The notes beneath the pieces are model-generated. The model saw only the letters and a list, made by a program, of their open reading frames with translations. It was not told the origin of the DNA and made no database searches. Source: an uncultured Chloroflexia bacterium (lineage in GTDB: Bacteria; Chloroflexota; Anaerolineae; Anaerolineales; UBA4823). From it: a stretch of DNA of 64,000 nt. This document shows, piece by piece, positions 1-64,000 of the stretch (the stretch's first letter is position 1; each line of letters begins with the position of its first letter). Location of the stretch: contig CAWELB010000001.1 in NCBI GenBank assembly GCA_963809805.1, forward strand, positions 12,447-76,446, written 5' to 3'. The position numbers and the translations under genes were made by a program.

Positions 1-1144
<1,144 letters not shown>

Positions 1145-1183
1145 TCATGATCCTGCCGCTGTGCCTGCTGCCGGCGGCGGCTG

Positions 1184-2088
1184 GTGGGGAGCTGGTCCGT
1201 GACCGCGCTGGCGGTGTCCCTGGCCCTGCTCGGGGCCGGCCTGGTGGCGACGGCGATTGTCAGGCCGCTCGCCGCGCTGTCGCGGGGGACCGAGCGGATC
1301 GCCAGGGGGGACTTCGACGTCCGCCTGCCCGTGGACCGGCGCGACGAGATCGGCCAGCTCACGGAGTCGTTCAACGCCATGGCCGCAGCGCTGGCGGCCT
1401 ACCGGGACGAGCTCGTGCGCGCCGAGGAGGCCGCGGCGCTGGGGCGGCTGGCCTCGGTGGTCGCCCACGAGGTGCGGAACCCGCTCAATGCCATCCGGGG
1501 CTGCACCGACTACCTGCGCCTGAAGCGCCCGGACGATGACCTGGTCGTGCACCACGCCGAGATCATCGCCTCCGAGGTCGAGACGCTCGACGCGTTCGTG
1601 GGCGACTTCCTGCAGTTCACGAGGCTGCCGCCCCCACGGCTCGACGGCAGTCCGCGTGGCCGAGGTGCTCCGATCTCGGATTGCGCTGCACGAGGCCGAG
1701 GCGCGCGGCCGGGGCGTCCGGATCGAGCTGTCCGTCGATCCAGGGATCCGCGAGGTGAGGGGCGACCCCCAGCAGCTGGCGCGCGTGTTCGAGAATCTCG
1801 CGCGCAACGCCTTCGAGGCGATGCCCGACGGCGGAGTGCTGCGGGTGGCGGCGTCCCAGGCCGGGGACCGGGTGACGATCGCGTTTGCCGACACCGGTCC
1901 CGGCATCCCCGAGGCGGCGGCCGATGCGGTGTTCACGCCGTTCTTCACCACCAAGCCGGCCGGCACCGGTCTCGGTCTGCCCATCTGCCGCCGCATCGTG
2001 GAGCTGCACGGAGGCACGATCAGTGTCGACAGCCGGGCGGGGGAGGGTGCGACGTTTCCGGGTCGTCGCTGCCGGCGACAGGTGGTGA
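1184..2088 (+). CDS. sensor histidine kinase (TM-HAMP-HisKA-HATPase_c), at least 2 frameshifts
   Basis: Contains a TM segment, HAMP (RPLAALSRGTERIARGDFDVRL), H-box SVVAHEVRNPLNAI, N-box FENLARNAFEAM, and G-boxes DTGPGIP / GTGLGLPICRRIVELHGG. The frame changes near 1,640 and 2,060. Confidence 0.8.
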
Positions 2089-2217
2089 ATAGTCACCGGC
2101 CGATGATGCAAAAGTGATCACGCGCCGGACCATCCGGGAGACAGGACCGGTTCGAGCTATGCGACGTAACTCTCGTTTTATGAGTGAGATGCAACAATTC
2201 AAGGGTGGGGACCTTGC

Positions 2218-2233
2218 GGGCATTGCCGTTGCT
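2218..2233 (+). promoter_or_regulatory. candidate sigma-54 (-24/-12) promoter upstream of the PP2C gene
   Basis: GGGCATtgccgTTGCT has GG and GC 12 nt apart, as in the TGGCAC-N5-TTGC consensus. It lies ~37 nt upstream of ATG 2270 in a locally lower-GC spacer, and a sigma-54 activator is encoded just upstream. Confidence 0.3.
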
Positions 2234-2269
2234 GGAAGAGAGTCGGCCACCTTGAGGGACTCGAGGCGC

Positions 2270-3051
2270 ATGACCACAGCCGTCGGCCGCACACACCCGG
2301 GTCGTCGCCGCACCGAGAACGAGGACTGCTACCTCGTCGATGAGGCGTTGCAGCTCTTCGCGATTGCGGATGGGATGGGGGGGCATCGGGCAGGCGAGGT
2401 GGCGTCGAGGATCGGCCTCGACACGGTCGCCGATTTCGTGCGCACCAGCGCCAGCGACAGCGGAATCACGTGGCCGTACGGGCCTGAACGCAGCGCTGTC
2501 ATTCGAGGCCAACCAGCTGCAGAACGCGATTCAGCTGGCGAACCTGAGGATCCTCGCCGCCGCGCAGGAATCACCCGGATCGCGAGGGGATGGGGTCCAC
2601 GCTGGTCGCCGCCTGCGTGCGTGCGAGCCGCCTCGTCTACGCGGGCGTGGGGGACAGCCGTCTGTACCTGTTCCGCCGGGGCTCACTGCGCCAGTTGTCG
2701 ACCGACGACTCGTGGGCCGCGTCGATGACTTCGGTCCGGCGCGCGCCCCGAGGTCGTCAAAGCGCATCCGATGAGGCACCTGCTGACCAGTGCGCTCGGA
2801 ACCGAGGGGCGACTGAAGGTCTCGCTGGGCGCGGACACCTGAACGACGGGGACACGCTCCTGCTGTGCACCGACGGGCTTCACGGGGCGGTCAGTGACGA
2901 CGAGATGGCGACGATTCTGGACGTCGGCGGCAGCTCGCTCGAGCAGGCGGCCGATCGGCTGATCGACGCGGCCAACGACGCCGGCGGCCCCGACAACGTG
3001 ACGGTCGTTCTGGTCCGCCATCGCGGGGAGTCCGCCGGGGAGGAGGCATGA
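2270..3051 (+). CDS. PP2C-family Ser/Thr protein phosphatase, at least 2 frameshifts
   Basis: MTTAVGRTHPGRRRTENEDCY..FAIADGMGGHRAGEVAS; MGSTLVAACV..VYAGVGDSRLYL; GDTLLLCTDGLHG; GGPDNVTVVLV. These PP2C motifs are spread over three frames. Confidence 0.8.
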
Positions 3052-3070
3052 CCGAGGGCGTCCCGCGGCG

Positions 3071-3257
3071 GTGCGCGGACTGATCGGGCGGAGTCCGGCG
3101 GCTGGTCCGCGACCCGCGCGGGCAGGCGATCACCGAGTACGTCGCCCTGGCCGGCGTGCTGGTGATCACGGGCCTGCTGGTGTCCGGCATCCTGGGGCGC
3201 GGCCTGAAGACGTTCGTGCACGGCGCCGTCCTGAACGTGAGGACGATCGCGCCATGA
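3071..3257 (+). CDS. flp: Flp/Fap-type pilin 1 (start uncertain, probable frameshift near 3,085)
   Basis: The frame ending at TGA 3255-3257 reads RRLVRDPRGQAITEYVALAGVLVITGLLVSGILG..., which is the Flp G-x4-EY processing motif plus a hydrophobic helix. It is too short to appear in the ORF track. Confidence 0.6.
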
Positions 3258-3463
3258 GCGGGCAGGAGCCGGGCCGCGGGCACCTCTTCGGTGCCGGCCG
3301 CGGGCGGTCGCGGTCGGAGCGCGGGCAGGCGCTGTCGGAGTACGTGGTCATGATGGGGTTCATCGTGGCGACGGTGATCGCGGCGATGGCGTTGTTCGTG
3401 GCTCCGGTGGCGGGTGCGGTCGTGCGGCTGGCGCGGTGGATCGTGGTGGGTTTCACGAGCTGA
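3254..3463 (+). CDS. flp: Flp/Fap-type pilin 2
   Basis: MSGQEPGRGHLFGAGRGRSRSERGQALSEYVVMMGFIVATVIAAMALFVAPV... The ATG overlaps the stop of the previous pilin (ATGA). Confidence 0.75.
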   Translation: MSGQEPGRGHLFGAGRGRSRSERGQALSEYVVMMGFIVATVIAAMALFVAPVAGAVVRLARWIVVGFTS

Positions 3464-3504
3464 TCGGGAACGCGGGTGGCGATCGACAAACAGGGAGGAC
3501 GACA

Positions 3505-3721
3505 TGCTGAGACTGCTGACGGAGCACAGGTGGCCGGGTGGCGGATCAGGGAGCGGCTGTCGGGTGAGCGCGGGCAGACCACCAGCGAGTACATGGTGAT
3601 CGCCGGCGTGGTCGTGGTGATCCTGCTCGGGGTGTTCGCGATCTTCCGGGACGAGATCGGCACCGCGATGAGCAGCCTGATGGGGAACGTCAACGAGGGC
3701 GTGACCAGCGGGACGCGGTAG
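3505..3721 (+). CDS. flp: Flp/Fap-type pilin 3 (one frameshift near 3,530)
   Basis: MLRLLTEHR then a shifted frame WRIRERLSGERGQTTSEYMVIAGVVVVILLGVFAIF..., ending at 3721. Confidence 0.7.
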
Positions 3722-3736
3722 GCGGGGATCGGGCCG

Positions 3737-4194
3737 ATGAGGCGAGAACCGCGGGCCGTGCAGGCGGCCCAACGTGGGGTGTGTCGTGACGCCTCCGGGC
3801 AGGCCGTGACGGAGACGGTGCTGTCGCTCGCCTTCTTCATGCTTGATCGTGCTCGGGCTCATCCACCTGACCTTCCTGGCCTCGACCAAGCACGTCGTGA
3901 ACTACGCGGCGTTTGCCGGAGCGCGGGCCTCGATGTACAGCGCCGCCGACGCGGCCCGTGCCGGCGGCGGCTCGATGCACCGGCAGGCGGTGGAGGCGGT
4001 GACCGGGATGATGGACTGGGGGCGGCCGCCGCGAGCGGAACCATGGGCAGACGGGTACCGGGTCCAGTACCCGACCCCGTTCGCGCTGCCCCTGTTCAAT
4101 CACGCGGCGGGCAACGTCGTCATCGTGACCGTCGGTGGCGCCGATCGCGCGCCAGCCGGATCTGCCGGAGGAAGGCGACAATGCCGCGCGGTGA
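3737..4194 (+). CDS. TadE-like pilus assembly protein (pseudopilin-like), frameshifted
   Basis: N-terminus GQAVTETVLSLAFFM / LIVLGLIHLTFLASTKHVVNYAAFAGARA is typical of the TadE N-terminal helix. The stop TGA 4192-4194 overlaps the next start (GTGA). Confidence 0.6.
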
Positions 4195-5084
4195 ACGATG
4201 GCCGAGGCTGGCCGGCCGCGGCGGCGCGCGAGGACGGGCAGGCCTTCGTCTTCGTGCTGACGATCCTGTTGGCGCTGCTGCTGCTGGTGGCCACGAGCAT
4301 CAACATCGGCCAGGCGGTCAACCGGCGGATCCTGCTTCAGATGGTGGCCGACGCCGGGGCGTTCACGGGCGCCACGGAGATGGCGCGCGGCATGAACACG
4401 ATCGCCGAGCAGAACGGACGGATCCAGCGCGCGTGGGCGACGATGGTGCAGGCGACCCGCGCCTTCGGCCCTGCCCCCGTGCGGCCCCAGCGACCAGGCG
4501 GTCGCGCGCGTACGGCAGGGCCCGGGAAACCTCGCGCGCGTGATCCGGGCGGTCAATCCGGGTACGGACGGCGGGCGGCTGAGGAGGCGTATGCCGTGAG
4601 CGCGTTCAACGCCGAGGATCTCGTTCCCGGGCGAACAGTTGGCCATGGGCGAGGAACGCCGGGCCTGTCGCGGCAGCGGCCGGCCGGCCGAGTCGTCGAA
4701 CTCGAGCAGGTGCCGGACGGCACCTCGTCGGAGCAGTCGGGGGGCTACCCGGGACGGACGCACGTGACCTGGTCCTGCTCCGCGCTGCGGAGCATCCGGG
4801 TCCGGACCAGTTCCTTCAGCCTCTGGTACCGGGCCGTGCCCGAGTCCATGCCGATCGCGTTCGCCTGGGTGGTGACGGCGCCGGCGCGCCGCGCGCGGCT
4901 CTTCGATTCGTTCTTCGGCCCGTACGCCATTCCGCCGATGAGTGCCGCGGCGGTGGCCAAGCCGATCGGCGGCGAGATCAAGGAGGCCCGCGCGCGGTAC
5001 GTGGCGAAGGTGACGCCGCTGCGGGAGCTCCTGCGAGGGATCGACGACACCGTGCGTGAACGCTGGCGGGAGATCTATCACTGA
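4191..5084 (+). CDS. TadG-like pilus assembly protein
   Basis: GTG 4191; AAAREDGQAFVFVLTILLALLLLVATSINIGQAVNRRILLQMVADAGAFTGA resembles the TadG N-terminal domain. The middle probably contains compensating frameshifts. Confidence 0.5.
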   Translation: MNDGRGWPAAAAREDGQAFVFVLTILLALLLLVATSINIGQAVNRRILLQMVADAGAFTGATEMARGMNTIAEQNGRIQRAWATMVQATRAFGPAPVRPQRPGGRARTAGPGKPRARDPGGQSGYGRRAAEEAYAVSAFNAEDLVPGRTVGHGRGTPGLSRQRPAGRVVELEQVPDGTSSEQSGGYPGRTHVTWSCSALRSIRVRTSSFSLWYRAVPESMPIAFAWVVTAPARRARLFDSFFGPYAIPPMSAAAVAKPIGGEIKEARARYVAKVTPLRELLRGIDDTVRERWREIYH

Positions 5085-5585
5085 TGTCCGGCATGATGCG
5101 CCCCGTCCGGCGTCGCCTTTCCAGCCAGCGCGGTCAGGCCATGACCGAGACCGTGCTGATGACGCTGCCGCTCGTGATGCTGCTGGCCGGCGTGTACCAG
5201 CTCTTCCTGGCCGACGAGTACGTGTTCCGGCTCGCGGCCCGGTCGCACGCACGCCTGTTCACTGAGGCGGCGTTCGTGTCGAATTCGACATCGGCGCGGT
5301 ACGCGTGGCGCTTCGTCGAGTGGAACACCCGCGAGGTCTGGGTGCCGGTGGTCGGGTTCTTCCGGCCGTACGGGCTGTCGAACGACCAGATGCGCATCCG
5401 GAGCGCGCGCGGCGGCGGGCGGATTCAAGCGGACGGCGATCGGGGCGGGCACGGCCCCGTCGGTCGCCGGCGCGGCAGACGCGAACGTCTACCAATGGCT
5501 GGGCAACGCCGACCGGGCGATCGACGAACTCGAAATCGCGTTGTGGCGGTCGAGGCGTTCGCTCAATGAGAGGGTCGAGAGATGA
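5084..5585 (+). CDS. second TadE-like protein, C-terminal frameshift
   Basis: RRLSSQRGQAMTETVLMTLPLVMLLAGVYQLFLADEYVF. The start overlaps the previous stop (TGATG) and the stop overlaps the cpaB ATG (ATGA at 5582-5585). Confidence 0.6.
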
Positions 5586-6448
5586 AAAGCCGCCTTGCTC
5601 TTGTCCTGTCAGTCGGCGCCGGGCCTGTTCGCGCTCGTGGCCGTCGCTGTTGTACCTGAACGTCCGCGAGCGGACGCTGCTCGAGCAGGCGGCGCTGCAG
5701 GATGTGGTCGTGGCCACCCGCGACATCCTGTCCAATACGGTCATCGACGAGCGCAACGTGGCGGCCGCGCGCGTGCCCGCAGAAGTACGTGCAGCCGGGC
5801 GCGCTTACGTCGATGGCCGACGCGGTCGGGCGCGTGGCCGCCGTGCCGATCCCGAGCGGATCGCCAGGTGACGCGGCACCGGCGCTGCAGGAGGGCGGGC
5901 GCGAGGCGCTGGCCTTCCAGGTGCCGCGCGGGATGCGGGCCGTCACGATCGCCGTCAGCGATGTCACCGGCGTCGCGGGCCTGGTGAGGGCGGGCAACTT
6001 CGTCGACCTGGTCGGCATCTTCGAGTACGGCGTGCCGAGCGGGCAGCGAGGGCGGCCAGACCACCTACAGCCAGGAGCGCACCGAGGCCCTCACGCTCGC
6101 GCAGAACGTGCAGGTCGTGGCGGTGGGCGCGCGAGTTCGCGGGCGCCGAGGGCGCCGCGCGCGCCGGCCCGCGCCGGCGGCACCGAGCCGAGGCGGCGGT
6201 GCCGGCGCCCGAGCGAGGTCGAGGTGCAGAGCATGACGCTGCTGGTGTCCCCGCAGCAGGTGCAGGAGGTCGTGCTCGCGCAGCAGGTCGGGACGCTGAC
6301 CGTCAGCCTGCGGTCGAACCTCGATGCGGGCCAGGTCGTCGACCTGCCCCGGCTGGATCCGCTGACGATGCTGAAGGTGCAGACGCCGGTGCCGTTGAAG
6401 ACGCGCCGCAGCCGAGTCTGGCGTGAGATTCGCGGCACGCAGCCGTAA
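5582..6448 (+). CDS. cpaB: Flp pilus assembly protein CpaB/RcpC, frameshifted
   Basis: MKSRLALVLSVGAG.., VVATRDILSNTVIDERNV, MRAVTIAVSDVTGVAGLVRAGNFVDLVGIF, LLVSPQQVQEVVLAQQVGTLTVSLRS. These are characteristic CpaB segments in three frames. Confidence 0.75.
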
Positions 6449-7959
6449 TGGATCGCGTCAGCGAGCGGCGCGGATGGCGAGCAGTGCCATGCGTGCGTCG
6501 GGTGACGTGCTCGCGGCGGCGATCGTCGTCATGCTGGCCGCGCCGTTCCGGCGGCGCAGGCGCAGACGGCTGAGCCGCAGTAGCCGATCGAGCTGCTGAC
6601 CGGCGATCAGAAGACTGCTGCGTCCGGGCTACGCCATCGGCAACATCGCGATCGGCGACCCGAAGGTCTGCGACTTCAAGATGCTGCCGGGTCGCGCGCG
6701 AGGTGATGCTCCTGGCCAAGGGCGAGGGCCACACGCTGCTGACGCTGTGGGATCAGCAAGGAGCCAAGCGCGCCGAGATCGCAGATCGAGGTCACCTCGC
6801 GCGAGTTCGCGAAGCTCAGGACGATCTGATCGAGTTGCTGCGGCCGTATCCGGGCGTCCAGGTCGCGTAGTCTCGGCACGCGGCTGGCGCTGACCGGCAC
6901 GGTCGACACGCAGGCGGAGCCTGCAGGCGGTCAGGGCCCTCGCCAAGGCGGCCGGCAGCAACGTGCAATCGCTGGTGACGTCGCGGGAGGCGGCGCCCGC
7001 GCCGGGCGGCGCGGCACGGACGCCGACGCCGCGATCGGCCGCGCCGGCGGCGACGAGTCCGGCCGTGCGCACGGCGCCGGCATCCACGCCGTCCCCGCGT
7101 CCGATGCGCGCCCGGCACGCCGACGCCGGTGCCGCTGGGGGCGGGTCCGACGAGCGGATCAGCCGTGGCCCAGGCGCCGCCAGCGGCGGCTGCGGCGCCG
7201 GCGGCCCCGGTGACGCCGCCCGGCACGCCTGCGGCCGTGGAGAATCCGCCTCCACCGAACGTGACCGCCGTCGCGCGCCTCCGGCGCCGTCGGCGCGGCC
7301 CGCGCCGGCATCGAGCGTCCCGGCCGGGGCGACCGCCGGCGCCGGCGCGGCGTGCGAGTACGACTCGAGCTGCTTCGAGACGCTCGCGTCCGCGCCTCCG
7401 CCGGAGGTCATGGGGCCCCAGGGGCGGAGTCTGTTCAAGACCCGCGTGTCGGCGGTGTCCGGCGCCTCGGTGCGTCAGTTCATCCCGGCCGAGGGCAGCG
7501 CGACGACACCGCCGCCGCGGGCACGGTGAGCGGCATCAGCATCGGGCTACGGCCGACGCTCGACTCGAGCGGCCGGATCCGGACGACGCTGGTCGTCGAC
7601 ACGAATCTGCCGATCGGCCGTACCGGCGCCGGCAGGGCACGGCCGGGTGGGCCCGGGCGCAGCTCGAGTTCACGGTCGGCGCCGGGGAGACCCGGTACGT
7701 GACGGAACGGGAGATTGGCGCGCTGTTGAAGCCGTATGCGATGGCGGCGGAGGCGCAGCCGCGGCAGCCTGCCACGGGCGGCGCGGGCAGCACGCCGCGC
7801 GGCACGCCGCGGCTGAGCGGCGAGGAGGCGGAGATCGCCCGCACGCTGGGCGCGCTGTTCGCCAGGCGCGGGCGCGCGACCTCGAAGACCGAGCGGACGC
7901 CGCCGGCCGAGCCGGTGCTGCTCGTGGTGATTACGCCGTATCTGGCCTCGGTGCCGTAA
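6448..7959 (+). CDS. cpaC: CpaC/RcpA-like secretin, divergent, with a long Ala/Pro-rich spacer; frameshifted
   Basis: N-terminal pilus-formation/BON-like region (YAIGNIAIGDPKVCDFKMLP, EVMLLAKGEGHTLLTLWDQQG). The C-terminal secretin-like end reads ISIGLRPTLDSSGRIRTTLVVD, QLEFTVGAGETRYV, LGALFARRG...VLLVVITPYL. The TAATG start overlaps the cpaB stop. Confidence 0.55.
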
Positions 7960-7987
7960 CCGGTCTGACCGCGACAGGGACACGAAG

Positions 7988-8746
7988 ATGGCTGTCGGAG
8001 CCAAGACGATCGTCGTCAGCGGCGGCCAGCGGCGGAGCGGCGCCACGACGGTGTGCGCTGAACCTGGCCGCGGCGCTGCCGCAGCACGTCTCGGGCGGGT
8101 GCTGCTGGTCGACGGCCACCATCCCGTGCCGGGGGACGTCGCGGCCGTGGCGGGCGTCGATCGGGCGAAGGCGTCGGCGAGATGGTCCCGCTGCTGTCGA
8201 AGCTGACGCCGGAGCTGTTCGGCAGTTACCTACGGCCGGCCCCGGCAGCTGGCGGTGCTGCCGCTCGTCGGCGACGTCCAGCAGGCGCCGCCACGTCACG
8301 CCCGACGTCGTCAGGCGGGTGTTCGAACTCGCGCGCCGCGTCTTCGCGGCGATCGTCGTGGACGAGGGTGGGCGTCGAGCACCCTTGACGCCGGCGACTC
8401 TCGAGCACGCCGACGTGGTGTGCCTGGTGGCCGAGCCGTCGACGGCGGCCTGCAGCGGGCGCAGGCTCTCGAGTACCTGCCGGACGCCTGCAGATCGGAC
8501 GCGAGGCGGTGGTCGTCTGCCTGAACCGCTGCGTGCCGCGCGGCCCGATCACGCCCGACATGGCGCAGACCATGCTCCAGGCCGCGGTCTCCGCGGCGCG
8601 TCCCGGAGGACCCGGCGGCGCAGCAGGACGCGGCGGCCCGCAAGCAGCCGATCGTCTCCTGGCCAACCCGCGGCACGCCGGCGGCGCGCGAAATCGATCG
8701 GCTGGCGCGCGAGATCGCCGCCCGCGGCCTGCGGGTCGCGCAGGTC
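7988..8746 (+). CDS. cpaE: CpaE/TadZ-like ParA/MinD-family ATPase, heavily frameshifted
   Basis: [18 protein letters not shown] (deviant Walker A context), [42 protein letters not shown]. Its position between the secretin and cpaF fits. Confidence 0.55.
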
Positions 8747-10085
8747 GTGTCGCGCGTTCGGCCGCGGACGCGCAGGCGGCCGCGGCCGAGCAGTTCCGCG
8801 AGGCCAAGCTGCGCGTGCACCGGCGGCTGGTCGCGGAGATCGACCTGCGCAAGGGCGAGATCGACTACATGCGCGATCCGGTCAAGCTGGCGGAGCTCCG
8901 GCGCCGCGCCGAGGCCAAGGTGGCCGCGCTGGTCGAGGAGGAGGCCGACGGACGATCACCTCGCGGGACGCGCGCCGCGCCTGATCAAGGAGGTGCTCGA
9001 CGAGGCGCTCGGCCTCGGCCCGCTCGAGGACCTGCTGGCCGACCCGACGGTCAGCGAGATCATGGTCAACGGCCCGACCAGGATCTACGTCGAGCGCAAG
9101 GGCAAGCTCGAGCTGACGACGGCGCAGTTCCTCAGCAACGAGCAGCTGCGCGGCGTCATCGAGCGCATCGTCGCGCCGCATCGGCCGGCGCGATCGACGA
9201 GAAGGTGCCGATGGTGGACGCGCGGCTGGCCGACGGGTCGCGCGTCAACGCCATCATCCCGCCGCTCGCGCTCGACGGGCCCGGCGCTGACGATCCGGAA
9301 GTTCTCGAAGGCGTTCCTGACCGTCGACGACCTGGTGCGGTTCGGGTCGCTGACCCAGCAGATGGCCGACGTTCCTCGGCGCGGCGGTGCGGGCCGCGGC
9401 AGAACATCGTCATCTCCGGCGGCACCGGGTCGGGCAAGACGACGCTGCTGAACATGCTGTCGTCGCTTCATCCCGGCCGACGAGCGCATCGTCACGATCG
9501 AGGACTCGGCCGAGCTGCAGCTGCCGCAGGAGCACGTGGTCCGGCTCGAGTCGCGGCCGCCGAACATCGAGGGCAAGGGCGCGATCACGATCCGCGACCT
9601 GGTGCGCAACGCGCTGCGCATGCGGCCCGACCGCATCGTGGTCGGCGAGTGCCGCGGCGGCGAGGCGCTCGACATGCTGCAGGCGATGAACACCGGCCAC
9701 GACGGCAGCCTGACGACCGTGCACGCCAACACGCCGCGCGACGCGCTGTCGCGCCTCGAGACGATGAGCCTGATGGCGGGCCTGGACCTGCCCGTCGCGC
9801 GCCATCCGCGACCAGATCGCGTCGGCCGTGAACCTCATCGTCCAGCAGGCGCGGCTGCCGGACGGGTCGCGGCGGGTCACGCACATCTCCGAGGTGCGCG
9901 GGCCTGGAGGACGGCGCGTTCACGGTCGCCGACATCTTCGTGTTCAAGCAGACCGGCATGACGCCCGAGGGCAAGGTCGCTCGGGCAGTTCGTGCCGACC
10001 GGGCACGTGCCGCGGTTCGTCGAACCCTGTCGCGCGGCGCGGCATCACGCTGCCGCGCGAGATCTTCCTCCACCAGACGGCGTGA
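8747..10085 (+). CDS. cpaF: CpaF/TadA secretion ATPase, several frameshifts
   Basis: [81 protein letters not shown] (Walker A), [29 protein letters not shown]. Confidence 0.85.
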
Positions 10086-10087
10086 CC

Positions 10088-10957
10088 ATGATGCTGCTGA
10101 TGAAGCGGTTCGTGCTGCGATGGTCTTCGGCGGCGGCGGTCCTGGCGTCACGCTCGGCCTCCTGGCGCGCTCGTGCCCGTGGTGGAACCGGCGCATCGAG
10201 CGGTACGTGGCGTGGATCGTGGGCGAGCACGACGCGCGATGTTCCGGCCGATGGACCGCGCCTCGCGCCCAGGCGGATCGTCGCGGCGTCGATCTTCGGG
10301 CCGGCGTGTCGGCCGGGTTCCTCTGGGCGGGCCGTTCCCGGCGGTGCTCGCTCGGCGTCGCGGGCGCGGCGGCGCCGTACGTCTGGGTGCGCTACCGCAG
10401 TGCGCACAGCGGCTGCAGACGCTCGACAATCAGCTGGTCGACGCGCTCGATCCTGATGGCCAACGGGCTGAAGGCGGGCCTGAGCCTGCATGCAGGCCAT
10501 CGAGCTGGCCGCCAGGAGATGCAAGCCGCCCATCGCCGACGAGTTCGGCAGGCTCGCTGAAGGAGATCCAGCTCGGCCGGCGATCGACGACGCGCTCGTC
10601 GGCATGTCGGAACGGCTGCCGCTGCCGGACCTGGAGATCGCCGTCCACTCGATCGTGACGCTGCGCGAGACGGGCGGCAATCTGAGCGAGACGTTCATGA
10701 CGGTCGCGCAACACCATCGTCGAGCGCAAGAAGGTCGAGGGCAAGATCGCGGCGCTGACCGCGCAGGGCGTGTACCAGGGTGTCGGCGATGTGCGCGATG
10801 CCGTTCGTCCTCGGCGCCGTGTTCTACGTGATGGACCCGACGTACATGCCACCGATGTTCACGACGGCGCTCGGCTGGATGATCTGGATCGGTGGTCATC
10901 ATCCTCGATGCGCTCGGCATGTGGATGATCCTGAAGATCGTCGAAGATCGATGTCTG
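10088..10957 (+). CDS. tadB: TadB-type inner-membrane platform protein, frameshifted
   Basis: LQTLDNQLVDAL, MANGLKAGLSL, QAIELAARRCKPPIADEFGRLA, EIQLGRPIDDALVGMSERLPLPDLEIAV, LRETGGNLSETF, and a C-terminal TM MPFVLGAVFYVM. These are GspF-like T2SSF domain motifs. Confidence 0.7.
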
Positions 10958-11159
10958 AGGCGCGCAGACGCGCGCGTGCGGCGGACGCCGCCGGGCAGTC
11001 GACCGCCGGAGTACGTCGTGCTGATCGGGCGTGACCACGTCGATCGCGATGATCGTGTTCAACATGCTGGGGGCTCGATGCGCGAGGCGCTCGAGAGCGT
11101 GGCGCAGCGCGATCCTGAGCGTCGGTGACGGGCACGCCATAGGAGGCGGAGGCCGCGCG

Positions 11160-12068
11160 ATGATCGTGCTGTACCTCCTGTGCGCTGCTGTCGGCGTTCG
11201 TGGCGGCGGCCGGGCTCGTCGTATGCGGCGTTTCCCGTCCCAGTCGCAGGTGTACGAGCTGCGCAGCGCGGACCGAGGGCCAGGGCGGAGGCGGCCACGA
11301 TCCAGTCGCCGCTGTTCAAGCTGCTGTGGCCCCTGCTCGCCGCGCTGGTGCCGTTCATCGCGGCGGCTCGGCTCGCCGGCGTACCGCGAGGCGAAGGCGC
11401 TGGGAACTGCCGCTCGCCGGCCTGCCGCGCGTCATGACGGTGGACCACCTCCTGGCCTTGAAGGTGTGCATGGCCGTGTGGCATGCCGCTGCTGCGGCGC
11501 CTGGGTCCTCGAGTCTGCGGAACCCGATCGCTGGTCATCGGCCTGGGCGTCGTCGGATACCTGCTGCCCGATCGGATGGTGACCGAGCAGCGGCAGGCGC
11601 GCGAGCAGAAGCGTGCTGCGTGCGCTGCCGTCGGCCGTCGACATGCTGACGCTGGCCGTCGAGGCCGGGATGGACTTCCTGTCGGCGCTCGCAGCGCGTG
11701 GTCGACAAGGGCGGCGCAGGGCCCGCTGCGCGAGGAGATCACGACGATCGTCAACGACATCCGGCTCGGCGAGAGCCGGGCGGGCGCGTTGAAGAGCGTT
11801 CGCGCGCCGCATCAACGTGCCGGAGGTGGTGTCGTTCGTCGGGCGTGCTGGTCCAGGCCGAACGCTCGGCGCGCTCGATCGGCGACGGTGCTGCGGTCGC
11901 AGGCCGACCGCATGCGGACCGAGCGCTTCCAGCGGGCGGAGAAGGAGGGCGCCACGGCGTCGCAGAAGCTGCTGCTGCCGCTGGCGGTCTTCATCTTTCC
12001 GGCCGTGCTGATCGTGCTCGTCGGCCCGGTGGTCCTGTCGTTCATCTACGGTGGAATCGCCGTTCTGA
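11160..12068 (+). CDS. tadC: TadC-type inner-membrane platform protein, frameshifted
   Basis: AGGAGG RBS then ATG 11160; LPSAVDMLTLAVEAGMDF, LREEITTIVNDIRLGESRAGALKS, QADRMRTERFQRAEKEGATASQKLLLPLAVFIFPAVLIVLVGP. Confidence 0.7.
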
Positions 12069-12442
12069 TGTTCGTGGTGGAGCGGACCGGCGTGAGCGCT
12101 GGCCCCTGCGCTGGAGATGGCGTCCACACCGTGGCAGCGCGTCAGGGGCCTGCTCGGCCGCTCGGCCCTGTCGGCGGACGGCGGATTGCTGATTCGGCCG
12201 TGTCGCGCCGTGCACACGTGGTTCATGCGGTTCTCGATCGACGTCGTGTTCGTTGACCGCAATCGGCCGGGTCGTTCGGGTCGTGCCACCGCCTTGCGCC
12301 GTTTCGGACGGCATCCGGCGGCTGGAAGGCGCATGCGGTAATCGAGTTGCCGGCGGGACGCGCGGCGGCGTCCGGCCTGGTGGAGGGGGATCGTTTGCAC
12401 GTCGCACCGGAGGCCGCACCCGATCGCGCAGGGATCCGCTGA
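12068..12442 (+). CDS. DUF192-domain protein, frameshifted
   Basis: TPWQRVRGLLGRSALSADGGLLIRPCRAVHTWFMRFSIDVVFVD ... AVIELPAG resembles DUF192, a family I recall being common in Tad loci. It has TGATG overlaps at both ends. Confidence 0.55.
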
Positions 12443-14814
12443 TGTCAGTCCAGCTGATCTTCCGCTCACCTGAAGGCGAACGGATCGTCGTCCTCGATCG
12501 GCCGCTGGTCGTCGGGCGGGATGCGGCCTGCGACGTGCCGATCGCGACGGTCCGATTGTCGCGGCGCCATGCCGAGTTCGAGGCCGGGCCGGAGGGCGTC
12601 AAGGTTCGCGATCTCGGCAGCAAGAACGGCGATCCTGGTGAACGGCGTCGCCGGTCGAGGAAGCGCGTGCTGAAGCCGGGCGACCGCGTGCTGCTCGGCG
12701 ACGTCAGCGTGAGCGTGGAGCGCCCGGGAGGCCCCGCCGCGCCGCGCGTGGCGCAGCCAGGCGCCGGCCGGCGCGCGCGACGGCGCGCGGTCCCGGTCCC
12801 CGCCGCGCCGCGCGACCTCGACAGGACCGCACGATCTGCCCGCGGGCGAGGCGCGCCTGCGGCCCCGGCGCCCGCGCCGGCCGGCGCCTGCCCGGCGGCG
12901 GCGGCGCGGAGCGAACGGCGAGCCAGGCGTCGGCCTGCGCGTGCAGGTGCTGTGCGTGGGCGCGGCCGGCGGGTGGCCGTTGACGTACGCCGTCGAGCGT
13001 CTGGCCCGCCATCGGTTGCCGCGGGCGTGACCGCGGCGCGCGGAGAACGACCGACGCGTGCGACGACGGTCGTGCGCCTGCTGCGCGGCCGACAACCGGA
13101 CGCCGCTCGCCTCGGGCCAGCAGCTGGCCGTCGGCGTCGCGTCGGCGATGGAGCGAGCCGGGGGTTCGCGCCGCGATGATCCTCGGCGCCGGAAGGCCGG
13201 GTGCTGGCGCCCGCCGGAGCGGCTCGATACGACGGTGGCTACGCTGGCGGCTTGGGTGCGGTGACGTCGATCCGGGACGTCGACGGCGGCGCATGTCGGC
13301 GGACAGGTGCAGGCGCGGCCGTCGCGATCGGTCGCGGGAGCCAGCGGCTGGGCGGTGGCCTGGGTGGCGTTCGATCCGGCGCTACGCCGGCCGGACAGAT
13401 CCGGCGGCCGCTTCTGCTCGTGCGACCTGGCCAGCGTGGCGGCAGCGCTCGCCATCGGGCTGGTCGCCTCCGCGCTGAGCTGGCGCATGCTCGTCTCACG
13501 CCTGTCCGCCTTTGCCGAGGATCTCGATCTGAGGGTGGCGGGGCGCCAGATTCGCTGACCGAGCGGTACGGGATCCCCGTGCTCGGGCGTCCCATCGAAG
13601 CGATCAACTTCCTCGTGCGATCGGCGCCCGCCCCTGCCGCCGGCGGTCGAGATCCGCGCCGCTCGGACGCGAGCCCCGGGTTGCCGATCCGCGCGCCCGG
13701 GGGCGCCCTCGGCCGGGCGGACGGTGACGCTCGACGGGTCGTTCGTCGTGCGGGCGGTCGATGCCGGGCGCGGCCGCTCTGCTCGGCGCCTCCCCGGACG
13801 CGCTCGTCGGCCGTCACGTGCTCGAGGCAGGCCAATCGGATGCTGCGTCGACGCGATCATCGATTGCCTGGGCGAGCTGGCGTCGGCCGCGTCGGCGTCG
13901 CGGGACGGCGCGGGCCCCGTGCGCCCGCGTCGACCGTCGAGTCGCGCGTCGCCGGGCGGCCCGATCACGCTCACGCTGGACGCCGAGGCGAGGGATGAGA
14001 TGGCCACGCTGGTGTGGCGCAGGCGCGTCGGGAGCCGAGCAGACGTTCTCGGTCGGCGGCGCGAAGTGTACGATCGGACGCGACCCGCCAGTGCCGTCCG
14101 GCTCGACTCGGCCTATGTGTCCAAGCGCCACGCCGTGATTCGCGCGAGCGGCGGCGGTTTCACGATCGCCGATCTGGGCAGTTCGAACGGCACGCGGGTC
14201 AATGGCGCGCCCGATCACGACTGCCGCCGCTGACGCGGCGGCGACGTCATCGAGTTGGGCGCCGAGACGCTGGTGTTCCGCGCTGACGTGCGAGTCCCCG
14301 CGACGGCAGCCGGATCGCGCCGCCCGCTGATGATGGCCGGGGGCATCGCCGTCATCGTGATCGGCGCTGCCGTCGTGGTGCTCCTGATGCTGGGCCGCGC
14401 GCCTCAACGGCCGCAGGCCGGCGCGGGCTCGGTGCCGGCGGACCGGACAGACCTCGCCGCCACGCGAGCCCGAGGTGGCGCGGGGCTCCGGCGCGCCCGC
14501 GGCGCAACCTGAGGTGGGCCGGCCGGCGGCGGACACGCCGGAAGCCGGGAAGCCGGCGGAGAGTGCGGACGCCGGCGCCCTGTACGATCATGGCGCTGGC
14601 GCACATCCGGGGGGACGCCTGCGGGAGGCCGGGCGGCTGCTGCAGCAGGCGGGCGCGCTCGATCCGGCGAACCCCTCGATCGCGGGAGCGGCAGCGGGAG
14701 GTCGACGCGGCGATCCAGCGCGAGATCGATCGCCGTCTGGCCGAGGGACAGCGGGCGTTCACGTATCTGCGGTTCGAGGACGCAATCATCGAGTGGGAAC
14801 AGGTGGCGGCATGA
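12442..14814 (+). CDS. one or two FHA-domain proteins (FHA ... TM ... PAS-like? ... FHA-TM-TPR); internal architecture unresolved
   Basis: First FHA: LVVGRDAACDVPIATVRLSRRHAEFEAGPEGVKVRDLGSKNG..GDRVLLGDVSV. Second FHA (~14,040-14,290): CTIGRD..VRLDSAYVSKRHAVIRASGGGFTIADLGSSNGTRVNG..GDVIELGAETLVF. A TM MMAGGIAVIVIGAAVVVLLML and a TPR-like tail follow. Many frameshifts and Arg/Ala-rich stretches lie between. Confidence 0.45.
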
Positions 14815-14886
14815 CTGACGCGGCCGACCCGCGCCGCCAGCAGGCCGCGACGGGATTGAGCGGGCGCGTGCGCGCCTGGCAGAGCG

Positions 14887-16729
14887 ATGACCGACCAGGA
14901 ACTCGACGATCGGCTCGCCGAACTGCTCGTCGGCTACAAGACCGCTGACCCCGGCGCTCGTCGACCGCGCGCGCGAGATCCAGCGCAGCCGCGGGGCGTC
15001 ACGCTGGCGCGGGCGCTCGTCGAGCTGCAGCCTGGTGCGCCCCGGAACTGATCGGGCCGCTGCTCGAGGAACTCACCGGCGTCCGGGCGGTCGATCCCTC
15101 GCTGATGACGGTGTACCCGGACTTCGTCGAGACGATGACGACGCTGATCCCGCCGGACGTCATCGGCGCGCTGTTCGTCTTCCCGGTGCAGACCGAGCTG
15201 AACACGCTGCACGTGTGCATGCTGAACCCGACCGACGGCTGGACGCGTCGCCGCGCTCGAGTCGCTGTCGGGCTGCCGGGTCGCGGCGCATGGTCGCGCA
15301 CGAGGTGCGCCATGACGGCGGCGCTCGAGCAGCACTACGGCGCCTATCTGGACGCGGGCCGCCGCGCGCGGCGACCGACGCCGGAGCAGCCGGGACGCGG
15401 TCGAGCGCTGCCTACCGCGAGCGGCTCGCAGGAGCCGTTCGAGCGGCTGCTCGATCCGGCCGTCTCGCTCATCAACCGCAATCGCGACGCCGATGCTCGC
15501 GAGGCCCGAGGCGCTCGAGGCGCTCATCCGCGAGCCGGCCGTGATCCGGCTCGTCCACCAGATGCTCTGCCGGGCCATCGACGCCGGCGCGAGCGACATC
15601 CACGTCGAACCGCTCGGCCGATCGGCTGCGCGATCCGGGCGCGCGTCGACGGATCGATGCGGACGACGTGGACGCTGCCGGCCGCCGGCCGCCGCTGCCG
15701 GTCGTCGCGCGACTGAAGGCGATGGCCGAGCTGCCGATCGAGCCGTCGCACGCGCCGCTCGACGGGCGCATCAGCTACGACCTGATCTGGGGGCGCGAGG
15801 TCGACTTCCGCTTCTCGCTCGTCCCCTCGGCGACCGGCGAGCGCATCGTGCTCCGCGCGCTCGATCGCGCGCGCGAGCGGCGGAACCTCGACGACCTGGG
15901 CTTCCAGCCCGACGTGCTCGCGATCGGTCAGAGGCGGCGGCCGAGCTGCCGAACGGCATCATCCTGGTCACCGGGCCGACCGGCAGCGGCAAGACGACGA
16001 CGCTCTACGCGCTGCTCGACGCGCTGAACGACGAGGACACGTGCGTGCTCACGGCCGAGGACCCGGTCGAATCGCGGATCGACGGGCACCGGGCAGGTGC
16101 CGTGCGACGAGGCGCACGGCGTCACGTTCGCGACGCGCGCTGCGCAGCTTCCTGCGGCAGGACCCGGACGTGATCATGGTCGGCGAGATCCGGGACGTCG
16201 AGACGGCCGACATCGCGCTGAAGGCGGCGCTCACCGGGCACCTGGTGCTGTCGACGCTGCACACGAACGACGCGCCGGGGGCCATCGTCCGCCTGCTCAA
16301 CATGAACCTCGAGCCGTTCGTCATCGCCTCGGCGCTCCGGCTCGTGCTGGCGCAGCGGCTGATCCGCCGGCTGTGCCCGCGACTGCAAGCGTCCCGACGA
16401 CCGGTGCGGCGGCCCGGCGTGGCGGGCCTCGGGCCGACGGCGACGCATCCTGGCCGACGCGACGCTGTACTGGCCCGGCGGGTGCCCGCGGTGCCTGCAG
16501 TCGGGCTACCGCGGCCGCGATCGCCATCCACGAGGCGCTGGTCGGTCGAGCGGCGCCATCGAAGACCTGATCCTCGCGCGCGGCGCCGCGCGGCGCCGAT
16601 CCGCGTGGCCGCGCGCGCAGGCCGGCATGCGGACGCTGCGCGAGAGCGCGCTGCGCCTGGTCGGCGAGGGCATCACGTCGACTCGACGAGGCCGTCGAGA
16701 ACACCGATGGCGGAGGACGCCGGCCATGA
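14887..16729 (+). CDS. GspE/PilB-family secretion ATPase (second ATPase of the locus), frameshifted
   Basis: N-terminal GspE_N-like domain ([24 protein letters not shown]). [51 protein letters not shown] (Walker A), [32 protein letters not shown], and a Cys-rich CP.C..SGYRGR. Confidence 0.8.
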
Positions 16730-17101
16730 AGGTGCTGCTGGTCGACGACGAACCGAACACGCGCGAGGTCTACGGGCGCCTGCTCGAGCTGGCGGGGCCA
16801 CGAGGTCGTGACGGCCGAGAGCGGCGCGGCCGCGGCGCCGAGGCCATCGAGACACCGCGGTTCGACGCGGCCCTCATCGACGTGGTGCTCGGCGGGCCGG
16901 ACGGCTTCGCCGTGCTGAGCACCTGAAGCGGCGGCAGCCCGACGGCCCGCGCCGTCGTGGTCAGCGCCTACGACGTCGCCGACGCCGCCGAGCGGGCCGC
17001 GCGCCTGCGACGCCGACGCCTTCCTGGCGAAGCCGATCCGGTGGACGCGATCCTGCGAGCGATCGTTCCTCGGACCTCCGAGGCAGGCCACCGGGGAGTC
17101 C

Positions 17102-17105
<4 letters not shown>
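16726..17105 (+). CDS. response regulator receiver protein, frameshifted
   Basis: [50 protein letters not shown]. It has ATGA overlaps with the upstream ATPase and the downstream kinase. Confidence 0.65.
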
Positions 17106-18952
<1,847 letters not shown>

Positions 18953-18953
18953 C

Positions 18954-20139
18954 ATGCGTGTCCTTCGGGCGTCGGTGCGCCTCTGCTGCGTGCTCGCGGT
19001 GTGCCCTGGCGCGAGCCGGATGGCCGCAGCGCAGGCGGGGGCTCCGGCGTCGGTGCTGCTGCAGCAGGCGGTCTCTGCCGAGGGCGCCATGCAGCTGGAC
19101 GTTGCGCTCGATCGGCCGTATGCGCTCCAGATGGACCGCCCGCGGACGCCGGAGGCGCAGGGCGGCCGCCTGCGGCTGGCCCGCCTGCTGGCACTCGCCG
19201 GAGATCTGCCGGCGGCGCTCCTGCAGTGCCAGGCGCTGCGCGACGGACTTCCGGCGGATCGGCCGGAGCGGCAGCGGGCGCTGGAGTTCGCGACCCTCGT
19301 GGCACGCCGGCTGCTCGACCGGACGCGCGCGCCGGCCGCGCCCATCCTCGAGGCTCTTCCGCTGCGCGGGCTCGCCGAGTTCGACGAACCCGCCGCCGTC
19401 CTGTTGGAGCGATCGGGCGCATGGCTGGTCGCCGATCAGGGCCGGAACCGGCTGGTACCGGGTGACGGCCGACGCCGTGACGCCGGTGACCGCGGGACAG
19501 GAGCCGCAGGCGGCGGCCGAGTTGCCCGACGGCACCCTGATCGTGGGCGGCAGGACCGGGCTGGTCGCGGCACAGGGCGCGGTCACCGCTTCCCCAGTCG
19601 GGGACGTGGGGCGGCCGGCCGCATCCGCTGAGGAGGTCCCGGTCGCTGGCGGCCAATTCGCGAGGCGACCTGTTCGTCGTCGACCGCGACTACGACGGGC
19701 TGCTGCGGTGCGCCGCCGGGGCGCGCGACGTGCGCGCCGTGGGGGCCGCCGGGCCGGCTTCGAACCGTGAAGGTCGGGCCGTCCGACTTCGTGTGGACGC
19801 TCGACGAGCGGCAGGTCGTCCGCGCGTTCGATGACCGCGGGAAGCTGCTGGCGACGATTGGCCCGGTGGTCAACAACGTCAAGCTGGAGCGGGTCGTGGA
19901 CATCGCCGTCGATGCCGCCTACGGCGTGTACCTGCTCGATGCGGAACTCCGGCGGATCGACGTGGTGGCGCTGAGCGTCGCGGCCGACGGCCGGATCGGC
20001 GCCGAGGCGGTGCGGACGATGGCCATTCCCGCCGAGGGCGACCGCGCCCTCAGGAACCCGTCGGCGCTGGCGGTCACGGCCTCCGGGACGCGTGGTCGTG
20101 GCCGGGCGGTCGAGTCCCAGGCTGCTGAGGGTGCAGTGA
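18954..20139 (+). CDS. secreted hypothetical protein (possible TPR-like N-terminus and NHL-type beta-propeller repeats), frameshifted
   Basis: Signal peptide MRVLRASVRLCCVLAVCPGASRMAAAQA. Later segments VVRAFDDRGKLLATIG, VVDIAVDAAYGVYLLDAELRRIDVV and NPSALAVTASG look like NHL repeats. The function is a guess. Confidence 0.35.
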
Positions 20140-22436
20140 TGCGCGGCGATACTTCTTCGCACGGCGCTGCTGTGGCTGGCGGTGCCGCAATCTGCCGGGT
20201 TGGAGCAGGCGCCCGCCGCGCTCGGTGACGGCGGCGCAGCCGGTCCCGGTTCGCCAGGATCTCGGCAGCAGTGCTGAGCGCGGCGCTGGACGCCGCGCGG
20301 CGGCAGATGGACACCGATTTGCCGTCGGCGGTCACGGCCCTGGATCGGCTGGCCGTGCAGTCGATCGAACTGCGCCGGACGCGCGCTGCTGACCGATCTC
20401 GAGCGTCCGATCCACCGGGACCTGTTCCTGCTGCGCGCCAACGGGCACCTGCAGTTGCTGAACAACGACAGGGTCGAGGAGAGCTTCCGCGAGGTGCTGC
20501 GGATCGACCCGTTCTTCACGGGGCAGCTGGCGCCGCGCGAGCAGGAACTGATGGACGCGCTGCGGGCGCGCGAGGGCGGCGTGCTCGAGATCGCGAGCCC
20601 GGAACGTCGGCGAAGATCGTGGTGAACGGCGTGCCGGCCGGTCTGACCGGCGAGCGCCCGACGCGCCTGCCGCTGCTCGCGGGCGAGTACGAGGTCCGGC
20701 TGGAGAAGGAGGGGTTCCAGGCGGGCGTGGCGCGCGTCACGATCTCCGGCGGGCCAGACGGTGACGGTGCGCGATCTGGCGCCCATGCGCCGGGTGCCCC
20801 CGGTGGTGCTGCTGGCCGATCGGGAGGACGTCGAGCTCACGGTCGACAGCGCCGCACCGGCGCGCATGGCGAGATTGCAGGTCCTGCGGAACCAGCTGAC
20901 GGCCGCCGAGGCGGCCGCGGTGGATCAGGCCGTCGACGTCGCGAAGCTCGACGCGGCGTCGGCCACCGGCTATCCTGCTGCGGGATCCGCCGGTCGACCG
21001 CCCGATCGTCGTCCGCTTCCGCCGCGAGTGCTTCGTCGAAACGGTGCGCACGATTGCGGTCACCAGCGACGCGCTGGCGCGGCTGGGTCCCGAGCAGGCC
21101 GTCCTCTGGTTCGGCGACGCCAGCGTCGTGCGGCTCCAGCCGGACGTCGGCACGTTGCGGGTCTCATCGACGCCGTCGGACGCGGACGTGTTCGTCGACG
21201 GCCAGTTGCTCGGGCGCACGCCGTTCGAGCGCGGCGTCTGCTCGGGGCAGCACCGGGTGCGCGTGCGGCATCGCATCGGCGCGTTCCAGGCGGTCGCCAC
21301 CGTCGTGCGGGGCCGGACCGAGTCGGTCGATGCGGCGCTGAAGCCCAGCGTGGCGATGGTCGGCGCCGTCGACACGGCGCAGGGCAGCCTGCGGGCTCTG
21401 CCGGAGCTGGCGGCCCAGATCGATCGGATGCTGCCGTCGGTGGTCACGACCTATCGCGCGGCCGCGCGGGTCGAGCTGCCGCCGGAGATTCCGCGCTGGA
21501 CGGATCAGTCGGCCGTCGATCTGGTCGCGGCGGCGGATGTGAGGGACAGCGCGGCCGTCGTCGCGGCTGCTGCGGCTCGCCAACGAGAACTTCGATGCGC
21601 CGCTGCGTTCTGGCGCGGTGCGGCGGGCGGGGACGGCCGGGAGCGAGGCGCCGGTCGATCTGCTGCTGTTCTGGAGCGATCACGCCGGCGCCCGATCGGA
21701 TCCGGTGGGTGGCGGGCCAGGACGACCTGAAGGCGATCTCGCGCGACTGGACGTGCCGTCCGACGCCACGGAACTCGTGTATCAGAACTACGTGGGCGTT
21801 CGCGTCGTCGACACGGCCTGCTCGGGGGCGCTCGTTGCTGGTCGTCCGGGTCGATGCCGGGCTCGCCGGCGGAGATGGCCGGGCCTGAAGGGCGGGCGAG
21901 GTCGTCGAGGCGGTGGACGGAGCGTGGCCACCGCGGCGCAGTTCGACGATCGGGTGCGCCAGAGAGCGCCCCGGCGAGCTGGTGGCGCTGCGGGTCGTCA
22001 GCGCGGGTCGGCGCCGCGCGTGGTCAATCGTGCCCGTGCAGCGGCGGCGCGCCGTGCGCCGGTGCTCGATCCGACCTATACGGCAACACGCTCATCGCGA
22101 AGCTGACGGTCGGCGGCCATCCTTGCGCCCGCCGGCGCCGATCGGGACCTGTTGGGTTCAATCTGGCGCTCGCGTACATGCGGTTCGGTGACTTACCGTC
22201 AGGCGCTCGATCAGTTGAATGCCGTCGGCAGCGTGGTCGACGGGACACGGGCGTGGGGAAGGGCGCCGTCCTGTTCTTCAGGGCGCGGTGCCTGGAGGGC
22301 ATGGGTGAGCGCGAACAAGGCGGTTGCGCTCTACAAGGAGGTCTCCGGGCTCGGCGATCAGCCGCTGACCGACGATGGAACCGGCGCGGCAACCGTGGCC
22401 CGGCGGCGCCTGGCGGCGCTCGCGCAGACCCCGTGA
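20139..22436 (+). CDS. secreted multi-domain protein with PEGA repeats, a PDZ domain and a TPR-like C-terminus; frameshifted
   Basis: The signal-like start overlaps the previous stop (TGATG). PEGA-like: KIVVNGVPAGLTGERPTRLPLLAGEYEVRLEKEGFQ and LRVSSTPSDADVFVDGQLLGRTPFERGVCSGQHRVRVRH. PDZ-like: VRVDAGSPAEMAG..GDVVEAVDG. Tail: LALAYMRFGD..AVALYKEV. Confidence 0.5.
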
Positions 22437-22447
22437 GTCCACCGGTT

Positions 22448-22456
22448 TGCTATAAT
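22448..22456 (+). promoter_or_regulatory. candidate extended -10 promoter element (TGcTATAAT) upstream of acyP-apt
   Basis: TGCTATAAT sits in an AT-richer spacer 26 nt upstream of ATG 22482. No good -35 was seen. Confidence 0.25.
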
Positions 22457-22481
22457 CCGCGGCGCTGTTGATGGCCAGTCG

Positions 22482-22756
22482 ATGCTCGTTTCACGTCGCT
22501 ATCTGCTCAGGGGACGGGTGCAGCGCGTCGGCTTCCGTCTACTATCGTTCAGGATGCGGCGCACCGTGAGGGGGTGCGCGGCCTGGTCCGCAACCTGCCG
22601 GACGGCCGTGTCGAAGTGATCGCCGAGGGGGACGCGGAAGCCGTGTTCCACTTCGAGTTGTCGGTGCGACACGGACCTGCCGGCGCCCGCGTGGACGACG
22701 TGGAGACGGAGTTCCTCGGAGCCGAGTGGTCGATTCATCGGATTCTCGGTGACTAG
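22482..22756 (+). CDS. acyP: acylphosphatase, one frameshift near 22,540
   Basis: LLRGRVQRVGFR then a shifted frame REGVRGLVRNLPDGRVEVIAEGDAEAV..F..L..GPAGARVDDV, which is the classic acylphosphatase pattern. Confidence 0.7.
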
Positions 22757-22769
22757 ATAGGCAGGCGGC

Positions 22770-23312
22770 ATGGACGCAGCGCTCAAGGAGACCATGGAAG
22801 CGCTGAAGGCGAAGATTCGTCACGTGCCGGACTTTCCGAAGGCCGGCATCCTGTTCTACGACATCACGACGCTGCTGCGGGACCGCGAAGGGTTCAAGTC
22901 GGTCGTGGACGCGCTGATACGGCCCTTCGAAGGGAAATCGATCGACGTCGTCGTCGGCATCGAAAGCCGGGGGTTCATCCTGGGCGGCGCCGTGGCGGAT
23001 CGGCTGGGCGCCGGCTTCGCGCCGGTGCGGAAGCCGGGAAAGCTGCCGTCGCAGACCGTGCGCGAGACCTACGCAGCTCGAGTACGGCGTCGACAGCCTG
23101 GAGATTCACGCCGACGGCGTCGAGCCGTGGCCAGCGCGTTCTGATCGTGGACGATCTGCTCGCGACGGGCGGGACGGCGAACGCGACCGCCAAGCCTTGT
23201 CCGGCGCATCGGCGGGGACGTACAGGGGCTGGCGTTCCTCATCGAACTGACCGCGCTGAACGGCCGCTCGCGTCTGCCGAACGAGCGGATCCACAGCGTG
23301 CTCCAGTACTAG
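22770..23312 (+). CDS. apt: adenine phosphoribosyltransferase, three +1 frame shifts (~23,076, ~23,128, ~23,196)
   Basis: [90 protein letters not shown]. The start and stop are in the same frame once the three extra bases are removed. Confidence 0.85.
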
Positions 23313-23451
23313 CCGCCGTGAACCCTGCGCGATTCACCGTCGGGCGCATGGCACTGCCGTGCAGGGGCATCGCGCCTGCCATGTGCGGGCCGACGCGATT
23401 CGGGATCGGCAGACGACTTGGCTGGGCGGCGAGGTATAATGCGGCGTTTTG

Positions 23452-23528
23452 GCGCCCGTAGCTCAGCAGGACAGAGCACCGGTTTCCTAAACCGGGGGTC
23501 GCAGGTTCGAGACCTGCCGGGCGCGCCA
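23452..23528 (+). tRNA. tRNA-Arg (anticodon CCT), CCA encoded
   Basis: Manual fold: acceptor GCGCCCG/CGGGCGC, D stem GCTC/GAGC, anticodon stem CCGGT/ACCGG with loop TTCCTAA, variable GGGTC, T stem GCAGG/CCTGC with loop TTCGAGA, discriminator G, then CCA. A TATAAT at 23435-23440 lies upstream. Confidence 0.9.
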
Positions 23529-23601
23529 TTCCGCAGCGAGGAATCGATGCCGGCAGGCGCCGACATGGACGGCGTGCGTGCGGGCTGCCAGACGCGAAAC
23601 C

Positions 23602-24366
23602 ATGAAACGTTCTGAACGACACCAGTTGAAGGAAAACGAGCTGTCGGAGACGCTCCGGCACACGCTCGAGGGGTTGTCGCAGTACGGGCGCGGGCTGCGG
23701 CCGGCGTCATCGCGGTCGTCGTGGTGCTCGCCGTCGCGGGCGGTTACTGGGGCTGGCGATCTCGCACCGAGGCGCGCGCCCGTGGTACTGCTCGCCGCGG
23801 CGCTGACGATTGCCGAGGCACCCGTCAGGCCCCGCCGGCCCCCGCACCCGGCGCTGCCAAGCGCCGAGCAAGCCGCCCGCGCCCCCGGCGGGCAGTTATC
23901 CGTCGGCTCGCGCGAGGTCTGAGGCGCTGTTGCCGAAAGTGATGGAGGTCGCGACCGGCTATCCGTCCACGCGACGCTGGGCTTGCGGCGCGCTACTACG
24001 CGGCCAGCACGCTCGCGGCGCTGGGACGCACCGATGAGGCGATCTGCGCGCTTCCAGGAGGTCATCGACCGCGGCGGGCCGGACAGCTTCTACGGCCAGA
24101 TGGCGCAGCTCGGGATGATCGATGCCGAGATCGGGGCCGCCCGCTACGACCGCGCGATTGCCGCCTGCCAGGAGCTGGTCAACCGGAAGGACGAGCAGCT
24201 TGCCGCTCGACGCGGCTGCTCCAGCAGCTCGGGCGCGCTTACGGCGCGGCGGGCAAGGTCGCCGAAGCGACGCAGACATTCAACCGGCTGACGAAGGAGT
24301 TCCCCGCGTCGCCATACTCTGCCGAGGCAAGAGCGCGAGCTCGATCACCTGTCGGCCCCACGCTAG
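23602..24366 (+). CDS. membrane-anchored TPR protein (YfgM-like), frameshifted
   Basis: MKRSERHQLKENELSE is an N-terminus typical of this family as I recall it. A TM VIAVVVVLAVAGGYWGW and TPR-like YGQMAQLGMIDAEIGAARYDRAIAACQELV and FPASPYSAEA follow. Confidence 0.45.
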
Positions 24367-25287
24367 GCGAGTGGCCGCCCGCCGGGCTTCCGGTCGCGAA
24401 CCGGTACGTGAGGATCTTGTAGGCCAGCTTCGCGCAGAGAAAGTTCGGCGCCATCATCCCCGGAATCGGGACACAGCTCCACCAGGTCGCACGCCCACGA
24501 CGTGGCGCGCGGCGATCACGCGTCGGAGCAGCGCCAGCATTTCGTACCACGCCGAGGCCGCCGGGCTCGGGCGTGCCGACCGCCGGCATGATGGCGGGAT
24601 CCATCCCGTCGCAATCGATCGTGATGTAGACCGTCTCGCCGAGGGAATCGACGACGCGGTCGATCCAGTTCCGGTCGTTCCGCATGTTGACGTCGTAGAA
24701 GATCCGTGGTCGGCAGCGACGGCGCCGCTGCGGCCTCCTCGGTGGAGAGGCTGCGGATGCCCACCTGCGTGCAGCGGCGCGAACTCCAGCACGCGGCGCA
24801 TCGCGCACGCGTGATTGAAGCGCGTGCCCATGTAGCTGTCGCGCAGGTCGGCGTGGGCGTCGATCTGCAGCACCGACAAGTCCCGGGTGGCGCTCGGCCA
24901 GCGCGCTCGACGACCGGGGACGTGATCGAGTGCTCGCCGCCCAGCACGAACGGAAACTTGTCCGCGCTGCGATCAGCGCCGCGCGACCCGGCGGATCTCG
25001 GCCAGCAGCGTCCGCCATGTCGCCGAACGGCAGCTCCATCTCCGGCAGCGTGAAGATGCCGACGCCGTGGACGTCGGTGTTCAGCTCCTCGTCCCACAGC
25101 TCCATGTGGGACGGAGGCGAGCAGAATCTCGCGAGGACCGTTGCGCGTGCCGGACCCGTACGACGTCGTGCGGTCCAGCGGAACCGGCAGGATGACGGCG
25201 CGGCGACGCCTCGAAGCTGCGCGGCTCCGGAATCGTGCCGCCGAAGGCCAGCGGTTCGCCGTATTCGTACCGAGGCGGCAGGGTCAT
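24363..25287 (-). CDS. speB: agmatinase/ureohydrolase family protein, frameshifted
   Basis: [74 protein letters not shown]. These are arginase-fold metal-binding motifs in several frames. Confidence 0.75.
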
Positions 25288-25289
25288 CC

Positions 25290-26369
25290 TGGATCTCCTC
25301 GAACGTGTCGCTGCGAAGCGGCACGCCGTCGACGAGCATCGCCGGCTGCCCGAGATCGAAGAGCGGGCCGTGGCCGACGCGGCGGCGCGTGTCCCCGAGC
25401 GCTGCGCGCCAGCGCGGTCGCCAGCAGCGGAAGCGCGATGGTGGCGTCGGCGTGCACGGTGACCTGGTCGGCATCGCGTGGCGAGCTTGCCCCAGCTCTG
25501 CGCCTCCTCCAGCGTGGACCCCGACGCGCCGCCGAAGTACGGGACGTCGGTCACGATCTGCAGCGCGTACCGGTGACCGCTGACCGCGGGATGAAGAACG
25601 CCGCCTGCACGGTGGCCTGGTTGATGAAGTTCTTGGGCGTGCCGCCGCCCAGCACGATGGATGGCCGTCCGCGGCCGTCGAATGACCAGGTTGGCCGATT
25701 CGACGATGTCGCCGATGACATCGATCTGGCCGGTGTCCCGGCGTCTTGTGGCGTGCCTGCGAGAGCCCCATGCCGATCGACGAATCGGCAATCGCCGGAC
25801 AGAAGATCGGCACGCGCGCCCGGTAGGCGGCCGTCAGGATGCCGTCGACCGTGGTCTCGTTCCACAGGTGCTTCGCCGAGCAGGTAGAGCAACTCGCGCG
25901 TGGTGTACGGCCGGGCTCGAGGCGGCCGCGAACTCGCGCAATCCAGGCGTCGTTGTCGCACGAACTCCTCCTCGCTGGCGTACGTGTCGTACACGCGGTC
26001 GATGCGTTCGGCCTGCAGCGCCACGTCGTCGGCGCGTGGCGGACCCGAGGTAGTGGTGCCGGCCGCGCGTCTCGTGAAGATCGTGGTAGAGATTCGCGCC
26101 TGTTGAGACGAGGCAGTCCACGAACCGATGCTCGATGAGGTACGCCAGGATCATCCGCAGCCCGCCGGCGCTCAGCGCGCCCGCCACGCCCATGAAGATC
26201 GTCACATCGTCGGCGAGCATCCTCTGCCAGACGCGATGGGCCGTCGCCGAGGGAGCGTCCCTGGAACGAGATGCGCTCCATGCGTTCCAGGATCTCGATC
26301 GGCCCTCAGATCGGGATCGATGCGGAACGGCTCGACGGGGGTCTGCAGGAACCCGGACCGCTTCGTCAT
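25290..26369 (-). CDS. deoxyhypusine synthase-like protein (possible homospermidine synthase), frameshifted; 3' end uncertain
   Basis: ATG at 26369; FQGRSLG, VTIFMGVAGALSAGGLRMILAYLIEHRFVDCLVSTGANLYHDLHE, RVPIFCPAIADSSIGMGL, VLGGGTPKNFINQ. Confidence 0.7.
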
Positions 26370-26441
26370 GGCTGGGCAATTCTACCGCCAAATCGCGACC
26401 GGGCCAGCCCGTCGCGCGCGCCCGCGGCGCCGCGCGCCGGG

Positions 26442-29400
26442 TCAGAAGGCCCGTCCGACGCGGACGAACGCCGCCACGCGAGTCGCCCGGGGCGCGCCGC
26501 TGCGCCCCCAGGCGACGCCGGAGGTGACCGTCAGGGGGAAGTAGTAGCCGAGCACCAGGTCGCACGAGAGCTCCAGGCCTGTCGACGTGACGATCCCCCC
26601 CTCAGGTGGGTGCCCGCTCCAGGCCCGGCCCGCATCGAGAAAGACCGACCCGTGGACCGAGCGGACGAACAGGGGCAGGAGGCCATGGCCGCGCTCGGGG
26701 CGCGCCAGCGGGATCCGATAGTCGAGGTTGGCGAGCGCGAGGTGCCGTCCCGCGAACGATCCGTCCGGGAACCCGCGCATCAGGCTCAGCGGGGTGGCGC
26801 CGAAGTCCGGTCGGAGCTCATCCGGGCCGGCGCCTCCGAGCTCGAACAGCCGGGCGACCCGCCGGTCACCGGAGGACGTGGCGGCGCCGGCTCGCACGGC
26901 CAGGACCGCGTGGCGGCCCCCCGCCGGGATGTACCCACGGACCTGGGCCGTGACCGCTGCAGCATTGCCGGGCGCTCCGAGCGCCTGCGGTACCTGCTCG
27001 ACGGTCACGAGCGTTCTCAGGCCTCGCTCGGGACTGACCGAATACCCGTACTCGTGCGCGTTGCCGAAGGCCCAGGCGAACTGCAGCGCCGGTCGATGTC
27101 GGACGGCAGTCCTGTCGTCCGCACGGGCCGCGCGCTCGTCGCTGAACGCCGACCACCAGGACCTGGGAGAAGCGAACCCGGCGGAAGGGCACGCGCATCC
27201 CCGCCGTGAGGGTTTGCGTCTCGCGCCAGGTGTTCGGAGGCGAGAGCGCGTCAGACCCCGCCTGATCGCTGGTCCGGGACATCTCGCGGGAGGCGGTCAG
27301 GAAGAAGGTGGGCAGCCGGCGATCGTAGACGTACGCGGCGTACCATTCGGGACGTTCGGGGGCCTGGTCGGCGCACCCGCGACAGGTGAGCCAGACACCG
27401 GAGACCGTGTACCAGTGGCGGCCAAGCACATCGGCTCCGCTGATTGACGCGCCAACCCTCATCTCGCGCCCGTCGAGTGCGACGACCGGCTGCCAGGCGG
27501 TCGGACCGAGCGTTCTCATCGGCTGGTAGGCCCGAGCGTCCCGGACGGCATCAGGGGCTCCGTCCTGCCCCGGAGCCCAGGCTGGCACGAGCGACGCCGC
27601 CTTGGAAGAGTCCGGTTCCTCGACACGGGACCATGCGGACCGATCGAGCGGCATCGTGAAGAGGTCGAATCCGTCCGCGGTGTAGCCGACGTACACGATC
27701 AGGCGGCCGTCCGGCGAGACGTCCGGGAATGTGGCCCCTCCGGGCAGCCGGGTGAGCTGCCACAGTCGTCCGGCCTCAGGTCCGCGGCCGGGCCGGTGTC
27801 GAGATCGACCGCATACAGGTTGAACGGGCCATCGCGGTCCGAGGCAAAGAGGACCGTCCGGCCGTCCGGCGTCCAGGCCGGCGTCGCGTGACGCGCGAGC
27901 CTGGTCGAGGTGACGACCCGGGTCTCGCCCGACTGCGCATCGACGACGACGATGTCCGACGGGCCGTCAGCGCCTGGCGTGCGGCGGCAATCAATCGGCC
28001 GTCGGGTGACCAGCGTGGGGAGGAGAATTGCGCGTCCGGCTGCGAGACGACGATCCGTACACGGCGACGTGAGAGGTCGAACTCGGCCAGGTCACGACGA
28101 TCTGCGTGAACAGCGACACAGGCCAGCGTGTCGCCGGCCGGGGAGACATCTGGATCGGAGAGGCGGGCGCCGCGCGTCAGTCGGTCCACCCGGCCAGTGG
28201 CCCGGTCCGGGTGTACAGGTCACTCATCAGCGCGACGTTGGCCCTGAACTCGAGTTGGTCAAAGTAGATCGCGCGGTCGTGGCCGCAACCTGGTCGCCAC
28301 CGAAGCGGTCGGCGATCCGCAACCGGCGGGGATCCGTCCAAACCCGCACTGAGCAGGGAGGGAAACCCCCTCGGATTCCGCGTGGAGTAAAGCACTCGCA
28401 GCGGGCGAGCTGTCGTGGCGGATGTTCGGTGCGATGCTGACGGTCGAAGAAACGCGGCCCGACGACGACAAAGCCGTCATGGGTGAGTCTGGTGGGAACA
28501 GGTCCCGCGGCCCTTCCGCCTCGCGCGATCGATTCCTCGTGCTGCGTGTGAAACCACGCCAGAGGGCACCCAGGCTTTCGCCGAAGACGCGGTGAAGGCG
28601 CGCCCGCCCGTATAGGGAATCTGGCCTGCGGTGCGGCGCGCGAGGTCGCCGAATCGCGCTTCACCGAAGCGGTCTGCGAGGTACTGATGAAAGAACGCAC
28701 CGTAGGCGTACGTCGCCGCCCCCGACGGCCAGTCCACCAGACCGCCGTTCACCCGATCGATCGGTTCGAAGGCACTCGACCGTGCGGCTCGTCGACGAGC
28801 ATCTTGAAGTCCCCGCCGAACAGGCGTCCACGTCCTGTGACCCGGCTCTCCTCGTAGGTCGCGAGCCCTTCAATCTGCCACTGCGGAAGGTACAGATTTG
28901 GAAACGCGAACGGCACCCTCCCGAAGAGACGCCGCGACGCCTGCGGCCCAGGCCTCCGACTGGCTCACGTGCAGGATATGGGCGTACTCGTGCGCGAAGA
29001 CGAGGGCGAGCCAGTCGTCTGTGTTCCCAATCGCCTCCGTCGTGCGTGGCCAGACCGCGCTCAACTCGATTGTGTTGCGGGGTGTCGGGGTCGCCCAGCC
29101 GTTTGCCTGATCGGTCTGATCGACCAGCACGACGTGGGTACGCCCGCGCGGAACCGAGGCGAGCGTCCCGGGAGCACCCCGTGCACCCGCTCAACGATGA
29201 CCGACAGACGGACGGCCAGGTTCTCTTCGCCCTGGTGGAAATGGATTACAAAGTGTTGCGTAGTCGAGTGATCGAAAGTGCAGGGACGGGTCATACCGTG
29301 AACCTGCGGAGACCTCGTCCAGGGGCAACCAAGCAGGATCAGTCCCCATACGGCGCACGCGGCCCAGGCGCCGCGCAGAAACTCAATGGACCTGAGGCTC

Positions 29401-29486
29401 GGGGCACGCCGATGCACGTCTCGCAGGAAGGTAAAGTCAACAGCGGGCCGCCGCCGTCGTGGACTGGCGGCGGCGTCATGACTCAA
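26442..29486 (-). CDS. large outer-membrane protein: HExxH peptidase-like N-terminus, TolB/WD40-like propeller repeats, Omp85-like beta-barrel ending in Phe; heavily frameshifted, start uncertain
   Basis: [14 protein letters not shown] (HExxH). Repeats [35 protein letters not shown] and DVSPAGD. C-terminus [10 protein letters not shown]...[10 protein letters not shown]...[25 protein letters not shown]...VRVGRAF-stop. Confidence 0.5.
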
Positions 29487-32157
29487 TGTCCTTCTTCAGT
29501 TCGGCCAGCAGCGCAAGCGCCTCGAGTGGCGTGCACCGATTCGGATCGATACTCCGCAGCCGCCTGAGCAGGCGGTCGTCAGGCGGAGCGGGCGCCTGAA
29601 ACAGACCCAGCTGCTGCTGCGGCTCCGCCGGGGTCCCGCTGATCGAGGGACGTCCGCCGCGGGCCAGTTCGTCATGTTCGAGCGCTTCGAGGATCGCCCG
29701 CGCGCGCGTGATGACGGCTGCCGGAATCCCGGCCAGCCGCGCGACCTGAATGCCGTAGCTGCGATCGGACCGGCCTGGCACGATCTTGTGCAGGAACACG
29801 ATGTCGTCCTGCCATTCGCGCGCGGCGACGTGGCAGTTGACGACGCCGGGGAGGGCGTCGGCCAGATCGGTCAATTCGTGGTAATGCGTGGCAAACAGGG
29901 TCTTCGGCCGGGCGTGCGGATTGGTGGCCAGATACTCCGCCACCGCCCACGCGATGCTCAGGCCGTCGAACGTGGCCGTGCCCCGGCCGATTTCGTCCAG
30001 CACGACCAGGCTGCGCGAGGAGGCGCCGTGGAGGATGTTGGCCGTCTCCTGCATCTCCACCATGAACGTCGACTGGCCGCGCGCGATGTTGTCGGACGCG
30101 CCCGACCCTCGCGTAGATCGCGATCGACCAGGCCGAGCTTTCGCCTGGCTGGCTGGCACGAAGGATCCGGCCTGCGCCATCAGGCAAATCAGCGCGGTCT
30201 GACGCAGGTAGGTCGACTTGCCGCCCATGTTGGGTCCCGTCAGGATGACCAACTGGTCGCGTCCGCGTCGAGCGTCGACGTCGTTCGGCACGAACGCGCC
30301 GCGCAGCGGCGTTCGACGACGGGATGCCGCCCGTCGATGATGACGATCTCGTCGCCGTCGTGAACCTGCGGCTTGACGTAGTTGCCGAGAGCGGCGGTCT
30401 CGGCGAGACCGGCCAGCGCGTCCAGTGCCGCCGAGCGACCGCGCGGTCTCCTGGATTCGGGTGGCTTCGGCGGCGACACGCCCGCGCAACTACTCGAACA
30501 GTTCGATCTCCCGCTCAAGAATCCGCTCGTCGGCGCCGAGGACGCGTTCTTCGTGCTCCTTCAAGGCCGGGGTGATGAAGCGTTCGCCGCCGGCGATCGT
30601 CTGCTTGCGCATGGTAGTCGGGCGGCACGGCGTGCAGGTTCGATTTCGAGACCTCGATGTAGTAGCCGAAGACGCGGTTGTACCGGACCTTGAGCGACGC
30701 GATGCCCGTGCGCACGCGCTCGCGCTCCTCGAGTTCGGCGATCACCTGCTTGCCGGAGCGGCTGATGTCGGCGCAGCTGCGTCCAGCTCCGGGTCCAGGC
30801 CGTCGCGGATGAAGCCGCCGTCGCGGGCCGAGCGCCGGAGGCTCGTCGATGACGTGCCTGATCGATGCGCGTCGCGCACGTCCTGCAGATCGTCGAGCCG
30901 GCTGACCAGCGCCGGACGAGCGGGGCGTCGAGCCCGTCGAGCGCCGATGCGGATGCGCGGCACGGCGGAGATCGACTGTTTGAGGCCCACCAGGTCGCGC
31001 GGCCCGCGGTGTTCAGGGCGGTGCGCGCGACGAGGCGCTCGAGATCGTGAACCGACTTTCAGGGGCTCGCGGAACTTACCGCGATCGGTCGTGCGAAACG
31101 CGAGCTCCTCGACGGCATCGAGCCGATCCCGGATCCGCTCGAGCGACAGCGAGCGGCCGCAGCAGCCACGACCGGAGGAGCCGCCCGCCCATCGGCGTCA
31201 CGGTGCGATCGATCTCGTGCAGCAGCGATCCCGTCGCGGCCGCCCTCAGTCGACTCGACCACCTCGAGATGCCGCGAGGGTGATCGGATCGACCAGCAGG
31301 CAGTCGGCGCTCGCCCTGAACGTGACCGACCGGACGTGCGCGAGGTCGGCCTTCTGGGTGTCGCGCAGGTAGTGGAGCAGCGCGCCCCGGCCGCGCAGAC
31401 GGCCGCCCGATGCCCCTCGAGGCCGAACCCCTCCAGACCGCTGGTCCGGAGCTGCTCGAGGAGCGTGCGGCGGGCCGATTCGTGCTCGAAGGTCCAGGGC
31501 TCGGTCTGCGTCGTCGGCAGGCTGCTCGGCCAGCGCGGGCAGCAGGCTCGTCGAGATCGACGCCGGCGGGCGACGACGATCTCGCGCGGGCCGCAGGACG
31601 CGACAGCTCGTCGGCCAGCGCGCGAGCCCGCGGGGCCGAGTACTCCGCGGTCGTGAACTCGCCGGTCGAGAGGTCGAGCAGCGCGACGCCGAGCGCGGGG
31701 GTCGGCCGGCGTCCCGGCCGGGGCAACGCTCAGCAGGAACGCCGGTTCACGCGCGTCGAGGTACTCCGCGTCGGTGAAGCGTGCCGGGCGACACCACTCG
31801 TCACGATCTCGCGCCGCACGAGCCCCTTGGCCTTCGCGGGATCCTCGACCTGGTCGCAGATCGCCACGCGGAAGCCCCTTCTTGACCAGCCGCGCGAGAT
31901 ACGTATCGACCGCGTGATGGGGCACGCCGCACATCGGGATCGCCGCACCCTGGCCGTCCTTGGATCGCGAGGTGAGGGTCAGTTCGAGGGCCCGCGCGGC
32001 CACCAGCGCGTCCTCGTAGAACATCTCGTAGAAGTCGCCCATCCGGAAGAACAGGATGGCGTCGCGAGTACTGCTGCTTCGCCTCCAGGTACTGCCGCAT
32101 GGCGGGCGTGATGCTCGAGGTGGACAGTGCGGATCCGGAGGCGCCGGGCATGTACAA
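29476..32157 (-). CDS. mutS: DNA mismatch repair protein MutS, multiple frameshifts in the N-terminal two thirds
   Basis: [80 protein letters not shown] (Walker A), [33 protein letters not shown]. The last 337 aa are intact. Confidence 0.9.
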
Positions 32158-32204
32158 TGGGTCCGGTTGACGGGTGACCTCTCCATTCTAACATCGCGAT
32201 CTCC

Positions 32205-32926
32205 ATGCTCGTGCTGGCGCTGGATACGACGACCCGGATCGGGAGCCTCGCGCTGACGCGCGACGGCGTCGTCCTCGAGGTGTACGCGGGCGACCGAGGC
32301 CCGGACGCACGGCCAGCGGCTGCCCGCCGACATCACTCGGCTGCTCGATCGCCAGCACGTCGGCCTCGCGGACATCGATCTCTACGCGGTGGCGGCAGGG
32401 CCGGGGTCGTTCACCGGACTGCGGATCGGCATTGCCACGATGCAGGGACTGGCGCTGGTGTCCGGGCGGGGCCTGGTCGGCGTGTCGACATTCGACGCCC
32501 TGCGGGCGGCGTTCGAGGAGGCGGTGGCCGCGGCGCCAGACGCGGGATCGGCGCGCGGCCTGGTCGGCGCCTGGATCGACGCGCAGCGCGGGGAAGTGTT
32601 CACGGCGCTGTACCGAGGGCGAGCACCTGCTCGACGGCCCGGCCGCGGAGCCTCCGGACGCCGCGGTGGCACGCTGGGCCGATCTGCGGCACGGGCGGCC
32701 CATCGTCTTCGTCGGCGGCGGGGCGTGCTGTACGCCGGTGCGATCCGGGCACGGCTGACCGACCAGGCCCGGATCGTGGATCCGGTCCCTGCTCCTGGCA
32801 CCGGCGATCGCGCGGCTGGCCGAGCGTCAGGCGCGATCGGGCGGCCCGACCTCGCCGGAGGTGATTCAGCCGCTCTACGTCCGGAGGACCGGATGCCGAA
32901 ATCGCCAGGGATCGGATGAAGGGCTG
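32205..32926 (+). CDS. tsaB: tRNA t6A biosynthesis protein TsaB, frameshifted
   Basis: [60 protein letters not shown]. Confidence 0.75.
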
Positions 32927-32928
32927 AC

Positions 32929-33420
32929 ATGTCCTGGACCATCGATCGCGTGCTGCTCGGCTGGTGAGATCGACGACGTGCTCGCAATCGAGGCTGCGTC
33001 GTTCAGCAATCCCTGGACGCGGGAGATGTACCTGCGCGAGCTGGACAACCCGGACGTGTCGTTCGTGTACGCGCTTCGGATTCGGAGGGCCCGGAGCCGG
33101 GCGGACCGGGGCGGAACCGCCGTCGCGTTCTGTTCGTACTGGCTCGTGCTCGACGAACTGCACATCAACAACCTGGCGGTTCATCCCGATCACCGGCGTC
33201 GCGGGTACGGCGCGGCCCTGCTCGAGCACGTGCTCGAGGCGGGCGGGCGCCAGGGCGCGAAGCGCGCCACGCTCGAGGTCCGACGCTCGAACGGGGTCGC
33301 GATTGGCCTCTACGAGCGGCTCGGGTTCCGGATCGCGGCGATGCGGCCGAGCTACTACGGCAGCCCGATGGAGGATGCGCTGATCCTCTGGACGGACGAG
33401 CTTCCGGCCGGGGAGGCCGG
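32929..33420 (+). CDS. rimI: ribosomal-protein-alanine N-acetyltransferase RimI (GNAT), 5' frameshift, stop not identifiable
   Basis: IDDVLAIEAASFSNPWTREMY, LHINNLAVHPDHRRRGYGAALLEHVL, ATLEVRRSNGVAIGLYERLGF. Its position after tsaB is the usual arrangement. Confidence 0.7.
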
Positions 33421-33526
33421 CTGCTTGAAACGACCAGGGGCTTGTGGTAGGGTGCCTTCAGGAAGGCAGCACGGTGCCTCCCCGGCGACCTCATGCTCCC
33501 ATCGATCCCGAACAAGGAGGCGGAGA

Positions 33527-33793
33527 ATGGCCACAAACTCCCAGGAGTTGAAGGAACTCTTGCTGCGGACTGACGAAGAGTTCCGACAACTCGCCGCCAA
33601 GCACTCTGAACTCGACGATCGCCTCCACGAAATGTCCGCCAAGCCGTATCTGTCAGAGCCCGAACAACTCGAACAAGTCACGTTGAAGAAGCGGAAGCTG
33701 CAGTTGAAGGATCGGATGGAAGAGATCCTTCGCCGTCATCGCGCCGAGGCGACGCCGGTATTCGCTCCGCCTTCGTCTCCGAGCGTGCACTGA
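33527..33793 (+). CDS. DUF465 (YdcH-like) small coiled-coil protein
   Basis: GGAGG RBS then ATG 33527; LLLRTDEEFRQLAAKHSELDDRLHEMSAKPYLSEPEQLEQVTLKKRKLQLKDRM matches the DUF465 pattern from memory. Confidence 0.65.
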   Translation: MATNSQELKELLLRTDEEFRQLAAKHSELDDRLHEMSAKPYLSEPEQLEQVTLKKRKLQLKDRMEEILRRHRAEATPVFAPPSSPSVH

Positions 33794-33973
33794 TTGAGGG
33801 TGCGTGACCGCATCCCCGTCACGGACGCAGCCCGTCCGAGCGGCCGTTGGGAGGATTCCGAATGACGGGATCCTCCTTGACGGCCGGGAGGCTGTCCCGG
33901 TCCCCGGCGTGCGTCCGGCGCGTCTGATGTGCGCGCGGCCCCGTCCGGGCTCGGCGGCGGGGGAAGCGTGCGC

Positions 33974-34599
33974 ATGACCATCGATCGGGCCGGCCTGCCG
34001 TTCATTGCCGGCGCGGCCGGCCTCGGAGCGGTCGCGGCGTTCACAACAGGGGCGGCCGGTGCGGCGGCGCTGGCCCTGCTGGCTGTGTTCTTCGCGTTCT
34101 TCTTCCGGGACCCCGACCGGCAGCCGCCGGACGGTTCGCGCCTGGTGCTGGCGCCGGCCGACGGTCGCGTCCTGGTGGCGGGACCCGCGGAGCCTGACGT
34201 GGCGCCGTCGGGGACGTGGCTGCAGGTCAGCATCTTCCTCTCGCCGCTCGACGTGCACGTGAACCGGGTGCCGGTGTCGGGGCGCGTGAGCCGTGTCGAC
34301 TATCGCCCCGGCCGGTTTCTGCCGGCGTACCGCCGGGAGGCCGCGGCGCAGCAACGAGCGCAGCGAGATGTGGATCGATCATGACGGGCAAGTGATTGTG
34401 GTGCGGCAGGTTGTCGGCGTGCTCGCGCGGCGCGTCGTCTGCCGGCTCGAGCCCGGCCGCCTGGTGAGCGCGGGCGATCGCCTCGGCATCATGAAGTTCG
34501 GATCGCGGATGGACGTGTTTCTGCCGCCGACCGCGGCGCTGCGCGTCGCAGCGGGCGACCGGGTGCGGGGCGGTGAGACCGTGCGTGGCGACGTTGTAA
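33974..34599 (+). CDS. psd: phosphatidylserine decarboxylase (short, membrane-anchored type), 2 frameshifts
   Basis: [50 protein letters not shown] (the GS autocleavage site is in FGSR). An extra base near 34,583 disrupts a likely ...ETVLATL-stop ending. Confidence 0.8.
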
Positions 34600-34600
34600 G

Positions 34601-35440
34601 ATGGAGATCCCGATGCTGGGCCAGACGCGCCGCCACACCGATGGGCCTCGTCGCCGGTTCCGCCGCGGCGTGTATCTGCTGCCGAGCCTGATGACGCTGG
34701 GCAACCTGTTCTGCGGCTACGCCTGCATCGTGTACGCCATGCGGGGCGACTACGTGACGGCGGCGCCGTTCGTCGGCATCGCGTTGCTGCTCGACGGGCT
34801 GGACGGCCGGATTGCCCGGATGACGGGAACCTCCAGCGCGTTCGGGCTCGAGTTCGACTCGCTGGCCGACGTGGTGTCGTTCGGGATGGCGCCCGCCATT
34901 CTGACGTTCTCGTGGGGGCTGGCCCCGCTCGGCCGGTGGGGCTGGGCGGCCGGCTTCGTCTACCTCACGGCCACCGCGATGCGTCTGGCGCGCTTCAACA
35001 TCCAGGGCGGCGCGGCGACAAGCGGTTACTTCGTCGGCATGCCGAGCCCGGCGGCCGCGACGCGTCCCGGCCGCGACGATCTTCGCGTACCCGGCGGGGC
35101 TGCACAATCGCGCAGGAGGCGCTCCCGGCGCTCGCGCTCATGCTGGTGCCGGCCGTGCTGATGGTGAGCACGATCCGCTTCCGCAGCTTCAAGACGATCG
35201 ACCTGCGGGTTCGCGCGATCGTACACGGTGCTGATCGCTGCTGGCGGCCGGCTTCGCGGCGGTGTTCGCGCACCCCGCCATGGTGCTGGTGGTCGTGTCG
35301 TACGCGTATCTCTGGTCTCGGCGTTCGTCGAGATCGTGGTGACGCGCATCCGGCACCGCGGCGGCGAGCCGGTCCCGGCCCCTCAGGAGGAGCCGCCGGC
35401 CCCGCTGACGCGCGTCGTCGAGCACCGGCCCCGCAGCTGA
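34601..35440 (+). CDS. pssA: CDP-diacylglycerol--serine O-phosphatidyltransferase, frameshifted in the 3' half
   Basis: [53 protein letters not shown] (the D-G-x2-AR...G-x3-D-x3-D CDP-alcohol transferase motif). Confidence 0.8.
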
Positions 35441-35443
35441 CCC

Positions 35444-38400
35444 TCACGGGCGGGCCGCGGGCTCGGCGGCCGCCTGAACCGGCAGCGCGATCGTCACGCG
35501 CGTGCCCTCCCCCTTGCGGGACTCCACCGCGATCGTGCCGCCGTTCAGTTCGATGTTGCGCTTGGCGATGGTGAGCCCGAGACCGGTGCCGGTGCCCTTG
35601 GTCGAGAAGTAGGGCTCGAAGACCCGCCGCAGCGCCTCCTCATCCATGCCGGCCCCGGTATCGGCAATCGAGAGCCGCACGGCCGCGCCGTCGTCGTCGC
35701 GGCTGGCGGCCAGGGTCAGCGTCCCCCCGGCCGGCATGGCATGCAGCGCGTTCTCGACGACGTTGGTCAGCGCGCGGGCGAGCAGCGTGCGGTCGAGCAG
35801 CAGGGCGGGCAGATCGGCCGGTACGTCGGTGCGGATCGCGATGCGCGTCCCAAGACCCGTGCGATACGGATCGACGACCGCCGCCACCACCTCGGCCAGC
35901 GCGGTCGGAGCCGGCCGGGGTGTGGGCGAGGACGCGAAGCTCGAGAACTCCGCCGAGATCTGGCGGAGCAGGCCGACCTGGGCGAGGATCACCTCGACGC
36001 ACTCCTGCAGCGTGGGCGCCAGCGGCTCGCCGCGGTCCCGGTGGACGCGCAGCAGGTGCTCCGCGGAGAGCTGGATCGGCGTCAGCGGGTTCTTGATCTC
36101 GTGCGCGACCTGGCGCGCCATGTCGGCCCACGCCTCGAGGCGATGCGTGCGTTCGAGTTCCACGCGCTGCCGCTGGAGATCGGCCGCCATCCGGTTGAAG
36201 TCGTCGACGAGGCGCCGCAGTTCATCCGAGCGATCGGCGCGTGATGCGCGCGGTGAGATCGCCGCGGGCGATCCGCCGCGTGGCCCTCGTGAGGCGCTTC
36301 ACGGGGTCGCCGATCCGCTCCGCCATGGAATAGCCGATGCCCGCACCGAGGAAGATGAAGATGAGCGCCGCGAGCAGGACGCGCCGATCCAGCTCGTCGA
36401 TCTCCCGCTCGACCTCCTGCTGGCGCAGCGCGAGGGGCACCGTCAGGATCGCCTCGCGCCCGCCGACCCTCACGGGAGCCGCCGCCACGAGGTAGCGGAA
36501 GTCGCCGGCTGATTCCTCGCCCACGAAGCTGGCCAGCCGGTCGAGGGCGATGGCGCGGTAGACCGCGCTCGACGTCCGGAGCGGCAGCAGGCCCGATGCG
36601 AACATGTCCCGCTCGCTGGTCGCCAGCAGGGCCGCCCCTTCGAAGATGTTGACGTCCTGATTGATCGCCCGGCTCAGCCACAGCATGATGTCGTCGTCCG
36701 GGACGGCCGCTCCCGCGGCGCCGCCCTGCGGCAGCGACGCGATCTCCTCCGGTGACGTGCTGGGCGACGGACGCCGTCCTGATGGCCGCGGATTCGATGC
36801 TCGCCCGCAGCTGGGCGACCGAGAAGGCCCGCGTCACCAGGGCCAGCGTGACGACCGGCACGACCGAGGCGGCCACGAACGCGAGCAGCAGCTTCCGGTA
36901 GAAGCTGGCGCGGATCTCGCGCAGCAGCGCGCGGCCCGAGGCGTACGGGCGCCCGCCCACCAGCGCGAAGACGCTCGCCACGAACGCCACCAGGACGTAC
37001 CCGAGCGAGGCCAGCGTCAGCAGTTCCGCCAGGTTGATCAGGTGATCGAGCGGCGTGACGAGCGGGTACCCGAGCGCGTAGACGCCCGCCCGGTCGTTCA
37101 GGATGTAGGCGGTGTACCGGCGGCCACCGCGCTCGAGCCTGGTCCAGAACGGGCGCCGGGACGAGGCGACCTGCCGGAACAACGCATCGTCGAGGGGCCA
37201 GGCGCTGTCGCCCGAGGCGTAGATCGGGCGCCGTCCCCAGCCGTAGACGGCGAATTCCAGATCGCGTCCGAGCAGGGCGTCCTGTTCCGGGTGCCGCGGT
37301 CGCGCGGACGAACTCGAAGTAGGGGTTCTTCGACGTGATGAACGACAGCGCGTTGTAGTCGAGCATCACGTGCACCACCACGGCGCCGGCCACCGCCGGG
37401 GCCATCAGGAGATCCGCCCGGCGGGGCGTCCGGCCGGCACACACCGCGGCCGGCGTGCAGCAGCCGGCGCTCCTGGATCCAATCGGCGACACTTCCTCGA
37501 AGAGATCCCACTGGCAGCCCGATTCCTTCCACGGCTGCGGCGTTGAGGTCCACTCGGGCAGGTTGAGGGCGAAACGGCTCAGCAGGGACCCATCCCCGCC
37601 GTACAGCTCCACGGCCGAGGTCACCCGCATGTCAGCGAGACGGGTCCGGGACCACACCTGGAACGCCGCGCCGGCCGACACCGGCCGCTGAGGCGCGGCC
37701 GACGACCGAGATCGGGAAGCTCCGCGATCCCGTCGATCTGCGTCCCCACGTCGTTCACGATGGCCTGGAGTTGGGCGCGCTGGTTCAGCGCTTCGGGTCC
37801 GGATCGCCGCTCGATCACCTGCTGCCTGGCGCGATCGGTGAACTGCAGGACCGACGGTACATGACGAGCACGGGAACCAGCAGGACCAGCGCCCCGGACA
37901 CGAGCCGAAGCGCCTGCGAGGCGTGCCGATGGCGTGGGCGAAGCCAGGTCGCGAGCGCCGCCAGCAGGAGACACGAGAAACCGGCCAGGACCGCCGGACC
38001 GACCGGGACGGACGCCGGATCCGACTCCGATGCCCGCCACGCCGCGGCCATGGCCGCCAAGGGGCATCGCGCGCAGCACGAAGGCCGCCGCAGCCGTCAG
38101 GCCGCGGCGGAGACGCCAGCGCAGCGATGCCACCTGGACGATCAGCACGGCCGTCCAGACGGTCACGGCGTGCAGCAGGACCAGGCCGAACGCCAGCGCC
38201 AGTGGCGGCGGACTCCACGTCTGAAACGAGAAATGCAGGATGCCGACCGGGGCCGCCGTCAGCGTCCTGCGCAGGAACTGCTCGTAGGTGACCACGATCG
38301 ACCACACGGCCAGTCCGGCCGCGACCTGGCTGAGGAGGTAATCCGGTCCATCCGGCGGCGCCGGGACCCACGGCGTCGCGGCGTACTACAAGGCGCCACT

Positions 38401-39468
38401 GTTCGACCCCGTGCGAGGCGAGCACCACGAGCGCGCTCGCCACAACGCCCCGAGCACGAACTCGGCGGGCCTGCCGACCGTGAACGGGAGGAACCCGCCG
38501 GACAGGTGCGCGAGCGCGGCAACCGGATTCGGGTCGGGCGAGACGGCGAGCCGCAGCAGGGCCAGAACCGCGGCGAGCACGGACACAATCGCCGCCACGG
38601 CACCCAGATAGCGGCGCCGCGACCGAGCGGCCGTCTGCCATTCGAGCAGGGGGATGATCCAGAGCAGCACCGCGAGGGCCGCGATGGCCAGGACCGCCCG
38701 CATGACGCGATCCCGCCACTGCCCGCGCGCTGCGGGGAGCGCGTCGGGCGCGATCTCCGCTTCGAGCAGTGGCTCGCCCGATGGCGCCTCGACGACGAAC
38801 CGGTAGGGGCTGTGCCCCCCGCCCGCCGCGTCGTCGCGCGCGCGCAGCGAGACGGGTACGATTGTGCGGCCGAGCAGGATCGTATCCGCCGCCGTCGTAC
38901 GGAGACCGCGCGCGGAGGACAACACCCGTTCGGCGGCCACCGAGCCAAGCCGTCGCCCGCGCGATCCGTCCAGGACGGGCCGCACATACACGAGCCGCAA
39001 TCCGAGCGGCCCCGGGGCCACGAACAACGCCTCGGGCCCGTCGGTCCGGTCCGGCGGCAACTCGGAAGGATGCCCGCTCCAGGCCACGGGCGTGCCGGCT
39101 GACCCGTAGACGGTGACGCTGAGCGCGGCGTCCTGGTGACCCTGTACGATCTGGTCGGCGCGATCGAGCAGGTTCCTGGCCGCGGTCGGATCGGTCGACG
39201 CGGACGCCAGCAGCGCACTCTCACCGGCGAGCGCCTCCGCGGTGTGCCGCAGGGCCGCGGCGTGGGCGTCAATCTGGGCGCGGACGGAGCGTTCGACGCG
39301 GGCGAGGGCCTCGGCGTCCGACGATCCGAATCGGGATCGCTCGAGCACGAGGCCGAGCGCGGCGGTCGCGGCGGCGCAGGCGGCGGCGACCGCGAACAGC
39401 CGCCGCACCGTACGCGCACCCGTCGCCGGTCGGCCGCCGCCCTCGGGCTGTGTCGAGTGGGCGATCAC
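35444..39468 (-). CDS. very large membrane sensor histidine kinase (NtrY-like C-terminus: HAMP-HisKA-HATPase_c), N-terminal ~1,000 aa frameshifted
   Basis: The 3' 248 aa are intact: AHEIKNPLTPIQLSAEHL, NVVENALHAM, DTGAGM, GTGLGLTIAKR. Upstream are HAMP DPVKRLTRATRRIARGDL, several TM stretches, and a periplasmic-looking N-terminus after GTG ~39468. Confidence 0.6.
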
Positions 39469-39601
39469 ATGCGTGGCTGAAGCCGGGAAAAGGGATCGGC
39501 CGGCTCCCGTCGGTCCGACTGCCAGCATACAGGCGCGCCATCGGGGCGACAAGGGGACGGTCCGGGCCCGCCCGCGGTGCTATAGTCAGCGGCGGCATCA
39601 A

Positions 39602-40656
39602 ATGGATGGTCCGCCAGGGCTCAAGACCCTGCTGAAGCGGGGCGCGCTCATCGCGGCGGCCAACTGGCAGGTCGTGACGGCGCAGTTCATCGCCGAGACG
39701 GCGTTCAAGATTCTCCTGACCGTCCCGCTGATCGGCGGCGTGCTCCTCGTCGTCCTGGTCGTGGGCGGCGACATCGTCGCCCTGGCCAGCGGGGATTTGC
39801 GCAGCACGATCGCGACCATTGCGGATGCCCTGGCGGCCCGGCCGGCGGCCCTCGCCCTGTTCTTCGTCGCGCTGCTGCTGGCGGTCGTCGGTGGTGCCGC
39901 CCTCGTGTTCTTCGTCAAGGGCGGCACGGTGACGGTGCTCGTCGGCGCCGACCGGAGATGCCCGACCCGTGGCGTGGAGCCCGCCGGGACTGCAGGGTCT
40001 CGCCGACATGTCGGGGTTCTCCATGGAAGCCTTCATGGACGGGAGCACCCGGCTCTTCGGCGCGATACCTGCGACTGGGGCTGGTGCTGATCGCCGGGTA
40101 CGCGGTGTCCGGGGCCGTCTACCTCGCCGTCATCTACGGCATCTACCAGCGCATGGGCGACAGCGCGCGGGCCCCTGGTCTGGCCGGTGGCGGCCGCCGC
40201 CTGCTCCATCGGCTCGTCATCTGGATCGCCGCGGTCAACCTCGTCTACGTCCTCGTGCAGATCGTCATGGCGGCCGACCACTGCGGTGTGCGAACCTCGG
40301 TCGCCCGTGTGGCGGCGCTGCTCCGCGCGCGCGGCCGGGGCGTGATCGCGGTCTTCGCCGTCGTGTTCGGGCTGGTGATGCTGGCCACGGCCGTGTCGGT
40401 CGTGGCCGCCGCGGGGCTGAGCCTCATCGCGTTCGTGCCGCTGGCCGGCGTTGCGGTGCTGCCGCTCCAGGCCGCGGCGTGGCTGCTGCGCGGGCTCGTC
40501 TTCCAGTACCTCGCCCTCACGGCGGTGGGCGCGTACGTCGCGCATACCGCGGGTTCCGGGAGTCCGATGCCGGCCCTGGCCCCGCGGGCGACGCCCCGGC
40601 GCCGGCGCCCTAGGGTGCGGACGGCGCGAGGAGTTGCAGCCGGCCGTCGCGTGTGA
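39602..40656 (+). CDS. polytopic membrane protein of unknown function, frameshifted; stop uncertain (40,613 or 40,656)
   Basis: MDGPPGLKTLLKRGALIAAANWQVVTAQFIAETAFKILLTVPLIGGVLLVVLVVGG..., later VLIAGYAVSGAVYLAVIYGIY and VFAVVFGLVMLATAVSVVAAAGLSLIAFVPLAG. No recognisable family. Confidence 0.4.
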
Positions 40657-41455
40657 GGACGAGGAGCCCCGCAGGCGGGGATCCCACCAGGTGCGGCGGA
40701 GCCACGAAATAGAGGGCGCGTCCCTCCGGCGACTTGAGGCTCATCTCGCCGGCCGGCGCCCCGTCCCGCGCCCGATACGCGCGCAGGTCCACCGCCACGC
40801 CCGCGATGATCAGGATCTCCCCGGCCTGCAGCGGGCCGGCCGACGGCCGGATCGGCAGCGGGCGCTGCCACCGCAACGCCCCGCTTCGGCCGTCGAGGGC
40901 GCGCAGTTCGTTGTCGAGCCCCACGAAGTACACGCGATCGCGATCGGCGACCGGCGCACCGATCAGGTCGCCGCCGGTGCGCCAGCGCCACGCGATGTCG
41001 CCGTTCGAGGCGGCCAGCTTGTAGAGGTAATTGTCGGTGGAACCCACGTAGACCTGGTCGTCGAGGGCCAGGATCCCGGTCGCCGGCCCCGGAAGCCGCC
41101 GGGTCCACAAGGGCGTGCCGGTCTGCACGGCCAGCGCCGTCACGTGGCCGCTCTCGAGCGGCACGTACGGCTGGCGCCCGGAGATGGCCGGGGCGATTCG
41201 CGTCGGCGAGGCGAGCGGGCGGTGCCAGAGCACCTCGCCGTCGAGCCCCCGCAGGGCGACGAGATCGTTGCGATCGGTGCCCGCGACCAGCCAGCCCGTG
41301 TTCCAGACGAGCGGTGCGGTGAGCCGCCCCTCCAGCGGAACGCGCCATTGCCGGACGCCCGTGTCGGCGGCATACGCCTCGATGGCCTCGGCCGTGCCGA
41401 CAAACACGAGGTCGTCGCCCGCGGCCGGCGCCGTGACGGCCGTAAGAAGGTCATC
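40610..41455 (-). CDS. PQQ-like beta-propeller repeat protein (BamB-like), N-terminus cut off at the composition breakpoint
   Basis: The long intact frame carries repeated motifs: AYAADTGVRQWR, LRGLDGEVLWHR, LAVQTGTPLWTR, YVGSTDNYLYKLAASNGDIAWRW, RVYFVGLDNELRALDGRSGALRWQ. Confidence 0.65.
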   Translation of the reverse strand, partial: DDLLTAVTAPAAGDDLVFVGTAEAIEAYAADTGVRQWRVPLEGRLTAPLVWNTGWLVAGTDRNDLVALRGLDGEVLWHRPLASPTRIAPAISGRQPYVPLESGHVTALAVQTGTPLWTRRLPGPATGILALDDQVYVGSTDNYLYKLAASNGDIAWRWRTGGDLIGAPVADRDRVYFVGLDNELRALDGRSGALRWQRPLPIRPSAGPLQAGEILIIAGVAVDLRAYRARDGAPAGEMSLKSPEGRALYFVAPPHLVGSPPAGLLVLTRDGRLQLLAPSAP

Positions 41456-41882
41456 GACCGGGGCAATACATAAGGCTGCAACAGGTTTTCCGGCATCTAC
41501 CATTTCCCTGATGCATCGTTCGACCTCCGGCACAACCTTGGAATTCCTGCCTTTGAATGCCCAGTCCGACAGGTTTTTGGCGGCTCCGAATCCGCCCGGG
41601 AATAATAATCCATCAAAATCTGTTGCCCTGAATTGTGTCAAGGGATTTGATATTTCCACGTGCGATCCTTGCAGATTCAACAAGAACATTTCTTGTCTCA
41701 TTCATTTCCTTGCCTGTAAGATGATTGATAACATGGTGCTGGTTAATATCAGGTGCAAAAACCTGGTAACCGGCCCCACGATGCATAATAAAATAAAGAC
41801 TCAGGGTTGCTTCATGTATTTCAGATCCATCAAAAACTCCACAACCGGAAAGAACCACCGCAATTTTTTTTGATTTACTCAT
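41456..41882 (-). pseudogene. elbB: ElbB/DJ-1-PfpI-family protein fragment (C-terminus missing, one frameshift)
   Basis: [30 protein letters not shown]...[13 protein letters not shown], then a shifted frame [35 protein letters not shown]-rich codon usage ends abruptly at ~41,455 in the middle of the ORF. Confidence 0.7.
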
Positions 41883-41954
41883 TTTTCGTTTTATTTTAGA
41901 TTGAGCAACTAATTTACTAAAAAATACAGCATTTGTAAATGGGGAAATTCTGAA

Positions 41955-42300
41955 ATGAATGATAATCAATGTAAACGCTTATTTATTGCGGTTAAGATAA
42001 AACCTGATGATTCATTTCTGAATTGGCACAAGCGAATAAAAGAAAAATTACATGGAGAGGATATTCGTTGGACAAAATCCTGAAAACTTCCATATTACTT
42101 TAAGGTTCCTGGGAGATACAAATATTAAATCTATTCCTGGAATTTCTACAGCCCTGAATTTTTCTGTTGTTTCACACAAACCATTCCGGTTTTCCCTGTC
42201 AGGGATTGGTGTTTTCAGGAGTCTGAGCTTTCAAAAGTATTTTGGATTGGATTGAAAAAAGACAGGGAGACTTCGCCCGTATAAAAGAAAGTGTTGATAT
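41955..42300 (+). pseudogene. 2'-5' RNA ligase (LigT/ThpR) fragment, frameshifted and 3'-truncated
   Basis: KRLFIAVKI, the first H-x-T/S-x motif (FHITLRFLGD), and PFRFSLSGIGVF. The second HxTx motif is missing because the sequence changes character at ~42,300. Confidence 0.55.
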
Positions 42301-42774
42301 TGGACCGCGCCAATGTAGCGCGCCTTTCCCGCCCGCACCACATCGTTCAGCGCTTCCATCGTCTCCTCGATTGGGGTTTCGTAATCCCAGCGATGGATCT
42401 GATACAGGTCTACGTAATCCACTCCTAGCCGCTTCAGGCTTTGGTCGATCTCGCTCAGGATCGCCTTGCGCGACAGTCCGGAGCCATTGGGTCCATCATG
42501 CATTTTGCCATGTACCTTGGTGGCAATGACGACTTCGTCCCGTTTGGCGAAGTCCTTCAATGGCCTGGATCTCCTCACTCCTACCAATGGAATATACATT
42601 GGCTGTATCGAAGAAATTGATCCCCAGCTCTAGAGCTTTTTGGATGATCGACCGGCTGTTTTCCTCGTCGAGTACCCATTTGTGAACCCAACGCTTTGCG
42701 TCCCCAAACCCCATGCAGCCGAGACAGATGCGCGAGACTTTCATCCCTGTGGATCCTAATCGAACGTATTCCAT
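42300..42774 (-). pseudogene. aldo/keto reductase fragment (C-terminal half missing, one frameshift near 42,575)
   Basis: MEYVRLGSTGMKVSRICLGCMGFG, INFFDTANVYS, then a shifted frame LKDFAKRDEVVIATKV, DYVDLYQIHRWD, GKARYIGA. It then stops being AKR-like at ~42,300. Confidence 0.7.
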
Positions 42775-42824
42775 GGTCTTTTCCTTTAATGGGTTTGGGC
42801 GAGAGACCTCATTGATAAAACTGA

Positions 42825-43211
42825 CTATGGGTTGGCTGAGTGCGGCACAAGTTTGAGGGTTGACGCGCGTGCCTCAGGGCTCACGATGGTGCCGACGATT
42901 CTTGTGCCATAGCGGCGGTACTTTGTGTGGTAAACCGCGTCGATCGGATCGTTGATGTCGGGATCAGCATCCATGAAGGTGACGTCTTTGTCGATGCCGC
43001 CAGCCTGGATGTGGCCTTCGTGGCGCAACTGGGTACCGCGGAACCAGGCACCCGAACGCCCGTTCACCGCTCGGACGTATAGCTCGTCACCGAAACGCAC
43101 CACCCATATCGTCACCGGCTTTCGTAGCGTGCCGTCGCCACGCAGTGACTCAATCTGCAGTTCTTCCGCATTTCCGATCTTGTTGAGTTCGTCGCTCGTC
43201 CATCTTGTCAT
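42825..43211 (-). CDS. DUF2255-family protein
   Basis: Intact 128-aa ORF. WTSDELNKIGNAEELQIESLRGDGTLRKPVTIWVVRFGDELYVR matches my recollection of DUF2255; not searched. Confidence 0.55.
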   Translation of the reverse strand: MTRWTSDELNKIGNAEELQIESLRGDGTLRKPVTIWVVRFGDELYVRAVNGRSGAWFRGTQLRHEGHIQAGGIDKDVTFMDADPDINDPIDAVYHTKYRRYGTRIVGTIVSPEARASTLKLVPHSANP

Positions 43212-43241
43212 TTTTTTAATTCCTTTCCAATCTTACCTGAT

Positions 43242-44243
<1,002 letters not shown>

Positions 44244-44460
44244 CTATACTCCCTTATTTCTATATATCGTCTGCGCTTACTCACCGATATTTTCTCTGTC
44301 CAATGGTTCTATCGAGTAAGACCTACAAGTTCGATAGCTCCTCTCCTGATTTCCGTATTCCTGCAGCGTCTTCTTGATCTCGCTGGTGGAAATCGGGGGA
44401 GGTCTGGTCCCCCCTGGTTCTGGGGAGGATGGGAGGGGGTGAGTAATTACTTTCGTCTTT

Positions 44461-44847
44461 CTATCCTTCGATTGGAATTAATTCTTTCTCTTTTTTCAAC
44501 ACTGCTTCTTCATATACCTTTATTTTGTAATCCAACAGGTCCAGTGTTTTTTGCATTTCTTTCATTCTGGTCGCCAGCAGCACCCGCTGTTCTTTCAAGA
44601 TTTCTTTTCTGGCTTCAATAGTCATGTCGCCTTGTTGAACTAACCGGACGTACTCTATCAGTGTTTCAATTGGAAGCCCCGCCCTCCGCATGCACTTGAT
44701 AAATTCAACCCGCTTCATGTCCGTTTCGATATAATCTCTGATCCCGCTTTTATTTCGATTTACCGGCGGGATCAATCCAATGCGTTCATAGTAACGCAGC
44801 GTATCCAATGAAATGCCATATCGTTCACTTACTTCCGCAATTTTCAT
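44461..44847 (-). CDS. MerR-family transcriptional regulator
   Basis: MKIAEVSERYGISLDTLRYYERIGLIPPVNRNKSGIRDY (MerR HTH) plus a coiled-coil C-terminus. It lies upstream of, and co-directional with, the AKR/DUF2255 genes. Confidence 0.85.
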   Translation of the reverse strand: MKIAEVSERYGISLDTLRYYERIGLIPPVNRNKSGIRDYIETDMKRVEFIKCMRRAGLPIETLIEYVRLVQQGDMTIEARKEILKEQRVLLATRMKEMQKTLDLLDYKIKVYEEAVLKKEKELIPIEG

Positions 44848-45103
44848 ACCTTCACCTCTAAGGGATAGTTTATCACCTGGAGTTGACTCCAAGTCAAGGG
44901 TATTTACTTAAATATATCCAGAAGTCCTTGGATAAGCACTCAAAGTATGGGAGAGAAATACAATTTCTTCTCCCCCTCTCAACTTGTCGGTCTTTCTGCT
45001 TCCCATATCCTAAATAAATACCCCCGTGTGTTCAGGGAGAGGTATAATTCCATCCGCAAATTTAACTGAAATATTGGCCGGTGGAGGAAGGAGTCGATGC
45101 GCC

Positions 45104-46783
45104 ATGTTTGATCGTGAAAAACTTGAACAGCTGCGTCAGGCGCTGCAGGAGTGGGAGCTTGGTGATCTTCAAAAAGCGCTCGATTCCATGCCCGAGCGCC
45201 AGGCTTCATTTATCACCACCTCCTCCGAGCCCGTGGAACGCCTGTATACTCCCCTGGACCTCCCCGACTTTGACTACCTGACCGACCTGGGTTTCCCGGG
45301 CGAATATCCTTATACGCGTGGGGTGCACCCAACCCTTCACCGCAGCCGCCTTTGGACCATGCGCATGTTCGCTGGTTTCGGCACCGCCGAAGAGACCAAT
45401 GCCCGCTTCAAATACTTGTTGGACCAGGGGCAAACCGGTCTCTCGATTGCCTATGACCTGCCCACCCTGATGGGTTATGATTCAGACGCCCCCGAAGCCC
45501 TGGGTGAGTTCGGCAAGTGCGGTGTGGCGGTTTCCTCCCTTAAAGATATGGAAATTCTGCTGCAGGGCATTCCGCTGGATAAGGTTTCCACCAGCATGAC
45601 CATTAACTCACCGGCACCCATCATCTGGGCGATGTACATCGCCGCAGCCGAAAAACAGGGCATCCGCCCCGACCAGCTGCGTGGCACCACTCAGAACGAT
45701 ATCCTCAAGGAATATATCGCCCAAAAAGAATACATCTTCCCCCCCGAGCCATCCATGCGCCTGGTGGTGGATACGATTGAGTTCGGCACCAGCACCGTCC
45801 CGCAGTGGAATACCATCAGCATCTCGGGTTACCATATTCGCGAGGCCGGCTCAACCGCCGCCCAGGAGCTGGCTTTCACCCTCGCCGATGGTATGGAGTA
45901 TGTGCGTTGGTCTTTGCAGCGTGGCCTGGATATCGATAGCTTTGCCCCACGCCTGTCTTTCTTCTTCAATGCCCATAACGATTTCTTCGAGGAGATCGCC
46001 AAGTACCGCGCCGCACGCCGTATTTGGGCGCATGAGATGCGCTATAAATTCAACGCCAAAAGCGAGCGCTCCTGGCTGATGCGCTTCCATACCCAGACTG
46101 CCGGTGTCTCTCTCACCGCTCAGCAGCCGGAGATAAACATCGTTCGTGTCGCCATCCAGGCGCTTGCCGCTGTGCTTGGGGGCACCCAATCGCTGCACAC
46201 CAACAGCATGGATGAAGCCCTGGCACTCCCCTCCCAGCATGCCGCTACCATCGCCCTTCGTACCCAACAGATCATCGCCGAGGAATCAGGCGTCGCCAAT
46301 ACAGTTGACCCTCTGGCAGGTTCCTACTTCCTCGAATCTCAAACCCGGCGTATCGAAACCGAGGCTTATGACTACTTCCGCCGCATCGATGAGCTCGGCG
46401 GGGTACTTCCTGCGATTGATAAGGGTTTCTTCCAAAGCGAGATTTCGGATGCCGCCTATCGCTACCAGTGTGAGATTGACGAGGGACTGCGCAAAATCGT
46501 GGGTGTAAATGCCTACGCCGAAGACAAACCGCTCTCCATTCCGCTGCTCGCCATGGATCCCGCTGGTTTCACCCGCCAGGCTGAGCGCCTCAAGCAGGTG
46601 CGCCAGACCCGTGATGCCGGGCGTGTGGGGCAGGCCTTAGACCATCTGCGCCTCGCCTGCCGCGGCACCCAGAACACCATGCCCTTCATCCTGGATGCGG
46701 TGCGTGCCTATGCCACCCTGAGTGAGATCGTGGGTGTCATGAAACAAGAATTTGGTATCTACCAGGAACCTACCTGGATTTAG
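45104..46783 (+). CDS. methylmalonyl-CoA mutase-family (acyl-CoA mutase) large subunit, catalytic TIM-barrel part only
   Basis: GGAGGAAGGAG RBS then ATG 45104; [69 protein letters not shown]. There is no B12-binding (DxHxxG) C-terminal domain in this 559-aa ORF. Confidence 0.9.
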
Positions 46784-46834
46784 TTATTTTTCCTGGGCAG
46801 CTCCGCTTCTCGGGATGATCAATTGGAGAAGAAT

Positions 46835-48037
46835 ATGGCAAATATCAAGAAGACTCAAGGTGTGATCGGTATCCTGACTGGTGGTGGAGACGTGCCAGGC
46901 CTAAATCCGGCCATCCGCGCCGTGACGGTGCGCGCCCTGCGTGAAGGCTACAAAGTCATTGGCTTGCGCCGCGGCTGGGCAGGTATCATCGACGTGATAC
47001 GTGACGAGAAAGCTGATAACAGCGATAATTTCCAGATCCTCACCGAGGAGGGCGTCAATCGGGCTGGGCGAACTGGAGGTACCTTCCTGCATACCTCTCG
47101 CACCCGTCCGAGTTTGGTGAAGAAGGAAAGCGTGCCTACCCACTTGCAGGAAAAGTACAAGGCCGACTCGAATGACCTGACTCCCGAGGTGCTCAAGAAC
47201 CTGGATTGGCTGGGCATCGATTACCTGATCCCCATCGGCGGTGACGACACCCTCAGCTACGCCGTGCGCCTGTACCAGGAGGGTGTCAAGATCATCGCCA
47301 TCCCCAAGACGATGGATAATGATGTGCCTGGCACCGATTACTGTATTGGCTTCAGCACCTGTGTCACCCGCACCATCCAGCTCACCAACAACCTGCGCAC
47401 CATCGCTGGCTCGCATGAGCGCATCATGGTGCTGGAAGTGTTCGGGCGCTACGCTGGCTTCACCGCCATGCTGCCCACCATGGCTGGCGCGGCCAATCGC
47501 TGTGTGATCCCCGAGTTCAAGTTCAATATTGATCGCCTGGCAGAGCTGCTGGTATACGACCGCAACCGCAACCCCAGCAAGTACGCCGTGGTGCTCGTCT
47601 CTGAAGGGGCGGTGTTCGAAGGTCAGGAGATGGTCTTCCTGGATAAGACCACCGATGCATACGGGCACGCCAAGCTGGGTGGCATCGGTGACCTGGTTTC
47701 AGCCCGCCTGGCCGAGCTCACCGGTAAATATAACAACGGCAAACCAATCAACATCATCAACCAGAAGCTGGGCTATATGGTGCGTGCCGGTGACCCAGAT
47801 GCCATTGACTCGATCGTCCCGATGGCTTATGGCAACCTGGCACTGAACCTGGCGATGAAGAAGGTGCATGGTCGGTTGGTTGTTTTGAAGAATGGGCGCT
47901 ATGACAATATGCCTGTGGATGTGATCATCGGCAAGAAGAAGATGGTGGATATCAACACCTATTACAACAGCGACCGCTTGCGCCCCTATTACGAGTCCTT
48001 TGAAATGAAACCGCTATTCATTATGACAAGTGAGTGA
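46835..48037 (+). CDS. pfp: 6-phosphofructokinase, predicted pyrophosphate-dependent
   Basis: IGILTGGGDVPGLNPAIR, PIGGDDTLSYA (GGDD rather than GGDG) and IAIPKTMDNDV (Lys rather than Gly). These are the two positions known to discriminate PPi- from ATP-dependent PFKs. Confidence 0.8.
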   Translation: MANIKKTQGVIGILTGGGDVPGLNPAIRAVTVRALREGYKVIGLRRGWAGIIDVIRDEKADNSDNFQILTEEGVNRAGRTGGTFLHTSRTRPSLVKKESVPTHLQEKYKADSNDLTPEVLKNLDWLGIDYLIPIGGDDTLSYAVRLYQEGVKIIAIPKTMDNDVPGTDYCIGFSTCVTRTIQLTNNLRTIAGSHERIMVLEVFGRYAGFTAMLPTMAGAANRCVIPEFKFNIDRLAELLVYDRNRNPSKYAVVLVSEGAVFEGQEMVFLDKTTDAYGHAKLGGIGDLVSARLAELTGKYNNGKPINIINQKLGYMVRAGDPDAIDSIVPMAYGNLALNLAMKKVHGRLVVLKNGRYDNMPVDVIIGKKKMVDINTYYNSDRLRPYYESFEMKPLFIMTSE

Positions 48038-48039
48038 GA

Positions 48040-48330
48040 ACAGATGACACGAGCGGCACCAAAGTTTTTTCGTAGGAGCAGGCTTTGTGCAACCAGGTTT
48101 TGGTTGTGCTCAGGCCTGCCCTTTATTATTGTAGAGCGAGCCTCACCTCTTACCCTCCCCCTATCCGGTGGTTTTCCGGGATGGGGGGATTGAGGGGGGC
48201 TTCTTCATCTTTTATTCGGCTAACTTGTTGATTACCACGATTATTTTCTTTTCTCCAATCATGCCCATCATCTAATCATATAAATCATGGTTCAGACCTG
48301 TTTTTCCTTCTCCATCCCGCCCACACGTTA
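48040..48330. repeat. intergenic modular repeat cluster 1 (hairpin module, module B 48151-48200, module C 48230-48295)
   Basis: CCCTCCCCCTATCCGGTGGTTTTCCGGGATGGGGGGATTGAGGGGGG and AATCATGCCCATCATCTAATCATATAAATCATGGTTCAG recur with few changes at 53.4, 54.5 and 55.1 kb. Confidence 0.8.
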
Positions 48331-48483
48331 CTTAAATCACCCCCCAGCATGTACAAATCTCCGCATTCGGTATATTATCCCAAAGCTTTGATATAATGAA
48401 TATCTACTGGCTCGAATTGTGGGTCGATGCCAGATAAAATCCGACACATTTCTGTGCCAAACCTATATATTGAGGAGAATGCA

Positions 48484-49581
48484 ATGTCAAAGAAAGTAAA
48501 TGTACTTTTAATTTTGGCTTTAATGGCTACGACCATCCTTGCAGCCTGCCAGCCAAAGGCAACTGAGGCCCCAGTTGTTACAGATGCACCCGCCGCCGTA
48601 GAAACCGAAGCCCCGCTCGTGATCACTGACACTGAGCTCAACGTGCTCTGCACCCCACAAGAAGAGTGGTGTCAGGGAATGAAGCAGGAATTCGAAGCCA
48701 AGTACGGCATCACCGTGAACTATGTCCGCATGTCTGCAGGCGAAGCCCTGGCCCGTATCGAAGCTGAGAAAGACGCCCCCACCTTTGATATCTGGTGGGG
48801 TGGCCCCATCGATAGTTTCGTTTCCGCCAAGGGCAAGGGTTTGCTCGAAGCCTACAATTCACCCAATTTTAAAAATCTCTATAATCCCGATCTTATGAAA
48901 GATGCCGACAATCAGTGGGTGGGTGTGTATGTAGGCACGCTTGGCTTTGCCACCAACACCAATTGGCTCGCCGCACATCCCGATTCCAAAGCCCCTACCT
49001 CATGGGACGACCTGCTGAAACCCGAGTTTGCCGACCAGGTGATGGTTGCCCACCCCTCCACCTCCGGCACTTCCTACACCGCCCTGTGCACAGTCTTGCA
49101 GATACGTGGTGAGACAGCCGGCTGGGAATATATTAAAAAGTACGCCGCTCAGATGGCTTCCTTCACCAAAAGCGGTGCCGCCCCTGCCAAGTTCGTCGGC
49201 CAGGGAGAAGCAGCGGTTGCCATCGTTTTCTCACACGATACCGTGAACGAAATTGAAAACAACCAGATGCCCCTGGTGCTCACCTTCCCCGCCGAAGGCA
49301 CCGGCTACGAAGTGGGTGGTATGGCCATTTTGAAGGGTGCCAAGAATATCCAGGCTGCCCATTTGTGGTACGACTGGGAACTCACACCCGAAGGCCAATC
49401 CCTGGGACCTAAATACCACGCTTACCAGGCTCCCACGATCAATGGCGTTGAGCTCTCCCACCCCGAATTGATGGAAGCTAAGCTGATCGATTATAACTTC
49501 CAGTGGTGCGGCGAGAACAAGACTGCCTTCGTAGACAAGTTCACCAACGAAATCGCCAACGCTGAAAATCTGAAGCAGTAG
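48484..49581 (+). CDS. ABC transporter substrate-binding lipoprotein (Fe3+/small-solute family 1 type)
   Basis: Signal peptide with lipobox MSKKVNVLLILALMATTILAAC. The mature part is typical of family-1 SBPs (DIWWGGPID, VAHPSTSGTSY). Ligand assignment is not possible by eye. Confidence 0.75.
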   Translation: MSKKVNVLLILALMATTILAACQPKATEAPVVTDAPAAVETEAPLVITDTELNVLCTPQEEWCQGMKQEFEAKYGITVNYVRMSAGEALARIEAEKDAPTFDIWWGGPIDSFVSAKGKGLLEAYNSPNFKNLYNPDLMKDADNQWVGVYVGTLGFATNTNWLAAHPDSKAPTSWDDLLKPEFADQVMVAHPSTSGTSYTALCTVLQIRGETAGWEYIKKYAAQMASFTKSGAAPAKFVGQGEAAVAIVFSHDTVNEIENNQMPLVLTFPAEGTGYEVGGMAILKGAKNIQAAHLWYDWELTPEGQSLGPKYHAYQAPTINGVELSHPELMEAKLIDYNFQWCGENKTAFVDKFTNEIANAENLKQ

Positions 49582-49642
49582 TAACAATATTATCGAATTC
49601 TGGGCAGCGCAAGCTGCCCAGAATCCTTTTCTCTGGAGGATT

Positions 49643-51910
49643 ATGCAGACCACCATCCCTGGCCCTGTCCCCCCCGCTATTAAATCCTCAAACCTCACCA
49701 GACGAATTCGCGAGTTCACCCTCCTCGGCAGAGACCCGGTCCTTTCCATCAGCCTGCTGCTGTCCGGTATCTTCATCTTCATATTTGTCGTATTTCCCCT
49801 GTTCCGCTCGGCGATGGGTGGGTTTGTCTCCAAGGAAGGCGCCTGGGACGTGACCTACTTTGTGCGCTACTTCGACAGCTACTATGGACCTGCCCTGCGC
49901 CAATCGTTTGTAGACACCATGGTAATGGGGTTGTGCACCGCCACCGCCGGCACCCTGGTTGGCTTCATCTTCGCCTACGCCATCGTCCGCTGCCAGGTCC
50001 CCGGCAAGCGCTGGGTGCACTGGCTGGCGCTCGTCCCCACCGTCTCGCCACCCTTCGCCCTCGCCCTCAGCATGATCCTCTTATTCGGTCGCAATGGGCT
50101 CATCACCAACAAGCTGCTCGGCATCGAGTTCGTCAGGGGTATGAACGATATCTACGGGCTGGATGGGCTGGTCATTGTCCAAACTATTACCTTTTTCTCC
50201 GTCTCCTATCTCATCCTCAAGGCCATGCTCGAGCGCCTGAACCCCGCCATGGAAGAAGCCGGCGCCAGCCTGGGCGCAGGTCGCTTCCACCTGTTCCGCA
50301 CCATCACGCTGCCCCTGCTCATCCCCGGGATTGCTGGCTCCTTCCTGCTGCTCTTCGTCGAATCGCTTGCCGACCTGGGCAACCCCTTGTTCATCGCCGG
50401 CAACAAGACGGTTCTATCTGCCCAAATCTTCATGGCCGTCATCGGTGAGTATAACTTCCAGAAAGCCTCGGCCTTATCGCTCGTGCTCATCATCCCCACC
50501 CTGATCATTTTCATCGTCCAGCGCTATTACGTCAACCGGCGCACCTATATTTCGGTCACCGGCAAGCCCGCCGGCTCGCAGATCGTCGAAAAAGACCCGC
50601 TCATCCGCTTTGTATTCAACTCTGCAGTTTATGCCATCATCGCATTCATCATCCTTTTATATGCCACCATCATCTACGGTTCCTTCAGCACCGCCTGGGG
50701 CGTGAACTACGCTCCCACCCTCAAGCATTGGGAAATGACCCTCACCCGCGGCGTCGAAGCCATCCTGGATACCACCTTCCTGTCCGTCCTGGCGACCCCC
50801 TTTGCCGCCATTTTGGGCATGGTCATCGCCTGGCTGGTGGTGCGTAAAAAGTTCACCGGCAAGGATGTGCTCGATTTCACCTCCAACCTGGGCGGCGCTG
50901 TCCCGGGCACCATCCTGGGTATCGGTTTCATCCTGGCGTTCAACAAGCCACCCCTCGCCCTGGCGATCGCCATCTATGCCATCCTGGCGATATTCTATGC
51001 TCAGGTGGTGGGGAAGAATGCCGCTGAGCGTATCCTCATGCTCGTCGTCGGCACGGCCGCCGGCGTGGTCCTCACCCGGGTCAGCTCGGTCACTATGTAC
51101 TACATTCTAGGTGGGCTGTATATCCTGATCGCGCTGGTGCTCCTGTTCTCTCAGCGCAAACTGTCCATCTCCCTGATCGCCCTCTTCCTGGGTGTATATG
51201 TCATGTCCACCAATTGGGCTGCCGCTATCGCCAAACCGATCGTCTCCTTCAGCCAGTCGCTGCCGCGTGGCTTCTTCAGTAATGCAATCTTTCAATTTTC
51301 CGACCATTTCAAGGTGCTCATCCAGCCTACCCCCTCCTTGCTGGCTATCGTGCTCCTTTTTGCCGGGGTGATCCTTCTGCAGGGTGCCCGCGGGCGCGGC
51401 TTCCGCATTGCGCTGGGGGTGTTGGGGCTTGCCATACCCTGCACGCTATCTTTTGTGGGGATTCCCTTTGCCCTGGTGGGCGGGGCGTACATCATCATGG
51501 CTGCCTTCATCGTGCGTAGCTTGCCCGCTTCGGTGCGCTCGGGGGTGGCTGCCCTGCAGCAGATCGACCCCTCCATCGAAGAGGCCTCCAACATCCTGGG
51601 TGCCGATGCCTCCTATACTTTCCGCAAGGTCACCCTGCCGCTCATCCTTCCGGCCCTGTTCGCCGGGCTCATCTTCAGCTTCACCCGCCATATGACCAGC
51701 CTGTCAGCCATTATCTTCCTGGTGTCGGCAAAGTGGCGCATCGTCACCGCCTCCATCCTCAGCGAGTGGGAGCAGGGTGGGGTCAGCATCGCCGCCGCCT
51801 ATTCCACCGTCATCATCATCTTCGTCATGATCGCCATAGTAGCGCTCAACTTTATCGTCAATAAGATGTTCAAGGGCCGGGGCTCAGTCGATATGAGCCA
51901 GGGTTTCTAA
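49643..51910 (+). CDS. ABC transporter permease, duplicated (two fused permease domains)
   Basis: The intact 755-aa ORF has many TM helices and two EAA-like loops (LERLNPAMEEAGASLGAGRFHLFRTITLPL and ALQQIDPSIEEASNILGADASYTFRKVTLPL). Confidence 0.85.
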   Translation: MQTTIPGPVPPAIKSSNLTRRIREFTLLGRDPVLSISLLLSGIFIFIFVVFPLFRSAMGGFVSKEGAWDVTYFVRYFDSYYGPALRQSFVDTMVMGLCTATAGTLVGFIFAYAIVRCQVPGKRWVHWLALVPTVSPPFALALSMILLFGRNGLITNKLLGIEFVRGMNDIYGLDGLVIVQTITFFSVSYLILKAMLERLNPAMEEAGASLGAGRFHLFRTITLPLLIPGIAGSFLLLFVESLADLGNPLFIAGNKTVLSAQIFMAVIGEYNFQKASALSLVLIIPTLIIFIVQRYYVNRRTYISVTGKPAGSQIVEKDPLIRFVFNSAVYAIIAFIILLYATIIYGSFSTAWGVNYAPTLKHWEMTLTRGVEAILDTTFLSVLATPFAAILGMVIAWLVVRKKFTGKDVLDFTSNLGGAVPGTILGIGFILAFNKPPLALAIAIYAILAIFYAQVVGKNAAERILMLVVGTAAGVVLTRVSSVTMYYILGGLYILIALVLLFSQRKLSISLIALFLGVYVMSTNWAAAIAKPIVSFSQSLPRGFFSNAIFQFSDHFKVLIQPTPSLLAIVLLFAGVILLQGARGRGFRIALGVLGLAIPCTLSFVGIPFALVGGAYIIMAAFIVRSLPASVRSGVAALQQIDPSIEEASNILGADASYTFRKVTLPLILPALFAGLIFSFTRHMTSLSAIIFLVSAKWRIVTASILSEWEQGGVSIAAAYSTVIIIFVMIAIVALNFIVNKMFKGRGSVDMSQGF

Positions 51911-51933
51911 TCAACATACTTCGAGGTAAATCA

Positions 51934-53010
51934 ATGTATCTGACGTTGGCAAATATCACCAAAATATTCCCTTCCCGCGGTGGGGGCGGTGAAGTGACCG
52001 CGGTTCACGACGTGAACCTGGATATCGAAAAGGGTGAGCTGATCACCCTGCTCGGCCCCAGCGGCTGCGGCAAGACCACCACCCTGCGCATGATCGCCGG
52101 TTTCGAATTCCCCACCCAGGGCTCCATCATCCTGGATGGGCGCGAGATCAATTCTCTGCCGCCGCATAAACGTGAGATGTCCATGGTGTTCCAGAGCTAC
52201 GCCATCTTCCCGCACCTCACTGTGTTCGAGAATATCGCTTATGGGTTGAACGTCCAGCGCCTGTCGAAGCAGGTGATCGCCGAACGTGTGAACAAGGTGC
52301 TCGACCTGGTGCACCTGGAGGGCTATGGTGACCGGGCTCCCACCCAGCTTTCGGGCGGGCAGCAGCAGCGCGTAGCCCTGGCACGCGCCCTGATCATGGA
52401 GCCCAAGGTGCTGCTCATGGACGAGCCGCTCTCGAACCTGGACGCCAAGCTGCGGGAAGAGATGCGCACCGAGATCCGCCGCATCCAAAAAGCCATGAAC
52501 ATCACCAGCGTGTACGTCACCCATGACCAGATCGAGGCCATGACCCTTTCCGACCGCATCGTGGTGATGAACGCCGGCATTATCGAGCAGATCGGCACCC
52601 CGGTGCAGGTTTACCGCTTCCCCAACAGCCGCTTCGTAGCCGACTTCATCGGGCGGGCAAACTTCGTCCCCGGGGAGGTGCGCGCAAAGTCCGACAGCAA
52701 GCTGAGCGTTAACGTCTTCGGTGAGACCCTCGAGCTCACCAACATCCAGCGCGACTTCCACCAGCTGGAGCCTGTCACGCTCATCATCCGCCCCGAGATG
52801 ATCCGCATCAAGAAGAGCGGTGAGCTGTTCAAGGGGCTCATCCGCCGCATGGTCTACCTGGGTGACGTGATCGAGTACGACGTCGAAGTCAATGGGCAGC
52901 TGCTCACCGGTCTGGAGACCGACCCCTACGTGATGGAGCCCTTCCCCGTGGGCGAGCAGGTGACGGTGGGCTACGCCGAGGGCTGCATCCAGGTGTTGCC
53001 GGGGGAGTGA
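51934..53010 (+). CDS. ABC transporter ATP-binding protein (PotA/FbpC-like)
   Basis: LLGPSGCGKTTTL (Walker A), LSGGQQQRVALARAL (signature), LLMDEPLSNLD (Walker B), and a C-terminal TOBE-like domain. Confidence 0.9.
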   Translation: MYLTLANITKIFPSRGGGGEVTAVHDVNLDIEKGELITLLGPSGCGKTTTLRMIAGFEFPTQGSIILDGREINSLPPHKREMSMVFQSYAIFPHLTVFENIAYGLNVQRLSKQVIAERVNKVLDLVHLEGYGDRAPTQLSGGQQQRVALARALIMEPKVLLMDEPLSNLDAKLREEMRTEIRRIQKAMNITSVYVTHDQIEAMTLSDRIVVMNAGIIEQIGTPVQVYRFPNSRFVADFIGRANFVPGEVRAKSDSKLSVNVFGETLELTNIQRDFHQLEPVTLIIRPEMIRIKKSGELFKGLIRRMVYLGDVIEYDVEVNGQLLTGLETDPYVMEPFPVGEQVTVGYAEGCIQVLPGE

Positions 53011-53018
53011 GGGGAAAG

Positions 53019-53477
53019 GAACACCACAAAGGACCCCAAGGACACAAAGGTTTTTATATTTTTTTTGTAGGGGCGCTCTAGTCCGGTCTGCTGAATCCGG
53101 TTTGCACGTCTACCGGATGTGACCGGATGGCAAGCGCCCCTTCTTTCTTTGTCAAGAACTATGACTGGAATGATTTTATGATTATCCTTCGCGCTCCAAT
53201 TACGCCCATCATTTAATCAACTAAATCATGGTTCAGGGTTCGCTATCACCATGGGTTAAATCCCCTGGCTGTACAAACCACCAAACCCGCCGAAGGCGGG
53301 TTTCCAACGGTTAGCCGGTGGAACGAGTCCGGTCTGCTGAATCCGGTTTGCACGTCTACCGGATGTGACCGGATTCCATCCACCGGCGAGCCGTGCTCGT
53401 AAGATCGTTGATCCCGGCCTTTTTTACCTTCCCCCTATCCCGCGGTTTTGCCGGGATGGGGGGATTGAGGGGGGCGT
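53019..53477. repeat. intergenic modular repeat cluster 2 (modules D 53019-53066, A 53067-53140, C 53172-53236, hairpin 53283-53303, A' 53325-53375, B 53426-53475)
   Basis: GTAGGGGCGCTCTAGTCCGGTCTGCTGAATCCGGTTTGCACGTCTACCGGATGTGACCGGATGGCAAGCGCCCC has complementary outer arms GGGGCGCT/AGCGCCCC. A second partial copy lies 258 bp later, and modules B and C match cluster 1. Confidence 0.85.
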
Positions 53478-53483
53478 CCTGCC

Positions 53484-54161
53484 TTATGCCTTCACCATCT
53501 CCGGTGCTTGAATGCTGTATCCCAGCTGCCTGAACTGGGGGATCGATTCGTCAGAGCTCCACCAGTCGGTGATCTTTCCGTCCTGGAAGCGCACGAAACC
53601 GAATTCATCCCACACCGCACTGCGCCCGTAGCGCGTGTTCAACCCCTGATATTCGGCCTGATAGGCTACCATGTCACCCGCTTCGATCAGGTTCACCAGG
53701 TTGGTTTTCAGGTCGGGATACTCCTTGAAGAATTCACCTGTGCCCATCTCGACCATATCGAAGTGATATTCGAAGCCCTTCACCAGCCCGCGTGTAATCT
53801 CGACCTCGATTTCAGCGTTTTGACGCAGCACGCAAACACTAAGCGTGGTTCCGATCGCACCCTGACCCCACGTGCCTCCCATGCGCAGCTCGTCGAAGGT
53901 CTGCCAAGTGCGATCACCGTCGCAGGCGCTCAAGATCTCATCGCCCACCATCAATTTGCCCTCTGCCGGGCTGCCCGGATAGACTGCCTTGATGATGATC
54001 TTGTCACCGCTGCTGTCGTCCGTCATCACCCCCATGCCCACGTAGGGGCTGCCGTGACCGGTGAATTTCTCGCTGATATATTTTGGGATCAGGTCCAGGC
54101 GTTTCTGGTTGTTCACTTCATCGAAATAACCCCGCAGGATATTGCTGTTCGTTTGCTCCAT
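53484..54161 (-). CDS. SnoaL-like (ester cyclase) protein with an inserted PDZ-like domain
   Basis: N-terminus ILRGYFDEVNNQKRLDLIPKYISEKFTGHG and C-terminus FKEYPDLKTNLVNLIEAGDMVAYQAEYQG...FVRFQDGKITDWWSSDE fit the SnoaL/ester-cyclase fold. About 85 aa in between (IIIKAVYPGSPAEGKLMVGDEILSACDG...) look like a PDZ domain. Confidence 0.6.
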   Translation of the reverse strand: MEQTNSNILRGYFDEVNNQKRLDLIPKYISEKFTGHGSPYVGMGVMTDDSSGDKIIIKAVYPGSPAEGKLMVGDEILSACDGDRTWQTFDELRMGGTWGQGAIGTTLSVCVLRQNAEIEVEITRGLVKGFEYHFDMVEMGTGEFFKEYPDLKTNLVNLIEAGDMVAYQAEYQGLNTRYGRSAVWDEFGFVRFQDGKITDWWSSDESIPQFRQLGYSIQAPEMVKA

Positions 54162-54350
54162 TGTATGCTCCTTTTGAGAAATAATGTTCCCGTTGTGGAG
54201 GGCCCGCAGGCTGTTGTGGAGAAACCATGTTTGCCTACGCCTGTAAATGTCCTCCCTTAGCGGATATCGGACTATTCCGATATAAAATATTATATTTAGA
54301 ATTGTGGATGGAGTCAATAGGCATTCGGTTGTTTCTGGGGGATTCAGATA

Positions 54351-54549
54351 AAGAACGACACGAAGGCCACGAAGAACACCAAGGTTTTTAAATATATTTT
54401 TTCGCTCACATAAGACGTTCGCGACCTGGGGTAGGGGCGGAACGAGTCCGGTCTTCTTTTACCTTCCCCCTATCCCGCTGCTTCTGCGGGATGGGGGGAT
54501 TGAGGGGGGTCGATCATGCCCATCATTCAATCAAATAAATCATGGTTCC
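54351..54549. repeat. intergenic modular repeat cluster 3 (modules D 54351-54410, A fragment 54431-54456, B 54461-54510, C 54513-54549)
   Basis: The same module sequences as clusters 1 and 2, read directly. Confidence 0.8.
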
Positions 54550-54672
54550 GACTTCCCTCCACCGAACAATGAATCGATCAATAATCACAACCTTCACCCG
54601 CTCCCAGGGTTAATCATATATAGAATATAACCGCCCTGCGGAACATATACCCTCGACCTAAGGAGCAACAAG

Positions 54673-54843
54673 ATGAAACTAACCCCACCCAAGAATATCA
54701 CCTGGATCATCGCCCTGATACTGGCGGTAGCAGCATTGCTGGGCAAGACCGGTGTTATTGCCGCCTTCGCCAAGTATGATTTTTGGCTCGCCCTGATCGC
54801 TGCCGGTCTCCTGCTGATAGCCTGCCTCGTCCGAGGCCTGTAG
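54673..54843 (+). CDS. small (56 aa) two-TM membrane protein
   Basis: AAGGAG RBS 8 nt upstream of ATG 54673; MKLTPPKNITWIIALILAVAALLGKTGVIAAFAKYDFWLALIAAGLLLIACLVRGL. It is below the ORF-track length cutoff. Confidence 0.4.
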   Translation: MKLTPPKNITWIIALILAVAALLGKTGVIAAFAKYDFWLALIAAGLLLIACLVRGL

Positions 54844-54945
54844 CTCAGCCCCGTGATGGGGCTGCTGCGCTGTGGCCAGGTAGGTACTAACTATGGGTTG
54901 AAGGGGGATATTTCTATTTAATGGGTAAGGTCCCCCATTTCCCGT

Positions 54946-55122
54946 GTAGGGGCACTCTAGTCCGGTCTGCTGAATCCGGTTTGCACGTCTACCGGATGTG
55001 ACCGGATGGCATCCGCCCATTCTTATTTTGTCTTCAACCATGAGTAGACTGATTTTATGATTACCAAGATTATTCTCTTCGCTCTAATCATGCCCATCAT
55101 TCAATCAAATAAATCATGGTTC
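54946..55122. repeat. intergenic modular repeat cluster 4 (module A 54946-55018, module C 55051-55122)
   Basis: Near-identical copies of modules A and C lie immediately upstream of the RM gene. Confidence 0.85.
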
Positions 55123-55219
55123 GGCATTTTAATGATTTGCCCTCTTACCCAATGGGGTGTATATTTGTAGGGGAACGGATAAAATCTTTCAATATTTTCC
55201 GATCCACTACAACAACCTC

Positions 55220-58200
55220 ATGCCCATACCCGCTACCCTCCTCCAATTAATCGACCAGTTCCACAACCAGCTCGCTTCCTATCGCTCGTCCGACTACAAC
55301 GAAGCCCAAACCCGTAACGAATTCATCGAACCCTTCTTCCATTTCCTTGGTTGGGATGTCTACAACCGGCAGGGCATCGCCTATGCCTACAAGGACGTGA
55401 TCTACGAGGACTCCATCAAAGTCGCCGGTGGCACCAAGGCCCCCGATTATGCCTTCCGCATCGGCGGCACCCGTAAGTTCTTTGTCGAAGCTAAGAAACC
55501 CTCCATTAACCTGAAAGACGAGATCACCCCCGCCTACCAGCTGCGCCGTTACGCCTGGAGTGCTCACCTGCCCCTCTCTATCCTCACTGATTTTGAAGAG
55601 TTCGCCGTTTACGATTGCCGCCCCAAGCCCGATAAATCCGATAAAGCCTCCACCGGGCGCATCATGTTGCTCACCTATCGTGATTATCCTTCCCATTGGG
55701 ACGAGATTTATGATACTTTCTCCAAACCTGCGGTACTGAAAGGCTCTTTCGACCAGTTTGCCGAGATCGCTGCCGGGAAACACGGCACTGCCGAGGTGGA
55801 CGATGCCTTCTTGTTGGAGATTGAGCGCTGGCGTGAGCTTTTGGCGCATAACATCGCCTTGCGCAATCCCTCCTTCAGTCAGCGTGACCTGAATTTCGCC
55901 ATCCAGATGACTATCGACCGCCTGATCTTTCTGCGCATTTGCGAGGACCGCCACATCGAGTTCTATAGTCAATTACAGTCATTGCTCAACGGTGGTGATA
56001 CCTACGCCCGCTTGTGCCAGTTGTTCCGCAAGGCTGACGAGCGCTACAACTCCGGTCTGTTCCACTTCCATGCCGAGCGCGGCGAAGGGGATGCACCCGA
56101 TACGCTCACTCCCACCTTGGTGCTGGACGATAAACCCCTCAAGGATATCCTCGCTAAGCTCTACTATCCCGATAGCCCCTACGAGTTCTCCGTTCTGCCT
56201 GCCGATATCCTCGGTCAGGTCTACGAGCGTTTTCTCGGCAAGGTTATCCGTCTCACCACTGGTCATCGTGCCGTGGTAGAAGACAAGCCCGAAGTCAAGA
56301 AAGCCGGCGGTGTTTTTTACACCCCCACCTTCATCGTCGATTACATCGTCAAGAATACCCTGGGTAAGCTCCTTGAAGGCAAAGCCCCCGGTCAGGTAGG
56401 GGTAGGCAGGGGCACTCCCATACGTGTCTTGGATATGTCCTGCGGTTCAGGCTCCTTCCTGCTCGGTGCCTATCAATATCTGTTGGATTGGTACCTGAAC
56501 GGGTACACCCTCGAGCCTGAGAAGTGGTCCAAAGGTGCCTCTCCCAGGATCTATCAAATATCCGCCCCCGATGGTGTTCTATGGAAGCTGACCACCTCTG
56601 AGCGCAAGTGCATCCTGCTCGACCATATCTACGGGGTGGATATTGACTCCCAGGCAGTCGAGGTCACCAAGCTCTCCCTGCTGCTCAAGGTGCTGGAAGG
56701 TGAGAGTGAAGAGTCGATCGGTAAACAGCTCAGCATGTTCCGTGAACGTGTCCTGCCCGACCTGGCACACAATATAAAATGCGGTAATTCCCTTATCGGT
56801 CCTGATTTCTATACCGATAAGCAGTCTTCGTTCCTCAACACTGAAGAGCAGTATCGCATCAATGCCTTTGATTGGCACCGTGAATTTGCGGAAGTGTTTG
56901 TTTCTTCAGGTGGTTTCGACATTATCATCGGCAATCCTCCCTATATCCGCATTCATAACCTCGTTGATTATTATCCAGACGAAGTCAAATTCATACAAAG
57001 CCATTATTCAACAGCAAGCTTTGGTAAAGTTGACATCTTTGTTGTTTTCGTTGAAAAAGGTTACCAACTACTTAACGAAACTGGCATTCTGAGCTTCATT
57101 CTTCCAAATAAATTCATGCAGGCTGATTATGGAGTCGGACTTCGTAGACTTATAACTGATAAACACGCTCTAGTAGACCTTGTTGATTTCGGGAATTCCC
57201 AAGTTTTCGAAGGAGCTACTACCTATACATGTTTACTTTTTTTGTCGAAAGTCTATCAACAAGGATTTAAAGCGAAATTTAACCGCACATATCTTTCTGC
57301 GGAAAAATTCCTTGCCGAAATTCCACTTGAAGAACGAAATTACAGTACTTTTGGAGTGTCTCCATGGCAATCTGCACCAATTTCTGATTCAGGAATATTG
57401 CTGAAGCTTGAAGAGATCACATCACGATTGGTAGACATGGTTGATTTAGCAATTACAGGAGTGAAGACCGGTGCTAACAATGTTTTTATTTTTGAGATCT
57501 TAGATAGAGATGAACAATTTGCTCGATTACGCCGCGAAGACACAGACGAGGTTGTGGAACTTGAAACCAAATATCTTGTTCCTTATTTAAAAGCAGATTC
57601 TCTTAAACGGTATCATATTGGCAAAGGGTCACGCTTATTACTTTATCCATATCAGCTATTAAATAATCGTACACAATTGGTTCCTGAATCCGATCTTGAA
57701 AATTACCCAAAAACTTGGCAATACTTGCAAAAATTTAAACGAGAATTAGAGGCGAGACAAAAGGGTAAACTAAAGGGGCCTGCTTGGTATGGATTGAGCT
57801 TTTCATCTTCTTTATCAATGTTTTCTGTACCTAAACTTATTACGCCAACACTTTCACCAAGAAATTCATTTTCATATGAGCAATCTGGATATCTATTCCC
57901 ACAAGGTGCTGGCGGTGGCTGTGGCTTAGTACCAAATACAGATTATTCACCTAATTATTTATTGGGTATGCTAAACTCTCGTTTATTGACTTTCTATTTC
58001 CAAAGAATTAGTTCACCCTTTAGAAGTGGATGGTATGCCTATGAACCAAGATTCTTAAATAGAATTCCTATCTATACCATAAATCTCTCTGACCCTGCAG
58101 ATGTCCAGCATTATAACCAAATAGTATCTATCGTTGAGCGAATGCTCTCTCTTCACGAGCAGTTCGCCGGCAGCAACACCCCCGCTGAAAAGATCCTCCT

Positions 58201-58300
58201 CCAGCGCCAGATTGACACCACCGACCGCCAGATTGATGCCCTGGTCTATGATCTCTATGGTTTGACAGACGAAGAGATCAGGTTGGTGGAGGGTTCGTAG
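55220..58300 (+). CDS. Type IIG restriction-modification enzyme (N-terminal PD-ExK nuclease + gamma-class N6-adenine methyltransferase + C-terminal specificity domain)
   Basis: EAQTRNEFIEPFFHFLGWDV and APDYAF..KFFVEAKKP (the PD...ExK nuclease, HsdR_N-like). GGVFYTPTFIVDYIV, VLDMSCGSGSFLLGA (motif I), IYGVDIDSQAV, FDIIIGNPPYI (motif IV NPPY), a long TRD, and a conserved tail LYGLTDEEIRLVEG. Confidence 0.85.
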   Translation: MPIPATLLQLIDQFHNQLASYRSSDYNEAQTRNEFIEPFFHFLGWDVYNRQGIAYAYKDVIYEDSIKVAGGTKAPDYAFRIGGTRKFFVEAKKPSINLKDEITPAYQLRRYAWSAHLPLSILTDFEEFAVYDCRPKPDKSDKASTGRIMLLTYRDYPSHWDEIYDTFSKPAVLKGSFDQFAEIAAGKHGTAEVDDAFLLEIERWRELLAHNIALRNPSFSQRDLNFAIQMTIDRLIFLRICEDRHIEFYSQLQSLLNGGDTYARLCQLFRKADERYNSGLFHFHAERGEGDAPDTLTPTLVLDDKPLKDILAKLYYPDSPYEFSVLPADILGQVYERFLGKVIRLTTGHRAVVEDKPEVKKAGGVFYTPTFIVDYIVKNTLGKLLEGKAPGQVGVGRGTPIRVLDMSCGSGSFLLGAYQYLLDWYLNGYTLEPEKWSKGASPRIYQISAPDGVLWKLTTSERKCILLDHIYGVDIDSQAVEVTKLSLLLKVLEGESEESIGKQLSMFRERVLPDLAHNIKCGNSLIGPDFYTDKQSSFLNTEEQYRINAFDWHREFAEVFVSSGGFDIIIGNPPYIRIHNLVDYYPDEVKFIQSHYSTASFGKVDIFVVFVEKGYQLLNETGILSFILPNKFMQADYGVGLRRLITDKHALVDLVDFGNSQVFEGATTYTCLLFLSKVYQQGFKAKFNRTYLSAEKFLAEIPLEERNYSTFGVSPWQSAPISDSGILLKLEEITSRLVDMVDLAITGVKTGANNVFIFEILDRDEQFARLRREDTDEVVELETKYLVPYLKADSLKRYHIGKGSRLLLYPYQLLNNRTQLVPESDLENYPKTWQYLQKFKRELEARQKGKLKGPAWYGLSFSSSLSMFSVPKLITPTLSPRNSFSYEQSGYLFPQGAGGGCGLVPNTDYSPNYLLGMLNSRLLTFYFQRISSPFRSGWYAYEPRFLNRIPIYTINLSDPADVQHYNQIVSIVERMLSLHEQFAGSNTPAEKILLQRQIDTTDRQIDALVYDLYGLTDEEIRLVEGS

Positions 58301-58324
58301 GGGCAGGTCGCGACCTGTCCCTAC
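58297..58324 (+). terminator. 28-nt near-perfect palindrome overlapping the RM stop codon (hairpin; member of the GTAGGGGC repeat family)
   Basis: GTAGGGGCAGGTCG/CGACCTGTCCCTAC, with one G-T mismatch. There is no U-tract, so terminator function is uncertain. Confidence 0.35.
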
Positions 58325-58556
58325 TAGTCAGCGCAGGTTGACTCGGTGAATTCAGCAGGCGGGGTTTCAACCACCTGATCGCCTTTATTTATCTCACCCC
58401 CGATAAATTGATTTAATTTAGTCTCTTATTCAGACAATATGATAACGGCAACCAAAGATTGCATTATTGTAGGTTGATTTATCCACTTGATTAAAGGAAT
58501 CACAATATAATGGGAACTGTCATCACCCTAATCTCCGCTGCTTAATCACTTTATTA

Positions 58557-58585
58557 TTTACAAATTTGTTATAGGCATCTATATT
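58557..58585 (+). promoter_or_regulatory. candidate sigma-70 promoter for the AT-rich cassette
   Basis: TTTACA-17 nt-TATATT, about 70 nt upstream of ATG 58655. In AT-rich DNA such matches are frequent by chance. Confidence 0.25.
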
Positions 58586-58654
58586 TTTTAAACCTTGATA
58601 TTATAGATCGGGATTAAAAATAATCATAAATATTTGTTAAGAAAGGAAATCGCA

Positions 58655-59371
58655 ATGCCGAAAAGTTATTATCCACCCCAAACTTTACAAGAAGCATTAT
58701 CCATACCAGATACTATCTACCGAAATGGTGGGCAACCAATGTTTAGAGTGACTCTTGCCGCTGAACTAAAGCTTAGATCAGAAGGCAAAAAATTTCGAGA
58801 AATGATAACATCATCATCAGGTTATGGATTGACCATTGGTTCATATAAAGCCGAAAAGATTGAACTTCAACCGTGTGGAGAAGAAATAGCTAAAGGAAAT
58901 ATTGATGCTGCGTTTGATGCTCTATTCTCAATAGAAGTATTTCAAAAATTTTACGATCATTTTGGAACTGGGGGTAGTAAATCTGTTCCATCTGAAAAAC
59001 CAGCCAGAGATTTTTTAGAAAAAGATTGCACCGTTCCAACTCGCCAAGTCGTTGCAGTGCTCACAAATTTGTTTCAGAATGCAAGGGACTGGCAGCTAAT
59101 TCAAGATATAGCTGGCGGTGAAAAATTCGTACCGGTTGAATTAGCTAAGAAGACAGTACGGTCTGGTGTTGGCACACTCACTCAGAAATTAGAGCCACCG
59201 ATTGATAAGCCATTGCTGCCGGTTACTCTCGAGACAAAAGTCAAGCCTTTGGTCGATATTCCACCTAAGTTACAACTAAATATTGAAATACATATTAATG
59301 CCGATGTAACAGACGACAAGATTGAGACCATCTTTAAAAATATGAAAAAGTATTTATTGACCAATGAATAA
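58655..59371 (+). CDS. hypothetical protein (238 aa), no recognisable motif
   Basis: [10 protein letters not shown] then ATG 58655. The ORF is clean in ~35% GC DNA and its stop overlaps the next start by 8 nt (ATGAATAATGA). Confidence 0.6.
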   Translation: MPKSYYPPQTLQEALSIPDTIYRNGGQPMFRVTLAAELKLRSEGKKFREMITSSSGYGLTIGSYKAEKIELQPCGEEIAKGNIDAAFDALFSIEVFQKFYDHFGTGGSKSVPSEKPARDFLEKDCTVPTRQVVAVLTNLFQNARDWQLIQDIAGGEKFVPVELAKKTVRSGVGTLTQKLEPPIDKPLLPVTLETKVKPLVDIPPKLQLNIEIHINADVTDDKIETIFKNMKKYLLTNE

Positions 59372-59891
59372 TGATCAACCCAAGCTTACCCAAAGGGTAA
59401 GAACTTATATTAACAGTTTGCCAAAAGATTTACTCGAAACAACGCCAATCATTACACCTGACACGTCCTGGCGCGATGATATGCTCCCGTTTGAGCTTTA
59501 TAAAGGAACTACGCTTATTATTGAGAGAGTGGCTGATCAAATAAATAAGTCATTTCACTTTGGAATATACGATGGGTGCGCTGTCTTGATGCGGCGGTTT
59601 ATTGAAATGCTACTGATCTTGACATTTAAGAATTTTAATGTTGAAAATGAAATACTCGATGCATCAGGTGAATATTTTCACTTATCCCTAATCATTAAGA
59701 AGGCAACTGCAAATATAACAATACACCTTTCTCGCAATGCTAAAGAGTATCTTGGTATATTCCGAGATAAAGGCGATCTTTCAGCACATAATCCATTTCA
59801 TCATGCATTAAAAAAAGATTTGGAACTTGTTCAGCCTAAATTTCGCCATTTAGTTCAAGAACTACTTAGCAAATCAGGTATTGTTAAGTAA
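59364..59891 (+). CDS. hypothetical helical protein (175 aa), DUF4145/HEPN-like signature
   Basis: YDGCAVLMRRFIEMLLILTF ... LSRNAKEYLGIFRDKGDLSAHNPFH ... FRHLVQELL. The R-x2-G-x3-A-H pattern and spacing resemble the R..GN..aH core of DUF4145 as I remember it; not searched. Confidence 0.5.
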   Translation: MNNDQPKLTQRVRTYINSLPKDLLETTPIITPDTSWRDDMLPFELYKGTTLIIERVADQINKSFHFGIYDGCAVLMRRFIEMLLILTFKNFNVENEILDASGEYFHLSLIIKKATANITIHLSRNAKEYLGIFRDKGDLSAHNPFHHALKKDLELVQPKFRHLVQELLSKSGIVK

Positions 59892-60070
59892 AACCTATAA
59901 AACTGCTTGCTAAATAGGTATTTGTCAACTACGCTCTCCCAAGTTCAATACAGTCCGACGAACATAAAAGGGGGTGCAAAATGAAAAGCACAAAAGGTTA
60001 TACTCGAAAAACGTAGAAGGTTTCACCTCGCGTAATCATGTCTCCCCTCTTACATGTATTTATGGGTTGT

Positions 60071-60133
60071 GATCTTTTCCGCTAACCTGTGCCGAGTGAT
60101 CTTATCCGCTAATCTGTTATATTATCCGCTTAC
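60071..60133 (+). repeat. three direct repeats with core T(C/T)CGCT(A/T)A (GATCTTTTCCGCTAACCTGT / GATCTTATCCGCTAATCTGT / ATTATCCGCTTAC)
   Basis: Cores at 60078-60085, 60105-60112 and 60125-60132. Two more CGCTAA cores at 60272-60279 and 60286-60293 lie just upstream of ATG 60316. Confidence 0.6.
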
Positions 60134-60224
60134 AAGCTTCCCACATTAGAAATCTTAAAATATTCACGAGTTTCGATAAACCCCTTGTAGATTAGAACAT
60201 ATGTGCTATACTAGGGATACCTCT

Positions 60225-60264
60225 GGCAAGGGAATTATGGTTTTTGATTCCCTTGCCTTTTTTT
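60225..60264 (+). terminator. Rho-independent terminator (11-bp perfect stem + T7)
   Basis: GGCAAGGGAAT-tatggtttttg-ATTCCCTTGCC followed by TTTTTTT. TTGTAG-16 nt-TATACT (60185-60212) sits immediately upstream. Confidence 0.6.
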
Positions 60265-60315
60265 ATTGCCAATCGCTAACAGCCAACCGCTAATTGCTAG
60301 AATCCAAGGAACCCC

Positions 60316-60747
60316 ATGCCCCCCACCACCCAAAAACGCCGCGGCGCTCCCAAAGGTAACTTCAATGCCCTCAAACATGGCTTCTACACCCGTCGTCTAC
60401 GCCAACATGACCTCACCGGGGTCGAAGCCACAGAACCCTCCGGACTGATCGAAGAGATTGCCCTCATCCGTGTCTTCACAAGGCGCCTGATCGAATCCAT
60501 TCACCCCGAATCGGATGTCTACGAGCTCGCCGATATCCTGCGCGCCCTCTGCCTGGCCTCCTCCACCATCACTCGCATCGTCAAAACCCAATTCATTATC
60601 ACCTCCACCGGCCCCGGCATGGATGACGAGATCGCCGTAGCCATCAAACGCGTCAACGACGAACTCCGTGCCCGCTATGGCGATTATTCCAATCCCGACC
60701 CCTCTCCGCCCTCGCCCCTGCCACTCTCCTCTGGGATCGAAGAATGA
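60316..60747 (+). CDS. hypothetical protein (143 aa) with N-terminal basic GAPKGNxNALKHG motif
   Basis: MPPTTQKRRGAPKGNFNALKHGFYTRRL..., then a helical middle and a Pro/Ser-rich tail. I recall the motif from small phage/mobile-element-associated proteins, but this is unverified. Confidence 0.55.
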   Translation: MPPTTQKRRGAPKGNFNALKHGFYTRRLRQHDLTGVEATEPSGLIEEIALIRVFTRRLIESIHPESDVYELADILRALCLASSTITRIVKTQFIITSTGPGMDDEIAVAIKRVNDELRARYGDYSNPDPSPPSPLPLSSGIEE

Positions 60748-61054
60748 CCGCCGCTATCTTATACTTTCATCATTCTTTTCCCCACACGGAATTGTTTCTT
60801 TTTATTTTTTTCGCGAAACAATTGAGGTCCGACCTTGACCGAAATATCGCCAACATAACCTGTGAGCGATCAAGGAGCGATTTCTAGCTGCGTCTTCATG
60901 GGTTCGCTGATGCGACGCAGTCGCGATTGCATTTATGAGCGAAAATCCATCTTCTCCAGCCCACGCAGGTGGGCTTAGTGGTCTTCGGAGCTGCGATTTT
61001 AATCGCCGTGAATTCTTTTTGCGCACCTGGTGTTCTTTGGTGGTGAGAGGTTTT

Positions 61055-61720
61055 TTTACGGTGTTGGGTTTCGCGAAGCCTCAACCCAACCTACTTTTTG
61101 CTGTTGCGAGCGAAAAAATCCGGGGTCACCGACCCCGGCTGCAGAAAAAAATATATAAATTCTTTGTGAACCTTAGTGCGCTTTGTGCCCTTTGTGGTTA
61201 AATCTTTTCACTAAAAAAATGGTTTATCTGCGTTTATCTGCGTTCATTCCGCTCTTGGGATATCCGCCGGTTTTGCGGATGCTGCGGTTAAATTCTTAAA
61301 GGTTTTGGTTGGGTTTCTACTTTTACTGTTGCGAGCGAAAAAATCCGGGATCACCGACCTCGGTAATAAAAAAATATATATAAATTCTTTGTGGACCTTA
61401 GTGCGCTTTGTGCCCTTTGTGGTTAAATCTTTTCACTAAAAAAATGGTTTATCTGCGTTTATCTGCGTTCATTCCGCTCTTGGGATATCCGCCGGTTTTG
61501 CGGATGCTGCGGTTAATTTCTTAAAGTATCTGCGGTTAAATTCTTAAAGGTTTTGGTTGGGTTTCTACTTTTACTGTTGCGAGCGAAAAAATCCGGGGTC
61601 ACCGACCCCAGCTGCAGAAAAAAATATATAAATCCTTTGTGAACCTTAGTGACCTTCGTTCCTTTGTGGTGATCTTTCTCTTAGTGCACTCTCAGCTGTG
61701 GTGATCTTTCTCTTAATGTA
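61055..61720. repeat. tandem repeat, about 2.6 units of 225/248 bp (unit starts 61102, 61327, 61575), reaching into the dnaE stop codon
   Basis: The units align by eye at roughly 95% identity, and unit 2 has a 23-bp internal duplication. Each unit carries a hairpin CCGGGGT-CACCG-ACCCCGG, a hairpin ATCCGC-CGGTTTT-GCGGAT, and a doubled GTTTATCTGC. GTGGTGATCTTTCTCTTA(A/G)TG occurs twice at 61664-61720. Confidence 0.85.
61586..61611 (-). terminator. probable Rho-independent terminator of dnaE (copies also at 61113-61138 and, degenerate, ~61338-61363)
   Basis: On the minus strand the sequence reads C(T)GGGGT-CGGTG-ACCCCGG followed by ATTTTTTCGCTC, about 100 nt downstream of the dnaE stop. Confidence 0.5.
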
Positions 61721-64000
61721 CCCTCAACGGCTCGACGATCACGTTATCCGCCCCCACGATCGCCCCCAATCTCGCTACCAGCTCGGCGCAGAACGTGGTG
61801 GTGTAATTGGGGAACTCGATGCGGTAGCCGCGACTGCGCTCGAATATCTGCAGCGCGAAGCGGTCGTGCCCCGAATACGAGATCAGGATGCCGTAGCACT
61901 GCCGCAGGCGCAGGTTATCCCGCACCTTGTCCACCCCCGGGCGCAGCACCACCGTGATCATGCGCAGCTCCTGCCCGGCATACGCCTCGGTGGGAGGGAG
62001 GATATAGGGTGGGACGGAAATGGTGGAATCACCCACCAAAGACGGCACGTCCATCAACGCGGGTGGTGCGCTTTCCAGCGGCTCGACCATCACCGGCGCC
62101 ATGGCAATTCCCATTGTCACTGCATCCCCGCTGAGCTCCTCCCCCGTGGAGGCGATCCCGCTCACGCGGGTCTCATCCACCTCTTTCAACTCTGTGTCGG
62201 TCAAGGTCTCAATGTCACTGTCTGACTCTTCTTCGCTCACTGTTGGCCGCTCACTGCTAATGGCTGATGGCTGGCTGCTCCCCCCCGGCATCGGCGCTTC
62301 GCTGGAAATCACCCCCCGCTCCACCACGAAACCGCCCGGGGTCACCTCCATGGCAGTCCAGTCGGAGTGGAAGTTCTCCGGCGGCTCAGGCAAGTCTCCC
62401 CAATCCTCCTCCTGGGAGGGCGGTGCTTTCGCCTTCGGTGCAGGGGAACGGGATGCCTTTGGAGCGGGCGCCTGGGTTCTCGCTGCGCCGGTGGTACCCT
62501 GACGGCGGCTCTGATCTGCTGAGCGTTCAGCACCGCCCGGTCCGTTAGTCAAAGAGGCTGGAGGTTCACTCACCAAACGTTTCAGGTCGGTGGTCACGCT
62601 GTCCACCAGCACCTTCGGGTCGCCGCCCTGCGCGTCCACCTTGCCGTCCACCAGCACCACGCTGTCGATCTCGAACACTTCCCAATACTGGTCCCAGGTT
62701 CTGGGGAAGACCACCAGCTCGATGTTGCCCTGCACGTCCTCCAGCGTCACGAAGCCCATGTTCTTGCCCGTCTTGGTCATATGCGGGCGCACCCGCGAGA
62801 CGATGCCCGCCACGCGCACCTTCTCACCCGGCGCCGCTTCCGGCAGCTGCCCTGAGAAATGCGTCACCACCTGGGTGAGTGCATCCATCACCGGGCTCAG
62901 CGGGTGGTCAGACACGTACAGTCCGATCAGCTCGCGCTCCCATTCCAGGATCTCACGCCGGTTGGTTTCGGGGGCACCCTTGGGCAGGGTGATCTCGTCG
63001 CTCAGTCCCGTATGCGCCCCGAACATGCTCATCTGCCCGGCATCCGAAGCGCGGAAGTGCGAAGCACTGATCGACAGCATTTGGTCGAGCATGAGCAGCA
63101 TGGCGCTGCGCGTGCCGAACGTATCCATGGCGCCCACCTTGATCAGGCACTCGAGCGCCCGCTTGCCCACCCCCCGCAGGTCCACTCGCCGTCCAAAGTC
63201 GTTGATGTCCTTGAAAGGCTGCTCCTTGCGGCCTTCCAGGATGGCATCCACCGGGCCCTTACCCACGTTCTTCACCGCCCCCAGTCCGAAGCGGATGGAG
63301 CTCTTGCCCTCCGCTCGGTCTTCGATGGTGAAGTCCCACCCGCTGATGTTCACGCTGGGCGGCTTGACGTCGATGCCCATCCGGCGGCAGTCCGCCACGT
63401 ACAGTGCCACTTTGTCGGTGTCGTTCTGCGATACGGAGAGCAGGGCGGTCATGTACTCTTCGGGATAATGGCACTTCAGGTAGCCGGTCTGCACGGCGAT
63501 GATGCCGTAATCGGCGGCATGGCTCTTGTTGAAGCCGTAGCGGGCGAACTGTTCCCAATCTTCGAAGATCTCACCCGCCGTCTCTTCAAGGATGCCGTGC
63601 TCCACTGCCCCGTGCACGAACTTCTGCTTGTGCTTGAGCAGCTTATCGGCGTCCTTCTTGGCGATGGCTTTGCGCAGGTCGTCCGACTCGGGCGGGGTAT
63701 AGCCTGCCAGCTGCATCGCCGCAGACATGATCTGCTCCTGGTAAACCGGTGTGCCGTAGGTCTCCTTGAAAATGGGCTCCAACAGCGGATGCCGGTACTC
63801 CACCGGCTCCTCACCGTGCATGCGGTGCAGGTACGTCGGGATGGATTCCATCGGTCCCGGGCGGAATAAGGCCACCATGGCGATCACGTGCTCGATAACA
63901 GTCGGCTTCATCACCATCAGCCAGCGGCGCATACCGCTGCCTTCCACCTGGAATACACCCGCCGTCTCCCCTCGCCCCAACAACACATAGGTGGCAGGGT
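61713..64000 (-). CDS. dnaE: DNA polymerase III alpha subunit (DnaE), C-terminal part; N-terminus beyond window; unusual 286-aa C-terminal extension
   Basis: TAGVFQVEGSGM, FRPGPM, TPVYQEQIM, FARYGFNKSHAADYG, HhH region, and OB fold (VRVAGIVSRVRPHMTKTGKNMGFVTLEDVQGNIELVVFP). The frame stays open to position 64000. Confidence 0.9.
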   Translation of the reverse strand, partial: PATYVLLGRGETAGVFQVEGSGMRRWLMVMKPTVIEHVIAMVALFRPGPMESIPTYLHRMHGEEPVEYRHPLLEPIFKETYGTPVYQEQIMSAAMQLAGYTPPESDDLRKAIAKKDADKLLKHKQKFVHGAVEHGILEETAGEIFEDWEQFARYGFNKSHAADYGIIAVQTGYLKCHYPEEYMTALLSVSQNDTDKVALYVADCRRMGIDVKPPSVNISGWDFTIEDRAEGKSSIRFGLGAVKNVGKGPVDAILEGRKEQPFKDINDFGRRVDLRGVGKRALECLIKVGAMDTFGTRSAMLLMLDQMLSISASHFRASDAGQMSMFGAHTGLSDEITLPKGAPETNRREILEWERELIGLYVSDHPLSPVMDALTQVVTHFSGQLPEAAPGEKVRVAGIVSRVRPHMTKTGKNMGFVTLEDVQGNIELVVFPRTWDQYWEVFEIDSVVLVDGKVDAQGGDPKVLVDSVTTDLKRLVSEPPASLTNGPGGAERSADQSRRQGTTGAARTQAPAPKASRSPAPKAKAPPSQEEDWGDLPEPPENFHSDWTAMEVTPGGFVVERGVISSEAPMPGGSSQPSAISSERPTVSEEESDSDIETLTDTELKEVDETRVSGIASTGEELSGDAVTMGIAMAPVMVEPLESAPPALMDVPSLVGDSTISVPPYILPPTEAYAGQELRMITVVLRPGVDKVRDNLRLRQCYGILISYSGHDRFALQIFERSRGYRIEFPNYTTTFCAELVARLGAIVGADNVIVEPLRVH

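Follow-up and report, generated by a model that had tools for sequence, protein, structure and literature searches.

A small AT-rich segment in the genome of an uncultured Chloroflexia bacterium carries two overlapping genes that probably work together: ORF1 (hereafter also partner A), for which a tandem winged-helix fold is predicted, and ORF2 (effector B), a member of the HEPN/DUF4145 group. The segment is an insertion, the two genes are conserved as a pair, partner proteins with different N-terminal domains have the same C-terminal tail, and the N-terminal domain of A occurs elsewhere fused to effectors. With modest confidence, we read the pair as a toxin-antitoxin-like abortive-infection module in which a sensor/antitoxin-like partner controls a HEPN RNase; what is inferred here is that B acts as an RNase, that it touches A through the tail, what the trigger is, and that the module serves immunity.

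A discrete insertion carrying two coupled genes

The limits of the insertion follow from aligning the window (the whole 64,000-nucleotide stretch of DNA that was analysed) with the syntenic genome L034, by blastn and as a composite global alignment, which places the boundaries to within about 3 nt (Table 1). The flanks of the insertion are 87-92% identical to L034, and both loci have the genes for an ABC ATPase (96% amino acid identity) and a restriction-modification (RM) enzyme, including its N-terminal half (86% nucleotide identity) and its last ~55 codons, as well as a TerS-like ORF and dnaE. Because L034 possesses the same RM gene and flanks without ~58418-60144, the gene pair represents a discrete insertion of 1.73 kb, and this segment is, judging by the genome comparison, a self-contained and horizontally inserted two-gene module. 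Its presence is patchy: neither L034 nor any of the 15 dnaE-linked relatives has it. Terminal inverted repeats, a recombinase or a clear target-site duplication were not found at the insertion ends, where the junctions show only a weak ATTTAG/ATTAG match; a scan of 53-62 kb against Rfam returned no families, and tRNA genes were not detected close to the cassette.

The foreign-like composition described in an earlier, sequence-only reading of this DNA is borne out, and the comparison with L034 ties it to an insertion. The third codon positions have a GC content (GC3) of 0.28 in ORF1 and 0.30 in ORF2, as against 0.66-0.86 in neighbouring genes, and 1.5-kb windows below 45% GC occur in the 64-kb window only between 56.2 and 60.9 kb. 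The figure of ~35% GC given for 58801-58860 holds (0.333, with 0.366 over 58330-59891), whereas that of ~55% for the genome is too low, the window as a whole having 64.7%. The same bias recurs in every locus with the cassette, with GC3 values (0.22-0.38) far under those of the hosts (0.62-0.86).

The two co-directional ORFs, both on the forward strand, share 8 nt (ATGAATAA), just as had been proposed. An alternative start of ORF1, a TTG at 58634, would yield a protein of 245 aa; the ATG is favoured because the ribosome-binding site AAGAAAGGAAA in front of it is conserved among relatives, purine-rich equivalents being found in other loci. The suggestion that the genes have an AT-rich leader of their own is likewise upheld, in so far as two promoter-like sites, TTTACA-17-TATATT and TTGATA-18-AATAAT, are predicted there from the sequence. 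This putative promoter leader also contains a loose inverted repeat (58564-58583 / 58602-58621), and from 58561 on it is 85% identical in nucleotides to that of the closest relative, L046. Short inverted repeats are frequent in AT-rich DNA; each locus has one of its own near the promoter, and a search across eight leaders found no operator motif common to the loci.

The 3' part of the insertion contains three copies of TTATCCGCTWA (at 60075, 60102 and 60122), a motif commoner there than in shuffled sequence, and showed neither an RNA structure signal (folding z = -0.85) nor a plausible small ORF. The strong terminator that had been placed about 330 nt downstream of the genes is indeed present, as a 13-bp stem followed by a T-run (60225-60257), 334 nt past the ORF2 stop codon; it is, however, situated outside the cassette and is not kept in relatives, and so cannot be counted as part of the module.

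Table 1. Features of the cassette and its surroundings, in window coordinates
Feature	Position	Strand	Remarks
Intact type IIG restriction-modification enzyme	55157..58300	+	PADLOC REase_MTase_IIG, E 2.7e-253
Inserted AT-rich segment	58418..60144		~1.73 kb, GC 0.37, missing from syntenic L034
Two promoter-like sites in the cassette leader	58557..58624	+	10/12 matches each
Ribosome-binding site of ORF1, AAGAAAGGAAA	58639-58649	+	Kept in L046 and L001
ORF1 (partner A)	58655-59371	+	238 aa from ATG
ORF1 layout (predicted)			Residues 1-172 tandem winged-helix, 173-198 disordered linker, 199-238 strand-helix tail
ORF1 C-terminal tail (…PKLQLNIEIHINADVTDDKIETIFKNMKKYLLTNE)	59249..59368	+	Near-invariant; common to DUF5343/PDC-M34A-type partners
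ORF2 (effector B)	59364-59891	+	175 aa
Predicted catalytic motif R134-D-K-G-D-L-S-A-H142-N143	59763..59792	+	H142, G137 and A141 invariant in the family
3' part of the insertion, non-conserved	59892..60144	+	Not homologous to L046
Intrinsic-terminator-like hairpin and T-run	60225..60265	+	Outside the insertion; segment differs from L034

ORF2 as a divergent member of the HEPN superfamily

Word-indexed searches gathered 146 homologues for ORF2 and 75 for ORF1. The two window proteins themselves had zero matches at E <= 1 in Pfam, PADLOC, NCBIfam and PHROGs, and when profiles of the two families were searched against PDB sequences, the matches were at chance level only. Within the ORF2 family, 39 of 69 members match PF13643 (DUF4145; best E 1.7e-6), and the family aligns with long forms that include a DUF4145 protein from locus L030 (full-length hhalign, probability 100%, E 1.5e-44), which carries the sequence FRVLGNLSAH and scores 26.5 bits against a Pfam gathering cut-off of 23.1. 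The assignment of ORF2 to DUF4145 is therefore transitive, because it is the L030 long form that passes Pfam, ORF2 itself having no PF13643 match.

The AF2 model of ORF2 is all-helical, with a mean pLDDT of 81.5 that falls below 50 in the motif loop (residues 140-144). Six of its seven best Foldseek matches in the PDB are annotated HEPN proteins or Csm6, namely 2hsb (probability 1.0, TMt 0.72), 1o3u, 1ufb, 2q00 (two chains) and Csm6, with the HEPN toxin 5yep further down the list, all at weak E-values of at least 0.25. On these profile and fold matches, ORF2 belongs to the HEPN superfamily as an all-helical protein of a divergent DUF4145 clade, and the DUF4145/HEPN likeness that the sequence-only reading had put forward is thereby substantiated.

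The R-x2-G-x3-A-H signature on which that likeness had been based stands in part. It is present in ORF2 as GIFRDKGDLSAHNPFH (R134...H142) and its histidine is invariant, but its arginine is not, position 134 being K in 38/69 members (55%) and R in 30/69. The family keeps R-x2-G-[D/N]-x-S-A-H, where the DUF4145 pattern is R-x2-G-N-x2-A-H; G137 and A141 are as invariant as H142, position 138 is D or N, N143 occurs in 67/69, and the HEPN pattern R-x(4-7)-H is satisfied by R134-DKGDLSA-H142. There are 19 invariant columns altogether, and the many invariant polar residues among them (H142, Q59, N61, D70, E81, D152, R161 and E166) are as expected of an enzyme. The PADLOC model of PD-T7-4 was matched neither by the window protein (E <= 1) nor by the 69 family members (E <= 0.1), and that of PDC-M34B neither by these 69 nor by 10 other downstream proteins. 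One protein of 249 aa (P0081) was considered as a natural fusion of tail and HEPN domain and rejected, for its N-terminal extension is a different one.

ORF1: a predicted winged-helix protein with a shared tail

The first protein, previously described as devoid of any motif that could be placed, turns out to combine a predicted tandem winged-helix domain with a conserved tail that it has in common with DUF5343/PDC-M34A proteins. Its AF2 model (mean pLDDT 82.3) retrieves winged-helix proteins at the top of the Foldseek list (DtxR, MntR, MarR, SelB and AF1382), with probabilities up to 0.99 and weak E-values of at least 0.014; ORF1 is thus predicted, from its model, to be a tandem winged-helix protein of the DNA-binding type.

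In a BLASTP comparison of ORF1 with P0178, a tail-bearing partner, the tail alone aligns, at 69% identity. The PADLOC model PDC-M34A is matched by 32 of 52 tail-bearing proteins (best E 5.9e-45), by P0225 through the tail only, and not by the window ORF1, which stays below the model because its N-terminal domain is not detectably related to DUF5343. A full-length hhalign match (E 4.4e-28) that would have made this domain a DUF5343 homologue came wholly from the tail; with the tail removed, the probability dropped to 1.6%, and the two domains are treated as unrelated at the sequence level. A word-indexed search with the tail alone was uninformative, yielding nothing beyond truncated gene calls (30-76 aa).

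An exhaustive profile search brought the ORF1 family to 1,957 representative clusters. About 24 of its best 145 representatives consist of the N-terminal domain, an acidic linker and a CAP12/Pycsar TIR-like domain, the last of these being PF10137, which scores 52-69 bits where the cut-off is 24.7, and the C-terminal parts of these fusions also match the PADLOC PDC-S35 and CBASS 'Effector TIR' models. Such exchange of context suggests that the N-terminal domain of ORF1 behaves like a swappable sensor.

Conservation and neighbourhoods of the pair

A tail-bearing gene lies immediately upstream of the ORF2 homologue in 13/13 distinct Chloroflexota loci, A invariably precedes B, and the genes overlap by 8-11 nt in the relatives with called genes, so that the tight coupling noted in the window extends to a conserved, translationally coupled pair. 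Tail-bearing A genes are sometimes found without B or with unrelated genes downstream, which implies that the tail may not be a docking element specific to B. Two other downstream families, B1 and B2, showed no significant hhalign relationship to the ORF2 family, and it is solely by its motif that B2 counts as HEPN-like.

In Dehalococcoidia the position of the cassette is constant, either beside panC or between ruvA and uvrB. At these shared insertion sites B is 62-69% identical, which is about the rate of its housekeeping neighbours, and A changes far more rapidly (38-44%) or carries another N-terminal domain (L019 versus L020). As B evolves no faster there than housekeeping genes, it gives the appearance of long vertical residence and not of a fast-moving defence gene; at the same time, a conserved effector next to a fast-evolving partner fits a sensor/effector model. 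Neither ORF had a tblastn match among annotated phages and plasmids, and a scan of IMG/VR yielded one distant long-form relative only.

The surroundings of the pair do not bear the hallmark of a defence island that had been ascribed to them: most homologues stand alone among housekeeping genes, and no recognised defence genes occur within 8-10 kb in 9/11 annotated contexts. An RM system is adjacent in the two others, the window and L003. Two RM-adjacent contexts out of 11 exceed the chance expectation, in what is a small sample. The RM enzyme of the window has the Pfam domains Eco57I, TaqI_C and HSDR_N and an AT-rich specificity region (56945-58140) that lacks homology with the allele in L034; a conserved GC-rich segment between this region and the cassette indicates that the two arose in independent events.

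A proposed mode of action

How might two such proteins work together? If the pair is the toxin-antitoxin-like abortive-infection module that we favour, A and B would be co-produced from one promoter by coupled translation, and A would hold B inactive or unassembled, most likely via its tail. A cue sensed by the winged-helix domain of A, conceivably a foreign nucleic acid or protein, or else the loss of A itself, would then allow B to form active HEPN dimers or oligomers, which may cut cellular or phage RNA and so arrest growth, i.e. bring about abortive infection. A role in biological conflict, be it defence or toxin-antitoxin, had already been suggested for the pair and appears to be the best-supported one, on the indirect evidence of the fusion partners, the PADLOC candidate model and the experimentally validated DUF4145 effectors in the literature.

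A broader scheme is conceivable, and we put it forward tentatively. The tail would be a portable coupler that joins interchangeable sensors (tandem winged-helix or DUF5343) to interchangeable downstream effectors, that is, to DUF4145-type HEPN proteins and two other families, the sensor being alternatively fused to TIR-like effectors. Of these other families, the second is HEPN-like with an R-N-x3-H motif, and the third partly resembles Argonaute-associated nucleases. The pair would then represent a modular two-component immune family of ~2,000 clusters (at 50% identity), the AT-rich codons of which would have been kept by selection through vertical descent in streamlined Dehalococcoidia.

Alternative readings

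The layout of A, with its predicted DNA-binding domain, disordered linker and short conserved C-terminal segment, resembles that of type II antitoxins, and this invites the view that the cassette is a classical chromosomal type II toxin-antitoxin module that serves addiction or stress and is not specifically directed against phages. In this view ORF1 is antitoxin and autorepressor in one, by virtue of its winged helices, a protease-sensitive linker and a neutralising tail, and ORF2 would be the HEPN RNase toxin. The antitoxin-first order with its 8-nt overlap, the cassette's own predicted promoter, the inverted repeat near the promoter in each leader, and the solitary chromosomal distribution with presence/absence polymorphism all agree with this, and the swapping of N-terminal domains over a constant tail mirrors the domain shuffling of antitoxins. 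Yet at 238 aa and with two winged-helix modules A is large for an antitoxin, its N-terminal domain is fused in cis to TIR-like effectors in a manner unlike that of an antitoxin, the loci have no operator motif in common, and orphan A genes exist. We therefore consider this view rather unlikely, bearing in mind that it largely overlaps with the explanation favoured here and that the main difference is one of biological role.

The constant positions in divergent Dehalococcoidia (panC; ruvA/uvrB) and the housekeeping-like rates of B raise another question: is this a lineage-typical Chloroflexota housekeeping or regulatory pair, for instance an RNase for RNA processing or stress responses together with a partner that binds nucleic acids, and one that this genome acquired laterally? 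The strong conservation of B, with its 19 invariant columns, and the mostly non-defence genes around the pair would suit such a role. It is nevertheless quite improbable, given the patchy presence (with absence from L034 and all 15 dnaE-linked relatives), a GC3 far under host values in every locus, and the replacement of the partner's N-terminal domain between genomes that share the insertion site. Moreover, this domain is fused to immune-type TIR-like effectors, tail proteins match a PADLOC candidate, and the characterised DUF4145 proteins all act in conflict systems.

Operons in which DUF4145 genes accompany RM systems are on record (PMC3710099). That the cassette should assist or guard the neighbouring type IIG enzyme, either as a controller or as a PrrC-like RNase latent until phage inhibits restriction, is very improbable all the same, despite its place directly 3' of the RM gene in the same direction and despite the L003 pair adjoining an AccI-like REase and an Eco57I-type methyltransferase. 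L034 keeps the orthologous RM gene and the same flanks without the cassette, and 9/11 annotated contexts are without any RM system. The leader of the cassette has promoter-like sites of its own, and there is a hairpin after the stop codon of the RM gene. A conserved GC-rich segment separates the cassette from the AT-rich specificity region, and the L003 pair is upstream of its RM genes, not downstream. The annotation is corrected accordingly: the tempting reading of a pair that serves the neighbouring restriction enzyme is unsupported.

Relation to known systems and significance

Among the closest known systems is RAZR (PD-T7-4), in which one polypeptide carries an N-terminal Cys4 zinc finger as its sensor and assembles on ring proteins of phages; its DUF4145 domain is a validated RNase effector requiring R146 and H154 (PMC13017515). 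ORF2 resembles it as a DUF4145/HEPN-clan effector in which the R-x7-H spacing equals that of R146/H154, and the logic proposed here would be that of RAZR, abortive infection by RNA cleavage after activation. Unlike RAZR, ORF2 stands alone (175 aa) and lacks a Cys4 cluster, its presumed sensor/controller being a separate winged-helix protein with a conserved tail. Two co-transcribed genes, of which one encodes a small HEPN RNase controlled by its neighbour, are also the pattern in HEPN-MNT/HepT-MntA and RnlA-RnlB (PMC3710099), and the modelled fold of ORF2 resembles HEPN toxins such as 5yep; ORF1, however, resembles neither RnlB nor a minimal nucleotidyltransferase, and there is nothing here to imply AMPylation-type chemistry. 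In BxaP (BREX-associated) and Ishtar1 (anti-plasmid), DUF4145/HEPN is again the presumed effector (PMC10799925; bioRxiv 10.64898/2026.07.06.735840), but each of these, compared by description only, unites several domains in one protein, with different ones at the C-terminus.

Two candidate systems are related through ORF1. Its tail corresponds to the C-terminus of the PDC-M34A models, which DUF5343-type partners match strongly, whereas the window ORF1 remains under the PDC-M34A model and no PDC-M34B match lies downstream; PDC-M34 is itself a candidate system. The PDC-S35-like/CAP12-Pycsar candidates have the ORF1-type N-terminal tandem winged-helix domain and acidic linker, with a TIR-like effector in cis where the present cassette has a HEPN protein in trans. 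In the literature library that was searched, no paper was found on DUF5343, PDC-M34, PDC-S35 or DUF7226.

HEPN effectors of the DUF4145 clade directed against phages or plasmids have been shown only recently, and so far exclusively as single multi-domain proteins. The present locus has a split version, in which a stand-alone effector is accompanied by a separate winged-helix partner with a near-invariant tail. If the coupling model is true, the pair would offer a compact and genetically simple system for the control of a HEPN RNase by a sensor in trans, an entry point to the PDC-M34-like candidate, for which that search found no describing paper, and an instance of codon usage that stays AT-rich (GC3 0.22-0.38 versus 0.62-0.86) in genes that are apparently vertically inherited.

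The two proteins of the pair

Neither ORF2, the predicted HEPN effector, nor its partner ORF1 has a direct match in the profile libraries searched. At the level of the family (146 homologues of ORF2, with 49-89% identity among those listed), Pfam DUF4145 is matched by 39 of 69 members (best E 1.7e-6), and long-form relatives align with the family over the whole length (hhalign probability 100%, E 1.5e-44); one long form, from an Anaerolineaceae MAG (L030), exceeds the Pfam gathering threshold for DUF4145 and carries FRVLGNLSAH as the counterpart of FRDKGDLSAH in the window. The AF2 model of ORF2 is all-helical (mean pLDDT 81.5), and six of its best seven PDB matches are annotated HEPN/Csm6, with weak Foldseek E-values of 0.25 and above: 2hsb (probability 1.0, TMt 0.72), 1o3u, 1ufb, 2q00 (two chains) and Csm6, with the HEPN toxin 5yep further down the list. 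H142, G137, A141 and several further polar residues are invariant in the family. The R-x7-H spacing of ORF2 equals that between R146 and H154 of the HEPN RNase RAZR, both of which are required for defence (PMC13017515). The DUF4145/HEPN resemblance proposed in the sequence-only reading is thus correct by family matches, the L030 long form, fold and motif, with the caveat that at the 'arginine' position 30 of the 69 members have R and 38 have K, and ORF2 is predicted to be a HEPN protein of the DUF4145 clade.

The AF2 model of ORF1 (mean pLDDT 82.3) has three parts, and Foldseek aligns it with the winged-helix proteins DtxR, MntR, MarR, SelB and AF1382 at probabilities of up to 0.99, the E-values being weak (0.014 and above). 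ORF1 is accordingly predicted to be of tandem winged-helix type, with a conserved tail. Its last ~40 residues are nearly invariant (…LQLNIEIHIxADTxDDKIETIFKNMKKYLL…) and are the sole part that it has in common with a second, ~200-aa class of partners, the DUF5343 partners; homology between the two N-domains was considered and rejected, being undetectable after removal of the tail (hhalign probability 1.6%). The PADLOC candidate model PDC-M34A is matched by 32 of 52 tail-bearing proteins (best E 5.9e-45), ORF1 of the window lying below the model's reach, and no mention of PDC-M34 or DUF5343 was found in the literature searched.

Architecture across the family

HMM scans of all fetched loci placed a tail-bearing gene of either type directly upstream of the ORF2 homologue in every one of the 13 distinct Chloroflexota loci, the two genes overlapping by 8-11 nt wherever genes were called. 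Searched exhaustively, the ORF1-family profile retrieved 1,957 representative clusters (E <= 0.001). Of the 145 best, the majority consist of N-domain, linker and tail, including divergent tails such as PQITFNIQVVLPENASPDVYDSIFKSIASNLL, and in about 24 an acidic linker connects the N-domain with a CAP12/Pycsar TIR-like domain (PF10137, 52-69 bits, cut-off 24.7), the C-terminal parts of these fusions also matching the PADLOC PDC-S35 and CBASS 'Effector TIR' models. Another kind of TIR-like domain is present in P0338 (492 aa).

Outside Chloroflexota, Actinomycetota (cultured Amycolatopsis among them) and one Ignavibacteriales MAG carry tail-bearing genes; the ORF2-family HMM matches the downstream gene of the Ignavibacteriales locus. 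In Actinomycetota and two further Chloroflexota loci (L052, L054-L063) the overlapping downstream gene (~186-200 aa) comes from two other families: 'B2', with the canonical HEPN-like motif ERLxLRNLCGHPT, and 'B1', with a partial match to the PADLOC Aga_Nuclease model (Argonaute-associated nuclease, E 1.8e-9). These pairs lie 5-13 GC points under their loci. The fusions and tail partners together imply a sensor-like domain that combines with effectors either in cis, when TIR-like, or, via the tail, as separate proteins. Swapping effectors and sensors in this way is typical of conflict systems.

At two sites (L051:5527-7071 and the context of P0192), tail-bearing DUF5343 genes lack a HEPN partner and are followed by a rhomboid-family membrane protein, called by Pfam Rhomboid in the P0192 context and by eye, as a hydrophobic 194-aa ORF, in L051. 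A MiaB-like radical SAM gene lies just upstream of the P0192 gene and is also the upstream neighbour of the complete pair in L004; this common neighbour suggests that the HEPN gene was lost.

The cassette as an insertion

The two co-directional ORFs do overlap by the 8 nt reported earlier (shared letters ATGAATAA), and the ATG chosen for ORF1 is supported by a ribosome-binding site conserved in relatives. The earlier figure of ~35% GC at 58801-58860 also holds (counted 0.333; 0.366 over the whole reported span), the genome figure of ~55% having to be replaced by 64.7% for the window. Only between 56.2 and 60.9 kb do 1.5-kb windows fall below 45% GC, and GC3 is 0.28 in ORF1 and 0.30 in ORF2 versus 0.66-0.86 in neighbouring host genes.

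Coordinates of the cassette, its surroundings and related loci
Feature	Position	Strand	Remarks
Dispersed intergenic repeat families	53016-53474, 54350-54548, 54945-55122, 61057-61700		59-206 nt, 65-100% identical
Type IIG RM enzyme	55157-58300		intact; PADLOC E 2.7e-253; Pfam Eco57I, TaqI_C, HSDR_N
RM specificity region	56945-58140		GC 0.37, GC3 0.27
Palindrome	58297-58324		perfect stem GTAGGGGCAGGTCGCGACCTGTCCCTAC, overlaps RM stop codon, no T-run
Insertion	58418-60144		boundaries accurate to ~3 nt
RBS of ORF1, purine-rich	58639-58649	+	AAGAAAGGAAA; kept in relatives
ORF1	58655-59371	+	238 aa counted from ATG
ORF2	59364-59891	+	175 aa
ORF1 winged-helix-like modules	residues about 10-80 and 94-160		AF2 model
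ORF1 disordered linker	residues 173-198		AF2 model; short C-terminal element after
Direct TTATCCGCTWA repeats	60075-60132		three, 27 and 20 nt spacing
Terminator-like hairpin	60225-60257		13-bp stem + T-run
Small ORF	60316-60747		143 aa
Terminator-like repeat copies	61120-61138, 61593-61611	-	each CCGGGGTCGGTGACCCCGG (or CTGGGG…) hairpin + T-run
Same-site cassettes (yebC-ruvC-ruvA … uvrB)	L019:7229-8522, L020:7373-8522		HEPN proteins 65% identical
TIR-like fusions (PF10137; C-terminal part matches PDC-S35)			P0223, P0245, P0248, P0250, P0264, P0270, P0281, P0304

A scan of species genomes with the neighbouring dnaE yielded L034, a syntenic MAG contig from an uncultured Chloroflexia (CAVUOY010000014.1), which has the ABC ATPase at 96% aa identity, the small ORF at 82% nt and dnaE in common with the window; of the RM gene, the N-terminal half matches at 86% nt and the last ~55 codons at 87% nt. 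Both ORF1 and ORF2 are missing from L034. Without the inserted segment the window aligns to it unbroken (…ACCCCCGAT(AAA)TTGATT… / …TATTAGAAATCTTAAA…), and the cassette is therefore a 1.73-kb indel, for which no terminal inverted repeats, clear target-site duplication or recombinase gene were found. Homology to the closest relative, L046 (85% nt identity), is confined to 58561-59889, so that the conserved unit comprises a ~95-nt leader, with one of two promoter-like sites complete, and the two genes. The strong terminator claimed downstream exists as a terminator-like hairpin; together with the 253-nt 3' part it falls outside this unit. The MAG bin that contains L034 and L045 (MFD05942.bin.2.106) has two dnaE copies on different contigs, 98% and 72% identical to the window's, and is probably a mixture of two related genomes, of which one lies very near the window's organism.

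The TTATCCGCTWA repeats lie where the insertion is not conserved, in its 3' part, and are possibly a protein-binding array (4 matches in the window, one of them elsewhere, versus a shuffled mean of 0.52; 4 reached in 0/100 shuffles). The specificity region of the RM gene has no homology to the L034 allele, itself AT-rich there (0.377), and looks like a target-recognition-domain swap between alleles. A conserved GC-rich stretch separates this region from the cassette, which makes the two AT-rich tracts separate events. The L034 RM copy is broken across several reading frames, either because it is a pseudogene or because of indel errors in long reads. The palindrome, present there as a longer hairpin, is likely an RM transcript-end structure. 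The small ORF weakly resembles phage terminase small subunit at its N-terminus (NCBIfam E 1.3e-5); its place beside dnaE is kept in seven related, mostly Anaerolineae-like Chloroflexota MAGs (44-75% aa identity), which marks it as a resident gene rather than the remnant of a prophage. The dispersed repeats, with tandem 225-248-nt units and inverted copies beside dnaE, flank the 53-61.7 kb region.

Evolution and likely role

What might such a pair do? On balance, we lean towards a toxin-antitoxin-like abortive-infection module, in which ORF2 would be the putative HEPN RNase effector and ORF1 a winged-helix sensor or controller keeping it in check or licensing it, probably via the tail. This reading is preferred on indirect evidence: because ORF2 belongs to a family whose DUF4145 relatives RAZR, BxaP and Ishtar1 are counted as validated defence effectors (PMC13017515; PMC10799925; bioRxiv 10.64898/2026.07.06.735840), because the ORF1 N-domain sits in a fusion network, because there is a link to a PADLOC candidate model, and because of the presence/absence polymorphism and of the pairing of a fast-evolving partner with a conserved effector. 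Where insertion sites are shared, ORF2 homologues are 62-69% identical and housekeeping neighbours 64-85%, a similar divergence rate, whereas ORF1 homologues evolve much faster (38-44%) or have the N-domain replaced outright. In the L019 and L020 cassettes, one partner has the ORF1-type N-domain and the other DUF5343, only the tail being alignable, which points either to exchange of the N-domain in situ or to a hot spot for insertion.

That the pair is simply a chromosomal toxin-antitoxin module is conceivable though rather unlikely; this alternative shares ground with the preferred reading and departs from it chiefly in the biological role. A housekeeping RNase pair is more doubtful still: it is favoured by evolutionary rates and by synteny, the cassette being repeatedly convergent with panC in Dehalococcoidia and lying between ruvA and uvrB in two other genomes, and is disfavoured by patchy presence, modular architecture and composition. 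The cassette is AT-rich at all 13 loci examined (GC 0.31-0.43 versus 0.42-0.60 in flanks), and at the five loci that have an insertion site in common with another its GC3 is 0.22-0.38 versus 0.62-0.75 in adjacent housekeeping genes; low GC thus belongs to the cassette as such and does not prove that it arrived recently. Annotated phages and plasmids searched held no relatives of the pair, and an IMG/VR search gave one distant relative only. That the pair is an RM accessory is highly improbable, being contradicted by L034, which keeps the RM gene without the pair, and by the tally of annotated contexts, where an RM system adjoins in just 2 of 11, the window and L003 (AccI-like REase and Eco57I-type methyltransferase alongside, a MazE-like gene on the other side). 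With the pair alone amid housekeeping genes in the remaining nine, the appeals to RM linkage and to a defence island both prove weak.

The existence of the pair is firmly established, and it has more structure than the sequence-only reading could see; its function we infer. PADLOC 2.0 does not recognise the window proteins, and no description of the split architecture was found in the literature searched. The kind of system, HEPN-based toxin-antitoxin and abortive-infection modules, and DUF4145 effectors, is already known; what sets this locus apart is the predicted union of a stand-alone DUF4145-type HEPN protein with a tandem winged-helix partner bearing a portable tail.
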